A stretch of 64,000 bases of DNA. Source: Clostridiales bacterium (lineage in GTDB: Bacteria; Bacillota; Clostridia; Christensenellales; CAG-138). How positions within the stretch are numbered: position 1 is the first letter of the stretch; every line of letters begins with the position of its first letter. Below are positions 1-64,000 of this stretch, piece by piece. The DNA is taken from NCBI GenBank assembly GCA_004557245.1, contig SFEL01000004.1:10821-74820 (forward strand), read 5' to 3'. The notes beneath the pieces are model-generated. The model did not search any database and had not been told where the DNA came from. It saw only the letters and a list, made by a program, of their open reading frames with translations. Position numbers and translations under genes: made by a program.

Positions 1-1
1 G

Positions 2-643
2 GAGGATTATTCCATAGACATAATAATAGGCAAGGGTCCATCCGCCCACTCTATACGTCTGGATCTTCCAAAGTTCACCCTCATAGGTGCAACGACGCGT
101 ATGGGCATGCTCACATCTCCCCTCAGGGACAGGTTCGGCATAAAGGAGCAGCTTGAGCTGTACAACCCGGAGGAGCTGAAGGAAATAATCGAGCGCAGCG
201 CGGATATACTCAACGTTAAGATAGATACAGAGGGGGCACTTGAGATAGCCTCGCGCTCCCGGGGAACACCGCGAATAGTTAACCGCCTGCTAAAAAGGGT
301 GCGTGATTACGCACAGGTGCGGGGCAATGGCGAGATAGATCTTGAGACAGCCCGGGCTGGCCTGGATATGCTGGCCATAGATGAGATGGGCCTTGACGCT
401 GTGGACAGGCGCATGCTCGCCACCATGATAGAAAAGTTCGGCGGCAGGCCTGTAGGCCTTGATACCATAGCCGCGGCAACAGGCGACGACGCCACCACCA
501 TCGAGGACGTGTACGAGCCATATCTTATACAGCTGGGCTTCATCGCGAGAACGCCGCGGGGCCGCATAGTGATGCCGCTGGGCTACCAGCATATGGGCTA
601 CGCGCCGCCGGCTGATATGGGCCAACAGAAGATGAATTTTTGA
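2..643 (+). CDS. ruvB: Holliday junction branch migration helicase RuvB, 5'-truncated by window edge
   Basis: Frame 2 is open from the window edge. Translation [47 protein letters not shown]...[17 protein letters not shown] matches the RuvB AAA+ sensor region and winged-helix C-terminus. Confidence 0.9.
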
Positions 644-680
644 ACCAGATTTTAAAATAATGTTTACGGAGGACTAAACG

Positions 681-1364
681 ATGTTCGGCAAGAAGGAGCT
701 TCAGAGGGAACTTGAACAGAAGGAGCAGCAGATACAGGAGCTGAACCGCAGGATCAAGGAATACCAGGACAAAAACGACGCGGTAGTAAGCGCCCTCACG
801 GACGCGAAGTCCGCCGCGAACCGCATAATTGGCGCAGCGGAAGCAAAGCGCGATGATATCATCGCCGCCGCCATGCGTGAAAAGGCCGGTATGGAGGCCC
901 AAAGGGACGGAATACTTGACGAAGCCCGGGCGCAGGCCGCAGCTATCGTTGCAGATGCCGAGAAGAGGGCAAAGGCCGCCGAGGAGCAGGCCAGGTACTT
1001 CCGGGATTATATCAGAAACACCGCAGATACGGTGCGCCGCCAAGCCGAAAACTACGCCGGCTTCCTTGAAAATTACGAGCATATCGGCATCGGCCAGCAG
1101 CCGGAGACGGAAAAGACAGATACTCCGGAAGAGTACCGGAACCCCGCGGAGCTCATAAAGAGCATATACAATATCGAGGGCCGGGAGCTTCCCGATGAGG
1201 TGACGAAGCCCGACGCGGGGCAGGAGCCTGAGGAGGAAAAGGTATGGACCGTGGACGAGGTCGTCAGCGAGGAAAAGCATGACGATGACGACGCTGACAA
1301 AGCAGATGGCGGCCTTGACAGCGAGCTCAACGACATACTGAACGATATATTAAAGCTGGATTGA
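681..1364 (+). CDS. hypothetical coiled-coil protein with acidic C-terminal tail
   Basis: 227-aa ORF with GGAGG-like RBS (acggaggac) upstream. N-terminal half is heptad-like and A/E/K/R-rich (ELEQKEQQIQELNRRIKEY, AEKRAKAAEEQAR). The tail is rich in D/E. No family recognised. Confidence 0.55.
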   Translation: MFGKKELQRELEQKEQQIQELNRRIKEYQDKNDAVVSALTDAKSAANRIIGAAEAKRDDIIAAAMREKAGMEAQRDGILDEARAQAAAIVADAEKRAKAAEEQARYFRDYIRNTADTVRRQAENYAGFLENYEHIGIGQQPETEKTDTPEEYRNPAELIKSIYNIEGRELPDEVTKPDAGQEPEEEKVWTVDEVVSEEKHDDDDADKADGGLDSELNDILNDILKLD

Positions 1365-1399
1365 TTGACATAACCCATAGGTGATGCTATAATCGATTA

Positions 1400-1628
1400 T
1401 GTTTACGAATAAGGATATTGCGGAAAGCCCGATGCTTCCGCAACTGCGAAAAGAGAGGCTGCCTCACCGGCTGAAAGGGCGGCTGCGCCGTTTTGCATCG
1501 GTACCCGTTCCGTATTCCGCAGGGAGGAAATGCCCTGCCGCAGGAGAGCGTTAAAGCCGGCCGAGAACCAATTAAGGTGGTACCGCGGACAAAAAACAGC
1601 CGCCCTTATATTCAGGGCGGCTTTTAAT
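1400..1628 (+). promoter_or_regulatory. T-box leader (tRNA-sensing riboswitch) controlling proS, with intrinsic terminator
   Basis: Canonical T-box sequence AAUUAAGGUGGUACCGCGG at about 1570-1588. AGAGAG box at 1451-1456. Terminator hairpin agccgccc/gggcggct plus T-run at 1597-1628, directly before the proS RBS. Sigma-A promoter upstream: TTGACA 1365-1370, 17 nt, TGcTATAAT 1385-1393. Confidence 0.8.
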
Positions 1629-1666
1629 TTGTAAATTAAATTTACTTAATAATACCGGAGGAAATT

Positions 1667-3112
1667 ATGGCAAAGAAAGAAAACCAGTTCGTTCAGGAGA
1701 TTACCCCCCGCGACGTGGATTTTGCGAAGTGGTATACCGATATCGTACTCAAAAACGATATGTGCGACTATACCGATGTTCGCGGCTGTATGGCCATTAA
1801 GCCTTACGGCTATGCCGTGTGGGAGCTCATGCAGAAGGAAATGGATCAGCGCTTCAAGGATACAGGTCATCAGAATGCATACTTCCCTCTGCTGATTCCC
1901 GAAAGTATGCTGATGAAAGAGGCGGAGCACGTTGAAGGCTTCGCGCCCGAGGTCGCATGGGTAACACAGGGCGGCAGCGAGGTGCTTCAGGAGCGCATGG
2001 CTATCCGACCCACCAGCGAGACTATAATCGGCACCATGTATTCCAAATGGATACAGTCCTATCGCGACCTGCCCGTGCTTTACAACCAGTGGTGCAACGT
2101 AATGCGTTGGGAAAAGAGCACCCGCCCCTTCCTCCGTACTTCCGAATTCCTCTGGCAGGAGGGCCATACCGCCCATGAAACTCATGAGGACGCACAGGAA
2201 GAAACTATCCGTATGCTCAACGTATACTATGATTTCATGGTAAACGTGCTGGCGATCCCCGTAGTACGCGGCCGCAAGAGCGAGAGCGAACGCTTCGCAG
2301 GCGCAGAGGCTACCTATACTCTGGAAGCGCTGATGCATGACGGAAAGGCGTTGCAGATGGGCACCTCCCATAACCTGTCGGATCACTTTGCCCGCAGCTA
2401 CGATATCAAGTACCTGAGCCGCGAGGGCAAGCAGGAATACTGCTATACCACCTCCTGGGGCACTTCTACCCGCATGATCGGCGGTATGATAATGGTTCAC
2501 GGCGATGACCGCGGCCTCAAGCTGCCTCCCAAAGTAGCCCCCATTCAGGTAGTCATACTGCCCATCGCCATGCACAAAGAGGGCGTTCTGGAGAAGGCGA
2601 CCGAGCTGTATAACGAGATCAAGGCATCGGGTCTCCGCGTAAAGCTGGACGACAGCGAGCAGAGTGCGGGCTGGAAGTTCAACCAGTGGGAGATGAAGGG
2701 CGTTCCCGCCCGTATCGAGATAGGCCCCAGGGATATCGAGAACGGCGTGGTAACCGTAGTGCGCCGCGATACCCTCGAGAAGTTCACTATGCCAATCGAA
2801 GGCATAGGAGAAAGCCTCGTAAAGCTCATGGCCGATATACATCAGAGCATGTATGATATAGCTCTCGAACATCGCAAGGCTCATACTACTCATGCTGAAA
2901 ACTTCGGCGACTTTATGGACGGTGTAAAGAAGGGCTTCGTAAAGGCCCCTTGGTGTGCTGATCCCGATTGCGAGATAGAAATAAAGTGCGTTACCGGCGC
3001 ATCTACCCGCTGCAAGCCCATGGATGAGGAAGTAAGCGTAAAGCCCGGCTGCAAGTGTGTATTCTGCAACCGCGAGGCAAAGACAATGATGTATTTCGCA
3101 AGGGCATATTAA
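1667..3112 (+). CDS. proS: proline--tRNA ligase (short archaeal/eukaryote-like class II type)
   Basis: 481 aa. N-terminus ITPRDVDFAKWYTDIVLKNDMCDYTDVRGCMAIKPYGYAVWE, then class II motifs and a C-terminal Zn-binding CxxC...CxxC region. RBS ggagga upstream. Preceded by a T-box. Confidence 0.95.
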   Translation: MAKKENQFVQEITPRDVDFAKWYTDIVLKNDMCDYTDVRGCMAIKPYGYAVWELMQKEMDQRFKDTGHQNAYFPLLIPESMLMKEAEHVEGFAPEVAWVTQGGSEVLQERMAIRPTSETIIGTMYSKWIQSYRDLPVLYNQWCNVMRWEKSTRPFLRTSEFLWQEGHTAHETHEDAQEETIRMLNVYYDFMVNVLAIPVVRGRKSESERFAGAEATYTLEALMHDGKALQMGTSHNLSDHFARSYDIKYLSREGKQEYCYTTSWGTSTRMIGGMIMVHGDDRGLKLPPKVAPIQVVILPIAMHKEGVLEKATELYNEIKASGLRVKLDDSEQSAGWKFNQWEMKGVPARIEIGPRDIENGVVTVVRRDTLEKFTMPIEGIGESLVKLMADIHQSMYDIALEHRKAHTTHAENFGDFMDGVKKGFVKAPWCADPDCEIEIKCVTGASTRCKPMDEEVSVKPGCKCVFCNREAKTMMYFARAY

Positions 3113-3133
3113 TTTAAAGCAAAATGCAGCAAG

Positions 3134-3172
3134 GCGCTGTTCAGGCGGTTTTACGCCTGAACAGCGCTTTTT
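3134..3172 (+). terminator. intrinsic terminator after proS
   Basis: Perfect 14-bp stem gcgctgttcaggcg/cgcctgaacagcgc with a 6-nt loop, followed by TTTTT. Confidence 0.75.
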
Positions 3173-3284
3173 AAACAAGGTTATGCAATGGCTTAAGCAG
3201 ATGAAATGCGGGATGGTATCATCAAGACTGGGCGGATAGCAGTGAGATACCACGTTAATATTTGATAAAAAAGGAAACAAAAAG

Positions 3285-3962
3285 ATGCAGGTAAAGATGG
3301 ATATAAATGAAGCTATGCGGGCGCGCCATTCTGTACGGGCATATGAGCAAAGGGGCCTTGACGGCGAGGCAAAGGATGTGCTGGAAGGAAGGATAGCAGA
3401 GCTGAACGCGCAAAGCGGGCTGCATATACAGCTAATCACCGGGGAACCGAAGGCTTTTGACGGCCTCATGGCGCACTATGGCAAGTTCTCCGGCGTGACT
3501 GATTATATCGCAATGATAGGGAAGAAAGGCGCTGACCTTGAAGAAAAATGCGGCTACTATGGAGAAAAGCTGGTGCTCCTTGCCCAGCAGCTCGGACTCA
3601 ATACCTGCTGGGTGGCCATGACATACAGAAGGATAAAGACGGCTTACAAGCTTGATGCCGGGGAAAAGCTCTGCATAGTCATAGCAATAGGCTACGGCAA
3701 AACTCAGGGCGTGCCACATAAAAGCAAAACGCCGTTGGAAGTAGCCGATATGAGCGGCGACGTGCCGGAGTGGTTTAAAAAAGGCGTTGAGGCGGCGCTG
3801 CTGGCGCCAACTGCGGTAAATCAGCAGAAATTCTATTTTGCCCTTGCAGATGGCAAGGTATCCGCAAAGGCGGGCAGGGGCTTTTATTCAAGAATAGACC
3901 TGGGCATAGCCAAGTGCCATTTTGAACTTGGCGCGGGGAAGGAAAACTTCAGCTGGGCATAA
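3285..3962 (+). CDS. nitroreductase family protein
   Basis: 225 aa. INEAMRARHSVRAY start is typical of the nitroreductase fold. The LNTCWV and AIGYG motifs are present. Confidence 0.8.
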   Translation: MQVKMDINEAMRARHSVRAYEQRGLDGEAKDVLEGRIAELNAQSGLHIQLITGEPKAFDGLMAHYGKFSGVTDYIAMIGKKGADLEEKCGYYGEKLVLLAQQLGLNTCWVAMTYRRIKTAYKLDAGEKLCIVIAIGYGKTQGVPHKSKTPLEVADMSGDVPEWFKKGVEAALLAPTAVNQQKFYFALADGKVSAKAGRGFYSRIDLGIAKCHFELGAGKENFSWA

Positions 3963-4158
3963 ATGCGCTTTGAAAATCCGACTCCTAAGGAGGGTTTCGG
4001 GTTTTTTATGCGCGATTTGGCTATTATTCACATTGGCGGGCTTTATTTAAAGGGAAGTTTGGAGTATAATACTGATAATGCCAAAGTGCGGCATGGGCAA
4101 AGGTACCTGCCGCATTTTGATATGTCTGATATTTTAAACATACTTGGAGGGACAAAAT

Positions 4159-5142
4159 ATGAATAATCCCAGCAGGGTAGCGTTTACTCTGTTCGGACGC
4201 GACGTATACTGGTACGGCGTGCTCATGGCCCTGGGCATACTGATAGGCGTATGGCTCACCCTCAGGGAGGGCAAGCGCAAAAAGCTCACCGAGGACGACA
4301 TACTGGATATGTGCCTGGTGATAATCCCATCAGGCGTGGTGGGCGCAAGGCTTTATTACGTGATTTTCGAGTGGGCAAGCTACGCTTCAAATCCCATACG
4401 CGCCCTGTATATATGGGAAGGAGGCCTGGCCATATATGGCGCGGTAATAGGCGGACTTATCGGCATGTTCATCTATTCCAGAGTCAAGAAGATACGCTTT
4501 CTGAAGCTTGCGGACTGCATAGCGCCCGGTCTGGTGCTGGCTCAGGCCATAGGCCGCTGGGGAAACTTTTTCAATCAGGAAGCCTTCGGCCTTCCAATAA
4601 ATAACGGCGAGCTTATGTGGTTCCCCTTTGCGGTGTATATAGAGGGCTACCATACCTTCAACGGGCAGCCCTGCTCCAATCCCTACCATATGGCCACATT
4701 TTTCTATGAGTCCGTATGGTGTCTTATAGTGTTTATAATACTGTGGAGCTGCCGCAGGAAATTTAAGCACGACGGCGATGCAATATTGTCATATGCCGCA
4801 CTGTACGGCCTTGAGCGGATGTTCGTGGAAAGGCTCAGGGGCGACAGCCTGTATATCATAAAGCCCGGTGGGGCAATAGCTGCCGGCATACGGGTATCGG
4901 AGATGCTGAGCTTCATACTCGTAGTCGCCATAGCCGCCTTTTTCCTCATAAGGCATTTTAAGGAAAAGAAGCTGGGCAGGCTGATATGGCCCGCACCGGA
5001 GGCTGAACCCGAGGAAGGAACCACAGCGGACGAAGCAGGCAATGCCGAGGACTGCGAAAAGGAAGAAACCTCTGAAGCCGCCGAAGAAAAGCCGGAACCT
5101 GAAGAAACGGATCAGGGAGACAGTACTGAGGACGGGCAGTAA
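4159..5142 (+). CDS. lgt: prolipoprotein diacylglyceryl transferase with acidic C-terminal extension
   Basis: Polytopic membrane protein carrying GGLAIYGAVIGG and the Lgt signature GRWGNFFNQEAFG. ATG at 4159 lies 7 nt after GGAGGG; the track start at 4144 is a TTG inside the RBS. The E/P-rich tail is about 50 aa. Confidence 0.9.
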   Translation: MNNPSRVAFTLFGRDVYWYGVLMALGILIGVWLTLREGKRKKLTEDDILDMCLVIIPSGVVGARLYYVIFEWASYASNPIRALYIWEGGLAIYGAVIGGLIGMFIYSRVKKIRFLKLADCIAPGLVLAQAIGRWGNFFNQEAFGLPINNGELMWFPFAVYIEGYHTFNGQPCSNPYHMATFFYESVWCLIVFIILWSCRRKFKHDGDAILSYAALYGLERMFVERLRGDSLYIIKPGGAIAAGIRVSEMLSFILVVAIAAFFLIRHFKEKKLGRLIWPAPEAEPEEGTTADEAGNAEDCEKEETSEAAEEKPEPEETDQGDSTEDGQ

Positions 5143-5170
5143 AGCCCAAAATACATTGGGGGATGGAAAA

Positions 5171-6622
5171 ATGCGAAACCTTACCATGATGACGGACCTT
5201 TACCAGCTTACCATGATGTACGGCTACTACAAATTCGGCATGACGAAAAACCAGGCTGTGTTCGATGTGTTTTTCAGGACAAATATGCCAAACAGCGGCT
5301 ATACCATCATGGCGGGCCTTGACACCGCCATAGATTACATAAAGAACATACACTTTGGCCCGGAAGATATAGAATACCTTCGCGGCCTGAAGCTCTTTGA
5401 CGAGGGCTTCCTGAAGGTGCTGAGCGAAATGCATTTTACCGGCGAGGTATATGCCATACCTGAAGGTACGCCCGTGTTTCCCTATGAGCCCCTCGTCCGG
5501 GTAAAGGCCCCTATCATGGAGGCACAGCTGGTGGAGACTACGCTGCTCAATATAATCAACCACCAGACCCTTATAGCCACCAAGGCCAGCCGCGTGGTTT
5601 ACGCCGCAGACGGAGGCGCGGTGCTGGAGTTCGGCCTTCGCCGTGCCCAGGGCCCAGACGCAGGTACATACGGCGCAAGGGCGGCTATAATAGGCGGCTG
5701 CAGCTCTACCAGCAACGTGCTTGCAGGCCAGCTTTACGATGTGGCGATCGCAGGCACTCACGCCCACAGCTGGGTAATGAGCTTCCCAACCGAGCTGGAT
5801 GCTTTCCGCGCATATGCCGATATATTCCCGGATTCCTGTATGCTGCTTGTTGACACCTACGATACTCTCAAGTCCGGCGTACCAAATGCCATAAAGGTAT
5901 TTGATGAGTTGAGGGCCAAAGGCCATAAGCCGGTCGGCATACGCCTCGACAGCGGTGACCTTGCCTATTTCTCCAAGGAGGCCCGCAGGATGCTGGATGC
6001 CGCAGGCTATCAGGATGCGCGCATATTTGCCTCCAGCGATCTTGACGAATACGTTATCCGCGAGTTGAAGGCACAGGGAGCCAGGATAGACGTATGGGGC
6101 GTGGGCACCAAGATGATAACCTCTTATGACTGGCCGGCGCTGGGCGGCGTGTATAAAATGTCCGCCGAGATAGTGGACGGCAAAATGACACCCAAGATAA
6201 AGATAAGCGAGAATCCAGCCAAGCTTACCAATCCCGGATATAAAAAGATATACCGCCTGTACGGCAAGCGGGACAATATGGCGCTTGCTGATATAATCGC
6301 CCTTGACGATGAAACCATAGACGATAGCAAGCCTATCAAGCTGTATAACCAGCATCATACCTATCAGACGAAGGTAATAAGGGACTTTTATGCGAGAGAA
6401 CTTCTGGTGCCGGTATTCGTGGACGGCAGGCAGGTATATGAGAGCCCCGATGCATGCTCAATAAGGGAATACAGCAAAAAGGAGCTGGCTGCATTCTGGG
6501 AGGAATACAGGCGCATACTCAATCCTCACACCTACAAGGTGGATATATCCGATAAGCTTTATAACCTAAAGATGGAGCTTATCCATGAGAACAGGGAAGA
6601 ATATGAGCAAGAGGATTGTTAA
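5171..6622 (+). CDS. pncB: nicotinate phosphoribosyltransferase
   Basis: MRNLTMMTDLYQLTMMYGYYKFGM N-terminus is typical of NAPRTase. The start at 5171 follows a gggga RBS. The upstream 43 codons of the track ORF overlap the lgt tail and are basic junk. Confidence 0.9.
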   Translation: MRNLTMMTDLYQLTMMYGYYKFGMTKNQAVFDVFFRTNMPNSGYTIMAGLDTAIDYIKNIHFGPEDIEYLRGLKLFDEGFLKVLSEMHFTGEVYAIPEGTPVFPYEPLVRVKAPIMEAQLVETTLLNIINHQTLIATKASRVVYAADGGAVLEFGLRRAQGPDAGTYGARAAIIGGCSSTSNVLAGQLYDVAIAGTHAHSWVMSFPTELDAFRAYADIFPDSCMLLVDTYDTLKSGVPNAIKVFDELRAKGHKPVGIRLDSGDLAYFSKEARRMLDAAGYQDARIFASSDLDEYVIRELKAQGARIDVWGVGTKMITSYDWPALGGVYKMSAEIVDGKMTPKIKISENPAKLTNPGYKKIYRLYGKRDNMALADIIALDDETIDDSKPIKLYNQHHTYQTKVIRDFYARELLVPVFVDGRQVYESPDACSIREYSKKELAAFWEEYRRILNPHTYKVDISDKLYNLKMELIHENREEYEQEDC

Positions 6623-7136
6623 GCTGCTTATAGCGGTCTCGGTATGCCTGCTGCTCACGGGCTGTGTGAACACGGGGGCGCATATCGTTCCTTCTGTAAC
6701 CATTCCGCCGGAGTCTACGCAGCCCCCCGAACCTACCCCAAGCCCTACGCCGGAGCCGGTGCAGGTGGAGGAAATGGCGGATCTCAGCAGCGCATACGAT
6801 AAAAACGGATTGCTGATAGTGGGCGAAGAGCACTTCCAGCAGTACATATCCTTCAAAAATATTCAGGTGTACGAGCAGTGCGGGGATACATTTATGGATG
6901 CCGTTGCAGTGAACGAGTACCCGGATACATTGGTATGCGCGCTGAACATACGTTTTTTTGACGAGGATGGCATAGAGATAGCCTCAGGCAGGGTGCAGAC
7001 CAGAGACGGCCAATACGTGCTTCGGCTGGAAAATGGCGACAATACTCTGTTTGCCCAGATAGATACAGACATGACACTTACTGATAAGGAGTTCCGGCTG
7101 GAGTACAGCGAAGATCTGAACGTGCTGCCGGAATAA
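6603..7136 (+). CDS. putative lipoprotein
   Basis: MSKRIVKLLIAVSVCLLLTGC is a signal peptide plus lipobox (LLTGC). It is followed by a Pro/Thr/Glu-rich linker. No family recognised. Confidence 0.7.
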   Translation: MSKRIVKLLIAVSVCLLLTGCVNTGAHIVPSVTIPPESTQPPEPTPSPTPEPVQVEEMADLSSAYDKNGLLIVGEEHFQQYISFKNIQVYEQCGDTFMDAVAVNEYPDTLVCALNIRFFDEDGIEIASGRVQTRDGQYVLRLENGDNTLFAQIDTDMTLTDKEFRLEYSEDLNVLPE

Positions 7137-7149
7137 CGGGAAGATACAG

Positions 7150-7425
7150 ATGGATTACAAAAAGAGCCACAGGATACTTTGGATATGCCTTATAGGGGCG
7201 TTGGCGCTTTCGATAATAAACTGCGTGTTAGCATATATAAACGAAAGTGCTGCCATAGTGGGAATAGCGGTAGCGGTGATAGTGGCAGCTGCCGGCATAA
7301 TACAGGCTATAAGGTTTTTCCGCTGCCCGTATTGCGGGTGCAACCTGTACCTATGGGGCCAGGGGAGAATGCCTGAATACTGCCCGGACTGCGGAGAACG
7401 GCTGGTATTACGCAAAAAGACTTAA
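7150..7425 (+). CDS. small membrane protein with C-terminal zinc ribbon
   Basis: 91 aa with two predicted TM helices, then CPYCGC...CPDCG (CxxC-x17-CxxC). Confidence 0.55.
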   Translation: MDYKKSHRILWICLIGALALSIINCVLAYINESAAIVGIAVAVIVAAAGIIQAIRFFRCPYCGCNLYLWGQGRMPEYCPDCGERLVLRKKT

Positions 7426-7497
7426 ATGGGCTGAATAAAGCAGATGCCGTTCGGGATTGATTTTTATGTATATTGCCGGGCATATATATAAATTTCA

Positions 7498-7526
7498 TTG
7501 ACTTTGAAAATATCATTTGATATAGT
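7498..7526 (+). promoter_or_regulatory. candidate sigma-A promoter of the SCIFF locus
   Basis: TTGACT (7498-7503), 17-nt spacer, TATAGT (7521-7526). This gives a 5' UTR of about 85 nt before the SCIFF ATG. Confidence 0.45.
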
Positions 7527-7614
7527 ATTTTAAGTAATAGTGGACGAATGCGTTTGCTTTGGCGGAAACGCCCGAACATATATTAATCAAACCTGACAGA
7601 ATGGAGATAAAACC

Positions 7615-7761
7615 ATGGAAAGAATCAAGACCATCGAGACCCGCAACCTCTGTGAGAGCGCAAGGAACGGCGGCTGCGGCGAATGCCAGACCTCCTGCCA
7701 GTCTGCCTGTAAGACCAGCTGCGGCGTGGCCAACCAGAAGTGCGAGAATAAGAATAACTAA
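7615..7761 (+). CDS. SCIFF (six-cysteines-in-forty-five) ranthipeptide precursor peptide
   Basis: Hand translation gives MERIKTIETRNLCESARNGGCGECQTSCQSACKTSCGVANQKCENKNN. The core GGCGECQTSCQSACKTSC...C is the SCIFF family signature. GGAG RBS sits 8 nt upstream. It lies immediately 5' of the cognate maturase and is absent from the ORF track because it is under 60 aa. Confidence 0.88.
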   Translation: MERIKTIETRNLCESARNGGCGECQTSCQSACKTSCGVANQKCENKNN

Positions 7762-7776
7762 ACTTGGCAATAAAAG

Positions 7777-7805
7777 TTGCCGCCTGTTTCCAGGCGGCAG
7801 TTTTT
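7777..7805 (+). terminator. hairpin plus T-run between SCIFF precursor and maturase (partial terminator or attenuator)
   Basis: Stem ttgccgcctg/caggcggcag with loop tttc, followed by TTTTT. It sits 16 nt after the precursor stop and 29 nt before the maturase ATG. Confidence 0.65.
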
Positions 7806-7833
7806 ATGTTACAGCCTAATAGGAGAGGCAATA

Positions 7834-9210
7834 ATGGTTCATCAGTATAAGCTCAACGGTTACAACATAGTGCTGGACTCCTGCTCCGGCTCCATACACG
7901 TGGTGGATGAGGTGGCATACGACATAATCGCCATGTATCAGGACAACAGCCCGGAGGAAATAGTGAAGGCCGTATCCGAAAAATACGCCGGCCGCGAAGA
8001 CGTGAAGGAGAAGGACATACTGGACTGCATTGAGGACATAAAGGCCCTGATAGCTGCCGGAAAGCTGTTTACACCGGATACATTCTCGGAGATGGCGGGC
8101 ACCTTCAAGCAGCGCTCGGGCGACGTTATAAAGGCGCTGTGCCTGCACGTCGCCCATACCTGCAATCTCAACTGCGCATACTGTTTCGCCAGCCAGGGCA
8201 AGTATCACGGCGAGCGCGCGCTGATGAGCTATGAGGTGGGCAAGCGCGCGCTGGACTTCCTGATGGAGAATTCAGGCAGCCGCACCAATCTCGAGGTGGA
8301 CTTCTTCGGCGGTGAGCCGCTGATGAACTGGGACGTGGTAAAGCGGCTTGTGAAGTATGCCCGCAGCGTAGAGAAGGAACGGGGCAAGAACTTCCGCTTC
8401 ACCCTCACCACCAACGGCATGCTCATCGACGACGAGGTTATAGAGTTCTGCAATAGGGAGATGAGCAATGTGGTGCTGTCCCTGGACGGCCGCAAGGAGA
8501 TAAATGACGCCACCCGTGTAGATTATGCGGGTAATGGCAGCTATGACCGCATAGTGCCCAAGTTCCGTAAGCTTGTGGAGGCAAGAGGCGGCAAGAACTA
8601 CTATATGCGCGGCACCTTCACCCACGCTAATCCCGACTTTACCAACGACGTATTCCATATGGCGGATCTGGGCTTTACCGAGCTTAGCATGGAGCCCGTG
8701 GTCTGCGCACCGGACGACCCGGCTGCTCTGACCTCCGATGACCTTGAGATAGTAAAGGAGCAGTACGAGATACTTGCAAAGGATATGCTGCGCCGCGAAA
8801 AAGAGGGCAAGCCTATAACCTTCTATCATTACATGCTGGATCTTACGGGCGGCCCTTGCATATATAAGCGCATATCCGGCTGCGGCTCCGGCACAGAGTA
8901 CATGGCAGTCACACCATGGGGGGATCTGTATCCCTGCCACCAGTTCGTAGGCGAGGAAAAGTTCAAGCTGGGCGACATATGGAAGGGCGTTACAAACGAG
9001 GCAGTACGAAGCGAGTTCCGCTCCTGCAACGCATATGCCCGCAGGGAATGCGAGAACTGCTGGGCCAAGCTTTATTGCTCCGGTGGCTGTGCCGCCAACG
9101 CTTATCACGCTACGGGCAGCATACGCGGCGTATATGCTGCGGGATGCGAGCTGTTCAAGAAGAGAATAGAGTGCGCAATAATGATGAAAGTCGCGGAAGA
9201 GGATATGTGA
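7834..9210 (+). CDS. radical SAM/SPASM thioether-forming SCIFF peptide maturase
   Basis: 458 aa starting at ATG 7834, after AGGAGAGG. Radical SAM cluster motif CNLNCAYC. C-terminal SPASM Cys pattern (GCGSG...YPCHQF...CENCWAKLYCSGGC). Adjacent to the SCIFF peptide. Confidence 0.9.
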   Translation: MVHQYKLNGYNIVLDSCSGSIHVVDEVAYDIIAMYQDNSPEEIVKAVSEKYAGREDVKEKDILDCIEDIKALIAAGKLFTPDTFSEMAGTFKQRSGDVIKALCLHVAHTCNLNCAYCFASQGKYHGERALMSYEVGKRALDFLMENSGSRTNLEVDFFGGEPLMNWDVVKRLVKYARSVEKERGKNFRFTLTTNGMLIDDEVIEFCNREMSNVVLSLDGRKEINDATRVDYAGNGSYDRIVPKFRKLVEARGGKNYYMRGTFTHANPDFTNDVFHMADLGFTELSMEPVVCAPDDPAALTSDDLEIVKEQYEILAKDMLRREKEGKPITFYHYMLDLTGGPCIYKRISGCGSGTEYMAVTPWGDLYPCHQFVGEEKFKLGDIWKGVTNEAVRSEFRSCNAYARRECENCWAKLYCSGGCAANAYHATGSIRGVYAAGCELFKKRIECAIMMKVAEEDM

Positions 9211-10541
9211 TGGACACTCCCATACTCGACTTCCTCAGGCAGTATGCCGAACATGACTGGGTGCGCTTCCATATGCCCGGCCATAAGGGCAAGGGCATGC
9301 TGGGTTGCGCAAAATGGGATATAACCGAGGTATACGGCGGAGACGCGCTGTACGAGGCTGAAGGCATTATTGCCCGTAGCGAGCGCAATGCGACGGAGCT
9401 ATTCGGCACGCAGCGTACCTGCTACTCTACCGAGGGTTCCAGCCAGTGCATACGGGCAATGCTGTATCTCGCCCTCAACAACAGGCCGAAGGGCAATTCA
9501 AATGTGATAGTGGCTGCCCGCAACGTGCACAAGACCTTCGTATATGCCGCGGCTCTCCTTGATATAGAGCCGATATGGCTGTGGCCGGAGAGCAGCAGTT
9601 CTCTCTGCGGCTGCCCCGTGACGCCGGCAATACTGAAGGAAACACTTAATAAGCTTGATGCTCCGCCTGCCGCCGTGTATGTAACCAGCCCCGATTATCT
9701 GGGCGAAATGGCGGATATAGGAGACCTTGCCAAAGTGTGCCACGACAGCGGCACGATACTTCTCGTTGACAATGCCCACGGAGCATATCTGAAGTTTCTG
9801 CCAAAATCGCTGGACCCGCTGGACCTCGGTGCAGACATGTGCTGCGCATCGGCCCACAAAACGCTGCCTGTGCTTACAGGCGGCGCGTACCTGCATATAA
9901 GCAGGCGCCTGCCTGCATGCTATGCCGATCAGGCAAAGTCGGCATTGGCCCTCTTTGGCTCCACCAGCCCGTCATACCTTATAATGGCCTCGCTGGACGC
10001 CTGCAACAGCCTTCTGGCGGGAGATTACCCCAAGAGGATAGCGGAATGGGCAGGGAATATGGACTGCCTTAAACGGCGGCTCGGGAGCCGTGGGTGGAAA
10101 GTGCCCCAAAGCGACCCCCTTCGGCTGACCATACGAGCTACGGAGAGCATGAGAGGCACGGACATAGCGAAGCTGCTGCGCGGCGGGGATATAGAGTGCG
10201 AGCATGCGGACGCCGGCTACGCGGTACTCATGACTACGCCCAACAATACTTTAGAAGAGCTGTACAGGCTGGAAAAAGTGCTTGGCGAGTGCCGCAGCAG
10301 ACCAGCAGAGCAAGAGCTGCTGTCCCTTGCCAAGGCGGAAAGGGCTATGTCGGTCCGGGAGGCGGTTTTCCGGCCCCACGAGGTGATACCGGTAAGCGAG
10401 GCATTGGGCCGTATATGCGGAGCTCCCGCCGTGTCCTGCCCGCCTGCGATACCCATTGCGGTGTCCGGCGAGAGGATAGGCAGGGAGGCCATTGAACTGT
10501 TTGAATATTACGGCATAGGTGAAGTAGACGTAGTTAAATAA
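9210..10541 (+). CDS. PLP-dependent Orn/Lys/Arg decarboxylase-family protein
   Basis: MDTPILDFLRQYAEHDWVRFHMPGHKGKG N-terminus and the PLP-lysine motif SAHKTLPVLTGG. The ATG overlaps the maturase stop (TGATG at 9208-9212). Confidence 0.8.
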   Translation: MDTPILDFLRQYAEHDWVRFHMPGHKGKGMLGCAKWDITEVYGGDALYEAEGIIARSERNATELFGTQRTCYSTEGSSQCIRAMLYLALNNRPKGNSNVIVAARNVHKTFVYAAALLDIEPIWLWPESSSSLCGCPVTPAILKETLNKLDAPPAAVYVTSPDYLGEMADIGDLAKVCHDSGTILLVDNAHGAYLKFLPKSLDPLDLGADMCCASAHKTLPVLTGGAYLHISRRLPACYADQAKSALALFGSTSPSYLIMASLDACNSLLAGDYPKRIAEWAGNMDCLKRRLGSRGWKVPQSDPLRLTIRATESMRGTDIAKLLRGGDIECEHADAGYAVLMTTPNNTLEELYRLEKVLGECRSRPAEQELLSLAKAERAMSVREAVFRPHEVIPVSEALGRICGAPAVSCPPAIPIAVSGERIGREAIELFEYYGIGEVDVVK

Positions 10542-10542
10542 T

Positions 10543-10579
10543 AAAAAATGCGGCACAGTTTGAAATGTGCCGCACTTTT
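10543..10579. terminator. bidirectional intrinsic terminator between convergent genes
   Basis: 9-bp stem tgcggcaca/tgtgccgca, flanked by an A-run 5' and a T-run 3'. Confidence 0.7.
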
Positions 10580-10590
10580 ACTATTTCTTG

Positions 10591-11286
10591 TCAGATAAAA
10601 AATTTTCGTTTCACGCTTTCCCTAAGAGGCGGGCAGCAGGCGATGATGATGAGAGTGAGCCCAAGTATCAGACAGCACGCGAGGGGATATATGGACCATA
10701 TCAGGCTGTCGTGGAGGCCAAAGGTGTAATTGAGCAGGTATTCCACCAGCACCATGAAGCCGCCTGTAGCTATGAGAGTGCCGGCGATTATATATAGATA
10801 CCCGCGGCGCAGATAGTACATCAGCGCCACCGCGCCTACGGCGATTATCATGAGTCCCCCGGTGACGGGGAATGCGAAGGACAGGAACCAATGGCCGCCT
10901 GTGGCGAAGTTTATATAGAGCAGGTATAGGCCTGCGGCGATAAAGTCCGCCGCTACGAATATCACGGGTATGGGGCGCCTGAACCACATTGGCAGTACGA
11001 CTATCACATAAAACACCGTCAGCGCGCCGCCTACGTAGCCGGACCAGAGTATTCTGCCGTTGATCTTCCAGTCGCACAGCAGCGACGTAGCGAGGGGCAG
11101 CAGAAACAGCATGGTAAGTATGAACAGCAGGCCGGACCGGCTGGCGGTCTCCTGAGGTTTCCGGTCAACGGGGTACGGCTTTTCGCCGTCCGGACGCTTT
11201 ATATACGGGTGAAACACCACAGTGCCGCAAAGCGGGCACTTTTCCTCGCTGTCGCTCAGTTCAACTCCACATTTTATACAATACAA
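10591..11286 (-). CDS. zinc-ribbon membrane protein (DUF6320-like)
   Basis: 231 aa. N-terminal MYCIKCGVEL...CPLCG zinc ribbon, then about 6 TM helices. It begins 25 nt downstream of the 721-aa gene on the same strand. Confidence 0.7.
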   Translation of the reverse strand: MYCIKCGVELSDSEEKCPLCGTVVFHPYIKRPDGEKPYPVDRKPQETASRSGLLFILTMLFLLPLATSLLCDWKINGRILWSGYVGGALTVFYVIVVLPMWFRRPIPVIFVAADFIAAGLYLLYINFATGGHWFLSFAFPVTGGLMIIAVGAVALMYYLRRGYLYIIAGTLIATGGFMVLVEYLLNYTFGLHDSLIWSIYPLACCLILGLTLIIIACCPPLRESVKRKFFI

Positions 11287-11310
11287 AGCTCACGCCTTCC
11301 TTTCCTTGAA

Positions 11311-13476
11311 CTATGGCTGGTTGCTTTCGGCCTTTACGTGAAGGCCCTGATCCTGAAGCACCCGGAAAAAGTGCAGTTCCAGCTCAGGCTCCGTTATGTT
11401 GCGTATCATGTTAATATACATGGTACCATTATATGACAGCACGCCGCAGTTGTGGGGCGCCCGGGCCTGCACGCCTATTATGAAGTCCATGCGGCTTATG
11501 TAGGGGCGCATAGCCTGTGGTACGGTAACATTGCCGAGGTTTGAGAGGCAGAGGCAGGACTTGCGCTCACCTACCGCGTCAAATACGGCCTTCATGGCGG
11601 CGTTTTTTATGAACAGCGGCATCACCTTTAAGATAAAAGCCTTTTCACTGCTGACGTTGGCGGCTATACGAGTACCCATGAGCTTTGCGGTGCAGTCCAG
11701 CCCCATGCGGTGATGGACTACTGAGCATATCTCCTTAAAACTGTAATCGCCAAGCTGAGGGTCTATTTCGGGGGTGACGTACAGGGCGAAGTTGCGCAGG
11801 GTTCTGCTCGGGAAAAGCTTTCGGAGGTTTACGGGTATAAGCACCTTTACGGGGCGCCTGTGCCTACGGAAATGTACCTTTTCCGCCTGCAGGTCGAGTA
11901 TAGCTTTCATCATAGCAGCGCAAAGGAACTCTGTAGCGGTGACCCCGTACTCCTTTGCCTTGCCGCGCACGGACTCCGCATCCAGCATGAGCGTCACAAG
12001 ATTCAAAAATCCGTCGGGCTCCGGGGTGCCTGAAAGGTGATATGCTGTTTTTTCCCGTCGGCTTGCCCGCGCATCCCCGGCAAACCTGAGAAAGCTGTCC
12101 TCCAGCTCCTCCTCGGAGGGCTCCTCCAGCCTGCCCAGAACACCGTCCTCCTTAGGTACATTGAGGCCGTGCTTCTGGTATAGGTATTCGGCCAGCAGTG
12201 TCTTGAGGAATACCAGCGCGCCGTTGCCGTCGGTTATGGCGTGGAAAAACTCCACGGCTATGCGGTTCTTGTATACTATAACCCTGAAAGCGCACTCGCG
12301 AACTTCTTTAAAGGGCACGTGGGCCAGCGGACAGGCTTTTTCGTCGCGTATGGCGGGAGCCTTGGAAAGCTCCTCGAGGTAGTACCAAAATGTGCCCCTG
12401 CGCAGCCGCACCGCCATGGAGGGGAATCGGCGCACAGTCACATCGAGGGCGGATTGCAGCACCGGCCTGTCTACGGGCTCGCTCAGGGTGGCCGAGAGCC
12501 GGAAAAAGTTGTTCCAGTTCCTGCGCCGGGCGGCGGGGTATATCTTTGCAGCGTTGTCCAGACGCATCCAGCGTAGCTTGCGCTCAGGACAGAGGCGTTT
12601 GTTCAAAAACTCGTTTATCGTGGCAAAATCGGCCTGATTTTCCTTTAACTGGTACAGCACGTAGGCGTGCCAGCGTTCCGGGGCGATGTGCAGACTGCTC
12701 CTGCAGCCGCATTGCAGCAGCCTTGAATGAAGCCGCCGGGAGTCGTCCAGCAATATCTCGTCGCCGCCCGCGAATATGAGAGAGGGCGGCATGCCTGTAA
12801 GGTCGCCGAATAGGGGGGACAGCAGCGGGTCCAGCCTGTCGCGGTCGGTTGCGTAGCACTGGGCGTAAAACTCAAGCACTTCGGCGGTGAGTGAGGGGTC
12901 GTTGTCCCGGTTCGTCTCGTAGCTTTCGCCGGAGCCGGTGAGGTCTGCCCAGGGAGATATGGCGATAACCCCGCAGGGCATAGTCATTTTAAGCTCCTTG
13001 AGCTTTAAGCAGAGGGCGTAGCAAAGGCCGCCGCCTGCGCTCTCGCCGCAGAGCATTATGTGATCCCCACCGTAGCCCTTGCTAATGAGGTATCTGTACG
13101 CCTCCAGCGCGTCGTCGAGTGCGGCGGGGAAGGGGTGTTCAGGAGCGAGCCTGTAGGCGGCACAGAACACGCGCACGCCCTCTTCATCTGCAAGCGTTGC
13201 GGCGAAGCCCTTGGCGTAGTCGAGATCGCCGCAGGTATAGCCGCCCCCGTGCAGGTAAAGTATGACTCCCTGACGGCGCTCGTCCCGCGGTATGACCCAT
13301 GCGCCCTCGAAGCGGTCGAAGGGATGATCACGCACCTTAACGTCCTTTTTATGCATGGCTTCCATAAGCTCGCCAAGCTTGTCCTGTCCACGGCGTATGG
13401 TTTCCAGTGAGCAGCTGGCAACCAGCGGCTTAAAGAAATTCAATTGAGAATGCACAAGTTTTGCCGGCAGTCCCAT
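11311..13476 (-). CDS. fusion protein: HSL-family alpha/beta-hydrolase esterase plus HxxxDG acyltransferase/condensation-like domain
   Basis: N-terminal roughly 300 aa carry the HGGGY oxyanion motif, the GESAGG nucleophile elbow, and the GGDEIL and WHAY catalytic residues. The C-terminal roughly 400 aa carry FHAITDGNG (an HxxxDG motif as in PapA5, WS/DGAT and condensation-type acyltransferases). Confidence 0.75.
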   Translation of the reverse strand: MGLPAKLVHSQLNFFKPLVASCSLETIRRGQDKLGELMEAMHKKDVKVRDHPFDRFEGAWVIPRDERRQGVILYLHGGGYTCGDLDYAKGFAATLADEEGVRVFCAAYRLAPEHPFPAALDDALEAYRYLISKGYGGDHIMLCGESAGGGLCYALCLKLKELKMTMPCGVIAISPWADLTGSGESYETNRDNDPSLTAEVLEFYAQCYATDRDRLDPLLSPLFGDLTGMPPSLIFAGGDEILLDDSRRLHSRLLQCGCRSSLHIAPERWHAYVLYQLKENQADFATINEFLNKRLCPERKLRWMRLDNAAKIYPAARRRNWNNFFRLSATLSEPVDRPVLQSALDVTVRRFPSMAVRLRRGTFWYYLEELSKAPAIRDEKACPLAHVPFKEVRECAFRVIVYKNRIAVEFFHAITDGNGALVFLKTLLAEYLYQKHGLNVPKEDGVLGRLEEPSEEELEDSFLRFAGDARASRREKTAYHLSGTPEPDGFLNLVTLMLDAESVRGKAKEYGVTATEFLCAAMMKAILDLQAEKVHFRRHRRPVKVLIPVNLRKLFPSRTLRNFALYVTPEIDPQLGDYSFKEICSVVHHRMGLDCTAKLMGTRIAANVSSEKAFILKVMPLFIKNAAMKAVFDAVGERKSCLCLSNLGNVTVPQAMRPYISRMDFIIGVQARAPHNCGVLSYNGTMYINMIRNITEPELELHFFRVLQDQGLHVKAESNQP

Positions 13477-13693
13477 AGTAAGTTCCTTTCCAAGGGTGTT
13501 ATCTTAACGGTTTATTATAGCATATAGCACCAATTTTATATAGACTTTACCCTAATGTGAAAAAACAGACAGCATATAAAGAAGCGAAAACGCAATAGGG
13601 GCGGTCTTTGGCAAAGCTTGACAGACGTTTCTATAAAAAGTTATACTTTTTTATATAATCATAAATGATTGATTCCCTATTTTAAAAAAGAAT

Positions 13694-14590
13694 ATGAGGA
13701 TAAAGGCCATGAAGATAAGCGAAGGTTATATGCCTTTTATGGGACACCATACCTATTACAGGACGGTTGGCGAGCGTACTGACAAGGCGCCGCTGATACT
13801 CCTGCATGGAGGCCCCGGTTCTACTCACAATTATTTCGAGGTGCTGGACAGGGTGGCGGAGGATGACGGTCGCATGCTCGTCATGTACGACCAGATAGGC
13901 TGCGGCAACTCATACGTCAACGGCAGGCCGGAGCTATGGACGGCCGAGACATGGGTAAATGAGCTTATCACACTGAGAGAGCACCTGGGGCTGGATACCT
14001 GCCACCTGCTGGGCCAGTCCTGGGGAGGCATGCTGTTATTGACCTATATCTGCAACTATGAGCACTCAGGCGTAAAGAGCGGCATACTTTCCAGCACGCT
14101 GCCCGCAAGCTGGCTGTGGGGAATTGAACAGGCACGCATGATAAAGGAGCTGCCGGAGGAATACCAGAAAGCCATAAAAACAGCTACCGAGACCGGTGAC
14201 TATTCCAGCGATATATACCAGAGGGCGGAGGAAGAGTATATGCTGCGCCACGCTGCGGGCAAGCCCGATCCCAATGGCCCCGAGTGCCTGCTTAGGGAGA
14301 AAAGGACCGGCAGGGAGAGCTATGTCGTAGGCTGGGGCCCTAATGAGTACACACCAATGGGTACGCTGAAGGATTACGACGTAATAGACAAACTCAAGGA
14401 CATAAAGGAGCCCTGCCTCGTGATCAATGGCGGCAATGACCTTTGCACACCGTATATTGCCAAGGTGATGTACGACAATATACCAAACTCCAGATGGGAG
14501 CTGTTCAGGGAGTGCCGCCACATGTGCTTCGTAGAGGACAACGACCATTATGTTGAGGTGCTTAAAGAGTGGCTCAACGAGAAGGATTGA
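13694..14590 (+). CDS. pip: proline iminopeptidase-family alpha/beta hydrolase
   Basis: LLHGGPGSTHNYF and the nucleophile elbow GQSWGG are typical of the S33 prolyl aminopeptidase family. The start could instead be 13709. Confidence 0.8.
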   Translation: MRIKAMKISEGYMPFMGHHTYYRTVGERTDKAPLILLHGGPGSTHNYFEVLDRVAEDDGRMLVMYDQIGCGNSYVNGRPELWTAETWVNELITLREHLGLDTCHLLGQSWGGMLLLTYICNYEHSGVKSGILSSTLPASWLWGIEQARMIKELPEEYQKAIKTATETGDYSSDIYQRAEEEYMLRHAAGKPDPNGPECLLREKRTGRESYVVGWGPNEYTPMGTLKDYDVIDKLKDIKEPCLVINGGNDLCTPYIAKVMYDNIPNSRWELFRECRHMCFVEDNDHYVEVLKEWLNEKD

Positions 14591-14883
14591 TGCAATTTGG
14601 CTTATAAAAAATGACCCCGCCTTATGGTCGGGTGTTCGTAAGACAGTAAGATATCGAAGCCAAGAAAGCCTCCATTCGTGCGGAGGACATTGCAAAGGGT
14701 GTGTTCGTCCCGGTAAACAGTCTGCCGCCGAGGGAGCCGATGAGAGCTGTTATCTGAATGAGAGAAAATGTCCGAGCAGAGAAAAAATAGGTTCGGGCAT
14801 TTTCGTGTTCGCGATAGAAAAATTCACTTATTTTCATCCTTGCTTTGGGCATAGTTGGATTACAATTTGCAACTGGAGGAGCT

Positions 14884-15402
14884 ATGAAATCAAAATATAT
14901 TTTGAAACAGGTAGATCTCTGTTCCAAAGGCAATGAAAAGGACGCTCTTGAATTGGCTATCAGAGAAGGAGATATCATTCTTGATAAATTCTACCAATTT
15001 GAAGTGCTACCTGCCGCAATGGATTTTACAAAACCAATCACCCGAAAGAAGGTTTCCAATACTCCGTTCAAACAATCGGAAAGACTTTTACGAATAAAAG
15101 AACTGGGCGAAGATTCCGTAGTGGTTGCCATACTGCATCAGGAAACATACTCCGAAGGTGGGGACACACTGGTGACAACAGAGACGGAAGAGACCGTAAC
15201 GGTAAAATACGGCGAGGAATTCTCCGTTTACGCAAAACAGCATGTTTACGATGCGGATTTCTCAATTATCTATACATTTATCATAGTAGATGAATCAAAA
15301 CCACAGGAGCAGAAAGTGCAGAACTTCTGCACCGAATGCGGTGAGAAATTGATAAAGGGCGATAAGTTCTGCCGTGAATGCGGTACGCCTGTGCTTAAGT
15401 AA
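14884..15402 (+). CDS. hypothetical protein with C-terminal zinc ribbon
   Basis: ATG at 14884 follows GGAGGA. The C-terminus is CTECGEKLIKGDKFCRECG. No family recognised. The surrounding sequence looks AT-richer than the neighbours by eye. Confidence 0.5.
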   Translation: MKSKYILKQVDLCSKGNEKDALELAIREGDIILDKFYQFEVLPAAMDFTKPITRKKVSNTPFKQSERLLRIKELGEDSVVVAILHQETYSEGGDTLVTTETEETVTVKYGEEFSVYAKQHVYDADFSIIYTFIIVDESKPQEQKVQNFCTECGEKLIKGDKFCRECGTPVLK

Positions 15403-15793
15403 AATGTACAGATAAATTCCAGTTTGCAGGAGTGTTGAGTCATCTTCAAAAACCCTTTAGGAACGAAAGGGCGCACTTCTATACTCTCCTGCCGGGAGTA
15501 TCAGTGCGTACAGTCAAGTCAGCAAGCTGTCGGGGCGGAGCTTCATTCTCTGTCAGCAGAAGAAAACCGGCTGACTTCGAATGTTGCGTCACCTCGTTCC
15601 GTCAAGACGGCTGCACCCCCTTGCGCCGCTAAAGCGGCTATAAGGCGAGGGCGAGGACATTAACGATGTGGCTTAATCCGACAAAAGGCAAACCAAAAAG
15701 CGATATTTTTATGTTGTTCATGGGGGCTTTTTAATTTATAATGTGAAAAATATGGCGCGCGATAAAACCGCGGCACTTATAGGGAGAATTGCC

Positions 15794-16786
15794 ATGAAAA
15801 CCATATTGGTTCTGGGCGGCGCCGGCTACATCGGCAGCCATACCGTGTACGAACTCATAGACGGCGGATACGACGTAGCTGTGGTGGATAACCTTGAAAC
15901 GGGATTTATAGAGGCGGTACACCCAAAGGCGAGGTTCCATAAGGGCGATATACGGGACAAGGCCTTCATAGATTCCGTATTTGACGCCGAAAAGATAGAC
16001 GCAGTGATACATTTCGCCGCTAATTCCCAGGTGGGCGAGAGTATGATAAAGCCCCTGAAATACTATGAAAACAACATGGGCGGTACACGAACCATGCTGC
16101 AATCCATGGTAGAGCACGGGGTGAAGTACATAGTATTCTCATCTACAGCCGCTATATACGGCGAGCCTGAGCGCGTGCCAATAATGGAGAGCGACCCGAC
16201 CCACCCTACCAACTGCTACGGCGAAACCAAGCTTTCCATGGAGCGAATGTTCCACTGGGCCTCTGTGGCCCACGATATACATTTTGTGGCTCTGCGCTAT
16301 TTCAACGCCTGCGGGGCGCACCCCAACGGCAATATAGGCGAAGCTCACGACCCCGAAACGCACCTTATACCAATAGTCCTGCAGGTGCCTAACGGACAGC
16401 GGAAGACCGTGAACATATTCGGCGACGATTACGGTACTCGCGACGGTACATGCGTGAGGGATTACATACACGTATGCGACCTCGCATCGGCCCATGTGCT
16501 GGCGGCTGAGTACCTTATGCACGGCGGCAAAAACGACGTGTTTAACCTTGGAAACGGCGTAGGCTTTACCGTAAGGGAGATAGTGGACGCGGCGGAAAAG
16601 GTGGTAGGTAAGCCCATAGCGTGCGAGATTGCATCCCGCAGGGCGGGCGACCCCGCGCAGCTTGTAGCTTCCAGCGAAAAGGCTAAGACGGTGCTTGGCT
16701 GGAAGCCGAAATACGACGATATAGATACAATAATCTCCACGGCGTGGCGCTGGCACAGCGCCCACCCCTGCGGCTACAAGGCTTGA
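15794..16786 (+). CDS. galE: UDP-glucose 4-epimerase
   Basis: MKTILVLGGAGYIGSH Rossmann N-terminus and the YGETK catalytic motif. The start at 15794 follows AGGGAGA. Confidence 0.9.
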   Translation: MKTILVLGGAGYIGSHTVYELIDGGYDVAVVDNLETGFIEAVHPKARFHKGDIRDKAFIDSVFDAEKIDAVIHFAANSQVGESMIKPLKYYENNMGGTRTMLQSMVEHGVKYIVFSSTAAIYGEPERVPIMESDPTHPTNCYGETKLSMERMFHWASVAHDIHFVALRYFNACGAHPNGNIGEAHDPETHLIPIVLQVPNGQRKTVNIFGDDYGTRDGTCVRDYIHVCDLASAHVLAAEYLMHGGKNDVFNLGNGVGFTVREIVDAAEKVVGKPIACEIASRRAGDPAQLVASSEKAKTVLGWKPKYDDIDTIISTAWRWHSAHPCGYKA

Positions 16787-17910
16787 TGAGGCGGCATATG
16801 GATGAAGAGTATCGCTTTTCCGCTCCCGGACGTGTAGAGATAGGCGGCAACCATACCGATCATCAGCACGGCCGTGTGCTTGCAGCCGCCATAAACCTCG
16901 AGTCAAAGGCCATAGTGCGCAGGAACTGCGAGGGTAAAATACGCGTGATTTCAGAGGGATATGAGCCTGTAGAGATAGACGTATGGGATCTTGGGGTGCA
17001 CGAGGAGGAGAAGAACACCACTGCGGCGCTGATACGGGGCGTAGCAGCGGCATTTGCAGAGCGCGGCTGTAAGCTTGACGGCTTGGATGCGAAGGTAAGC
17101 TCCACGGTGCTGCCCGGCTCCGGCCTTTCCAGTTCAGCGGCGTTTGAGGTGCTCATTGGCCGCATATTAAACGGTCTGTTCTTTGAGGATAAACTTACGC
17201 CGGTTCAAATAGCACAGATAGGCCAATATGCCGAGAACGTGTATTTCGGAAAGCCCTGCGGCCTTATGGATCAGACTGCCTCAAGCGTTGGCGGCCTGGT
17301 CTATATGGACTTCAGGGACCCGGCGCATCCGGTGGTGGAAAACGTGGAGTATGACTTTGACGGCTGCGGTTATACACTTTGCATAATAGACAGCGGTGCC
17401 GACCACGCGGGCCTGACGGAGGATTATGCCGCCATACCCGGCGAACTGCATAAGGTATGCCGGGTCTTCGGCAGGGAATACCTGAGAGAGGTGGACGAAA
17501 GCGAGTTTTATGCAAGACTTCCCGAAGTACGCAAGGCGGCGGGGGACAGGGGGGCGCTCCGTGCCATGCACATATTTGACGACAGCAGGCGCGTAGCGGA
17601 GCAGTTGGCGGCGCTTCGAAATAACGATTTTGACCGCTTTCTTAAGCTTGTGAACGACTCTGGCGAGTCCTCATGGAAGTATCTGCAAAACGTAATCCCC
17701 TCAGGCAGCAGGGAGCATCAGAGCATGGCTTTCACTATAGCCCTTTGTAAGAAACTGCTTAATGGCCGCGGCGCGGTACGCGTACACGGCGGCGGCTTTG
17801 CCGGAACGGCGCTTGCCTTCGTTCCGGACGGCGAGTTCAATAAGTTCCGGGATGGCATAGAGAGGGTGCTTGGCGCGGGCTGCTGTCATAAGCTCAGCAT
17901 AGCGAAATAA
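16786..17910 (+). CDS. galK: galactokinase (GHMP kinase family)
   Basis: APGRVEIGGNHTDHQHG galactokinase signature variant and the GHMP ATP motif PGSGLSSSAA. ATG at 16786 overlaps the galE stop (TGATG). An alternative start is 16798. Confidence 0.85.
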   Translation: MRRHMDEEYRFSAPGRVEIGGNHTDHQHGRVLAAAINLESKAIVRRNCEGKIRVISEGYEPVEIDVWDLGVHEEEKNTTAALIRGVAAAFAERGCKLDGLDAKVSSTVLPGSGLSSSAAFEVLIGRILNGLFFEDKLTPVQIAQIGQYAENVYFGKPCGLMDQTASSVGGLVYMDFRDPAHPVVENVEYDFDGCGYTLCIIDSGADHAGLTEDYAAIPGELHKVCRVFGREYLREVDESEFYARLPEVRKAAGDRGALRAMHIFDDSRRVAEQLAALRNNDFDRFLKLVNDSGESSWKYLQNVIPSGSREHQSMAFTIALCKKLLNGRGAVRVHGGGFAGTALAFVPDGEFNKFRDGIERVLGAGCCHKLSIAK

Positions 17911-18142
17911 AGGGGTATTACGTAGATACAGCAGGGAAAAACACAAAAGCCTTAAGGAAATAGGAGCCTCGGGCGGGAGAATATGTGAGCGCGGTAGGGC
18001 ACTGTCTTATCTGCGTGGCATTTGACGGAGGCCATCATATCCTGTATAATATCATTGGCAGGCGAGCGTAGAGAGTATCATTTTGTTGTGCCTCTAATCC
18101 GATTCTTGACCTTGTTTTGCAAATATCCTATAATGATCTCAT

Positions 18143-18225
18143 GCGAATGTGGTGGAACGGCATACACAGCAGACTTAAAATCTGCCGGCGAAAGCTTGCG
18201 GGTTCAAATCCCGCCATTCGCACCA
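18143..18225 (+). tRNA. tRNA-Leu (anticodon UAA), CCA-encoded
   Basis: Hand fold: acceptor GCGAATG/CATTCGC, anticodon stem GCAGA/TCTGC with loop CTTAAAA, long variable arm, T-arm GCGGG-TTCAAAT-CCCGC, then A-CCA. Own promoter (TTGACC 18106, 17 nt, TATAAT 18129) and a downstream hairpin terminator at about 18230-18270. Confidence 0.85.
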
Positions 18226-18517
18226 ACGAAAAACGCCTGAATCACTGATGATTCGGGCGTTTGCTTTTTCCGTTGCAACTCGTTTTGCAACTTTTCTGCG
18301 AGGCGACCATTTTGTGCAGGGGTAAATGAATACCCGTATACATTGAACGATATATGGCAAAACGTGATAGCGTCCACACCTCAAGATACGATCTCGAATT
18401 TTGCCGGACATAAAGGCTTTTTCTATAATATAATAATAGATTAAAGAATTATTTTGACATGGGGCATTGACTTTTTATTGGCAAAATGCTATTATGATAA
18501 CAACAAAACAATCGTAT

Positions 18518-18594
18518 CTGGGTGTGGCGCAGTTTGGTAGCGTGCTTGAATGGGGTTCAAGAGGCCGGAAGTTCAAATCTTCTCACCCAGACCA
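18518..18594 (+). tRNA. tRNA-Pro (anticodon GGG), CCA-encoded
   Basis: Hand fold: acceptor CTGGGTG/CACCCAG, anticodon stem CTTGA/TCAAG with loop ATGGGGT, T-arm GGAAG-TTCAAAT-CTTCT, 77 nt. Own promoter (TTGACT 18467, 17 nt, TGcTATTAT 18487-18495) and terminator at 18597-18630. Confidence 0.8.
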
Positions 18595-18648
18595 GAAACA
18601 GTCCATAGGCGATATGGGCTGTTTTTTATATGTACATTTTTTAGATAA

Positions 18649-18676
18649 ATAAAAAAGCGGGAGCTGGCTCCCGCTT
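18649..18676 (-). terminator. intrinsic terminator after the NhaC-family gene
   Basis: 8-bp GC-rich stem agcgggag/ctcccgct. On the minus-sense RNA it is followed by UUUUUUAUUU. Confidence 0.7.
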
Positions 18677-18690
18677 TGGCATGATTTCGG

Positions 18691-20319
18691 TTAGTACGCT
18701 CTTTTTGCGTCTAACTTCTTGATGACCACAAGGGTCAGCAGCATCAGCGCTATGGCTATTGGCAGGCAAATCCAAGCGATGCGGACGAAGCCTGCTATTA
18801 TGTATGATACGAATGACACGGCGGCACAGGTAATGGCATAGGGCAGCTGAGTGGATACGTGCATTACGTGATCGCATTGTGCGCCCGCGGAGGCCATTAT
18901 GGTGGTATCGGAGATTGGTGAGCAGTGGTCACCGCATACAGCGCCTGCCATGCAGGCAGAGACACATATGACGCCTATGGGGTCAGTGATGGGGAATACC
19001 TCCAGTGTTATGGGGATAAGTATGCCGAAGGTACCCCAGCTGGTACCCGTAGCGAAGCTGAGGAAGCAGCCGATAAGGAATACTATGGCAGGCAGGAAGG
19101 ACTGGAAGCTCTGGGCAGAACTCTTTACGGCAGAAGCTACGTATGCGCCAGCGCCGAGGGAATCGGTCATTGACTTGAGGGACCAGGCGCAGGTCAGTAT
19201 CAGTATTGCCGGGACCATGGCCTTGAAGCCTTCGGGCAGCATGCCCATCATTTCGGAGAAGCTCATAAGCTTGCGCAGCTGATAAAATACGATGGTTATG
19301 ACGAGGGCGAAGGAGGAGCCCAGCATAAGGCCTACGGAAGCGTCGGAGCCTGAGAAGGAGGTGACTATGTTGTGATAACCCTCGCTGGCAGGGTCAAAGA
19401 ATCCGCCGGAGTATATCATGCCGGTGACGCAGGCTACAATTAGCACGATTATTGGCAGCACAAGGTCTATTACACGGCCGTTAGGATTGGCCTCAGTTGC
19501 TTCGGCTGAAGCATAGGGGTTTTTGCCGGAGAAAAGGTCGCCATTCTTAGCGTTACACTCGCATTTGCCCATGGGGCCGAAGTCAGTCTTCAGCAGCACC
19601 AGCCCTATCATAAGTGTGATGGTGAGAAGGGCATAGTAGTTGAAGGGAATTGCCTTGATAAAAAGGGTGAGTCCGGAGCCGTCCTCCACGTATGAGGAAA
19701 CGGCGGCAGCCCATGAGGAGATAGGTGCGATAATGCACACAGGAGCCGCGGTGGCATCTATAAGATAAGAAAGCTTTGCGCGGGACACGTTGTGCTTATC
19801 CGTCACGGGGCGCATTACGGAACCGACGGTAAGGCAATTGAAGTAGTCGTCTATGAATATCAGTATGCCGAGGGCTATGGTAGCCAGCTGGGCGCCTGCG
19901 CGGGACTTTATGTTCTTGGCGGCCCAACGACCGAAGGCGGCGCTTCCGCCAGCCTTGTTCATAAGGCATACCATGACGCCGAGTATGACCAGAAATACCA
20001 GTATGCCCACATTATAGGAATCGGACAGTACGGATACTATGCCGTCGTTGAAAACGTGCAGAATTGTACCTTCAAAGGAGAAGTTGGAGTAGAGCAGGCC
20101 GCCTGCCAGTATGCCCACGAACAGGGAAGAGTAGACCTCCTTCGTTACCAGTGCCAGAGTAATGGCGATTACGGGCGGAAGAAGGGCCCAAGGAGTGTTG
20201 TAGAAGCGCTCCGTGCCAAGCTCAGCGCCTGGGGTGGCGAAAGCGGCTATGCAGAGCACTATCAGCGTAATGGCTACCATTATGATAGTAGGCAGCGTCT
20301 TGCGGGTAGATAGTTTCAT
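18691..20319 (-). CDS. NhaC-family Na+/H+ antiporter-type transporter, predicted lysine-regulated
   Basis: Polytopic membrane protein of about 542 aa from ATG 20319 (GGAGG 8 nt upstream). The longer track start at 20382 would lie inside the leader terminator. The NhaC-family call rests on overall architecture and length only (weak, by eye). An L-box riboswitch lies upstream. Confidence 0.8.
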   Translation of the reverse strand: MKLSTRKTLPTIIMVAITLIVLCIAAFATPGAELGTERFYNTPWALLPPVIAITLALVTKEVYSSLFVGILAGGLLYSNFSFEGTILHVFNDGIVSVLSDSYNVGILVFLVILGVMVCLMNKAGGSAAFGRWAAKNIKSRAGAQLATIALGILIFIDDYFNCLTVGSVMRPVTDKHNVSRAKLSYLIDATAAPVCIIAPISSWAAAVSSYVEDGSGLTLFIKAIPFNYYALLTITLMIGLVLLKTDFGPMGKCECNAKNGDLFSGKNPYASAEATEANPNGRVIDLVLPIIVLIVACVTGMIYSGGFFDPASEGYHNIVTSFSGSDASVGLMLGSSFALVITIVFYQLRKLMSFSEMMGMLPEGFKAMVPAILILTCAWSLKSMTDSLGAGAYVASAVKSSAQSFQSFLPAIVFLIGCFLSFATGTSWGTFGILIPITLEVFPITDPIGVICVSACMAGAVCGDHCSPISDTTIMASAGAQCDHVMHVSTQLPYAITCAAVSFVSYIIAGFVRIAWICLPIAIALMLLTLVVIKKLDAKRAY

Positions 20320-20344
20320 TTGGTTTTCCTCCATAAAGATCGAG

Positions 20345-20600
20345 TCAAAAAATAAAGAAGCCATGATCTTTGTGAACCGCAAAAATCATGACTAAAAATA
20401 CATCAAATATAAATTATATTATACCGTGCATACCATGACAGCGCTCCACTTTTACGTGACAGTCCAGAGGATATTCTCCCACTGGCCCAGCGCCGGCACT
20501 CAGGCATTATGCCGGTACTTCGGCAAAGGACCCTTTCCGCCCCGCGGTGCCTGCCGCTCGTGTGTAGGGCCTAATAATGTCCTCTGCGCCTCTATCATTT
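20345..20600 (-). promoter_or_regulatory. lysine riboswitch (L-box) with terminator expression platform
   Basis: The minus-strand RNA reads AUGAUAGAGGCGCAGAGG...GGAAAGGGUCCUUUGCCGAAGUACCGG...CGCUGGGCC...GGACUGUCACGUAAAAGUGGAGCGCUGUCAU. The conserved L-box blocks AGAGGCGC, GAAAGGG..GCCGAAG, CUGG, ACUGUCAC and GUGGAG-GCU appear in the correct order. P1 is AUGAUAG/CUGUCAU. A downstream hairpin (plus-strand coordinates 20361-20391) is followed by a U-run. Promoter TTGACA, 16 nt, TATAAT at about 20610-20640. Confidence 0.78.
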
Positions 20601-20717
20601 GCTATATACAATTATAGTAATAAAAATACATATGTCAACAAGTAATTTACAGTTCGTTAGGCCCTGTGTTACAATTTACGGGTAAAGTTTTTTATATGTT
20701 TTTGATTGGGAGACAAA

Positions 20718-21986
20718 ATGAAGATAAAGACCGCATATATGGACATTGAGGAAGTGCTGGCACAACCGGTACAGCAGCACGTATATCCTAAACGGCCAAA
20801 TATATTTTTCAGAACGCTGCTGCGGGCGGTATCCGCGCCGGATCTGAAAGCAACAAATTTTAAATACCGTGAATTTGGAATGGAAAGGCTGGGGAAAAAA
20901 GAGCCGTGCCTGATACTTATGAACCATTCGAGCTTCATAGATCTCAAGATAGCCTCTACGGTGCTTTACCCCAGACCCCTAAATATTGTCTGTACATCCG
21001 ATGGCTTTGTGGGCAAGGAGCGGCTTATGAGAAGCCTGGGCTGCATACCTACCCGCAAGTTCGTAACGGATACCCAGTTGGTACGGGATATGATGTTTGC
21101 ACTGAAAAAGCTGAAAAGCTCCATACTTATGTATCCCGAGGCAAGCTATACATTTGACGGTACCGCTACGCCGCTGCCTGCGGGCCTGGGCAAGTGCGTC
21201 AAACTCATGGGAGTGCCTGTGGTGATGATACGCACCTACGGCGCCTTCGCGCGGGATCCGCTCTATAACGGCTTGAGGCTGCGCAAGGTAGACGTATCTG
21301 CGGATATAAGCTACATACTTTCTCCGGAGGACATAAGGGCAAAGACGGCCGAGGATATAAACGTTATACTTTCCGAGCAGTTCTCCTTCGACAACTTCAA
21401 ATGGCAGCAGGAAAACAACGTTATAATAAGCGAACCTTTCCGCGCCGAGGGGTTGAACCGCGTGCTGTACAAATGCCCGCACTGCGGTGCGGAGGGCTCC
21501 ATGGAATCCGGTGGAGCAGATATACTGTGCAATGCCTGCGGCAAGGGCTATACACTTACGGAATACGGCTTTATGGAAGCAAAGGAAGGAAAGACGGAAT
21601 TTCCTCACATACCCGATTGGTACGCATGGGAGCGGGATTGCGTGAGGCAGGAAATTTTGAAGGGCAGCTATAAGCTGGACGTTCCGGTGGACATATACAT
21701 GATGGTAAATACCAGAAAGGTATACGGTATAGGAGAAGGCAGGCTGACCCACGGTGAAAACGGCTTCCGCCTTACGGGCTGCAATGGAAAGCTGGATTAT
21801 CATCAGCACCCGCTGGCCAGCTACAGCCTGTATTCGGATTATTTCTGGTATGAGATGGGCGACGTCATATGTATAGGGGATGCGGCGGCGCTGTACTACT
21901 GCTTCCCAAAGGGCTGCGGTGATATAGTCGCAAAGACGCGTCTTGCAACAGAGGAGCTTTACAAGATAAAAAAAGCTGCGCAATAG
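20718..21986 (+). CDS. PlsC-superfamily acyltransferase with internal zinc ribbon
   Basis: NHSSFID (NHxxxxD acyltransferase motif) and YPEAS block in the N-terminal domain. CPHCG...CNACG ribbon mid-protein. Confidence 0.7.
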   Translation: MKIKTAYMDIEEVLAQPVQQHVYPKRPNIFFRTLLRAVSAPDLKATNFKYREFGMERLGKKEPCLILMNHSSFIDLKIASTVLYPRPLNIVCTSDGFVGKERLMRSLGCIPTRKFVTDTQLVRDMMFALKKLKSSILMYPEASYTFDGTATPLPAGLGKCVKLMGVPVVMIRTYGAFARDPLYNGLRLRKVDVSADISYILSPEDIRAKTAEDINVILSEQFSFDNFKWQQENNVIISEPFRAEGLNRVLYKCPHCGAEGSMESGGADILCNACGKGYTLTEYGFMEAKEGKTEFPHIPDWYAWERDCVRQEILKGSYKLDVPVDIYMMVNTRKVYGIGEGRLTHGENGFRLTGCNGKLDYHQHPLASYSLYSDYFWYEMGDVICIGDAAALYYCFPKGCGDIVAKTRLATEELYKIKKAAQ

Positions 21987-22064
21987 AGAATAAAGCCGAG
22001 GCTGATAAAAAGTGGCGTTAAGCCACTTTTTTAACAGCCCCGGCTCAGTGTATTTTGACTTGGC

Positions 22065-22766
22065 CTAGCCGCCAAGATATGCTTTCTTGACGGCGTCGTT
22101 GTGAAGAAGTTCGTCCGCATCGGAGGAGAGGACTATCCTGCCGGTTTCCAGAACATAGCCCCGGTTTGCGATAGAGAGGGCCATCTGTGCATTCTGCTCC
22201 ACAAGGAGGATAGTAACGCCGGACTGGTTCAGCTCCTTTACGATGTCGAATATCTGGTCGACCAGTATAGGTGCGAGGCCCATGGAGGGCTCGTCAAGCA
22301 TCATGAGCTTGGGGCGGGACATGAGAGCTCGACCCATGGCAAGCATCTGCTGCTCGCCGCCGGAGAGAGTACCCGCGACCTGTTTGCGGCGCTCCTTAAG
22401 GCGGGGAAAACGCTCATAGACGTGCTCTATGGCGGCGTTGACAGAATCATTGGGCTGTGTAAAGGCGCCCATTTCCAGGTTTTCCTCAACGCTCATGCGG
22501 GAGAATACCCGCCGCCCCTCAGGAACGTGCGCTATGCCCATCTCGACGATCCTGTGCGGCGGTGCCGACTTCAGATTATGATCCTGAAATAAAACGCTGC
22601 CGGTCTTTGTGTGCAGAAGGCCGGATATGGTCTTCAGTATAGTGGACTTGCCAGCGCCGTTTGCACCTATCAGGGTTACTATCTCGCCTTCGTTTACTTG
22701 GAAGCTTACGTTCTTTATGGCGTGTATTGCGCCGTAATATACGTTGATGTTATCAACTTTAAGCAT
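22065..22766 (-). CDS. livF: branched-chain amino acid ABC transporter ATP-binding protein LivF
   Basis: Walker A GANGAGKST, signature LSGGEQQMLA, Walker B MLDEPS. Last gene of a five-gene Liv-type operon. Confidence 0.9.
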   Translation of the reverse strand: MLKVDNINVYYGAIHAIKNVSFQVNEGEIVTLIGANGAGKSTILKTISGLLHTKTGSVLFQDHNLKSAPPHRIVEMGIAHVPEGRRVFSRMSVEENLEMGAFTQPNDSVNAAIEHVYERFPRLKERRKQVAGTLSGGEQQMLAMGRALMSRPKLMMLDEPSMGLAPILVDQIFDIVKELNQSGVTILLVEQNAQMALSIANRGYVLETGRIVLSSDADELLHNDAVKKAYLGG

Positions 22767-23598
22767 TTTTTGCCTCCTTGCCGCGGCCCAGGTAAGCCTC
22801 TATGACGAGTGGGTTGGACTTTATCTCGTCAGGCGTGCCTTTAGCGATTATTTTGCCGTAATTCAGAACCGCGATTCCCTCGCAAATGCCCATGACCAGA
22901 TTCATGTCGTGCTCTATGAGCAGGATAGCCAGGTGGAAGGTATCGCGTATCTTCTTTATGTTCTGCATAAGCTCTGCGGTTTCGGAGGGGTTCATGCCCG
23001 CGGCAGGCTCGTCCAGCAGCAGCACCTTGGGGCTGGTGGCCAGAGCCCGGACTATCTCAAGCCTTCGCTGAGCACCGTAGGGCAGGGAGCCGGACTCCCA
23101 GGAAGCCATGTGCTGCATGTCGAATATGGAGAGCAGTTCCATTGCGGTCTCGTGGGCCTTCTTTTCGGCGGACCAGTAGGACGGGAGCCGAAGCATGCTT
23201 GCAGCCAGGGAGGACTGGCAGGCGTTGTGCAGGCCTATCTTTACGTTGTCCTCAACGGAAAGCTTGGAGAACAGGCGGATATTTTGGAAGGTTCGGGCAA
23301 TTCCCAGCTGGTTGAGCTGCCAGGTTTTTTTCCCGCGGGTGTCTATGCCGTCTATCAGTATGACGCCGTGGGTTGGCTGGTAAACGTTGGTCAGCAGGTT
23401 AAATACGGTGGTCTTGCCCGCACCGTTAGGGCCTATAAGGCCGGATATCTCGGTGCGGCCCAGCATTATACTGAAATCCTCAACGGCGTGCAGACCGCCG
23501 AAGTCTATCCCAAGGCGGTGTACCTCAAGTATGGTTTTTGAAGAAAGATCTCTTTCTGGAATTATGGAATGGCTTGGTACGGGAACCATCTTATCCAT
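22759..23598 (-). CDS. livG: branched-chain amino acid ABC transporter ATP-binding protein LivG
   Basis: GPNGAGKTT, LPYGAQRRLEIVRALA, LLLDEPAAGMNP, and the LivG-type C-terminus NPLVIEAYLG. Confidence 0.9.
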   Translation of the reverse strand: MDKMVPVPSHSIIPERDLSSKTILEVHRLGIDFGGLHAVEDFSIMLGRTEISGLIGPNGAGKTTVFNLLTNVYQPTHGVILIDGIDTRGKKTWQLNQLGIARTFQNIRLFSKLSVEDNVKIGLHNACQSSLAASMLRLPSYWSAEKKAHETAMELLSIFDMQHMASWESGSLPYGAQRRLEIVRALATSPKVLLLDEPAAGMNPSETAELMQNIKKIRDTFHLAILLIEHDMNLVMGICEGIAVLNYGKIIAKGTPDEIKSNPLVIEAYLGRGKEAKNA

Positions 23599-24638
23599 TA
23601 CTTGTCACCTGCCTTTTCTTTTTTGCCTTTGCCCTTCCTGAAGAGCTTGCCCATGCGTGCCTTGTCAATGAGCCCGGTAAGGGAGAAGTCGTACTGGCCC
23701 ATAAGGCCGGAGGGCTTGAATATCATTACTACGATGAGCAGCAGAGAGTAAGCTATCATGCGGTAGTCGGAGAATGCTCTAAGCACCAGTTCAGGTACTG
23801 CTGTAAGCACGGTTGCGGATACTATTGAGCCTACCATGGAACCCATGCCGCCAAGAACTACCATTACCAGTATTTCTATGGACTTCATGAAGCCGAAGCT
23901 GGAGGGATTCAGTATGCCAAGGTAGCTTGCGTACAGAGCGCCCGCTACGCCTGCAAATATGGCGGATACCGTAAAACCGAGGGCCTTATAATAGGTAAGG
24001 TTGATGCCCACTGAGTCGGCAGCTATCTCGTTTTCGCGCACTGCCAGTATGGCCCTGCCGTGCTTGGACTTCATAAGGGTATGAATGAGAAAGCACACTA
24101 TGCCCACGCAAAGGAAGCAGTTGAAGAAGCTGGTGTACTTGGGTATGTTCTTCAGGCTGGCCGCACCATAGGTGAAGTTGAAGCCCAATACGCTGTCGAT
24201 GTTCAGAAGCACCACGCGGATTATCTCGCCAAAGCCAAGGGTGATTATGGCAAGATAGTCGCCTTTGAGGCGCAGCGCGGGGATACCTATCAGTATGCCG
24301 AATATGCCGGATACAATGCCCCCGAGTATTATGCCGAGAGGGAATGCTACAAACTCGGGCAGATTGGGTACTGCCCTGAGGAACAGGGCGGAAGCGTATG
24401 CGCCTACAGCCATGAAGCCTGCATGGCCCAAAGGCAGCTGTCCGAGGTAGCCTGTAGCTACGTTCAGTGATACGGCGAGGATTATGTTGATGCCGCACAG
24501 CACTATAACTTTAGTGTAGTAGTTCGGTACACTGCCGCCCGTTATGAGGGCGTTCACGCCGAAGAGAAAAACCGCGAATATGGCCAGGTTGATAGCGTAG
24601 CGGAGAAGCATGGGGAGGGGCTTTTTGATCTTATCCAT
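23598..24638 (-). CDS. livM: branched-chain amino acid ABC transporter permease LivM
   Basis: 346-aa polytopic permease positioned between LivH and LivG. GQLPLGHAGFMAVGAY motif. Confidence 0.88.
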   Translation of the reverse strand: MDKIKKPLPMLLRYAINLAIFAVFLFGVNALITGGSVPNYYTKVIVLCGINIILAVSLNVATGYLGQLPLGHAGFMAVGAYASALFLRAVPNLPEFVAFPLGIILGGIVSGIFGILIGIPALRLKGDYLAIITLGFGEIIRVVLLNIDSVLGFNFTYGAASLKNIPKYTSFFNCFLCVGIVCFLIHTLMKSKHGRAILAVRENEIAADSVGINLTYYKALGFTVSAIFAGVAGALYASYLGILNPSSFGFMKSIEILVMVVLGGMGSMVGSIVSATVLTAVPELVLRAFSDYRMIAYSLLLIVVMIFKPSGLMGQYDFSLTGLIDKARMGKLFRKGKGKKEKAGDK

Positions 24639-24651
24639 TGTACTTTCCTCC

Positions 24652-25539
24652 TTATACCTTTTCCTGTATCTCGTGGCCCATAATGCCTGTAGGCTTTACA
24701 AGCAGCACCACTATCAGTATGGCGAATACTATGCCGTCCTTCCATACGGAGAGGCCTACGGCGGAGACCATCGCCTCGGCAAGGCCTATGGCCAAGCCGC
24801 CTACCATTGCGCCGGGTATGGAACCTATGCCGCCAAGAACTGCCGCTACGAAGGCCTTAAGGCCCAGCATGGAGCCCATGGTGGGAGTAGCCTGGGGATA
24901 GGCTGCGCAGTACAGCACTGAGGCTATGCCCGCGAGGGCGCTGCCCAACGCGAAGGTGAAGGATATGGTGCGGTTCACGTTGATGCCCATGAGCTGAGCG
25001 GCGCCGGTATCCTCGGATACGGCGCGCATGGCCTTGCCCATCTTTGACTTTTTAACGAGCAGCGTCAGGGCGGCCATTGATATGGCGGTGACTATCAGCG
25101 TGATTATGGCTGTCCAGGACACATCTATGCTGCCTATGGATATGGTAGAGGTGGGCATAAAGCTGGGCATTGACTTTGCGCCTGCGCCGAACACCAGCTG
25201 TGCAAGGTTCTCAAGGAGATAGGATACGCCTATGGCAGTAATGAGCAGGGAAAGGCGGGGGCTTTGGCGCAACGGCGCGTAAGCGACCTTTTCTATGGAT
25301 ACGCCCAACAGCACGCATACGAATATCGCCGCAATGATCGCCAGGATGGGGTTACCGGCAAATCCGCATAGGCAGAACCAGGCGGCGTATGCACCTACCA
25401 TTATGATATCCCCGTGGGCGAAATTAAGCAGCATGATTATGCCGTAGACCATGCTGTACCCGAGAGCGACAAGCGCGTATATCGAGCCTGACTGAAGTCC
25501 GTTCACTACCTGCCTGAGGATCAGGGAAAGTGTATTCAT
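24652..25539 (-). CDS. livH: branched-chain amino acid ABC transporter permease LivH
   Basis: 295-aa permease. N-terminus QVVNGLQSGSIYALVALGYSMVYG is typical of LivH. Confidence 0.9.
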   Translation of the reverse strand: MNTLSLILRQVVNGLQSGSIYALVALGYSMVYGIIMLLNFAHGDIIMVGAYAAWFCLCGFAGNPILAIIAAIFVCVLLGVSIEKVAYAPLRQSPRLSLLITAIGVSYLLENLAQLVFGAGAKSMPSFMPTSTISIGSIDVSWTAIITLIVTAISMAALTLLVKKSKMGKAMRAVSEDTGAAQLMGINVNRTISFTFALGSALAGIASVLYCAAYPQATPTMGSMLGLKAFVAAVLGGIGSIPGAMVGGLAIGLAEAMVSAVGLSVWKDGIVFAILIVVLLVKPTGIMGHEIQEKV

Positions 25540-25632
25540 CAGATTCCTCCAAAGTGCGCCCAGCCCCCAAGGCAGGCCTTACGGGGCAGGGCGTTTTTAT
25601 CGTTAGGGTATTTACTTAAGTAGGTAAGAAGA

Positions 25633-26844
25633 TTAGAAGGTCTCCTTGTATACGGCCTCGCCATTGGTGATGGTCATGATTACGGCGTCCTTGATGGGAT
25701 TGTTGTTCGCATCGAAGGTATATCCTGCCTCACTGGTGATGCCTACTACGCTTGCACCTTCAGTTTTGATGGCGTCGATTACTGCCTGCTTGTAGGCGTC
25801 GCTGGCGGGAGCTTCGCCGGTCTCCTCGGCCTTAGCCAGTGCTGCGCACATTACCATGGCGGCGTCGTAGGCGTTGGCTGCGAACATATTCAGCGTATCT
25901 GTGCCGTAGGCTGCGGTATAGGCTTCCTCAAAGGCTTTTACAGCGTCTGTGGAGCCGGGTGCGTAAGCGGAGCAATAGAAGGTGCCCTCAAGCTCTTCGG
26001 CAGAGGCGTACTTCACAACGCCGTCCCAACCGTCGCCGCCCAGAAAGGGAACAGTGAGGCCAAGGGCACGTGCCTGCTTGACAATCATACCGTCATCCTC
26101 GTAGTAGTTGGGGCAGAAGATGAATTCGGGATCTGCGGCCTTGATGTTGGTCAATTGAGCATTGAAGTCCTTGTCGCCCTTGGCATAGCCTTCTTCGGCT
26201 ACAATGGTCATGCCCAGTTCTTCGCACTTGGCCTTGAAAGCCTCGTTCAGGCCTGCGGCGTAGTCGTTGCCGGTCTGAACGATGACAGCGGCCCTGGTGT
26301 AACCCAGCTTTTCATTGGCGTATTGAGCCATCTTTTCACCCTGGAAGGGGTCGATGAAGCAGGTGCGGAATACGTTGGTATAAACAGAACCGTCATCGGG
26401 GTTTACGGTAACTGCCTCGGCAGTGGCGGAGGCGGTGATCATGGGCATATTGACGGCATTTGCCTCGCCGGCAACAGCAATGGTGTTGGATGTGATAACG
26501 TCGCCGATGAAGGCGGTGATGCCCTCGTCTACTTCGCGGTTGAAGGCGTTGATGGCTTCGGCATCATCGCCCTTGTTGTCGTAGGAGATGAGCTCGATCT
26601 TTTTGCCGTTGATGCCGCCCTCGGCGTTTACCTTGTCAAAATAGAGGGTAGCGCCGTTCTTTACAGCCAAACCGTAAACGGCGAGGTCTCCGGTATAGGG
26701 CCCCAGCAGGCCGACCTTGATGGTATCGCCGGAAGCGGCGGAGCCTACAGCCTCATTGCCGCCCTCAGCGGCGGGGGCTGAACAGCCTGCGAAGCATACA
26801 AAGGCCATTACGACGGCCAGGACGGTACAAAGTACTTTTTTCAT
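25633..26844 (-). CDS. livJ: Liv-type ABC transporter substrate-binding lipoprotein
   Basis: MKKVLCTVLAVVMAFVCFAGC has a lipobox. It is followed by a type-I periplasmic-binding fold (IKVGLLGPYTGDLAVYG). The start at 26844 follows GGAGGAACC. Confidence 0.9.
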   Translation of the reverse strand: MKKVLCTVLAVVMAFVCFAGCSAPAAEGGNEAVGSAASGDTIKVGLLGPYTGDLAVYGLAVKNGATLYFDKVNAEGGINGKKIELISYDNKGDDAEAINAFNREVDEGITAFIGDVITSNTIAVAGEANAVNMPMITASATAEAVTVNPDDGSVYTNVFRTCFIDPFQGEKMAQYANEKLGYTRAAVIVQTGNDYAAGLNEAFKAKCEELGMTIVAEEGYAKGDKDFNAQLTNIKAADPEFIFCPNYYEDDGMIVKQARALGLTVPFLGGDGWDGVVKYASAEELEGTFYCSAYAPGSTDAVKAFEEAYTAAYGTDTLNMFAANAYDAAMVMCAALAKAEETGEAPASDAYKQAVIDAIKTEGASVVGITSEAGYTFDANNNPIKDAVIMTITNGEAVYKETF

Positions 26845-26876
26845 TGTTTTGGTTCCTCCAAATAAAATTATTTTTA

Positions 26877-26912
26877 AATAAAAACGGCGGCTCCGCTTTG
26901 CGGAACCGCCGT
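26877..26912 (-). terminator. intrinsic terminator inside the liv operon 5' leader
   Basis: Minus-sense GACGGCGGUUCCG-caaag-CGGAGCCGCCGU (12 bp including one G-U), followed by UUUUAUUU. It lies 14 nt after the small-ORF stop and about 30 nt before the livJ RBS. Confidence 0.7.
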
Positions 26913-26925
26913 CATTTAACACCAT

Positions 26926-27132
26926 TTATGCTAAATTCGATCCTCTCCACAAAGCATTCTTATTTTCGGTAATAATGCATATGCAAATAATGGAAATAAG
27001 GGATATAAGGAAAACGCCCAGCTGTATGCTGAGCGCGTTAATAACCAGTACAGAGGCAGCCATAGATGCAGCACAAGAAGCCTTGGCGTTGACCATGGCA
27101 TTGGCTGTCGCGGACTTAGTGGACTTGAACAT
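26926..27132 (-). CDS. small hydrophobic Ile/Leu/Val-rich protein (68 aa): leader ORF or small membrane protein
   Basis: Near-consensus promoter: TTGACA 27202-27207, 17 nt, TAAAAT 27179-27184 (minus). GGAG RBS 9 nt before the ATG. Sequence MFKSTKSATANAMVNAKASCAASMAASVLVINALSIQLGVFLISLISIICICIITENKNALWRGSNLA. Followed by a terminator. Confidence 0.5.
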   Translation of the reverse strand: MFKSTKSATANAMVNAKASCAASMAASVLVINALSIQLGVFLISLISIICICIITENKNALWRGSNLA

Positions 27133-27420
27133 CTTTGGCGTCTCCTTTCGTTTACTTCGTTTTGTTTACGATGCGGCAATTTTAGCACCATATGATAAAC
27201 CTGTCAATAGAAAATAATATATTTTTTTTGATAAATCTTTATGCATAGTACCGAATAGTCTGTTTTATCCGCGAAATGCGGGCGTAAACCCGGACGAAAA
27301 AATAAAAGCTTTTAAGAACGGCGGTGAAGCATAAAAAATGCGTTGCAGCTATTGCCATATAACACAAGTTATTGTATAATTTCCATATTAGGGAAACTAT
27401 ATATATGGTGGTATGATTTG

Positions 27421-27735
27421 ATGGATAAAACTCATGTAACTATAAATGTGGCGGGGCAGGAGCTTCGCCTTTCAGCCGACGACAGCGAAGCATATATCCG
27501 CAAGATAGCCGGATATGTAAACGATAAGGTGGATGAGGTACAGCGTTCCTATCCCAACCTTAGCACGGCAAACTGCCTCATAATGGCCGCGCTGAACCTT
27601 TCGGACGAGCTGCATAAGCTGCGCGAGGATTACGATGCCTTGGATTCACGCATATCCGAGCTTAGAGAAATGCCAAGGCAGCAGTCTCCTGTCAAGCGCC
27701 CCTTTGAGAGCAAGGCTACCGTAGGGGTAAAGTAA
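27421..27735 (+). CDS. zapA: cell division protein ZapA
   Basis: MDKTHVTINVAGQELRLSADDSEAYIRKIAGYVNDKV... is a typical ZapA N-terminus, with a C-terminal coiled coil. The line-initial ATG at 27421 is preferred over the long track start. Confidence 0.85.
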   Translation: MDKTHVTINVAGQELRLSADDSEAYIRKIAGYVNDKVDEVQRSYPNLSTANCLIMAALNLSDELHKLREDYDALDSRISELREMPRQQSPVKRPFESKATVGVK

Positions 27736-27802
27736 TAGTTATATCCGCAAATACGCGGCTCGGGGCTTATCCTGGGCCGCTTTTTTAAAGGCTGGTTTAT
27801 TT

Positions 27803-29878
27803 ATGATGGAGCTTCTTTCCCCGGCGGGCAGCCGGGAGGCATTGATTGCCGCCGTGCAGAACGGGGCGGACGCGGTATACTTTGGCGGCAGCATGTTCAA
27901 TGCCAGAAGGTTCGCGGCGAATTTTGACGACCATGGGCTTATTTCTGCCATAGACTACTGTCACGAGAGGGGCGTAAAGGTAAATATTACGCTGAACACC
28001 CTTTTGCTTGACAAGGAAATATCCAAGGCGTTGAAATACGCCGAATTTTTATGCAGAACAGGAGCCGACGCTGCTATAGTGCAGGATATGGGTCTTGTAA
28101 GCCTTATACGTAAAAATATTCCGGAGCTTCCCCTACACGCCAGCACACAGATGGGAATACACGAGCTGAACGGCGCAAGGGAGGCTGAGAAGCTGGGCCT
28201 TGAGCAGGTGGTGCTATCCCGGGAGGTGCCGCTGGGGGAGATCGAGTATATACATAATAATACGCCTATAGCCCTCGAGGCCTTTGCCCACGGGGCGCTT
28301 TGCATGAGCTTTTCAGGCGCCTGCCTGCTTTCCTCAATGGCGGGAGAAAGAAGCGGCAACCGCGGCACCTGCGCACAGCCCTGCCGCAAACGCATGGGGC
28401 TTGAATATATGCCGGGCAGAGACGAATACGACCTGAGCCTTGGCGACCTTTGTATGATAGAACATCTTGCGGAGCTGAAACAAGCCGGCGTAAGCTGCAT
28501 AAAATTAGAGGGCCGCATGAAGAGGGCGGAATACGTTGCGGTGGTGACGCGGGCGTACCGGGACGCGCTGGACGGCGCGGATAAAGCCGAGATATCCCGG
28601 CATAAGAAGCGCATGCTGGATATGTTTGATCGCGGCGGCGGCTGCACAGGCTACTTTTACGGAGACAACGCCCATACCGGGTGCATAGCCGTAAGCGATA
28701 GATCAAAGGAACTTATCGAAGAAGCGGCAAACAGCTACGCTAAGGATACACGCAAGCAGCCTGTAGATATGGAACTGCATATGCGCGTAGGTGAGGCTGC
28801 AAGGCTTGCCATGCGCTTAGGCGGCGATAATGTGGAGGCCGTGGGCGACGTTGTACAGCCCGCCCAAAAACCTCAAACCGCCGAAAGGTATATGGAACAG
28901 ACCCGAAAGCTGGGGGATACGCCATTTATATGCGCAGGCATAAGGGCGGATATCGACGAAAAGGCATTTCTTCCTATGAGCGCGGTGAACGCCCTGCGCA
29001 GAGACGCTTCCGCTAAGCTTTTGGAGTCTCTGCATCGGAGAAGAAGCTGCGACAGCGGCGATATTCCAAAGCTTAAAAACCAGCCTGCGGAGCACACCCG
29101 GATAACCGCCATAGCGAGTACGCTGGATCAGGCGAAGGCGGCATTCGGTGCGGGAGCCGACGAGGTGGCGCTGGAGCCCTGGGAATTTCACATTGCAGCC
29201 TTTGAGGCAGCTGCGGCGTTTAAAGGAAGCAAGAAGCTTTTGATATCCCTTCCCGTGGCAATAATAAGCCATAAGGAAGCGGAAAAGATTATGAAGATAA
29301 TCGGAAGCGGCCTTATAGACGGCGGCATAGCGGCCAATGTTGGCCAGCTCGAGCTTATAAGAAGCCTGCCGCTCAGGATAGCGGGGACACAGATGAATGC
29401 CATGAACGGCTATACCGTGCAGGCATATAAGAATATGGGCTTTGACAGAGTGACGCTTTCGCTGGAACTTACCAAACCCCAGCTGCGGGATATTTCAGGG
29501 GCCGGCACTGCTGTAAGCGTATACGGCAGGGCGCAGCTGATGCAGCTTCGCCATTGCCCGGTGAAAGAGTACAGGGGTTGCCGCAGCTGCGATGGCTTCC
29601 CGGGGAAAATGGTCGATGAGGGTGGCAGGGAATTCCCCCTGTGCAACGTGCGGCAGGAAGACGGCTGCCTGGTGCGGCTGCTCAACTGCCTGCCCACCGA
29701 TATAACGGACCTATACGGCGAGCTGCCAAAGCCTGAGGCCGTACAGCTTGCATTTTACGATGAAGGTCCTGAAAAGGTACGGGAGCGCATAGCAGCTGTC
29801 ATGGCGGCGAGAGACGGCAGAAAGGTATCCCCGGCTAAAAACGCCACCCGCGGCCATTGGAACAGGGCAGTAGATTAA
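27803..29878 (+). CDS. U32 family peptidase (collagenase-like) with long C-terminal extension
   Basis: MELLSPAGS N-terminus. U32 signature EAFAHGALCMSFSGACLLSS, followed by GNRGTCAQPCR. Confidence 0.85.
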   Translation: MMELLSPAGSREALIAAVQNGADAVYFGGSMFNARRFAANFDDHGLISAIDYCHERGVKVNITLNTLLLDKEISKALKYAEFLCRTGADAAIVQDMGLVSLIRKNIPELPLHASTQMGIHELNGAREAEKLGLEQVVLSREVPLGEIEYIHNNTPIALEAFAHGALCMSFSGACLLSSMAGERSGNRGTCAQPCRKRMGLEYMPGRDEYDLSLGDLCMIEHLAELKQAGVSCIKLEGRMKRAEYVAVVTRAYRDALDGADKAEISRHKKRMLDMFDRGGGCTGYFYGDNAHTGCIAVSDRSKELIEEAANSYAKDTRKQPVDMELHMRVGEAARLAMRLGGDNVEAVGDVVQPAQKPQTAERYMEQTRKLGDTPFICAGIRADIDEKAFLPMSAVNALRRDASAKLLESLHRRRSCDSGDIPKLKNQPAEHTRITAIASTLDQAKAAFGAGADEVALEPWEFHIAAFEAAAAFKGSKKLLISLPVAIISHKEAEKIMKIIGSGLIDGGIAANVGQLELIRSLPLRIAGTQMNAMNGYTVQAYKNMGFDRVTLSLELTKPQLRDISGAGTAVSVYGRAQLMQLRHCPVKEYRGCRSCDGFPGKMVDEGGREFPLCNVRQEDGCLVRLLNCLPTDITDLYGELPKPEAVQLAFYDEGPEKVRERIAAVMAARDGRKVSPAKNATRGHWNRAVD

Positions 29879-29892
29879 ATTCGGAGATGAAT

Positions 29893-32253
29893 ATGCAGGA
29901 AAAGGTTTTAAAAACACTTGAATACGACAAAATAGCCGAAATGCTGAAGGCTAAAACCGTGACCTGCGCAGGCGCCGAGCTTGCAGAGGGCATTGAGCCT
30001 TACGATACATTTGACAAGGTAAAATCCGCGCTGGCATTTACGGCCGAGGCGGAAACGGTAATTATACGCACCGGCCATTCTCCCATAGACAGTTTCCCTG
30101 ATATGCGGGAATGCCTGAAGCGCATACATGCGGCGCTGTTCGTATCTCCCGTCGAGCTCATGGGCATATCCCGCTGCCTGCGCGTTTCCCGTCTCGCAAA
30201 GGAGGCCGTCGAGAGGGAAGAAAACGTTCCGCTCCTCAGCAACCTTGCGGGGTACATCTCTACCCACCGTTCTGTAGAGGAGGAGATAGATCGATGCATA
30301 CTTGGCGAGGAGGAGATATTCGACGGGGCGTCACCGGAGCTTTCGAGAATACGCCGCTCCATGCGTCAGACAAACGATAAGGTGCGCGAGCGGCTGGGCA
30401 GCATGATACGCTCTGCCGCTTACTCGAAATACCTTCAGGAACCGCTAATAACCATACGCAACGGCAGGTTTGTTATCCCTGTAAAGCAGGAATACCGCCA
30501 GAATGTGCCGGGGCTAATACACGATCAATCCGGCAGTGGGGCGACGCTATTTATTGAGCCTGCCGCGGTGGTGGAGCTTGGCAACCAATATAAAAAGCTT
30601 ATAGCCGAGGAGCAGCAGGAGATAGAGCGTATACTTTCCGAGCTTACCGCCATGGTAGCGCCCTACGGCAGCGAGATAAACGAGAATATAAGAATCCTGG
30701 GCGATATGGATCTGGCGTTTGCCAAGGCCAAGCTGGCCCGGGACATGAACGCTACGGAGCCGAATCTCAATCATACCGGCTATATACGTATAGTGCAGGG
30801 GCGTCACCCTCTCATACCTAAGGAAGCGGTGCGGCCAATAGACATATGGCTGGGCCGCGATTTCAGGACGCTTATAATCACAGGCCCAAACACGGGCGGC
30901 AAGACGGTAACGCTGAAGACTGTGGGACTATTTGTGCTCATGACCCAGAGCGGCATGTTCATACCTGCGGACATTGGCAGCGAGATATCCGTATTCGACA
31001 GCGTATATGCAGACATAGGCGATGAGCAGTCAATAGAGCAGTCCCTTTCCACCTTCTCCTCCCATATGACGAACATAGTAGGCATACTGAAGGGCGCTGA
31101 CGGCAGGTCGCTGGTGCTTCTGGACGAGCTGGGAGCAGGCACCGACCCGGTAGAAGGCGCGGCCCTTGCAATAAGCATACTGGAGGAGCTTCATTCACGC
31201 AATACCGTCACCGTGGCCACTACCCATTACAGCGAGGTCAAGGCATTTGCACTCACCCATGACGGAATAGAGAACGCCTCCATGGAGTTTGACGTTGACA
31301 GGCTGTGTCCCACGTACAGGCTTTTTATAGGCATACCGGGCAAGTCTAACGCGTTCGAGATATCCAAGCGGCTGGGACTGAACGACGGCGTAATAGACAG
31401 GGCCAAGACATATCTGAAGGGCGAGGACGTGCGCTTCGAGGATATAATATCCAGCGCCCAGAGCCGCTATCAGCTGGCGGAGGAAGAGCGGGCGATGGCA
31501 AGCGCGGCACGGCGCGATCTTGACAAGCTCCGCCAGGAGACCGAAACTGAGCGCAGAAAGCTGGAGGCAGACAGGGCGAAGTATCAGGCGAAGGCAAAGG
31601 ATGAGGCGCGGCGCATAGTTGAGGATACGCGCCGTGAGATGGATAAGCTGATAGCCGATATCCGCAGCATAAAGGGCGTGGACAGGAGCGCCGCAGACAG
31701 GGTGATACAGCAGTCCCGTGACGCTCTTCGCAAGCGCCGGGACGACCTTGCCGAAAAGCTGGTGCTTAACAAAGAGGACGGCACCAAGCCGCCCAAGACA
31801 GTCAATCCTGGGGATACGGTCAGAATAGTGTCTCTCGATAAAAAGGCAACGGTGCTTTCCAAGCCTGACTCAAAGGGCGAGGTTCAGGTACAGGCGGGTG
31901 TAATGAAGCTCAACGCAAAGCTTGCGGATCTTCGCATGATGCAGGACGACACACCGCAAAAGGGCGTGGGCAAAATACGTCTCGAGAAGGATCGCCAGGT
32001 AGGAATGGAGCTGGACATCAGGGGAATGCTGGTGGACGACGCAATACTGGTGGTGGACAGGTACATAGACAACGCGGTGCTTTCCGGCCTTACGGAGATA
32101 AATATCATACACGGCAAGGGCACGGGCGCATTGCGTGCCGGAATACAGGATTACCTCCGCACAAACAAGCGGGTGAAATCCTTCCGACTCGGCAACTACG
32201 GCGAGGGCGACGCGGGCGTAACAGTGGTTACGCTAAAGGAAACAAAACAGTGA
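29893..32253 (+). CDS. mutS2: endonuclease MutS2
   Basis: Walker A GPNTGGKTV, MutS domain V LLDELGAGTDP, coiled-coil region, and a C-terminal Smr domain (ELDIRGM...IIHGKGTGALR). The start is 29887 or 29893. Confidence 0.9.
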   Translation: MQEKVLKTLEYDKIAEMLKAKTVTCAGAELAEGIEPYDTFDKVKSALAFTAEAETVIIRTGHSPIDSFPDMRECLKRIHAALFVSPVELMGISRCLRVSRLAKEAVEREENVPLLSNLAGYISTHRSVEEEIDRCILGEEEIFDGASPELSRIRRSMRQTNDKVRERLGSMIRSAAYSKYLQEPLITIRNGRFVIPVKQEYRQNVPGLIHDQSGSGATLFIEPAAVVELGNQYKKLIAEEQQEIERILSELTAMVAPYGSEINENIRILGDMDLAFAKAKLARDMNATEPNLNHTGYIRIVQGRHPLIPKEAVRPIDIWLGRDFRTLIITGPNTGGKTVTLKTVGLFVLMTQSGMFIPADIGSEISVFDSVYADIGDEQSIEQSLSTFSSHMTNIVGILKGADGRSLVLLDELGAGTDPVEGAALAISILEELHSRNTVTVATTHYSEVKAFALTHDGIENASMEFDVDRLCPTYRLFIGIPGKSNAFEISKRLGLNDGVIDRAKTYLKGEDVRFEDIISSAQSRYQLAEEERAMASAARRDLDKLRQETETERRKLEADRAKYQAKAKDEARRIVEDTRREMDKLIADIRSIKGVDRSAADRVIQQSRDALRKRRDDLAEKLVLNKEDGTKPPKTVNPGDTVRIVSLDKKATVLSKPDSKGEVQVQAGVMKLNAKLADLRMMQDDTPQKGVGKIRLEKDRQVGMELDIRGMLVDDAILVVDRYIDNAVLSGLTEINIIHGKGTGALRAGIQDYLRTNKRVKSFRLGNYGEGDAGVTVVTLKETKQ

Positions 32254-32331
32254 CAAGTGCCGTAAAACGGCTGATTTGGACTGTTTTTGCAGATTTATTC
32301 ATACCAGGTTCATATTTGGGTGGTATCATTT

Positions 32332-32796
32332 ATGATAGCAGTTTCAGAGTGCCTGAGCGGCAGGCCATGCCGCTATGACGGCAGGGCAAAACCGGATAAA
32401 GGGGCGCAGGAGCTGGTAAAAGCAGGCGCCGTATGCATATGTCCGGAGGTGCTGGGCGGCCTTGATACGCCCCGCTCACCTGCCGAGATACAGGGCGGCG
32501 ACGGGTTCGACGTGCTGGATGGCAAAGCGAAGGTCGTGAATAAGGCCGGTGAAGATGTTACGGCGCAGTACGTGAAGGGTGCTGAAATAGTCCTTGAGCT
32601 ATGCAAAAAGTACGGCGTTGCAGAGGCTGTGCTGAAGGAGAAAAGCCCCTCCTGCGGATCGAGCCTCATCTACGACGGCAGCTTTACGGGCACACTCAGG
32701 CCGGGCGTGGGCGTTACAGCGGCGCTGCTCCTGCGAAACGGTATAACCGTAAGGGACGAGCAAAGCTGTGCTGAAACGGGAAACAAAGCAAAATAA
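32332..32796 (+). CDS. DUF523 family protein
   Basis: MIAVSECLSGRPCRYDG...CPEVLGGLDTPRSPAEI matches the DUF523 (YbbK-like) pattern. Confidence 0.7.
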   Translation: MIAVSECLSGRPCRYDGRAKPDKGAQELVKAGAVCICPEVLGGLDTPRSPAEIQGGDGFDVLDGKAKVVNKAGEDVTAQYVKGAEIVLELCKKYGVAEAVLKEKSPSCGSSLIYDGSFTGTLRPGVGVTAALLLRNGITVRDEQSCAETGNKAK

Positions 32797-32818
32797 ACGA
32801 AAGGCGAATATTACGGCA

Positions 32819-33499
32819 ATGGATAAAAAAGCAATACTGGTAATAGATGACGACCGCAATATACTGGCGATAATAGAGATGTACCTTAAAAAAGAAGGGT
32901 GTACAGTAACCACCTGCGAGCGGGGCGACACGGCACTTGAGGCTTTCCACAAGGCAAAGCCCGACCTGGTAGTGCTGGACGTGATGCTTCCCGGTATGGA
33001 CGGCTGGGGAGTGCTCGGCAAGATTCGGGAAGAGAGCGACGTGCCGGTTATAATGCTTACTGCAAAGGGCGACACTATGGACCGAATACAGGGGCTGGAT
33101 CTTGGTGCCGACGACTATATGGTAAAGCCCTTCGAGGCAAAGGAGCTTATTGCCCGCATTAAGGCGGTAATGCGCAGAAGCGGCGGACAGAGCGAGGAAA
33201 AGAAAGTATCCTTCGATAATCTGGTAATATCCTTGGATAATTACTCAGTGCTGCTGGACGGCAAGCCTGTGGAAATGCCCCCCAAGGAGATAGAATTGCT
33301 GTACTTTCTCGCTTCCCGTCCGGGAAAGGTATTTACCAGGGAGCAGCTGCTGGAGCAGGTGTGGGGCTTTGACTTTTTCGGAGATTCCCGAACGGTGGAC
33401 GTTCACGTGAAGCGCATTCGGGAAAAGCTGGGCGAGAGGGACGAGTGGCAGCTCAAGACCGTATGGGGCGTGGGCTATAAGTTTGATGTTGCTAAGTAG
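32819..33499 (+). CDS. OmpR-family response regulator
   Basis: Receiver domain (LVIDDD...DLVVLDVMLPGMDG...LTAKG) plus a winged-helix C-terminus (TVWGVGYKF). Confidence 0.9.
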   Translation: MDKKAILVIDDDRNILAIIEMYLKKEGCTVTTCERGDTALEAFHKAKPDLVVLDVMLPGMDGWGVLGKIREESDVPVIMLTAKGDTMDRIQGLDLGADDYMVKPFEAKELIARIKAVMRRSGGQSEEKKVSFDNLVISLDNYSVLLDGKPVEMPPKEIELLYFLASRPGKVFTREQLLEQVWGFDFFGDSRTVDVHVKRIREKLGERDEWQLKTVWGVGYKFDVAK

Positions 33500-33528
33500 A
33501 CAAGATTTTTAACGGGAACATTGGCTAT

Positions 33529-34998
33529 ATGTTCAAAACGCTGTTTTCAAGAATGCTGGCTACATACCTTTCGGTGACGCTGGGGCTGCTGATTCTCCTC
33601 GGCTTTACCGTAGGCACCGTGTTTCAGAACCAGTACAAAACCGAAAAACGCGACGAACTCAAGCGCGAAGCCCAGGAGATAAGCGCAACTGTGACGGAAC
33701 GCTACATAGACAGCGCCAAGCGTGCCATGGCTGAAAAGGAACTCCTGACAATCGCAAGAAAGTATGATGCCATGGTCATACTTCAGTTTGCGGACGAGAG
33801 CCTTGGACGATGCGTGTTCATCGACGAGGAATCTACTGCAAAATGGGCGGGCTGCGACGATATGGATATATCAAGCATCACCAGCGGCATACTTTACGGC
33901 GGCCAAAAGACCGAGGTAAGAAAAATGCTGGGAGACAGGGTAGACATGCCCACCATGTCGCTTACGGGGCCTATAACGAATGAAAACGGCAGGGTGATAG
34001 CGGCTTTGGTGCTGCATACGGATACCAGCCGTATACAGGAGTCCATTCGTCAGGTTACTATGGACGTAATATTGTATTCCTGCATAGGAGTGGTGCTGGC
34101 GATGCTCGCGGTATCGTATATCACGGGCAAAATGACAAAGCCTATCACCGAGATGAACAATATCGTGATGCGCTACTCCAAGGGAGAGTTCGACCTCCGC
34201 GTAAAAAGCGAGGGTACGGACGAGGTAGCCCAGCTCGGGAAAAGCTTCAATATAATGGCATCGGAGCTTAACACGCTGGAGGAGGCCAGAAGAAGCTTTG
34301 TGGCCAACGTTTCACACGAGCTGAGGTCGCCGCTCACCTCGATGAGGGGCTTCCTCGAGGCTATGCAGGACGGCACTATAGCGCAGGAGGATTACGCCAA
34401 GTATCTGGAGATAGTCATAAACGAGAACCGGCGCATGACGTCAATGGTGAACGACCTGCTGGATCTTGCCAGAATAGAGTCCGGCCAGGTAGTGATAAAG
34501 AAAGAAGTATTTGACATAAACGAGCTGATAGTGAGGACCATGCTCACATTCGAGGCGAGGGTGGACGCCAAAAAGCTCAATGTGGAGCTGGATATGAAGC
34601 CGGAGAAGATAGCCGTCGAGGCGGACCCCGGCCAGATAGCCCAGGTGGTGCGGAATCTCATAGATAACGCCATAAAGTTTACGCCGGAGGGCGGCAGCCT
34701 GTGGCTTATCACCAAAGTAAAGAAAAAGGTCGTTACGGTAACGGTCAAGGATTCCGGCAAGGGCATAGACGCCGACAGCATACCGCATCTGTTCGAGAGG
34801 TTCTACAAGGCGGAAAAGGCCCATACGCCCGGAGAAAGCGCCGGCACCGGACTCGGCCTTGCCATAGTAAAGCGAATAATAGATCAGCACGATCAGGATA
34901 TAACCGTGGAGTCGGAGCCGGGAAAGGGAACGAGCTTTACCTTTACCCTCAACGCCGCGGAGCGAAGCGTCAAAGGCGCGGCACAGAAAAAAGCTTAA
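33529..34998 (+). CDS. sensor histidine kinase (2 TM, extracytoplasmic loop, HAMP, HisKA, HATPase_c)
   Basis: H-box SHELRSPLTS, N-box NLIDNAIKFT, G-boxes DSGKGI and GTGLGLAI. Confidence 0.9.
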   Translation: MFKTLFSRMLATYLSVTLGLLILLGFTVGTVFQNQYKTEKRDELKREAQEISATVTERYIDSAKRAMAEKELLTIARKYDAMVILQFADESLGRCVFIDEESTAKWAGCDDMDISSITSGILYGGQKTEVRKMLGDRVDMPTMSLTGPITNENGRVIAALVLHTDTSRIQESIRQVTMDVILYSCIGVVLAMLAVSYITGKMTKPITEMNNIVMRYSKGEFDLRVKSEGTDEVAQLGKSFNIMASELNTLEEARRSFVANVSHELRSPLTSMRGFLEAMQDGTIAQEDYAKYLEIVINENRRMTSMVNDLLDLARIESGQVVIKKEVFDINELIVRTMLTFEARVDAKKLNVELDMKPEKIAVEADPGQIAQVVRNLIDNAIKFTPEGGSLWLITKVKKKVVTVTVKDSGKGIDADSIPHLFERFYKAEKAHTPGESAGTGLGLAIVKRIIDQHDQDITVESEPGKGTSFTFTLNAAERSVKGAAQKKA

Positions 34999-35015
34999 AC
35001 ACTTGGAGGCAGTAT

Positions 35016-36425
35016 ATGGAAGAATACAGTGAAATGAACGGACAAAACGATGAGCAGAACACCGGCGGCGAGTTCGGCGGCAGTTATTATCAGCACAATG
35101 CCATGCCAAGGGAAAAGAAGAGCAGGCAAAACAGCTGTGCGGGTTACATACTCGTAGGTATACTCTGCCTGCTGGTTGGCATAGCTGTGGGCAGCTGCAC
35201 AACGACGCTGGCCATATCCGGCATAAAGGAGGCGGCGGAGAGCGTACTTCCCGGCGAGGATAAGGGCAGCGGGGACAACGATGACAGCGGCTTCAGCTTT
35301 GAGTGGCATTTTGGAGGGAAAAAGCCGGAAAACAATAGGCCCGCCAAGGATGAAGAATATCAGGAGCCTGAAAAAAAGCAGTATACCGGACGCGAAATGC
35401 CGGTGCTGGACGGGCAGGTCCCCATCATTTCAGATACAGCAAACCCCGCTCCGGACATAGTGGAGCAGACCTTTGAGGGTGTGGTAGGGGTCAATTCATA
35501 CGAAAAGGTAAAGGACAAGGACGAGCTTGAGGGCTACGGCAGCGGCTTCGCGATTTCAAGCGAAGGCTACATCGTGACAAATGCCCACGTTATAAAGGGT
35601 GCGAGCAAGGTAACCGTCACTTTACCGGACAACGACAAGCAGGAGATAGACGCCGAGGTGGTAGGCTACGATTCCACCATGGATATCGCTGTGCTCTATA
35701 TCAGGAAGGACGGCCTGAAGCCACTGGCACTTGGCAGTGCCGAAAATGTTCGGGTGGGCGATTTCACTATCGCCATAGGAAATCCCTCCGGCAGTGAGCT
35801 TGCGGGCACGGCCACATTCGGCATAATCAGCGCAACATCCAGAAACGTAAACATTGACGGCCGCGAGAACGAATATCTGCAGACCGATGCAGCCATCAAC
35901 CCCGGCAACAGCGGCGGCCCTCTGCTCAATATGAAGGGCGAGGTAATAGGTATAACTACTGCGAAGAACATATTTGCCGGCTATGATGAGTATGGCAACA
36001 CCATAAGCGCCGAGGGCCTCGGCTTTGCCATACCGATCGATAAGGCTGTGGAGGTGGCGGAGGAGCTGATAACTCAAGGCCACGTTGTTCGTCCCGGTAT
36101 GGGCATAAACGTGATCGAGATAACTGAGGAAAATGCGGAAAAGTATGATCTGCACAGCGGTATACTGATCTACAGCGTAACCAAGAATGGCCCCGCGCAC
36201 AAGGCGGGTCTCAGGGTGGACGACATAGTGACAGCCTACGACGGCATAAACGTTACTACCCAGGGCGACTTCGTGGATTACATTAAGGATAAGCGGGTAG
36301 GGGATACGGTAAGCTTAGAGATCATAAGGGGCGACGAGGAAATTACTATAGACGTCACCCTGGGAGACATTAACGAGTTGGGCGACGAGCTGGTCGGCAA
36401 CAGGACTTCAAGCCTGTTTGACTAA
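35016..36425 (+). CDS. htrA: HtrA/DegP-family serine protease with N-terminal TM anchor and PDZ domain
   Basis: Catalytic triad context TNAHV...DIAVL...GNSGGPL with a C-terminal PDZ domain. ATG at 35016 follows GGAGG. The track ORF N-terminal extension overlaps the kinase gene. Confidence 0.9.
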   Translation: MEEYSEMNGQNDEQNTGGEFGGSYYQHNAMPREKKSRQNSCAGYILVGILCLLVGIAVGSCTTTLAISGIKEAAESVLPGEDKGSGDNDDSGFSFEWHFGGKKPENNRPAKDEEYQEPEKKQYTGREMPVLDGQVPIISDTANPAPDIVEQTFEGVVGVNSYEKVKDKDELEGYGSGFAISSEGYIVTNAHVIKGASKVTVTLPDNDKQEIDAEVVGYDSTMDIAVLYIRKDGLKPLALGSAENVRVGDFTIAIGNPSGSELAGTATFGIISATSRNVNIDGRENEYLQTDAAINPGNSGGPLLNMKGEVIGITTAKNIFAGYDEYGNTISAEGLGFAIPIDKAVEVAEELITQGHVVRPGMGINVIEITEENAEKYDLHSGILIYSVTKNGPAHKAGLRVDDIVTAYDGINVTTQGDFVDYIKDKRVGDTVSLEIIRGDEEITIDVTLGDINELGDELVGNRTSSLFD

Positions 36426-36581
36426 ATAAGCGTCAAATATGCTAATAAATCCGATAAAAACAGTTTACAAAAGGCGGATTTATCTGGTAAACTATTTGTT
36501 GGTGCTTTATGCGCGCTTTGGCGCAAAAATGCGCACGAATAAGTTATTCAATTATTTATATTACACCTTAGGGGGATTGAA

Positions 36582-38654
36582 ATGAAGAACTATACCGCAG
36601 CAAACATCCGCAACATAGGAGTATTCGGCCACGGCGGCGAGGGCAAGACCACTCTTACCGAGGCCATGCTCTTCAATGCCGGGCTCCTCGAGCGTCTCGG
36701 CAAGGTTGAGAACGGAACCACCACTACCGACTACGATCCCGAGGAAGTAAAGCGCACTATCTCCATCAACTGTGCTCTTGCTCCTTACGAGTGGAAGGAC
36801 GTAAAGGTAAATATCATAGACGCTCCCGGTTTCTTCGATTTTTACGGTGAAGTTACTGCGGCAATGGCAATGGCTGACTCCGCTCTGATCGTCGTCGGTG
36901 CCGTATCCGGCCCCGTTGTAGGCACCGAGAAGGCCATGGATATGTGCAAGAAGTCCGGCAAGGCCCGCATGATCGTAGTAAATCAGATGGACCGCGAAAA
37001 CGCCAACTTCGATAAGGTCATGAATGAGCTGAACGAAAAGTTCGGTCCCAGCGTAGTTCCGATTCAGCTGCCCATAATGGAAGGCGGCAAGCTGGTAGGC
37101 TATGTGGACACCGTTCATATGATTGCCAAAAAGTACGATGGCAAGGGCGAGAAGGATTGTGATATCCCCGCCAATCTGTCCGCACGCGCGCAGGAAGTCT
37201 ATGAGGCCCTCACCGAGGCAGCCGCCGAGACGGATGAAGCCCTTATGGAGAAGTTCTTTGAGGAAGGGGAGCTCTCCCGCGAGGAGATAATCTCCGGCCT
37301 GAATAACGGTATTCTGGGCGGCGACATTACCCCTGTTTGCTGCTGCGCTGCACAGCCCAATATTGGCGTATGCACCCTGATGGACAATCTTGTCAAGTAC
37401 ATGCCTCCCGCCTCCATGGCTAAGGCTCCCAAGGCCGTCAATCCCAAGACCGGAGACGCAGTCGAAGTGAAGCAGGACGGCAAGTTTGCGGCTCAGGTCA
37501 TCAAGACCGTTATTGACCAGTTCGGCAAGTATTCCATACTTAAAGTATACAGCGGCGTTCTCAGCGCAGATGTTGTTCCGTACAATACCCGTGAAGAAAA
37601 GTCCGAGAAGCCCTCTGCCCCTGGCATTATGCGCGGCAAGAAGGTCACTCCCGTCGATAAGCTCATCGCTGGCGATATAGGCGTACTGTCCAAGCTTCAG
37701 TATACCGCTACCGGCGACACCCTGTGCGACGCTTCCGCACCTGTGCAGTTTGAAGCCATCAAATTCCCTGAGCCCTGCATCAAGCTGGCCGTTTCCGCCA
37801 AGAAGCAGGGCGAAGAAGATAAGGTCTTTGCCGGCCTTAACAAGCTGCTCGAAGAAGATCCAACCATGGCACTCGAGAAGAATGCCGAGACCGGCGACAT
37901 GCTGCTCTGCGGTTTGGGCGAGGTGCATATTGATGTTCTCTGCGCAAAGCTGAAGAACAAGACCGGCGTAGAGGCCCAGATATCCGATCCCCGCATTCCT
38001 TACCGTGAGACTATCCGCGGAACCGCAGAGGCCGAAGGTAAGCATAAGAAGCAGACCGGCGGCAGCGGCCAGTTCGGCGTGGTCAACATGCGCTTTGAGC
38101 CTCTCACCAACGGCGAGGATTTCGAGTTTGTCAACGCCATCGTCGGCGGCGTAGTTCCTAAGGAATATATCCCCGCGGTCGAAAAGGGCACCCGAGAGGC
38201 CATGAAGCACGGCGTGCTTGCCGGTTATCCCATGATCGGAGTAAAGGCCACTCTGTTCTTCGGTAAGTATCACCCCGTGGATTCCAAGGAAGTTGCATTC
38301 AAGAGCGCCGCGCGCCTTGCTTACAAGGAAGCCTGCGCCAAAGCACAGCCTGCCCTGATAGAGCCCATCTATCAGTACAACATCACCGTTCCCAACGAGT
38401 ATACCGGCGCCATCATGGGTGATCTGTCCAGCCGTCGCGGCCGTGTGCTCGGCATGAACCCCTGTGAGGAAGGTACCGAAGTAGTAGCAGAAGCTCCTCT
38501 CTCTGAGATGTTCAAGTATGCTACCGACCTGCGTTCCATGACTCAGGCCCGCGGCTCCTTTACCAGCCAGTTCGTACGCTACGAGGACGTCCCCGCTTTC
38601 GAGGCAAAGAAGATCATCGAGAACGCCCAGAAGGAAGAGGACGAGGAAGAATAA
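36582..38654 (+). CDS. elongation factor G paralog (EF-G2-like)
   Basis: 690 aa with all five EF-G domains recognisable. The G1 motif GHGGEGKTTLTEAML diverges from the canonical AHIDAGKTT. DxPG is present (IIDAPG), as is NQMD. Confidence 0.88.
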   Translation: MKNYTAANIRNIGVFGHGGEGKTTLTEAMLFNAGLLERLGKVENGTTTTDYDPEEVKRTISINCALAPYEWKDVKVNIIDAPGFFDFYGEVTAAMAMADSALIVVGAVSGPVVGTEKAMDMCKKSGKARMIVVNQMDRENANFDKVMNELNEKFGPSVVPIQLPIMEGGKLVGYVDTVHMIAKKYDGKGEKDCDIPANLSARAQEVYEALTEAAAETDEALMEKFFEEGELSREEIISGLNNGILGGDITPVCCCAAQPNIGVCTLMDNLVKYMPPASMAKAPKAVNPKTGDAVEVKQDGKFAAQVIKTVIDQFGKYSILKVYSGVLSADVVPYNTREEKSEKPSAPGIMRGKKVTPVDKLIAGDIGVLSKLQYTATGDTLCDASAPVQFEAIKFPEPCIKLAVSAKKQGEEDKVFAGLNKLLEEDPTMALEKNAETGDMLLCGLGEVHIDVLCAKLKNKTGVEAQISDPRIPYRETIRGTAEAEGKHKKQTGGSGQFGVVNMRFEPLTNGEDFEFVNAIVGGVVPKEYIPAVEKGTREAMKHGVLAGYPMIGVKATLFFGKYHPVDSKEVAFKSAARLAYKEACAKAQPALIEPIYQYNITVPNEYTGAIMGDLSSRRGRVLGMNPCEEGTEVVAEAPLSEMFKYATDLRSMTQARGSFTSQFVRYEDVPAFEAKKIIENAQKEEDEEE

Positions 38655-38706
38655 TCTTCTTCGAACGCATCGGAGCAAACAACAAAGCCTGGAAATATGA
38701 AATGTC

Positions 38707-38754
38707 CCCCGTTTGTTAGAAAGTATTATATACTTTCTAACAAACGGGGCTTTT
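38707..38754 (+). terminator. long perfect hairpin terminator after the EF-G paralog
   Basis: 20-bp stem ccccgtttgttagaaagtat/atactttctaacaaacgggg with a 3-nt loop, then cTTTT. Confidence 0.75.
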
Positions 38755-38978
38755 ATATACTCAAAGGATACCTCATAGGCTTCGTTGCATAACGCTCTGC
38801 GACCGTTTTGTATAGAAAAGAATTATAGCAGGAAGTGTTGCATAATACTTTCTTATGAAATAAAAAATGCAGCTCTTTCATCTAATGCTTTTATATTGCC
38901 AAAATAAACGCTTTTTGGTACAATAATTGCAACTGAAAGCCGATGGCTTTTTCACAAATACAAGGAAAGATGCAAATA

Positions 38979-39719
38979 ATGAGAATACTTATTGCAAATG
39001 ATGACGGTATATACGCCGCGGGCATCAAGGCCATTGCAGCGGAGTTTTCAAAGAAGCATCAGGTGATGGTTGTCGCTCCGGATCATGAGCGCAGCGGCGC
39101 CAGCCATTCTATAAATCTTACGTCGCCACTCAGGATACATAAGACAGAACTTTCCGGCTTTGATAATATAGAGGCTTACAGGGTAAACGGCACACCGGTG
39201 GACTGCGTGATAGTAGGCTGCAACGCGCTGAACTTCAAGCCGGATGCAATTATAACCGGAGTGAACCACGGGTATAACCTGGGCATGGATATACATTATT
39301 CGGGCACGGTATCTGCGGCAAAGGAAGGGGCGTTAATGGGAATACCTTCAATGGCAGTATCGATGTGCAACCTTACGTCTAAAGATTTTTCGGTGCCGGC
39401 AAGGGTGGCGGCAGAGCTGTTTGACGGCTTTATCGCCAGCGGCAGCCTACTTTATAATGTAAATGTGCCCGACCTTGCCTACGGCGAGCTGAAAGGCATA
39501 AAGTTTACCGGTCTTTCAAAAAGGACATACTATTCACCATTTGAAAAACGGGTTGATCCCCGTGGATGCGAATACTACTGGTGGCCTATGCGGACGGAGT
39601 ATGACGGAGATATGAAGGCTGACAACGACGAGCGCTGGACGGCCGAAGGCTTTGTTTCCGTTACGCCAATACTTACAGATTTTACGGATTACGCTGCGCT
39701 GAAGCGGCTGAATAAATAA
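38979..39719 (+). CDS. surE: 5'/3'-nucleotidase SurE
   Basis: MRILIANDDGIYAAGI N-terminus and the GTPVDCV and SGTVSAA motifs. Confidence 0.9.
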   Translation: MRILIANDDGIYAAGIKAIAAEFSKKHQVMVVAPDHERSGASHSINLTSPLRIHKTELSGFDNIEAYRVNGTPVDCVIVGCNALNFKPDAIITGVNHGYNLGMDIHYSGTVSAAKEGALMGIPSMAVSMCNLTSKDFSVPARVAAELFDGFIASGSLLYNVNVPDLAYGELKGIKFTGLSKRTYYSPFEKRVDPRGCEYYWWPMRTEYDGDMKADNDERWTAEGFVSVTPILTDFTDYAALKRLNK

Positions 39720-39749
39720 GAAACAGACTAAGAAGGGGTCGATATCAAC

Positions 39750-40619
39750 ATGGAAAACGTGGATTTGCTCGCACGGATAAACCAGCATTACAGTTCTTTC
39801 AGCAAGGGGCAGAAGCTGCTTGCCAACTACATAATAGACAATTACGACAGGGCGGCGTTCATTACCGCATCAAAGATGGGCCGCACTGTAGGCGTAAGCG
39901 AATCTACGGTTGTCCGCTTTGCATATGCTTTGGGTTATGACGGATATCCTGCGCTCCAGCGCTCCCTTCAGGAAATGATACGCAACCGTCTTACTACGGT
40001 CCAGCGTATACAACTCACATCGGATCTTTCGCAGGATGAGGTCCTTTCCACTGTATTGAAATCAGATATAAGCAATATCAGAGCTACTATAGAGTCGGTA
40101 AATACCGCTACCTTCAATACCGTCATAGACTACATGCTCAAGGCGCGCAAGATCTATGTTGTAGGTATAAAGAGTGCGGCGCCGTTAGCACAATTCCTGG
40201 GGTATTATCTCAACTTCATACTGGACGATGTATGCATCGTCAACAGTACCGTATATGAAACGATGCTGCGCATAAGCGACAAGGACATGTGCATAGGAAT
40301 AAGCTTCCCCAGATACTCCTCTAAGGCGGTGGAAGCGCTGAGCTTCGCAAGGAGCAAGGGCGCATATGTGACGGCCATAACGGACAGCATGTTTTCCCCT
40401 ATAGCCGAGCTTGCGGACAGCGTACTGGTAGCGCGCAGCGATATGGCTTCCTTTGCCGATTCTCTGGCTGCCCCCTTGAGCCTTATCAATGCCCTTATAG
40501 TGGGTGCGGGCCTTCGCAGGAAGGACGAGGTGTACGAGAGATTGGATCAGCTGGAAGGCATATGGAAGAGCCACAAGGTGTACATAGCGTCCAATACAGA
40601 CGATAGGGATAACGAATGA
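39750..40619 (+). CDS. MurR/RpiR family transcriptional regulator (HTH_6 + SIS)
   Basis: N-terminal LSKGQKLLANYIIDN...ASKMGRTVGVSESTVVRFA HTH and a C-terminal SIS domain. Confidence 0.85.
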   Translation: MENVDLLARINQHYSSFSKGQKLLANYIIDNYDRAAFITASKMGRTVGVSESTVVRFAYALGYDGYPALQRSLQEMIRNRLTTVQRIQLTSDLSQDEVLSTVLKSDISNIRATIESVNTATFNTVIDYMLKARKIYVVGIKSAAPLAQFLGYYLNFILDDVCIVNSTVYETMLRISDKDMCIGISFPRYSSKAVEALSFARSKGAYVTAITDSMFSPIAELADSVLVARSDMASFADSLAAPLSLINALIVGAGLRRKDEVYERLDQLEGIWKSHKVYIASNTDDRDNE

Positions 40620-41836
40620 GCAGGGTAGCTGTAATAGGCGGCGGCCCGGCAGGCATAATGGCGGCAGCAGCGGCAGCGGGCTGCGGCCATGATTCAGTGT
40701 TGCTTGAAAAAAACGAAAAGCTGGGCAAGAAGCTGTTTCTTACGGGCAAGGGGCGCTGCAACATAACCAACAGCTGTGATACCGATGACTTTTTTGCCAA
40801 TATACCGAGAAATCCCAAGTTTCTGTACAGTGCGCTGTACGGCTTTTCCAATACTGACATAGTTGAGCTCATAAACGCAAACGGCGTGCCTACCAAGGCG
40901 GAAAGAGGCAAGCGCATTTTTCCCGCATCGGACAAGTCCAGCGACGTTATAAAGGCGCTTACGCGGCATTTGAACAACAGCGGAGCGGAGCTCAGGCTCA
41001 ATACCGAGGTATCCGGCATACGAAAGGCCGGCAGCGGCTTTGAGCTTACGGTAAACGGCTGCAGGGAGGCTTTTGACGCGGTGATAATCTGTACCGGAGG
41101 CGCGAGCTACCCAACGACGGGCTCTACCGGCTCAGGCTATACCTTCGCCCAAAAGCTTGGCCATACCGTGACGGATATACGTCCGTCTCTCATACCGCTG
41201 GCTACGGTAGAAGAGTGGCCGGGGAAATTGGCTGGGCTTTCGCTTAAAAATGTCACTCTGAGGGCGTACAACAAAAAGAACAGGCTGGTATATGAGGAAC
41301 TGGGCGAGATGCTGTTCACCCACTTCGGCGTATCTGGTCCGCTGGTGCTCAGCGCCAGCAGCAGGATAGCCGACAGTCCGGAAGGTGTGCGGCTCACCAT
41401 TGATATGAAACCCGGCCTTAACCCTGATGAGCTGGACAGGCGCATTTTGCGGGACTTTGAAAAGTACCAGCGTAAACAGCTTATAAACGGGTTGAACGAC
41501 CTGCTTCCGTCACGGCTCATACCGGTAGTTATAAGCATATCCGGCGTGCCTGCGGAAATTAACATCAGCTCTGTAACAAAGGCCATGAGGGAGTCGCTGG
41601 TGAAAACCATCAAGTGCATACCGCTGACAGTAGATCACGCCTTGCCGGTAGAAGAGGCGATAATAACCAGGGGCGGCATAAGCGTAAAGGAGATAGATCC
41701 CTCTACCATGGAATCCAAGCTGGTTCCGGGACTGTTCTTTGCGGGCGAAATAATCGACGTAGATGGATACACCGGAGGCTTCAACCTGCAAATAGCTTAC
41801 TCCACGGGTGTGCTTGCAGGCAGATCCGTAAGATAA
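40616..41836 (+). CDS. HI0933/BaiN-like NAD(P)/FAD-dependent oxidoreductase
   Basis: VAVIGGGPAGIMAA dinucleotide fold, GKGRCNITN motif and C-terminal FAGEIIDVDGYTGGFNLQ. The start overlaps the upstream stop by 4 nt. Confidence 0.85.
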   Translation: MSRVAVIGGGPAGIMAAAAAAGCGHDSVLLEKNEKLGKKLFLTGKGRCNITNSCDTDDFFANIPRNPKFLYSALYGFSNTDIVELINANGVPTKAERGKRIFPASDKSSDVIKALTRHLNNSGAELRLNTEVSGIRKAGSGFELTVNGCREAFDAVIICTGGASYPTTGSTGSGYTFAQKLGHTVTDIRPSLIPLATVEEWPGKLAGLSLKNVTLRAYNKKNRLVYEELGEMLFTHFGVSGPLVLSASSRIADSPEGVRLTIDMKPGLNPDELDRRILRDFEKYQRKQLINGLNDLLPSRLIPVVISISGVPAEINISSVTKAMRESLVKTIKCIPLTVDHALPVEEAIITRGGISVKEIDPSTMESKLVPGLFFAGEIIDVDGYTGGFNLQIAYSTGVLAGRSVR

Positions 41837-41853
41837 CGCGAGGTGAATGTATA

Positions 41854-42537
41854 ATGATAAATATAGCCATAGACGGTCCTGCGGGTGCGGGCAAGAGCAC
41901 GGTTGCCAGGGCGGTAGCCAAAAAGCTCGGCATACTCTACCTCGACACGGGCGCGATGTACCGGGCAATGGCGTTAAAAGCCATGCGAGAGGGTATAGAC
42001 CCAAACGATAAGGAGCAGGTGCTGCCCCTTCTTGAATGTACCGAGATATATGCGAAAAATATCGGCGGAACTCAGCATACCTATCTGGACGGCGAGGATG
42101 TTTCCGGCCTTATAAGGACGCCGGAAATATCCCGGGGCGCTTCCGACATAAGCGCCATACCGGACGTGCGCATCAAGCTGGCGCAGATACAGCGCAATAT
42201 CGCCCATACCTCAGATGTAGTCATGGACGGGCGGGAGATAGGCTCTTATGTGATCCCCGACTGCGAGAACAAGTTCTATGTTACCGCCTCCGTAGACGAG
42301 CGCGCCCGCCGCAGGCTGCTGGAGCTAAAAGAAAAGGGCAGGGACAACGGCATGACCGTGGAGGACATGGCGAAGGATATAGCGGAGCGCGACTACAATG
42401 ACAGCCACAGGGCCTTTGCGCCATTGCTCAGGCTGCCCGAGGCGATACTTATAGACACCACCGACCTTACGATAGGCGAAGCGGTGAACGCCGTGCTTAA
42501 AAACCTTAAAAACATTGGGGCGGAGGCGCATAAGTAA
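41854..42537 (+). CDS. cmk: cytidylate kinase
   Basis: INIAIDGPAGAGKSTVA P-loop and the LDTGAMYR motif. ATG at 41854 follows GAGGTGA. The track N-terminal extension overlaps the upstream gene. Confidence 0.9.
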   Translation: MINIAIDGPAGAGKSTVARAVAKKLGILYLDTGAMYRAMALKAMREGIDPNDKEQVLPLLECTEIYAKNIGGTQHTYLDGEDVSGLIRTPEISRGASDISAIPDVRIKLAQIQRNIAHTSDVVMDGREIGSYVIPDCENKFYVTASVDERARRRLLELKEKGRDNGMTVEDMAKDIAERDYNDSHRAFAPLLRLPEAILIDTTDLTIGEAVNAVLKNLKNIGAEAHK

Positions 42538-43127
42538 TGCTTTATATACTTTTCAGATATCTGCTTTGGCCGCTTTTCATGATAATAATGCGGCCTCAGG
42601 TATATAACCTGAAGGGGCTCCGGGTAAAGGGAGGAGCAATATACGCATGCAATCACTTATCCATGTTGGATCCAGTGATGATAGCATTCCTTTCTCCGCG
42701 GATAGTCCACTTCATGGCTAAGAAGGAGCTTTTCAACGGCTTGGGTAAGGTGTTCTTCAAAGGGCTCATGGTGTTTCCGGTGAATCGGCATACAGCTGAT
42801 ATAGCCTCTCTCAAGCGGGCTATGGAGGTGCTGAAAGATGGCAAGGTCTTCGGAATATTCCCAGAAGGCAAGCGATCAGTTACGGGCGAACTGGACGAAC
42901 TGGAAAAGGGCACCGCATTCCTGGCGCTTAAATCAGGCGCGCCTGTAATACCAATGTATATCGATCCCAAGTGCTATGACTCCATGCGGTTCCGAATGAT
43001 CGTAGGGGAGCCTGTGAGCAGGGAAGGCCTTGAGAACCTCAGCCGCAATGAGATGTCGGACGAGTTCACGAACCGACTTACTGCTGCCTTTGAGGGGCTT
43101 AAAGCGCGGCTGGAGGGTATGCAGTGA
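42537..43127 (+). CDS. plsC: 1-acyl-sn-glycerol-3-phosphate acyltransferase
   Basis: NHLSMLDP (HxxxxD) and FPEGKRS motifs. Sits in the conserved cmk-plsC-ispH context. Confidence 0.85.
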   Translation: MLYILFRYLLWPLFMIIMRPQVYNLKGLRVKGGAIYACNHLSMLDPVMIAFLSPRIVHFMAKKELFNGLGKVFFKGLMVFPVNRHTADIASLKRAMEVLKDGKVFGIFPEGKRSVTGELDELEKGTAFLALKSGAPVIPMYIDPKCYDSMRFRMIVGEPVSREGLENLSRNEMSDEFTNRLTAAFEGLKARLEGMQ

Positions 43128-45355
43128 AAGTCATCGCGGCAAAGAACATAGGCTTCTGCTTCGGCGTGGAGCGGGCTATAGAGATAGCCCGTAAAGAGGT
43201 AGAGGACGGCGGTACCGTATACACCTACGGCGAGCTCATACATAACCTTACTGTCATAGATGAGCTTCGCGCCGAGGGGATAATACCCGCCGAGACGCTC
43301 GAAGATATACCTGCCGGCAGCAATGTCATAATACGATCCCATGGCGTAGCGCCGGAGGAGATAGACAAGTGCCGCAAGCTGGGGCTTGATGCTGTTGACG
43401 CCACATGCCCATTCGTAAAGCGCATACACAACATAGTTAAAAAACACTCTGATGAAGGATATTCAGTTGTAATATTCGGCGAGAGCAGGCACCCGGAGGT
43501 GAAAGGCATACAGGGCTGGGCAAAAGGCGCAGCCGTCGTGTCCGATCCTGAGCAGGCGAGGAAACTGCCGCATATGCAGAAGTGCTGCCTCGTGTCCCAG
43601 ACCACCGCCTGCGAAGAATGCTTCCGCCAGGTGGAGGAAGCAATAAGTGAAAGATGCGATGAGCTGGCATCGTTCGATACTATTTGCGAGACCACACGTT
43701 TAAGACAGAACGAGGCGGCGGAACTGAGCAGGAAATGCACCCACATGTTCGTGATTGGCGGACATCACAGCTCAAATACACAAAAACTGTGTGCGATATG
43801 TAAAAAGTATTGCAAAACCGTTGAATCTCTGGCAAAAGTAGGCGAAATAACCCTTGAAAATATTGATATCAATGATATAATAGGGGTTGTTGGAGGCGCA
43901 TCGACGCCGAAATGGATTATATTGGAGGTTATTGAAAGAATGAGCGAACTGGAAAAGACGATGGCTGCAAGCCCCGAAGAAGAAAAAGTAGAGGCGGTAG
44001 CAGCAGCTGCCGTCCAGGAACCCGTTGCCGAAACCGCTGAAGCTGCCGAGCCCAGCTTTGAGGAAGTGTTCGAAAAGACACTCGTACGCATCAGGAACGG
44101 ACAGATCATCAAGGGCTCCGTCGTACAGATAGTGGACGGCGAAGTATGCGTAAACATTGGTTATAAGTCCGACGGGTTTATTCCACGCAACGAGTTCTCT
44201 TCTGATACTGAAGTCAACCCTGAAGATGTTGTCAAGGTTGGCGACGAGATCGAAGTTGAGGTCATTAAGGTAAACGATGGCGAGGGCAACGTGCTCCTCT
44301 CCCGCAAGAACGTTGAGAGCAAGAAGCTTTGGGACAACCTTATGCAGGACGAAGAGAACCTGCAGGATAAGACTTTTGACGCCGTGGGCAAGGAAGTCGT
44401 AAAGGGCGGTCTGATCGCCACCATCAATGGTATCCGTGCTTTTATTCCCGCATCTCAGCTGTCTACCAAGTATGTTGAGAATATCGGCGAGTTCGTAGGC
44501 AAGGATCTGAAGGTCAAGATCATTGAGGTCGATAAGTCCCGCAAGCGCATCGTAGCATCCCATAAGGCGGTTATGAAGGAAGAAGCCGAAGCTGCTAAGA
44601 AGGAGCTTTGGAACAAGCTGGAAGTCGGTTCCAAGGTAAAGGGCGTTGTGCGCCGCCTGACCGATTTCGGCGCGTTTGTTGATATCGGCGGTATTGATGG
44701 TCTGGTGCATGTTACTGACGTAGCATGGGGCCGCGTAAAGCATCCTTCCGATGTACTTTCCATAGGTCAGGAGATCGAAGTCCTTATCCGCGATGTAGAC
44801 GTCGAGAAACAGCGCGTATCCCTCGGTTATAAGCAGCTCCAGCCCAAGCCTTGGACTATGGCTGCCGAGAAGTACCCCGTAGGCTCCATCGTAGAGGGCA
44901 AGGTAGTGCGCATAGTTCCCTTCGGCGCATTTGTGGCTCTTGAGCCCACTATCGACGGCCTGATTCACATCTCTCAGGTGGGCGTAAAGCGCATCGAGAA
45001 GGTCGAAGACGAGATCAATGTTGGCGATGTAGTACGCTGTAAGGTTCTCGATGTAAATCCTGAGGCAAAGCGTATAAGCCTGAGCCGCCGCGATGTTATC
45101 CTTGAGGAGAACCCTGAGGTAGCAGAGCAGTTGGCAGCTGAAAAGGCTGAGCGTGAACGCGTAGCCGCAGAGCGTGCTGCTGAGCGCGCCGCAGCTGCCG
45201 AAGCCGCAAAGGCTGCTAACGAGGCCCGCGAGGCCGAGCGCGCCGAGCGCCGCCGTCAGCGCCGCGAAGAGAACGAATATGATTTGCCTCCTGTAGAGAA
45301 GGCCACTACTTCTCTGGCAGACAAATTCGCCGGCTTCAAGTTTGACGAGGAGTAA
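43124..45355 (+). CDS. ispH: bifunctional 4-hydroxy-3-methylbut-2-enyl diphosphate reductase / ribosomal protein S1
   Basis: The N-terminal roughly 280 aa are IspH/LytB (GFCFGVERAI, ATCPFV, HHSSNT). A linker follows, then four S1 OB-fold repeats (GSVV.., GVVRRLTDFGAFVDIGG.., GKVVRIVPFGAFVAL..) and a basic/acidic tail. Confidence 0.9.
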   Translation: MKVIAAKNIGFCFGVERAIEIARKEVEDGGTVYTYGELIHNLTVIDELRAEGIIPAETLEDIPAGSNVIIRSHGVAPEEIDKCRKLGLDAVDATCPFVKRIHNIVKKHSDEGYSVVIFGESRHPEVKGIQGWAKGAAVVSDPEQARKLPHMQKCCLVSQTTACEECFRQVEEAISERCDELASFDTICETTRLRQNEAAELSRKCTHMFVIGGHHSSNTQKLCAICKKYCKTVESLAKVGEITLENIDINDIIGVVGGASTPKWIILEVIERMSELEKTMAASPEEEKVEAVAAAAVQEPVAETAEAAEPSFEEVFEKTLVRIRNGQIIKGSVVQIVDGEVCVNIGYKSDGFIPRNEFSSDTEVNPEDVVKVGDEIEVEVIKVNDGEGNVLLSRKNVESKKLWDNLMQDEENLQDKTFDAVGKEVVKGGLIATINGIRAFIPASQLSTKYVENIGEFVGKDLKVKIIEVDKSRKRIVASHKAVMKEEAEAAKKELWNKLEVGSKVKGVVRRLTDFGAFVDIGGIDGLVHVTDVAWGRVKHPSDVLSIGQEIEVLIRDVDVEKQRVSLGYKQLQPKPWTMAAEKYPVGSIVEGKVVRIVPFGAFVALEPTIDGLIHISQVGVKRIEKVEDEINVGDVVRCKVLDVNPEAKRISLSRRDVILEENPEVAEQLAAEKAERERVAAERAAERAAAAEAAKAANEAREAERAERRRQRREENEYDLPPVEKATTSLADKFAGFKFDEE

Positions 45356-45394
45356 GCTTCAAGACAAATAATGATCCCCCCGCATAGCGGGGGG

Positions 45395-46065
45395 TATTTC
45401 AGTTTCGGGCATAGCCCTAATATAACTAGCGGCGCACAAGTGCGCATAAAGTGCCTGCCAGCTTGCGCTTGTTACCTGCCACCCTTAAAAGGGTCTTGCG
45501 GGTCAAATATACTCAGCTGGTCCGTTTCTCTGTCTCTTTTTAATTGTTCTGCTATGTATTCCTTAATAGCTTTTGTGTTCTTCCCTACTGTATCTACATA
45601 ATACCCCTTACACCAGAATTCCCGGTTTCTATATGCAAATTTCATGTTACCATACTTCTGGAATATCATTAAGCTGCTTTTGCCCTTTAAGTATCCCATA
45701 AAGCCCGATACGCTTATCTTTGGTGGTATACTCAGCAGCAGGTGGATGTGATCCGGGCATATTTCCCCCTCTATTATGTCTACTCCTTTCCATTTGCACA
45801 ACGTCCTTATTATCTCTCGTATGTCCTCCCTCTTATCTTCAAAAAATACCTTCCTCCGATACTTTGGCGCAAATACTATGTGGTACTTACAATTCCATTT
45901 CGTATGTGCTAAACTGTTCGTGACGTTATTCTGTTCACTCATCATAATGTCCTCCTAATGTGCTTCTCTTTTCGTTCGCTGGCAGGCTTTCGAACAGTTT
46001 AGCACATTAGGTCTTTTCACCGCTTAAGCTTTCCTGAACCACGCGACTATCGCGTGGTTTTCTAT
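45395..46065 (-). mobile_element. IS200-type insertion sequence (IS200/IS605 family, tnpA only)
   Basis: An element of about 670 bp containing only a Y1 transposase. There is a subterminal perfect hairpin aaccacgcg/cgcgtggtt at 46038-46060. An 11-bp stem cctaatgtgct/agcacattagg occludes the tnpA RBS. Hairpins also lie at the other end (about 45420-45450). No terminal inverted repeats, as expected for this family. Boundaries are approximate. Confidence 0.8.
45472..45945 (-). CDS. tnpA: IS200/IS605 family transposase TnpA (Y1 HUH)
   Basis: 157 aa. WNCKYHIVFAPKYRRKV, the HUH motif PDHIHLLLSIP, and a catalytic Tyr region YIAEQ. Confidence 0.92.
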   Translation of the reverse strand: MMSEQNNVTNSLAHTKWNCKYHIVFAPKYRRKVFFEDKREDIREIIRTLCKWKGVDIIEGEICPDHIHLLLSIPPKISVSGFMGYLKGKSSLMIFQKYGNMKFAYRNREFWCKGYYVDTVGKNTKAIKEYIAEQLKRDRETDQLSIFDPQDPFKGGR

Positions 46066-46164
46066 ATACAATCACAGGGACTGCAAAATGCAGCCCCTGT
46101 TTTTTCTTTTAAAAGGCGCATGTATGGTGTATAATAGGTAGGTAAATTCAGAAAGGAATACCCG

Positions 46165-48777
46165 ATGGCTAATTCGAGCAGAAAAGTAAAAAAGGCTGAG
46201 CTGGAAAGACAGGAGCAGACCGAAAGGGAGATAATAGGTATATGCTTTATCGCTCTTGCGCTTTTCCTTGCCGCTGGAATATATACAGATATGGTAGGCG
46301 TGATAGGAAATGCAGTGAAGAACTTGACCTTCGGCCTGTTCGGAATCGCTGGCTATGCAGCGCCCTTTATTCTTGCCGGCCTGGGTATACTTTCTATCGC
46401 TATGTCAAAATCACCTGCAAGCAGCTCAACGCTGTGGTTGATAGTTGGCGGAGTCGTATGTCTCCTCGTTATTATACATACCGCTACCCGCGGCGAAATA
46501 ACGGTGGACAAGGTGACAGCTTACTATTCCGACGCATATATGTACGGAAAGCTGTACTGCAAGGGCGGCGGACTTTTGGGCGCGCTTCTCGCATATCCTT
46601 CAATGAAGCTTTTAGGTACTGCCGGTACGTATATTTTTTTCGGTGCCGCGGTATTTATAGTATTTCTGGTAGCTACCAAGCTTTCCATACGAACCCTTGG
46701 CCAGAAAGTGGGCAGCGGCATAAGGACCGGCGTGGAATCTGTCTCCGAAAAAGTTCAGCAGGTCCACGCCCGCGATATTGCGGAGCGGCAGGCGCGGTAC
46801 GACTATGAGCACGCGTTCGACGGACTGGAACAAATATATCCGCCAAGGCCAAAGAAGCGCCGTGGCAACGGTAAAGAGCTTTATACCGAAACACTTGGAA
46901 AAAATGAAGAAGGAATGGAACCGACTATACCCAAGCCGCAGAAGTCTGTACGCAGGAAGAATGACGACAGCTATATTGTGCGCCGCAGGGAAGACGACCC
47001 GCGAAACGATTGGGACGGCGATATTTCCTTCCTGCCACAGAATGGAAAACTGCCAAAGCGCAAGGACGACGGCGATCCTTTTGATATACTTTCCGGGCTG
47101 GACGATGGCGAGCTGAAGCCGCTTAAGCGTGTAGATGTCAGCAAGATTACTACTATAGACATGCAGCCTGAAGAGCCGGAGCAGAACTTCGGCTTTGAAG
47201 AGCCGTCCAATGTTGCAGGACTGGATACGGAGTATGAGAAGGATTCTGAAGCAACGTCAGTTAAGGTGGCGGCAGGCGACGATGGGGATACCGAAGCTTC
47301 AATAGCGCCCCAGCCACCGGTATACGTGCGCCCGCCTATCACGCTGCTCAGGAAACCTGCCTTGACGGTATCCAAAGGTGTTGAATCGCCTGTTGCAAAG
47401 GGAAAGAAGCTGGAGGAGACCCTTGCAAGCTTCAATATAGACGCAAAGGTAATAAACTACAGCGTAGGCCCAACCATAACCCGCTTTGAGCTGCACCCGG
47501 CTCAGGGCGTGCGTGTAAATAGAATAACCAGCCTTTCTGACGATATAGCGCTGGCCCTTGCCGCACCTCGCGTAAGGATCGAAGCGCCCATACCCGGCAA
47601 GTCGGCCATAGGTATAGAAATACCAAATAAGGACACGGTGCCGGTTCTGCTCAGGGAGGTAATAGAATCAAGCGAGTTTTCAGACGGCAGCAGCACGCTG
47701 CGATTCGGCATAGGCAAGGATATTGCGGGCAAGGTGCTTTGCGCAGATCTGGATAAGATGCCGCATCTGCTTATTGCCGGTTCCACAGGCTCCGGCAAAA
47801 GCGTCTGTATAAACGACATTATACTGAGCTTCATATACGGCAAAAAGCCCGAAGAGGTAAGGCTTATAATGGTGGACCCCAAGCAGGTGGAGCTGAGGGT
47901 TTACGCCCCAATGCCGCATCTCCTTATGCCTGTTGTTACCGATCCCAAGAAGGCGGCAGGCGCTCTGAAGTGGGCGGTCATGGAGATGGACCAGCGGTAT
48001 AAGAAGATGTCCAAGGTCAACGCCAGAAGCATTTCGAGGTACAATGAGCTTCAGGAGGATCCGGCGGAAAAGCTGCCGAGGCTCGTCATAATAATAGATG
48101 AGCTGGCTGACCTTATGATGGTTGCCGCCAAGGAAGTGGAAGAATCCATATGCCGCATCGCACAGCTGGGCCGCGCGGCGGGCATTCACTTAATAGTGGC
48201 CACACAGCGTCCTTCCACCGACATAATTACCGGACTTATCAAGGCCAACATACCCAGCCGCATAGCGCTGGCGGTTTCCTCCGCTGTAGATTCCAGGGTC
48301 ATAATGGACTGTGGCGGCGCTGAAAAGCTGCTTGGCCGCGGCGATATGCTGTTTCACGCCAACGGCGCAAGCAAGCCGGTGCGCGCCCAGGCGGCATTCG
48401 TCAGCGACGAGGAGGTCGAAAGCATAATGGACTTCTTCACAAGGCAGCAGACGGACGAAAACAAGCCCAGATATCAGGAGATAACCCTGGAGGAGGTTTC
48501 CTCTACGGTGGACGCCGTTACCGGCCAGGGCAACGGCAAGCAGGAGGATGAACTGCTGGACGATGCGGTGAAGATAGTATTGGAGAGCGGTCAGGCGTCC
48601 ATATCCATGATACAGCGGAGGCTCAGGGTCGGTTATGCCAGAGCCGCAAGGCTTATAGATATAATGGAACAGCTGAAGGTCGTAAGCGGCTTTGACGGAA
48701 GCAAGCCGAGAAAGCTCCTGATAAGCAGCTTCGAGGAATATCAGCAGCTTACGGGCGCAGATACGGAGGAAGGATAA
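46165..48777 (+). CDS. ftsK: DNA translocase FtsK/SpoIIIE
   Basis: N-terminal 4 TM helices, a long linker, the motor domain with Walker A GSTGSGKSV and Walker B IIIDELADL, and a C-terminal gamma winged helix (ISMIQRRLRVGYARAARLID). Confidence 0.92.
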   Translation: MANSSRKVKKAELERQEQTEREIIGICFIALALFLAAGIYTDMVGVIGNAVKNLTFGLFGIAGYAAPFILAGLGILSIAMSKSPASSSTLWLIVGGVVCLLVIIHTATRGEITVDKVTAYYSDAYMYGKLYCKGGGLLGALLAYPSMKLLGTAGTYIFFGAAVFIVFLVATKLSIRTLGQKVGSGIRTGVESVSEKVQQVHARDIAERQARYDYEHAFDGLEQIYPPRPKKRRGNGKELYTETLGKNEEGMEPTIPKPQKSVRRKNDDSYIVRRREDDPRNDWDGDISFLPQNGKLPKRKDDGDPFDILSGLDDGELKPLKRVDVSKITTIDMQPEEPEQNFGFEEPSNVAGLDTEYEKDSEATSVKVAAGDDGDTEASIAPQPPVYVRPPITLLRKPALTVSKGVESPVAKGKKLEETLASFNIDAKVINYSVGPTITRFELHPAQGVRVNRITSLSDDIALALAAPRVRIEAPIPGKSAIGIEIPNKDTVPVLLREVIESSEFSDGSSTLRFGIGKDIAGKVLCADLDKMPHLLIAGSTGSGKSVCINDIILSFIYGKKPEEVRLIMVDPKQVELRVYAPMPHLLMPVVTDPKKAAGALKWAVMEMDQRYKKMSKVNARSISRYNELQEDPAEKLPRLVIIIDELADLMMVAAKEVEESICRIAQLGRAAGIHLIVATQRPSTDIITGLIKANIPSRIALAVSSAVDSRVIMDCGGAEKLLGRGDMLFHANGASKPVRAQAAFVSDEEVESIMDFFTRQQTDENKPRYQEITLEEVSSTVDAVTGQGNGKQEDELLDDAVKIVLESGQASISMIQRRLRVGYARAARLIDIMEQLKVVSGFDGSKPRKLLISSFEEYQQLTGADTEEG

Positions 48778-48778
48778 T

Positions 48779-50077
48779 TTGGCTACAACTGTTGGAATGG
48801 TATCTTTGGGCTGCTCTAAAAACAGAGTAGACAGCGAACAGATATTGGGCATGCTTAAAGAAAACGGCTTTGAGATAACCAACGACGAATCTCGGGCCGA
48901 GGTGATAATTGTAAACACCTGTGGTTTTATAAACCCCGCAAAGGAGGAATCCATAGGGACCATACTCGAGATGGCACAGCACAAGAAGGGCGGCAACTGC
49001 CGCCTGCTGGTAGTAACAGGCTGCCTCAGCCAGCGCTACCCCAAGGAACTCCGGGAGGAGCTGCCCGAGGTGGATATATTCTGGGGAGTAAAGGACAAGG
49101 ACGGACTTGTGCGAAAGATAACCGAGGCGGCAGGCGGCAGCTATAAGTGCTGTTCTGAGGACGCACGCATAATAACTACACCATCATATAGCGCTTATCT
49201 TCGTATAGCTGACGGCTGCGATAATCGCTGTACCTACTGCGCCATACCGCTGATACGCGGCGGTAAGGTCAGCATTCCAATGGAAAAACTGGTGAAGGAG
49301 GCACAGAGTCTGGCTGACAGCGGCGTAAAAGAGCTCACGCTGATAGCGCAGGACACTTCTGCTTACGGAACCGATCTGTACGGTAAGCCCATGCTTGCAG
49401 AACTTATGCGCCGTATAGCAAAGATAGATAAGCTGCACTGGATACGTGTGCTTTATTCCTATCCCAACACCATAGACGAAGAGCTGGTGGATACTATGGT
49501 AGCCGATCCGAAGATAGTCAACTATATAGATATACCCATTCAGCATATAGATCCGGATATGCTGAAAGCTATGAACCGCCATGGCTCCGCTGAGCATATC
49601 CGCGAGATAACCGACTATATCAGGCGCACGGCTCCCGACTTCATACTGCGTACCACCGTCATAACAGGCTTCCCCGGGGAGACGGAGGAACAATTCAGCC
49701 ATCTGACCGAATTCCTTAAGGAACACAGCTTTGACAGGCTCGGCGCATTTGCATACTCCCAGGAGGACGACACGCCCGCTGCCGATATGCCGAACCAGAT
49801 AGATGAGGACGTAAAGCAGCGCCGTCTCAAAAGGATAATGTCCCTTCAGCAGGGCATATCCCTTGCGTACAACAAAAAGCGCATAGGTACCGTCACCGAG
49901 GCCCTCGTTGAACAGGTCAGCGGCGATATAGCCTACGGCAGAACATATGCCGAGGCCCCCGAGGTGGACGGTACCGTGATGTTTTCCATCAAAAACAAAG
50001 GGCTGAAACCCGGTGATTTTACCATGATAAAGCTAACCGGTGCGGGCCCTTATGATATGGAAGGAGAAGAAATATGA
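48779..50077 (+). CDS. rimO: ribosomal protein S12 methylthiotransferase RimO (MiaB-family radical SAM)
   Basis: UPF0004 N-terminal domain (SLGCSKNRVDSE), radical SAM CDNRCTYC and a C-terminal TRAM domain. TTG start in the track; an alternative ATG is at 48797. Confidence 0.82.
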   Translation: MATTVGMVSLGCSKNRVDSEQILGMLKENGFEITNDESRAEVIIVNTCGFINPAKEESIGTILEMAQHKKGGNCRLLVVTGCLSQRYPKELREELPEVDIFWGVKDKDGLVRKITEAAGGSYKCCSEDARIITTPSYSAYLRIADGCDNRCTYCAIPLIRGGKVSIPMEKLVKEAQSLADSGVKELTLIAQDTSAYGTDLYGKPMLAELMRRIAKIDKLHWIRVLYSYPNTIDEELVDTMVADPKIVNYIDIPIQHIDPDMLKAMNRHGSAEHIREITDYIRRTAPDFILRTTVITGFPGETEEQFSHLTEFLKEHSFDRLGAFAYSQEDDTPAADMPNQIDEDVKQRRLKRIMSLQQGISLAYNKKRIGTVTEALVEQVSGDIAYGRTYAEAPEVDGTVMFSIKNKGLKPGDFTMIKLTGAGPYDMEGEEI

Positions 50078-50634
50078 AAAACTTAAACATGAACCTTCCC
50101 AACAGGCTTACCCTTATCAGGATAGCGCTGGTGCCGCTGTTTATTGCCTGCTTTTACATTGAAGCCCCTTCGGCAATATATGTGGCATGCGGAATATTCA
50201 TTGCGGCCTTTTTGACCGATATTGCTGACGGGTATCTTGCACGCAGCCGCAATCAGATAACAGACTTCGGCAAGCTTATGGATCCCATAGCGGATAAGCT
50301 CCTTGCGGCAAGCGCACTTATAATGCTTACAGCAAACGGTATGCTCAACCCTATAGCCGCCATTATTATTATTGCCAGAGAGTTCCTTATAAGCGGCTTC
50401 AGGCTTGTAGCCACTGGCAAAGGCGTCGTCATAGCCGCCAGCTGGCTTGGCAAGATAAAGACCATCACTCAGGCGGTGGCGCTGGTGCTGGTAATGCTCA
50501 GCACTCCAATACGTGCATGGCTGGGCTTTAAGCTTGACGCGATAGTGGTATGGATATCCGTGTTCTTTACAGTGATATCTGCCGTTGACTACATTCGCAA
50601 GAATATAAATTGCATCAATTTTGATCAGATATAA
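50074..50634 (+). CDS. pgsA: CDP-diacylglycerol--glycerol-3-phosphate 3-phosphatidyltransferase
   Basis: CDP-alcohol phosphatidyltransferase motif DIADGYLAR...GKLMDPIADK. Confidence 0.9.
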   Translation: MKNLNMNLPNRLTLIRIALVPLFIACFYIEAPSAIYVACGIFIAAFLTDIADGYLARSRNQITDFGKLMDPIADKLLAASALIMLTANGMLNPIAAIIIIAREFLISGFRLVATGKGVVIAASWLGKIKTITQAVALVLVMLSTPIRAWLGFKLDAIVVWISVFFTVISAVDYIRKNINCINFDQI

Positions 50635-50650
50635 CAGGGGCATACTATCA

Positions 50651-51913
50651 ATGAACGCAGAGATTATTTCTGTCGGCACGGAGCTGCTGATGGGACAGAT
50701 ACTCAATACCAACACCCGGTATCTTTCCGGCCGAATGGCTGATTTCGGTATAAACATGTATTATCATGTAACTGTGGGCGATAATCCCACAAGGCTTAAG
50801 CAGTGCATAGCGAACGCCTTTTCACGCTCGGATATAGTGTTGTTCACAGGTGGACTCGGGCCTACCGAGGATGACCTTACCAAGGAGACTGTAGCTGATT
50901 ATTTCGGCCTTGAACTTGTAGTGAATGAGAAATATAAAGCATGGCTGCTGGAAAAAATGTCCTCCCGCGGCTATCCCTGTACGCCCAACAACATTAAACA
51001 GGTCATGTTTCCCGCAGATCACTGCATAATACTGCCAAATCCCAGAGGAACAGCGCCTGGCTGCATAATGGAGAAGAACGGCAAGACTGCTATACTGATG
51101 CCGGGACCTCCATGGGAGATGGAACCCATGTTTGAGGAAGAGGTAGTGCCGTATTTGCAAAAACGCAGCAACTGCATGTTCCATTCCCGTACCATTCGTA
51201 TATTCGGCAAGGGCGAGTCCCAGGTAGAATACGCTATAAAGGACATAGTGGACGCCCAGAGCAATCCAACAATAGCGCCTTATGCCAAGGCGGCCGAGAC
51301 TACTCTACGCATAACCGCCCGCTGTGGCAGCGAGGAGGAAGGGGAGAAGCTCATTCAGCCCGTTATACAGGCCATAGAGGACAGAGTGGGCGAATTTATC
51401 TATTCCACCCACGGCAGGGAAATGCACGAGGTATGCGCGGAACTGCTAAAAGCTAGCGGCCTTAAGATCGCTGTTGCCGAAAGCTGTACCGGCGGCATGA
51501 TAGCCTCCAGGCTTATATCCGTCCCCGGAAGTTCCGAATGGTTCATGGAAGGTGCAGTGACTTATTCCTGCGATTCCAAGATGCGCCGTCTCGGCGTAAA
51601 GGCCGAAACGCTGGAAAAGTATACTGACGTAAGCGCGGAGACTGCCAAAGAGATGGCCGACGGTATACGCCTCCAGAGCGGCGCCGACATAGGTATATCC
51701 ACCACCGGCTACGCAGGACCTACGGGCGCGCCCGGCCTGATCGGACAGGTATTTATCGCCGTTTCCACGGAGGAAGGATGCAACGCATATGAGGTCAATC
51801 TCAAGGGCAACCGTGAAAGAGTGCGGGATGGCGCGGTGCTGAATGCCTTGAATCTTCTCAGGAAACAAATAATTGCAAAAAACAGGTGCAATTTGGATAT
51901 TAACGTGCTATAA
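50651..51913 (+). CDS. cinA: competence/damage-inducible protein CinA (MoCF-binding plus nicotinamide-nucleotide amidase domains)
   Basis: MNAEIISVGTELLMGQILNTN N-terminus and the C-terminal PncC domain (AVAESCTGGM). Confidence 0.9.
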   Translation: MNAEIISVGTELLMGQILNTNTRYLSGRMADFGINMYYHVTVGDNPTRLKQCIANAFSRSDIVLFTGGLGPTEDDLTKETVADYFGLELVVNEKYKAWLLEKMSSRGYPCTPNNIKQVMFPADHCIILPNPRGTAPGCIMEKNGKTAILMPGPPWEMEPMFEEEVVPYLQKRSNCMFHSRTIRIFGKGESQVEYAIKDIVDAQSNPTIAPYAKAAETTLRITARCGSEEEGEKLIQPVIQAIEDRVGEFIYSTHGREMHEVCAELLKASGLKIAVAESCTGGMIASRLISVPGSSEWFMEGAVTYSCDSKMRRLGVKAETLEKYTDVSAETAKEMADGIRLQSGADIGISTTGYAGPTGAPGLIGQVFIAVSTEEGCNAYEVNLKGNRERVRDGAVLNALNLLRKQIIAKNRCNLDINVL

Positions 51914-51959
51914 TAATCTTAATAAGAAACAAATTATGCTGTAAAGGCGGTCTGTAAGT

Positions 51960-52982
51960 ATGATGGAAAAAGAAAAAGCATTGGAAATCGCCCTCTCCAA
52001 GATAGAAAAGGACTTCGGCAAAGGTGCTATAATGAAGCTGGGAGACGCTGCGGCGAATATCAGCGTCTCTACCATACCTTCAGGCTGCTTACAGCTTGAC
52101 TACGCGCTGGGCGTAGGCGGTCTGCCGCGGGGAAGGATAATCGAGATATACGGGCCCGAATCCTCAGGCAAGACTACTCTGGCGCTGCATGCCATAGCGG
52201 AGGCCCAGAAGCTCGGCGGTACAGCGGCATTCATAGACGCCGAACACGCGCTGGATCCGGTATACGCCCACAATCTCGGCGTTGACGTGGATAACCTGTA
52301 TATCTCACAGCCTGATTCCGGTGAGGACGCATTGGAGATATGCGATACACTGGTGCGAAGCGGCGCCATCGACATAATCGTTGTCGACTCTGTCGCGGCG
52401 CTGGTTCCCAAGGCAGAGCTGGAAGGCGATATGGGCGATTCTCATGTTGGCCTTCAGGCGAGGTTGATGTCTCAGGCGCTTAGAAAACTTACCGGCGTCA
52501 TCAGCAAGACAAATACTATTATAATATTCATCAACCAGCTGCGCGAAAAGGTGGGCGTCATGTTTGGCAATCCGGAGACCACCACCGGCGGCAAGGCGCT
52601 GAAGTTCTACGCCTCCGTGCGCATGGACGTACGCAAGCAGGATACAATTAAAAACGGCGCGGAATTTATAGGCAACCGCACCCGCGTAAAGATCGTAAAG
52701 AACAAAGTGGCGCCTCCTTTCAAGACCGCCGAATTCGATATGATATACGGCGAGGGTATATCAAGGGAGAGCTGCATATTGGATATGGCAGTCGACCAAA
52801 AGATAATAAATAAGACCGGAGCGTGGTATTCCTACAATGATATGCGCATGGCCCAGGGTCGCGATAACGCAAGGCTGTTCCTCAAGGACAATAAGGAGCT
52901 TTGTGACGAAATAGAGGCCAGAGTGCGGGAGAAAATGATGCAGGTGCCCGCCAAAACCGAAGAGCCGGAAGAGGAAATATAA
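51960..52982 (+). CDS. recA: recombinase RecA
   Basis: [22 protein letters not shown], Walker [10 protein letters not shown], and [22 protein letters not shown]. Confidence 0.97.
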
Positions 52983-53215
52983 TGCATTTTGAACGATATA
53001 ACCGTAAATAAAAAACTTATTCTGGCAAATATTATAAGTCAGGGGCCACGCGTCCTTGACTTTTGTTTTGCCATGGGTTTATAATAAATTTTGAGATATT
53101 ATATCGGTGTGTAGTTTCGTAGACCTGCTCTACTGAAATAATAGTCCATGCATGCTGCGTATTTTACGCTCGGATACATAATATATATAGTTTATTTGGA
53201 GGTGCTACACTAAAC

Positions 53216-54757
53216 GTGGAAATATGGATCCCCATAGTGATCGGGATCGTTTGTTTAGCTGCGGGTTTCGCAGGTGGATATGTTTACAGGCGCAATATAG
53301 CGGAAGCAAAGATAGCTAACGCAGAAGAAGCAGTTAAAAAAATGATCGGCGACGCCCAGAAGAGGGCTGAGACCATAAAGAAGGAAACGGTTCTTGAAGC
53401 CAAGGAAGAAGCCTACCGCATTAAGAACGAAAATGAAAAGGAACTGAGAGAGAGACGCAACGAGCTGCAGCGCAACGAGCGCAGGCTGCTCCAGCGCGAG
53501 GAAACACTGGATAAAAAAATCGATGGTATAGAGCAGCGCGAGCAGCAGCTCAACCAGAAGATAAAAGAAGCTGAGAACACCGAGGCTTCCATCAAGGAAC
53601 TTTACGATAAGCAGCTCAAGGAGCTGGAGACTATTTCCGGATTGTCTATGGACGAGGCAAGGGAAATACTGCTCAGCAGCGTTGAACGCGATGCCCGCCA
53701 CGATGCGGCGATAATGCTGCGCGATATCGAGGCAAAAACCAAGGAAGAAGCCGATAAGCGCGCCCGCAACATCATTTCTCTTGCGATACAGCGCTGTGCT
53801 GCGGATCACGTGGCTGAGACCACTGTGTCCGTAGTGTCTCTACCCAACGACGAAATGAAGGGACGTATAATTGGCCGCGAGGGCCGCAATATCCGTACCC
53901 TTGAAACCGCGACGGGTGTTGACCTTATAATCGACGATACTCCCGAAGCTGTCATACTTTCAGGCTTCGATCCCGTTCGCCGCGAGGTCGCCCGAATAGC
54001 TCTGGAACGGCTCATAACCGATGGAAGAATACACCCCGGGCGCATAGAGGAAATGGTAGAAAAGGCCCGCCGCGAGGTGGACACGCAAATACGCGAAGCA
54101 GGCGAGCAGGCAATATTCGAGGTGGGCATACACGGACTGCACCATGAACTGATCAAGCTTATCGGCCGTTTGAAGTACCGCACCAGCTACGGACAGAATG
54201 TTCTCAAACATTCTATCGAAGTAGCTCATCTTGCCGGAATGATGGCCTCCGAGTTGGGCGCTAACGTAGCTCTTGCAAAGCGTGCGGGTCTGCTGCACGA
54301 TATAGGCAAGGCGGTAGATCACGAGGTCGAAGGTCCCCATGCCCAGATCGGTGCGGATCTTGCAAAGAAGTACCGCGAGAACAATCAGGTCATACATGCC
54401 ATACAGGCTCACCACGGCGACGTTGAGCCAAGTACCGTGGAAGCTGTACTTGTGCAGGCCGCCGACGCCATATCTGCCGCACGTCCCGGCGCACGGCGTG
54501 AGACACTGGAGAACTACATCAAGCGCCTTGAAAAGCTTGAAGAGATTGCCAACTCATTCGAGGGCGTTGACAAGTCCTTCGCAATTCAGGCCGGACGCGA
54601 GATACGTATACTGGTCAAGCCCGAGAACGTCAACGACGCTGATACAATCATCATGGCAAAGGATATCGTCAAGCGCATAGAGACTGAGCTTGAGTACCCC
54701 GGTCAGATAAAGGTCAACGTAATACGCGAGACCAGAGCGGTCGAATTTGCAAAGTAA
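53216..54757 (+). CDS. rny: ribonuclease Y
   Basis: N-terminal TM helix, coiled coil, KH domain ([12 protein letters not shown]) and HD domain (LLHDIGKA). GTG start follows GGAGGTG. Confidence 0.92.
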
Positions 54758-54821
54758 ACATGAGCATCATAATTAAGGATATGTTCGCATATCCTTAATT
54801 TTTTGAAGAAAAGGAGCAGAT

Positions 54822-55754
54822 ATGTCAAATATACCTGTGGCTGATGCCCATTGCGACTTCCTTTATTATATGACGCAGGACGGCTGGGACATAAACCGTC
54901 CAACACGGAATCAGGCCGTAGCGCTTCCTTATATAAAGCAAGGCGGCGGAAAACTGCTGTTCTTTGCCGCGTGGGTGGATATGGATATGCGCAAGGACTG
55001 CCTGCAGCAGGCGCTGGATATGTTCGATTCATATTTTGCGATGATGGAGGAGAACGACGTCTTTGTGCCCCTCACAAAGGATTACACGCCGGACGGTGAC
55101 AAGATAGCCACCGTGCTTACCGTTGAGGGTGGTGAGTCGCTCAATGCGGCCATAAGCAACGTCAGGCTGTTCCACCGGCTGGGCGTCAGGGCTATGACTC
55201 TAACATGGAATTATTCCAACGAACTCGCTTCACCTGCCATGCGAAGGGCAAACAAGGGACTGACTGGGAGGGGAAGGGAGGTAGTGCGTGAGATGAACCG
55301 TATAGGCATAGCGCTGGACGTATCCCACCTGAGTGACGCTGGAATTGACGAGGCGCTGGAGATATCTCAACGTCCAATATTTGCCTCGCATTCAAATGCC
55401 CGCGCAGTATTCGACCATAAGCGTTCCTTAAAGGACGAACATATTAAAGCGATAGCTGCTCAAAATGGCGTAATTGGGGTAAATTACTATCCGGGGCAGC
55501 TGGTAAAGACAGGTGACGCCTCGGTACGGGAGATAGCGCAGCATATAGCCCACATTGCAGGATTGACCGGTCCGGAGCATGTATGCCTGGGCTCGGATTT
55601 TGACGGCATGAGCGTATACCCACGGGATATGAAAAATTGGAGCGATGTGCCGAATCTTTTCGACGAACTCCAAAGGATAGGATTCTCTGATAAAGAAATA
55701 CGCCGCATAGCGTATGACAACCTGCATGACTATATTATACAGTTTGTGGATTAA
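54822..55754 (+). CDS. M19 family membrane dipeptidase
   Basis: DAHCDFL N-terminus, then the LTWN, SHLSD, ASHSNAR and GSDFDG metal-ligand blocks. Confidence 0.85.
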   Translation: MSNIPVADAHCDFLYYMTQDGWDINRPTRNQAVALPYIKQGGGKLLFFAAWVDMDMRKDCLQQALDMFDSYFAMMEENDVFVPLTKDYTPDGDKIATVLTVEGGESLNAAISNVRLFHRLGVRAMTLTWNYSNELASPAMRRANKGLTGRGREVVREMNRIGIALDVSHLSDAGIDEALEISQRPIFASHSNARAVFDHKRSLKDEHIKAIAAQNGVIGVNYYPGQLVKTGDASVREIAQHIAHIAGLTGPEHVCLGSDFDGMSVYPRDMKNWSDVPNLFDELQRIGFSDKEIRRIAYDNLHDYIIQFVD

Positions 55755-55764
55755 GACAATGAAA

Positions 55765-55794
55765 AATCTCCTCAGGCAAAAGCCTGAGGAGATT
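55765..55794. terminator. bidirectional hairpin shared by the dipeptidase gene and tRNA-Trp
   Basis: Perfect 13-bp stem aatctcctcaggc/gcctgaggagatt with loop aaaa. It abuts the tRNA-Trp 3' end. Confidence 0.65.
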
Positions 55795-55867
55795 GGCAGG
55801 GGCAGAAGGACTCGAACCCTCAACAAAGGTTTTGGAGACCCACGTGTTACCATTACACCATGCCCCT
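55794..55867 (-). tRNA. tRNA-Trp (anticodon CCA), CCA-encoded
   Basis: Hand fold of the reverse complement: acceptor AGGGGCA/TGCCCCT, D-arm GTGT-AATGGTA-ACAC, anticodon loop CTCCAAA, T-arm GAGGG-TTCGAGT-CCTTC, then G-CCA, 74 nt. Confidence 0.8.
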
Positions 55868-55886
55868 TCGGTGTGAAACCTTGATG

Positions 55887-55916
55887 ATTATAACACCGAT
55901 ATGGTGATAATGTCAA
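55887..55916 (-). promoter_or_regulatory. sigma-A promoter of tRNA-Trp
   Basis: Minus strand: TTGACA (55911-55916), 18 nt, TATAAT (55887-55892), about 20 nt upstream of the tRNA 5' end. Confidence 0.55.
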
Positions 55917-55938
55917 CTTTATTTTTAGGGAGGATACA

Positions 55939-56397
55939 TTGAAGAAGGTCGTTATATATACCGACGGTGCGTGTAGCGGCAATCCAGGCCCGGGTGGCTG
56001 GGGCGCGGTTCTCATGTATGGGCAATTCAAAAAGGAGATTTCGGGCGGGGAAAAAATGACTACGAACAATCGCATGGAGCTTATGGCGGCCATATCTGCA
56101 CTGAGTGCCTTGAAAGAGCCCTGTGAAGTAGATTTATTTACCGATAGCGCCTATCTTTGCCGGGCATTTTCCGAGAACTGGGTGACTAACTGGCAGCGCA
56201 ACGGCTGGAAAACCAGCGGCAAAAAGGAAGTGGAAAACCGTGACCTGTGGGAGCTGCTTATTGCACATACACACAAACACAGCATCAGCTGGCACAAGGT
56301 AAAGGGCCATAGCGACAACGCCTACAACAATCGATGCGACGAGCTTGCGCGGGGCGCTATTGCAGGTTGTAAAGCGAAGCAAAATGGTGTAAAATAA
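55939..56397 (+). CDS. rnhA: ribonuclease HI
   Basis: [22 protein letters not shown]...TNNRMEL...DSAY...[18 protein letters not shown] start follows GGGAGGA. Confidence 0.9.
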
Positions 56398-56440
56398 ATA
56401 TGTTTGTATAAACCTATCAAATTTTCAGGAGAGAGATAAT

Positions 56441-57379
56441 ATGAAAAAGATAGTTATCGCACTTGGCGGAAACGCCCTTCAGGAAGCGGGCAAGCCTGCA
56501 ACGGCAGAGGCTCAGCTTGAAGTAGTCGAAAAGACCTCCGAGTATATCGCGGACATAATAGGCGAGGGATATAAGGTCATTATTGCCCACGGAAACGGCC
56601 CTCAGGTAGGCCGCATAGTGCTCCAGAACGAGTATGCCACCCCTGTAAGCCCGGCAATGCCCTTTGATGTATGCGGCGCTATGAGCCAGGGCTATATAGG
56701 ATACCACATTCAGCAGGGCCTTACAAAGGTACTGCGTTCACGCGGAAACAAGTCCGAGGTGGCTACTGTGGTAACTCAGGTGCTGGTAGACAGGAACGAT
56801 CCCAAGTTCAAAAACCCCTCCAAGCCTATAGGCCCATTCTATACCGAGGAAGAAGCCAAGAAGATAGCCGACGAGAAGGGCTATGTAATGAAGGAAGACG
56901 CGGGCCGCGGCTGGAGGCGAGTAGTTGCGTCCCCAATGCCCGTTGAGATAGAGGAGCTCAGTGCAGTAAAATGCCTGGTTGACAACGGCTTCGTAGTCGT
57001 CACCGTAGGCGGAGGCGGTATCCCTGTAATACGCAACGATAAGGGTGAGCTGGAAGGCACAGCCGCCGTTATAGATAAGGATCTTGCAAGCGAGAAGCTG
57101 GCGGAGGATCTGGATGCCGATGCTCTGGTTATACTTACCGCTGTAGAAAAGGTAAGCATCAACTACAAGAAACCCGACCAGAAGGATCTGGATAAGCTTA
57201 CCGTATCGGAAGCCAGGAAGTACATGGCCGAAGGCCAGTTCGCCCCCGGCTCTATGCTGCCCAAGGTAGAGGCTGCTGTTAAGTTCGTGGAGAGCAAGCC
57301 CGGCAGGATAACCATAATCACCAGCCTTGATAAGGCGGTAGAGGCTCTTGACGGCAAGGCCGGAACTACCATAGCATAA
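56441..57379 (+). CDS. arcC: carbamate kinase
   Basis: MKKIVIALGGNAL...IAHGNGPQVG...GGGGIPV are typical amino-acid-kinase/carbamate kinase blocks. Confidence 0.88.
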   Translation: MKKIVIALGGNALQEAGKPATAEAQLEVVEKTSEYIADIIGEGYKVIIAHGNGPQVGRIVLQNEYATPVSPAMPFDVCGAMSQGYIGYHIQQGLTKVLRSRGNKSEVATVVTQVLVDRNDPKFKNPSKPIGPFYTEEEAKKIADEKGYVMKEDAGRGWRRVVASPMPVEIEELSAVKCLVDNGFVVVTVGGGGIPVIRNDKGELEGTAAVIDKDLASEKLAEDLDADALVILTAVEKVSINYKKPDQKDLDKLTVSEARKYMAEGQFAPGSMLPKVEAAVKFVESKPGRITIITSLDKAVEALDGKAGTTIA

Positions 57380-57459
57380 GAATAACTATTGAAATACTTT
57401 GATTCGGGGTATATAATCTAAGTCAGATTTATACTTTGAAACAAAGGAGAGGATTTTCT

Positions 57460-58737
57460 ATGACATCTCTTAAGCAGATGGATCGCGCAGAACTTCAGAT
57501 GTTTTATGAAGCGGCACTGAAAGAATACGAGAGCTGCAAGGCCAAGGGCCTAAAGCTGGATATGTCCCGCGGCAAGCCCTCAAGGGCCCAGGTGGCTCTC
57601 TCAAACGATATGCTTAATATCGACGTTGTATCCAACGCTGTTACAGACGGCATAGACGCCTTTAATTACGGCGGGCTGGACGGTCTGCCGATATGCAGGA
57701 GATTTTTTGCCGATACTCTGGGAGTAAAGCCCGAGCAGGTATTTGTAGGCGGCAACGCCAGCCTTCAGCTTATGTACGATACCATAGCAAAGGCTTATAC
57801 CCACGGCCTGCTGCATTCCGAAAAGCCATGGTCAAAGCTGGACAAGATAAAGTGGCTTTGCCCGGCGCCCGGCTATGACCGCCACTTCAAGGTCACCCAG
57901 GCCTTCGGCATGGAGCTTATAACGGTTCCCATGAACGACGACGGCCCAGACATGGACATGGTAGAGGAGGTCGTAAAGGATCCTGCCGTAAAGGGTATGT
58001 GGTGCGTGCCTAAGTATTCCAATCCCGACGGCATAGTATACAGCGACGAGGTCATCGACCGCATAGCGCATCTTAAGCCGGCGGCGGCGGACTTCCTGCT
58101 CATGTGGGACAACGCCTACTGTATCCACGAGTTTGACGGAGAATTCCGCCCCTTCAGGGATATTCTGACGCTGTGCAGCGAGGCCGGCAATCCGGATATG
58201 GTATTTGAATTCGCTTCCACGTCCAAGATAACCTTCCCAGGAAGCGGTGTTGCGTGCTTTGCGTGCAGCAAGGCGAATATGGCGTACATGAAGAAGCTGA
58301 TATCCGCCCAGACCATCAGCTTTGATAAGATAAACCAACTGCGCCATGCGCTGTTTTTGAAGGATAGGGCAACCGCCTTGGTGCACATGAAGAAGCACGC
58401 CGAGTTCCTCAAGCCCAAGTTCGACATAGTCCTCGAATATCTTGAGCGCGAAATAAAGCCTTTGGACATAGGCAGATGGCATACGCCTAAGGGCGGCTAT
58501 TTTGTCAGCTTTTTCACAATTCCGGGCTGCGCCAAGCGCACCAACCAGCTCGCCAAGGAGGCCGGAGTGGTCATGACAGCTGCAGGTGCAACGTATCCTT
58601 ACGGTATAGATCCCGAGGATTCAAATCTGCGCATAGCGCCGAGCTATCCGCCTGTAGAAGAACTCAAGGAAGCAATGTCGGTGTTTTGCACATGTGTAAA
58701 GCTGGCTGCTGCTGAGAAGCTGCTGGCGGAAAAGTGA
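57460..58737 (+). CDS. class I/II-fold PLP-dependent aminotransferase (aspartate aminotransferase-like)
   Basis: LDMSRGKPS N-terminal block and STSKITFPGSGV (PLP-lysine context). ATG at 57460 follows AAAGGAGAGG. Confidence 0.78.
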   Translation: MTSLKQMDRAELQMFYEAALKEYESCKAKGLKLDMSRGKPSRAQVALSNDMLNIDVVSNAVTDGIDAFNYGGLDGLPICRRFFADTLGVKPEQVFVGGNASLQLMYDTIAKAYTHGLLHSEKPWSKLDKIKWLCPAPGYDRHFKVTQAFGMELITVPMNDDGPDMDMVEEVVKDPAVKGMWCVPKYSNPDGIVYSDEVIDRIAHLKPAAADFLLMWDNAYCIHEFDGEFRPFRDILTLCSEAGNPDMVFEFASTSKITFPGSGVACFACSKANMAYMKKLISAQTISFDKINQLRHALFLKDRATALVHMKKHAEFLKPKFDIVLEYLEREIKPLDIGRWHTPKGGYFVSFFTIPGCAKRTNQLAKEAGVVMTAAGATYPYGIDPEDSNLRIAPSYPPVEELKEAMSVFCTCVKLAAAEKLLAEK

Positions 58738-58952
58738 TGTAAAAATTAAGACGATTAAACAGCCACAGTAGCTGCTCTGCTGTGGCTGTTCTTATGCTTT
58801 ATTCTGTCGTATGATAGTATAAGACAAAACAGAAAATCGGAATTAGCATACAGGGCAGCAATGTCTAATTGAAGCAATGCGGCATTTCTCGCTTTGTGTC
58901 GTGTTGAGATGAAAAAGCCGGTGCTATACTAACGGCGAAAGGAGGGTATCTG

Positions 58953-59636
58953 ATGGATCAGATCAAGATAGGAATATTTCTGAAAGAGCTCCGAAAAGAA
59001 AAAAAACTGACGCAGGAGCAGTTGGCAGAGAAGTTAAATGTATCCGGCAGGACGGTATCTCGTTGGGAAACGGGAAGCAATATGCCTGATATCGGTATGC
59101 TGGTCGAGATGGCTGATTTTTTTGATGTGAGCATACCTGAAATCGTTAGCGGAGAAAGGAAAAGCGAGAATATGAATAAAGAAACGAGAGATACTGCCGT
59201 AGCCATGGCAGAGTACGGTCGAAATGCCGTAAAGAAAGGAAAGCAAAAAGCAATTGGTATTCTGATGTCGGCATTCGGCATATTCATCATTGTGTCGGCG
59301 TTGTCAATATTTCCAAGTGATAGCAGTTGGGGAAGCATTTACTCGGTTTTGGGAAGTATTTTTCTGGTTGCCGGCATATATCTCATTATCAGGCCGGTGG
59401 TGGCTAAACGAGGCTTGCGCATACTGACGGTCCTCGGATGCGTTTGCCTGTTATTTGGAGCTTTTGCGCTATCCGATTATATTGCGGTTAAGCAGTTCAG
59501 CCAGGTGCCAAGGTTCCGGTATGCGACAAGTTATGATTCACGGTATCCTGATCAATTAGTACATAAAACCATATTTTTTACAGCGGTTCAGAAAAATCCC
59601 GGAACAGAGAATGAGAAAGTCTTTATTGTAAAATAA
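58953..59636 (+). CDS. XRE-family HTH regulator with C-terminal transmembrane domain
   Basis: IGIFLKELRKEKKLTQEQLAEKLNVSGRTVSRWETG is an HTH_3 domain. About 3 TM helices follow. Confidence 0.8.
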   Translation: MDQIKIGIFLKELRKEKKLTQEQLAEKLNVSGRTVSRWETGSNMPDIGMLVEMADFFDVSIPEIVSGERKSENMNKETRDTAVAMAEYGRNAVKKGKQKAIGILMSAFGIFIIVSALSIFPSDSSWGSIYSVLGSIFLVAGIYLIIRPVVAKRGLRILTVLGCVCLLFGAFALSDYIAVKQFSQVPRFRYATSYDSRYPDQLVHKTIFFTAVQKNPGTENEKVFIVK

Positions 59637-59781
59637 GTTTTTATGAGGTAATGCGGATTCCAGTGCAGTTATACCTTAAATAATATCTTTTTTACTACTA
59701 ACTATTCGTTAAACTTGTGTTTAACGAATAGTTAGGTGTATAATATAGATGTATAAAAAGAGATATTGGAGGGACTTCCCT

Positions 59782-60828
59782 ATGGGAGAAAATTATGCCG
59801 GGAGCCAATATATAGCATATACTACGAAAATCAGAGCTGTTTTAAAGGAACTGCCGAGCTTTGCGGGAGATTTTTTCCGCGGCATAGAAAACGATACGCT
59901 GGTGCGTACAAGATACGCCTATGCGGTGGATATGCGGACATTCTTCAAATATCTGGTGCTGCAGCCGGAGTTTTCAGATAAGGCCATTACCGAGCTCACC
60001 CTTGCCGACCTTGACCGTGTCACGACTTCTACTGTTGAGGATTTCTTGAGCTATGTTTCATATTATACTGATGACGGCGACCACGAGCAGATAAATGGTG
60101 AGCGTGCCAAGGCGCGAAAGCTTTCCACCCTTCGTGCCTTCTATAAGTATTTTTATCGGAAGGAACGGATAAAGAACAATCCCCCCTCCCTCGTCGACCA
60201 GCCTTCCATACATGATAAGTCCATAATACGCCTTGAACCTGACGAGGTTGCGCGGCTGCTGGACGCAGTACAGTCGGGCGAAGGGCTGACTGAAAAGGAA
60301 AAGCAGTACCATAAGCGCACGCAGGCCCGAGATCTGGCCATACTTACGCTATTTTTAGGTACAGGCATACGAATCAGCGAGCTTGTCGGTATCAATATGG
60401 AAGATATCAATTTCTCAGCTAACGAATTTTCCGTTACACGCAAGGGCGGCAATCAGGACATATTGGTATTTGGCGACGAGGCTCGCTTTGCCCTGCTCAA
60501 CTACATGCTGGAGCGTGAGCAGGTTGACGCCTGCCCAGGCCATGAGGACGCGCTGTTTCTCTCGCTGCAAAAGAAGCGAATAACCGTTCGCGCTGTGGAA
60601 AATCTGGTGCACAAGTACGCCGTCATAGTAACGCCACAAAAGAAAATATCCCCTCACAAGCTCAGGAGCACCTACGGCACAAACCTTTACCGCGAAACCG
60701 GGGATATATATCTTGTGGCCGACGTATTAGGCCATAAGGATGTGAACACCACCAGAAAGCACTACGCTGCGGTATCTCAGGATAACCGCCGCCTCGCAGC
60801 AAAGGTGGTAAAGCTCAGGGACGATTAA
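59782..60828 (+). CDS. tyrosine-type site-specific recombinase (Xer/integrase family)
   Basis: Catalytic signature: R (GIRISE), HKLRSTY, LGHKDVNTTRKHY. ATG at 59782 lies 8 nt after GGAGGG. The track ATG at 59749 sits only 5 nt after the -10 box and is probably not transcribed. Confidence 0.85.
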   Translation: MGENYAGSQYIAYTTKIRAVLKELPSFAGDFFRGIENDTLVRTRYAYAVDMRTFFKYLVLQPEFSDKAITELTLADLDRVTTSTVEDFLSYVSYYTDDGDHEQINGERAKARKLSTLRAFYKYFYRKERIKNNPPSLVDQPSIHDKSIIRLEPDEVARLLDAVQSGEGLTEKEKQYHKRTQARDLAILTLFLGTGIRISELVGINMEDINFSANEFSVTRKGGNQDILVFGDEARFALLNYMLEREQVDACPGHEDALFLSLQKKRITVRAVENLVHKYAVIVTPQKKISPHKLRSTYGTNLYRETGDIYLVADVLGHKDVNTTRKHYAAVSQDNRRLAAKVVKLRDD

Positions 60829-61169
60829 CGCTTCTTTCTTACGCCCTTGAGGCCCTGTATCTTTTGCTGTGCGTCCTCTATTTCAGCGGCGCGGAGCTTC
60901 TGTTCCCATTCTGCCATGAGCTTAGGGTCTACGTCCAGTGGCGCAACGTTGTGCGGGTCAAAGGAATATTCATCATCGTCGTCAAACAGATCGTCGTCAA
61001 AGGGCAGTTCCATTATCTCGTCAAGGGTGGATATGCTGTCCGTGAGCTCAATCTGAAAATCCTCATAGTCCTTGCCGCTATCTATGCACTTGCAGCAGTT
61101 GTCGCATATCTTGGTGGGATCCAGGTCGCAGTAGTCAAGTTCTGTACCCCGTTCTTTTTCGTCCTGCAT
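60825..61169 (-). CDS. hypothetical highly acidic protein with N-terminal Cys cluster, divergent from lexA
   Basis: 114 aa with a GGAGG RBS. Cys cluster YCDLDPTKICDNCCKCIDSG, long D/E tracts and a basic tail GVRKKR. No family recognised. Confidence 0.55.
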   Translation of the reverse strand: MQDEKERGTELDYCDLDPTKICDNCCKCIDSGKDYEDFQIELTDSISTLDEIMELPFDDDLFDDDDEYSFDPHNVAPLDVDPKLMAEWEQKLRAAEIEDAQQKIQGLKGVRKKR

Positions 61170-61205
61170 AAAACCTCCGCTTTATTCTACGCTGAATGCT
61201 GCACA

Positions 61206-61217
61206 GAACGTTTGTTT
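61206..61217. promoter_or_regulatory. candidate LexA (Cheo-type) operator in the lexA divergent promoter region
   Basis: GAACGTTTGTTT follows the GAAC-N4-GTTY core. It lies immediately upstream of and abutting the lexA -35 (TTGCAA 61219-61224, 17 nt, TATAAT 61243-61248). Confidence 0.45.
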
Positions 61218-61335
61218 GTTGCAAACATTTGTGCGCCATGCTATAATTTAGAAAAATATTGTGTAATGCCCAAAAGCATTGCCTTATATCGATATTATAC
61301 CACGTTCATACGGTTTAATGGAGGAATATTATAAA

Positions 61336-61956
61336 ATGAAGGAACTTACCCGCCAGCAGCAGGCAGTATATGACTTTGTAAAGAGCTATATCGAAGAAAA
61401 GTCCTATCCTCCTACAATACGCGAAATAGGCGCGGCGGTGGGCCTGAGCTCAACTTCTACCGTCCATTCACACGTCAAGACGCTTATAGATAAGGGATAT
61501 CTCGTTTCCAGCCCATCAACTCAGCGGACTATCGCCTTGGCCATGCCCGAGAATAAACAGCGCCACGTCATGGACGTGCCATGCGTGGGCACGGTCGCCG
61601 CAGGCACACCCATACTTGCCTTTGATGACGTAACCGAAAGTCTGCCTCTCCCCACCTCTTTGCTTCACGGGGCGAAGAAGGGCGAAGCTTTCATACTTGA
61701 AGTAAAGGGCGAGAGCATGATAGAGGCCGGCATAAACAGCGGCGACATGATAGTTGTAAACAGCGGCCTTGGCGCGGAAAACGGAGATATAGTAGTTGCA
61801 CGTGTATGCGGCGATACCGCCACGGTAAAGCGCATATTCTATGAGAAGCCAAAGATAAGGCTCCAGCCGGAAAACTCAGGCATGGAGCCCATATATGCGG
61901 ATTATGATAATGTTGAGGTATTAGGCAGGGTAGTCGCTCTTCTCAGACGCTACTAA
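61336..61956 (+). CDS. lexA: transcriptional repressor LexA
   Basis: LTRQQQAVYDFVKSYIEEKSYPPTIREIG winged HTH, an Ala-Gly cleavage site (VAAGTPI), and S24 peptidase catalytic Ser (GESM) and Lys (ATVKR). Confidence 0.92.
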   Translation: MKELTRQQQAVYDFVKSYIEEKSYPPTIREIGAAVGLSSTSTVHSHVKTLIDKGYLVSSPSTQRTIALAMPENKQRHVMDVPCVGTVAAGTPILAFDDVTESLPLPTSLLHGAKKGEAFILEVKGESMIEAGINSGDMIVVNSGLGAENGDIVVARVCGDTATVKRIFYEKPKIRLQPENSGMEPIYADYDNVEVLGRVVALLRRY

Positions 61957-61962
61957 GGTTTA

Positions 61963-63240
61963 TTATATGCTTACCTCGCCGTTTTTGATAAGATCGTCCA
62001 ATGCCAGCATAACGCCTATACGTCCGTGGGCGTAGGTCAGACCGCCCTGTACATAGGCCGTATAAGGCTCCACTATTGGCGCGTCAGCGCTGAGCTCGAT
62101 AGATGATCCCTGTACGAAGGCGCCTGCCGCCATTATTACCTGGCTGGTATAGCCGGGCATATCCCACGGTTCCGGCTGGACAAAGCTGTCCACTGGAGCC
62201 GCTTTTTGTATGCTGCGGCAGAAGGAAATCAGCGCATCTGCGGTATTAAAGCGCAGAGACTGGACTATATCGGAACGCACTGCATCGCTCCTGGGCATGC
62301 TTATCATGCCTACGCTCTCGAACACCTTGGCGAATAGCACGGCGTTTTTCAGCGCCTGTGCCGTCACGTGGGGCGACAGGAATATACCCTGGAAGAACGG
62401 TGCGTAGCTGCCGTAATAGGAGCCCACTTCCCTGCCCATTCCGGGCACTGTCAACCGCATCTCGATGCGTTCCAAGGCCTTCTTTGAACCTGCTATATAG
62501 CCGCCGGTAGGTGCTATGCCGCTGCCGATGTTCTTTATAAGAGAGCCTATCATTACATCAGCGCTGTAATAGGCCGGCTCATGGGGTCGAGTGAACTCAC
62601 CGTAGCAGTTGTCCACTACGACAAACGCATTTGGGGCAAGCTTTTTCGCCATATCGAACACCGGCGCCATCTCTTCCGGCGTCAGCGCGTTGCGCCAGGA
62701 GTAGCCGCGGGAACGCTGGAAGTATATCACCTTTTCGCTGCCGGTAATGGCTGCTTTCGCGGCATCAATATCTATATGTCCGTCGGCGGTCAGATCCACC
62801 TGACGGTATATGACGCCCATGCGCTTTAATGAACAGTATTCATCGCCGCTTATGCCTATGGCCTTCTCCAGCGTGTCGTATGGCTTGCCCGTAAGGGAAA
62901 GCATTACGTCCCCGGGCTCCAGCAGGCCTGACAGCGCCGTGAATATCGCCTGCGTACCAGAGGATATCTGTGGGCGAACCAGCGCGTCCTCCGCCTCCAG
63001 AGCACAAGCAAATACCGCGCCAAGTGCCTCGCGGCCTATGTCGTCATAGCCGTAGCCGCTGGTGGGCGCAAAGTGCCTCAGCGCTATACAGTTGTCCTGA
63101 AATGCCTTGAGTACCCTCGCCTGTGTGTATGCCTCATTCGCCTCTATACCTTCATATATATTTCCGAGAGAATTTTCGCAGGATTTTACAAAATCATAGG
63201 TTTTCTGCGATATTCCGAGCAGTTTAAGTTCCGGATTCAT
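61963..63240 (-). CDS. YnbB / 'aluminium resistance' family PLP-dependent Cys/Met-metabolism-like protein
   Basis: 425 aa. FAPTSGYGYDDIGRE and GSLIKNIGSGIAPTGGYIAG blocks are typical of this family. Confidence 0.8.
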   Translation of the reverse strand: MNPELKLLGISQKTYDFVKSCENSLGNIYEGIEANEAYTQARVLKAFQDNCIALRHFAPTSGYGYDDIGREALGAVFACALEAEDALVRPQISSGTQAIFTALSGLLEPGDVMLSLTGKPYDTLEKAIGISGDEYCSLKRMGVIYRQVDLTADGHIDIDAAKAAITGSEKVIYFQRSRGYSWRNALTPEEMAPVFDMAKKLAPNAFVVVDNCYGEFTRPHEPAYYSADVMIGSLIKNIGSGIAPTGGYIAGSKKALERIEMRLTVPGMGREVGSYYGSYAPFFQGIFLSPHVTAQALKNAVLFAKVFESVGMISMPRSDAVRSDIVQSLRFNTADALISFCRSIQKAAPVDSFVQPEPWDMPGYTSQVIMAAGAFVQGSSIELSADAPIVEPYTAYVQGGLTYAHGRIGVMLALDDLIKNGEVSI

Positions 63241-63483
63241 TTATTCTTCCTTTTGCTCCTGATTGTTTATTGTTATTCTGGCGTTGGGAGTAACGGTGGA
63301 TATGGCGTGCTTGTATATCATCATCTGCTCATTTCCGACTTCTGCCGTCACGACAAAGCTGTCGTAACCTGTTATTATGGCGTTCTTTATCTGGTATCCG
63401 TTTGTGACGTGGATAGTCACGGGCACCTTTGCCTTGCGCGCGCTGTTCAAAAAAGCGTCCTGCAAATTCATTGGCTTATTCAT
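63241..63483 (-). CDS. hfq: RNA chaperone Hfq
   Basis: NLQDAFLNSARKAKVPVTIHVTNGYQIKNAIITGYDSFVV....MIYKHAISTV gives the Sm1/Sm2 motifs. It overlaps the miaA stop. Confidence 0.92.
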   Translation of the reverse strand: MNKPMNLQDAFLNSARKAKVPVTIHVTNGYQIKNAIITGYDSFVVTAEVGNEQMMIYKHAISTVTPNARITINNQEQKEE

Positions 63484-64000
63484 CTATCACATCTCCTGTA
63501 CATATGCGGCAAACCTCCTCGCCCAGAGCCCCTGCGCTTTCAAAGGTGCTTACGTCCAGCCATGTTATTCGCCTGTCGCGCCTGAACCAGGTAAGCTGGC
63601 GCTTGGCAAAGCGGCGTGTCTCATGCTTTATGGCTTCTATACCTTCAGATAGTGTGTATTCACCGTCGAATACCCTAAAAAGCTGCTTATACCCAAGGCC
63701 CTGAAGTGCGGGCAGGCTTCGGTCGTAATTCCTGTCGTATATCGCCCGCGCCTCTTCCACAAGGCCCTGCTCCAGCATAATATCCACCCGCCTGTTTATG
63801 CGGTCGTACAGCATTGCCCTCGGCATCGTCAGGCCTATCATAACTGGATTATACGGTATCTCCGCACCTGCCTTGTTTGAAAAGTCTCCGCCATGGGCAT
63901 CTATTGGCTTTCCAGTCAGTCTCAGCACCTCAAGTGCGCGTATTATGCGCTTTGTATCATTTGGGTGCAGCCGGGCAGCCGATTCCGGGTCTTCTTCCTG
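63476..64000 (-). CDS. miaA: tRNA dimethylallyltransferase MiaA, N-terminus outside window
   Basis: The frame stays open to the window edge: ...LHPNDTKRIIRALEVLRLTGKP...YAKRQLTWFRR-like C-terminus (FAKRQLTWFRR). Conserved miaA-hfq order. Confidence 0.9.
   Translation of the reverse strand, partial: QEEDPESAARLHPNDTKRIIRALEVLRLTGKPIDAHGGDFSNKAGAEIPYNPVMIGLTMPRAMLYDRINRRVDIMLEQGLVEEARAIYDRNYDRSLPALQGLGYKQLFRVFDGEYTLSEGIEAIKHETRRFAKRQLTWFRRDRRITWLDVSTFESAGALGEEVCRICTGDVIDE

Follow-up and report, generated by a model that had tools for sequence, protein, structure and literature searches.

SCIFF peptides have been known as a family since 2011, and the structure of one of their maturases has been solved. 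Among the closest described systems are CteA/CteB, the thermocellin system of Acetivibrio (Clostridium) thermocellus (PDB 5WGG/5WHY), and Tte1186a/Tte1186 of Caldanaerobacter subterraneus, the first SCIFF pair to be characterised in vitro. Tte1186 carries three [4Fe-4S] clusters with the ligand sets C104/108/111, C344/362/413 and C400/403/409/432 (PMC10177961), and Tte1186a receives a single Cys-Thr thioether (PMC8326336). The Clostridium sensu stricto systems of Chen et al. 2020 belong to the same two-gene family and are, according to a review (PMC8102284), the only SCIFF systems for which there is genetic evidence of function. PapA/PapB (freyrasin) and QhpD stand for homologous radical-SAM/SPASM maturases whose thioethers are likewise to carbons other than the alpha carbon; PapA has six CX3D motifs, with Cys-Asp Cbeta links.

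Here, we analysed a 64,000-nucleotide stretch of DNA (the window) from a gut bacterium of the Clostridia. We identify positions 7615-7761 and 7834-9210 as a SCIFF precursor gene (scfA) and the gene of its thioether-forming radical-SAM/SPASM maturase (scfB). The overall explanation, including the expression and cross-linking steps that we infer, has in our estimate a probability of about 0.96. The features discussed below are as follows.

7498-7526, + strand: candidate SigA/sigma-70-type promoter with an extended -10 (TTGACT, 17 nt, TG-n-TATAGT), ~88 nt 5' of the scfA ATG
7603-7606, + strand: putative scfA ribosome-binding site GGAG, in the conserved block cAGAATGGAGAt, 8 nt 5' of the ATG
7615-7761, + strand: scfA, 48-aa SCIFF precursor MERIKTIETRNLCESARNGGCGECQTSCQSACKTSCGVANQKCENKNN (TIGR03973, PF13165, NCBI identity, purifying selection)
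7778-7805, + strand: intrinsic-terminator-like hairpin between scfA and scfB, TGCCGCCTG-TTTC-CAGGCGGCA then GTTTTT (fold and conservation)
7822-7828, + strand: putative scfB ribosome-binding site GGAGAGG (sequence)
7834-9210, + strand: scfB, 458-aa radical-SAM/SPASM thioether-forming SCIFF maturase (TIGR03974, Pfam, CteB alignment)
9210-10541, + strand: 443-aa PLP-dependent Orn/Lys/Arg-decarboxylase-family protein (Pfam PF01276, PF03711)
10544-10579, no strand assigned: bidirectional terminator-like hairpin closing scfA-scfB-PLP (found by the scan on both strands)

Precursor and maturase genes

The scfA product matched TIGR03973 with 79.4 bits (E = 1.3e-22; cutoff 50), in an alignment that runs from position 2 to position 43 of the 43-position profile, and Pfam PF13165 with 81.1 bits (cutoff 27). 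Its core cysteines at positions 21, 24, 28, 32, 36 and 43 have the SCIFF spacing C-x2-C-x3-C-x3-C-x3-C-x6-C in a product of 48 residues (~45 in the family), and the core GGCGECQTSCQSACKTSC, followed by x-VANQ-x-CE, is identical to that of CteA. As in the CteA/CteB system, the precursor gene precedes the maturase gene. The two are separated by 72 nt from the scfA stop to the ATG at 7834, a distance inside the 500 bp from a radical-SAM maturase gene that curators of the family use as their criterion for a SCIFF precursor (PMC5300114). A previous reading of this DNA from its letters alone (the sequence-only reading) had proposed the same pair of genes with a 73-nt gap, which is one nucleotide too long; its placing of GGAG 8 nt 5' of the ATG and its 48-codon translation were exact. 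A search of the PDB with the peptide gave chance matches only.

Compared with CteA, the precursor is slightly longer (48 versus 46 aa), its leader is MERIKTIETRNL rather than MKHIKILNGSTL, and it has Cys instead of Lys at position 13 and Gly instead of Thr, the acceptor mapped in vitro, at position 37. The extra Cys13 and the polar NKNN tail had been singled out as traits of this copy. Both are indeed present, but neither is peculiar to it: Cys13 occurs in 113 of the 116 nearest homologues and in 81 of 121 representatives at 50% identity, and short K/N/E-rich tails are the rule in the clade.

The same DNA holds an overlapping 86-aa ORF in another frame (7559-7819, TTG start), which could in principle be the true gene, with the 48-codon ORF a chance overlap. 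It is the longer of the two and the one shown in the first ORF list, and a public gene call, P0032, includes its C-terminal residues; P0032 is, however, a frameshift fusion with a SCIFF start. The 86-aa ORF has no NCBIfam or Pfam match, its Ala/Pro/Arg-rich composition is what GC-rich codons typically give when read out of frame, and its frame is broken by stop codons in 65 of 78 related loci. Changes between these relatives concentrate instead at the third position of the SCIFF codons (177, 144 and 1175 base differences at positions 1, 2 and 3), with 999 synonymous versus 296 non-synonymous codon changes. Judged from this substitution pattern, the scfA frame is the one under purifying selection. 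The 86-aa alternative, which the sequence-only reading had dismissed as spurious, is effectively refuted and retains a vanishingly small probability.

ScfB scored 765.3 bits against TIGR03974 (cutoff 425, E = 1.9e-230) and matched the Pfam families Radical_SAM, Fer4_12 and SPASM, the last with 23.2 bits (cutoff 21.5). Its match to Pfam PqqD (21.7 bits, residues 12-69) lies just under the cutoff of 23.4; the N-terminus, however, aligns without a break with the RRE-containing N-terminus of CteB; the RRE of CteB has been described (PMC8326336). Over its full length, ScfB is 53% identical to CteB (PDB 5WGG; 558 bits), and all ten Fe-S ligand cysteines of CteB (ligand list from PMC10177961) are kept, in a pattern that is also that of Tte1186. 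The CX3CX2C motif C110-NLN-C114-AY-C117 aligns with CteB C104/C108/C111, and the putative ligands of auxiliary clusters 1 (AC1; C350/C368/C419) and 2 (AC2; C406/C409/C415/C438) align with those of CteB. The CNLNCAYC motif and the C-terminal Cys cluster had already been recognised from the letters, and the proposed check, a lack of SPASM auxiliary-cluster cysteines on alignment, turned up no missing cysteine.

It is conceivable that ScfB is instead a related radical-SAM/SPASM maturase of other chemistry, such as a PapB-type Cys-Asp ranthipeptide synthase, a QhpD-like enzyme, an alpha-carbon sactisynthase or a 'ScfB-related orphan'. Indeed, it also matches several of these families, and SCIFF chemistry itself was at first misassigned as sactipeptide-type (PMC8326336). 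The scores are, however, well under the respective cutoffs for the exception model NF040492 'not_ScfB' (558 against 855 bits), PapB (275 against 340) and QhpD (265 against 453), whereas that for TIGR03974 is far above its own. Furthermore, ScfB is no orphan, having a genuine SCIFF precursor 72 nt upstream, and the CX3D motifs of PapA are absent from this precursor. We therefore consider another chemistry very improbable and retain the assignment as a true ScfB.

The E-values of the two curated models show that the observation is more than chance, and the HMM check proposed by the sequence-only reading places both genes far above their cutoffs. The locus is nevertheless a textbook one, ordinary and previously annotated. 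Identical proteins are named 'six-cysteine ranthipeptide SCIFF' and 'thioether cross-link-forming SCIFF peptide maturase' in NCBI. Entries there with the same or nearly the same sequence carry the labels Eubacteriales, Oscillospiraceae or Clostridiales, all consistent with Clostridia, and more than 5,400 peptides are homologous to the scfA product. No further SCIFF-like ORF was found within the window. The peptide had been described as unlisted, which is correct for the first ORF list because of its length cutoff; public contigs carry a gene call for these 48 residues, with the tag SCIFF. As an identification the result matters little, its use being that of a positive control: a reading without tools found a 48-codon gene masked by an ORF-length cutoff.

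Acceptor residue of the predicted thioether

According to two reviews, SCIFF maturases form one Cys32-Thr thioether, to Thr37 in vitro and to Cgamma of Thr34 in vivo (PMC8326336, PMC8172795). Even for CteA, published accounts differ as to which residue is the acceptor. In the peptide described here, residue 37 is Gly, as it is in 236 of 237 sampled relatives, and Thr34 is present, being invariant in all 237. The Cys32-Thr37 link of Tte1186a is therefore impossible here, leaving Thr34 as the sole experimentally mapped acceptor to be retained and Cys32-S-Cgamma-Thr34 as the predicted link. On this alignment, Gly37 means that, in this clade, one of the two positions described for the cross-link is ruled out; family membership is unaffected. 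That Thr37 is naturally missing and Thr34 strictly conserved across a large gut clade bears on the conflict between mapping in vitro and mapping in vivo. Both the position and the number of cross-links in the product remain predictions by analogy.

If ScfB works as its homologues CteB and Tte1186 do, its N-terminal RRE domain would bind the leader (residues 1 to ~18, with an IKT-I/L motif), and SAM would be reductively cleaved at the [4Fe-4S] cluster of the CX3CX2C motif (C110/114/117). The resulting 5'-deoxyadenosyl radical would take a side-chain hydrogen from the acceptor residue, and the thiolate of the donor Cys, bound to auxiliary cluster 1 at its open iron site, would form the non-alpha-carbon thioether, with the second electron leaving via auxiliary cluster 2. 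The expected product would carry the link between Cys32 and Thr34.

Expression signals

The candidate promoter at 7498-7526 scores 10/12 with a TG extension. Since counts from scans of this single window equal the shuffle expectation (for promoter matches, 4 found versus 3.3 expected), support for the promoter and terminators comes solely from conservation across loci. Of 78 related loci, almost all have the same TTGAC[T/A]-17-TGnTAnAAT element ahead of scfA, at a median distance of ~75 nt, and the block around the ribosome-binding site is conserved in an alignment of 64 leaders. A conserved structure or riboswitch in the 5' leader was considered and rejected: a hairpin occurs in many leaders, but their folding energies were no better than those of shuffled sequences (median z = -0.7, with 6/64 below -2).

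The hairpin between scfA and scfB has an extended A-tract/U-tract stem (7765-7811) and a minimum free energy of -30.3 kcal/mol (z = -4.71), with none of 200 shuffles equally stable; the scan reports it on the minus strand, and so it could act both ways. When a perfect stem is strictly required, a GC-rich hairpin followed by a T-run lies 3' of scfA in 57 of 80 distinct relatives; inspection by eye shows one in nearly every relative. The stem arms have 33 distinct sequences. The closing hairpin at 10544-10579 precedes a convergent DUF6320 gene (10591-11286, minus strand). When 6500-11500 was scanned against Rfam at E <= 1, every match was below threshold (sraL, 25 bits; L20_leader, 30 bits; mir-290); these matches overlap terminator hairpins and were treated as chance.

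Taken as signals, these elements suggest the following course of expression. The strong extended -10 promoter would give an mRNA with a leader of ~80 nt, from which scfA would be translated from its GGAG into the 48-aa precursor. The U-tract hairpin at 7778-7805 would then halt most transcripts, so that the precursor message exceeds that of the enzyme, and would thus act as a leaky terminator, setting how much precursor is made per maturase. Transcripts that may read through would encode ScfB and the translationally coupled PLP protein and end at 10544-10579.

Physiological role and the adjoining PLP gene

The physiological role of SCIFF peptides had been called unknown by the sequence-only reading, a statement that is partly outdated. 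Knock-outs in Clostridium beijerinckii (Chen et al. 2020) altered sporulation and agr quorum-sensing genes, according to two reviews (PMC8102284, PMC8326336). Those systems are from another order, being of Clostridium sensu stricto, whereas the present one is from Oscillospirales-type gut bacteria. Many radical-SAM thioether peptides, such as the sactipeptides and ruminococcin C, are antibiotics (PMC8326336), and a secreted, bacteriocin-like antimicrobial must therefore be weighed against a physiological or regulatory peptide. The SCIFF locus has no protease or exporter gene, and neither the operon nor its surroundings contain a leader peptidase, an ABC exporter or an immunity gene. The core is nearly invariant across thousands of genomes, unlike that of diversifying bacteriocins, and reviews count the broad distribution in Clostridia against an antimicrobial role. 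By analogy with the knock-outs, a physiological or regulatory peptide acting in sporulation or quorum-sensing circuitry is the more likely product, and an antimicrobial appears unlikely, with only a small probability.

The locus also differs from that of CteB in its context. CteB lies in a yajC-DUF3792 ... HD-secDF neighbourhood, whereas here scfB is followed by a gene of the PLP-dependent decarboxylase family. The ATG of this gene shares bases with the stop codon of scfB (TGATG), and translation of the two is therefore probably coupled. Its product matches PF01276 (E = 1.4e-34) as well as PF03711, is named 'amino acid decarboxylase' in NCBI, has PDB entry 2X3L as its best structural match (117 bits) and conserves the PLP-lysine motif S-x-HKTLP. 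The gene lies directly 3' of scfB in 68 of 75 informative related loci, at a spacing of -7 to +49 nt; these belong to a set of ~80 nearest relatives with scfB at least 81% identical, and their common ancestry inflates the adjacency count. That the PLP gene merely forms part of a larger housekeeping block was considered and rejected, its downstream neighbours being variable and often convergent.

One may ask whether, in this clade, scfA, scfB and the PLP gene work together as a single system, with the PLP enzyme acting on the SCIFF peptide or product, or making a small amine co-regulated with SCIFF. Besides the start/stop overlap and the intact catalytic-lysine motif, the adjacency persists even where the PLP protein is only 44-60% identical, and the genes up- and downstream of the trio are not conserved, so that the trio moves as a unit. 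However, the close kinship of the 80 loci weakens this count, SCIFF occurs without an adjacent PLP gene in CteB-type genomes (Acetivibrio, Ruminiclostridium, Pseudoclostridium), CteA is modified by CteB alone according to the literature, and the PLP family is present in organisms without known SCIFF. The closest structure, 2X3L, is from Staphylococcus aureus. We know of no PLP decarboxylase that acts on a RiPP. A functional link is thus doubtful.

No report of a conserved scfA-scfB-PLP decarboxylase operon was found in the literature searched. For work on SCIFF physiology in abundant gut anaerobes, the operon gives a starting point that can be tested. We regard as speculative, and on balance improbable, the wider proposal that in Oscillospirales-type gut Clostridia SCIFF is a three-gene unit with a functionally tied PLP enzyme and that Gly37 marks Cys32-Thr34, rather than Cys32-Thr37, as the relevant cross-link. 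If true, the three-gene unit and the Cys32-Thr34 link would together open a new approach to SCIFF peptides, whose biology is still poorly understood.

A SCIFF precursor and its maturase

The sequence-only reading took a 48-codon ORF starting at ATG 7615, with GGAG 8 nt upstream and an 86-aa ORF overlapping it in another frame, for an unlisted SCIFF precursor next to a thioether maturase. All of these elements are present in the sequence, and the family models, the match to CteB and the cysteine alignment bear out both the observation and its interpretation.

Features of the locus (window positions)
7498-7526, + strand: promoter, -35 and extended -10 (TTGACT, 17 nt, TGATATAGT), kept in relatives
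7603-7606, + strand: scfA ribosome-binding site, GGAG, 8 nt 5' of ATG 7615
7615-7761, + strand: scfA, 48-codon ORF from ATG 7615 to stop TAA, product MERIKTIETRNLCESARNGGCGECQTSCQSACKTSCGVANQKCENKNN
7778-7799, + strand: hairpin TGCCGCCTG-TTTC-CAGGCGGCA, then a T-run, directly 3' of scfA
7834-9210, + strand: scfB, 458 aa, ATG 7834, stop 9208-9210, with CNLNCAYC and a C-terminal cysteine cluster
9210-10541, + strand: PLP gene, 443 aa, ATG overlapping the scfB stop
10544-10579, both strands: terminator (bidirectional hairpin) 3' of the PLP gene

The HMM checks proposed for both proteins were run. The peptide MERIKTIETRNLCESARNGGCGECQTSCQSACKTSCGVANQKCENKNN scored 79.4 bits (E = 1.3e-22) against TIGR03973, 'six-cysteine ranthipeptide SCIFF' (curated cutoff 50), and 81.1 bits against Pfam PF13165 (cutoff 27), while the scfB protein reached 765.3 bits against TIGR03974, 'thioether cross-link-forming SCIFF peptide maturase' (cutoff 425). 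We rejected an assignment of scfB to the ScfB-related orphans or to PapB- or QhpD-type enzymes, since TIGR03974 was passed and the protein scored under the other curated cutoffs: 558 bits against the exception model NF040492, 'ScfB-related orphan' (cutoff 855), and far too low for PapB, QhpD and the remaining related maturase models. The scfB protein also matches CteB of A. thermocellus over its full length (PDB 5WGG/5WHY, 558 bits), the native CteB from that genome being 53% identical in a global alignment. In CteB, the [4Fe-4S] ligands are C104/108/111 in the radical-SAM (RS) cluster, C344/362/413 in auxiliary cluster 1 (AC1) and C400/403/409/432 in auxiliary cluster 2 (AC2) (PMC10177961). 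All ten align with cysteines of scfB (RS C110/114/117, AC1 C350/368/419, AC2 C406/409/415/438), confirming the C-terminal SPASM cysteine cluster. The scfA-scfB spacer is 72 nt, one less than the 73 reported earlier.

More than 5,400 homologues of the peptide were found at E <= 0.001. The identical 48-aa sequence is present on at least 1000 contigs and stands in NCBI as MCI6633925.1 and others, 'six-cysteine ranthipeptide SCIFF [Eubacteriales bacterium]'; the exact scfB protein is MDY4398835.1, 'thioether cross-link-forming SCIFF peptide maturase'. Among public contigs with an identical maturase, each of the four listed (one being the NCBI MAG GCA_019417405.1) has the 48-aa gene called with a Pfam SCIFF match. 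The peptide was thus 'unlisted' only because it fell below the first-stage ORF-length cutoff, but it had already been called and named publicly, and the locus is a standard, already annotated member of a well-described family rather than a new one. No second SCIFF-like ORF was found in the 64-kb window. Some metagenomic ORFs (P0121, P0122 and P0001) carry two tandem SCIFF units in one reading frame, P0122 as two ...GCGECQTSCQSACKTSCGIANQ.. repeats; these are either double precursors or assembly or gene-call artefacts.

The competing frame is the 86-aa ORF at 7559-7819, which opens with TTG. We counted differences from the window over scfA codons 1-44 in 78 related loci (77 distinct DNA sequences). 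They fell 177, 144 and 1175 times on codon positions 1, 2 and 3, with 999 synonymous against 296 non-synonymous codon changes; third positions varied at 43 of 44 codons, first positions at 18 and second positions at 17. The 86-aa frame is interrupted by stop codons in 65 of the 78 loci and found no match in NCBIfam or Pfam profile searches. This interruption and the third-position bias in the scfA frame rule it out comparatively as the translated frame, and as far as the comparative data reach, it is spurious, as had been proposed. In the public protein P0032, a SCIFF start runs into the C-terminal residues of the 86-aa ORF (…IRITKLGNKSCRLFPGGSFYVTA). This gene call is frameshifted, its DNA being nearly the same as the window's, and exemplifies how the spurious frame can enter annotation.

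Promoter, leader and intergenic hairpin

Within the one window, the promoter scan performed at chance level (4 sites found, 3.3 expected). Among the 78 related loci, an element of the TTGACT-17 nt-TGATATAGT type recurs in nearly all, its median distance 5' of scfA being about 75 nt, and downstream of it lies a conserved cAGAATGGAGAt block containing the scfA ribosome-binding site. The scfA leaders (7527-7614 in the window; 64 loci) are about 65-90 nt long, vary between promoter and ribosome-binding site and often bear a GC-rich hairpin of differing sequence. Their folding was no better than that of shuffled sequence (median z = -0.7 over these loci) and the Rfam scan gave nothing above threshold, so a leader RNA element was dropped; the hairpin may stabilise the 5' end or have no role.

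The hairpin between scfA and scfB folds at -30.3 kcal/mol (z = -4.7), none of 200 shuffles being equally stable. Under a strict criterion, 57 of 80 distinct relatives have a GC-rich hairpin with a T-run after scfA; judged by eye, nearly all do. The stem arms come in 33 different sequences; it is therefore the structure, not the sequence, that is kept. We read this hairpin as a putative leaky intrinsic terminator that would yield more precursor than maturase mRNA, an arrangement common in RiPP operons.

The PLP gene and the operon's neighbourhood

The third gene encodes a member of the Orn/Lys/Arg-decarboxylase family (PF01276, E = 1.4e-34; best PDB match 2X3L, 117 bits) that keeps the HK-T-L-P PLP-lysine motif and is named 'amino acid decarboxylase' in NCBI. 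It starts -7 to +49 nt from the scfB stop in 68 of 75 informative related loci, a count inflated by common descent because the 80 loci compared (L005-L084) are the closest relatives. Adjacency holds where the PLP protein falls to 44-60% identity, with scfB still above 81%. Genes flanking the trio are not conserved on either side and a terminator follows the PLP gene; the three therefore behave as a unit. No adjacent PLP gene is found at scfB in A. thermocellus, Ruminiclostridium josui or Pseudoclostridium thermosuccinogenes, where the order is (queA-tgt-)yajC-DUF3792-scfA-scfB-(HD or hexapeptide protein)-secD-secF. This CteB-type context is likewise conserved but different, being housekeeping and next to protein-export genes. 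No report of scfB-PLP linkage was found in the literature searched, and a genuine functional tie of the PLP gene to SCIFF seems rather unlikely.

Several neighbouring features were also seen. Two genes stand just 5' of the promoter: the farther one (6585-7136, +) encodes a 183-aa product whose signal is lipoprotein-like (…LLLTGC), and the nearer one (7150-7425, +) encodes a 91-aa membrane protein that has a zinc-ribbon-like CPxC…CPxC motif at its C-terminus. Both lack a family assignment, and their conservation does not extend beyond the nearest relatives (L001-L005, L009). A sub-threshold Rfam L20 leader match (10536-10624, -; 30.3 bits, gathering score 58.7) falls on the bidirectional terminator hairpin 3' of the PLP gene and is most probably a chance hit. 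L001, a strain-level variant of the contig, has genes for a phage-type integrase and an HTH protein at its positions 15715-17377, about 6 kb 3' of the operon. In L002-L004 the same place is taken by epimerase and galactokinase genes, which suggests a polymorphic mobile-element insertion. A long ORF unrelated to the SCIFF locus encodes a second radical-SAM protein, with CX3CX2C (DGCDNRCTYCAIP) at about 49217 (+), that resembles an enzyme of the methylthiotransferase type.

Peptide residues and the predicted cross-link

By homology to CteB and to Tte1186 of Caldanaerobacter subterraneus (PMC8326336, PMC10177961), the N-terminal RRE of ScfB would bind the leader. The radical-SAM cluster would then generate a 5'-deoxyadenosyl radical that takes a side-chain hydrogen from the acceptor, predicted to be Thr34 Cgamma; the Cys32 thiolate, as donor on the open iron of AC1, would form the thioether, and AC2 would relay the second electron. 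Genes for a protease, an exporter or an immunity protein are missing near the operon, and thousands of genomes share an almost unchanging SCIFF core; both points speak against a bacteriocin role. The only genetic data come from a disruption in C. beijerinckii, with sporulation-gene expression down and agr expression up (Chen et al. 2020 via PMC8102284).

Cys13 and the NKNN tail had been singled out as marks of this copy, which they are not. CteA, the A. thermocellus precursor, has Lys13 whereas the window's peptide has Cys13, and the position is A, T, N, E or K in other clades; judged from the homologues, however, Cys13 is a clade trait (113 of 116 nearest homologues, 81 of 121 representatives of 50%-identity clusters). 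Short, variable, K/N/E-rich tails are general among SCIFF homologues. Residue 37, which the sequence-only reading had passed over, is more informative than either. It is Gly in the window's peptide (codon 7723-7725) and in 236 of 237 sampled relatives, whereas CteA and, per reviews, the Caldanaerobacter precursor Tte1186a have Thr37; Thr34 (codon 7714-7716) is invariant in all 237. The acceptor of the Cys32 thioether was Thr37 in vitro and the gamma-carbon of Thr34 on co-expression in E. coli, a discrepancy that the reviews call unresolved (PMC8326336, PMC8172795). Gly has no side-chain carbon, so peptides of this clade cannot form a non-alpha thioether at residue 37; we infer that Thr34 is the sole published acceptor kept there. 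This natural Gly37/Thr34 pattern bears on the disagreement between the in vitro and in vivo acceptors; it and the conserved PLP partner are two modest leads.
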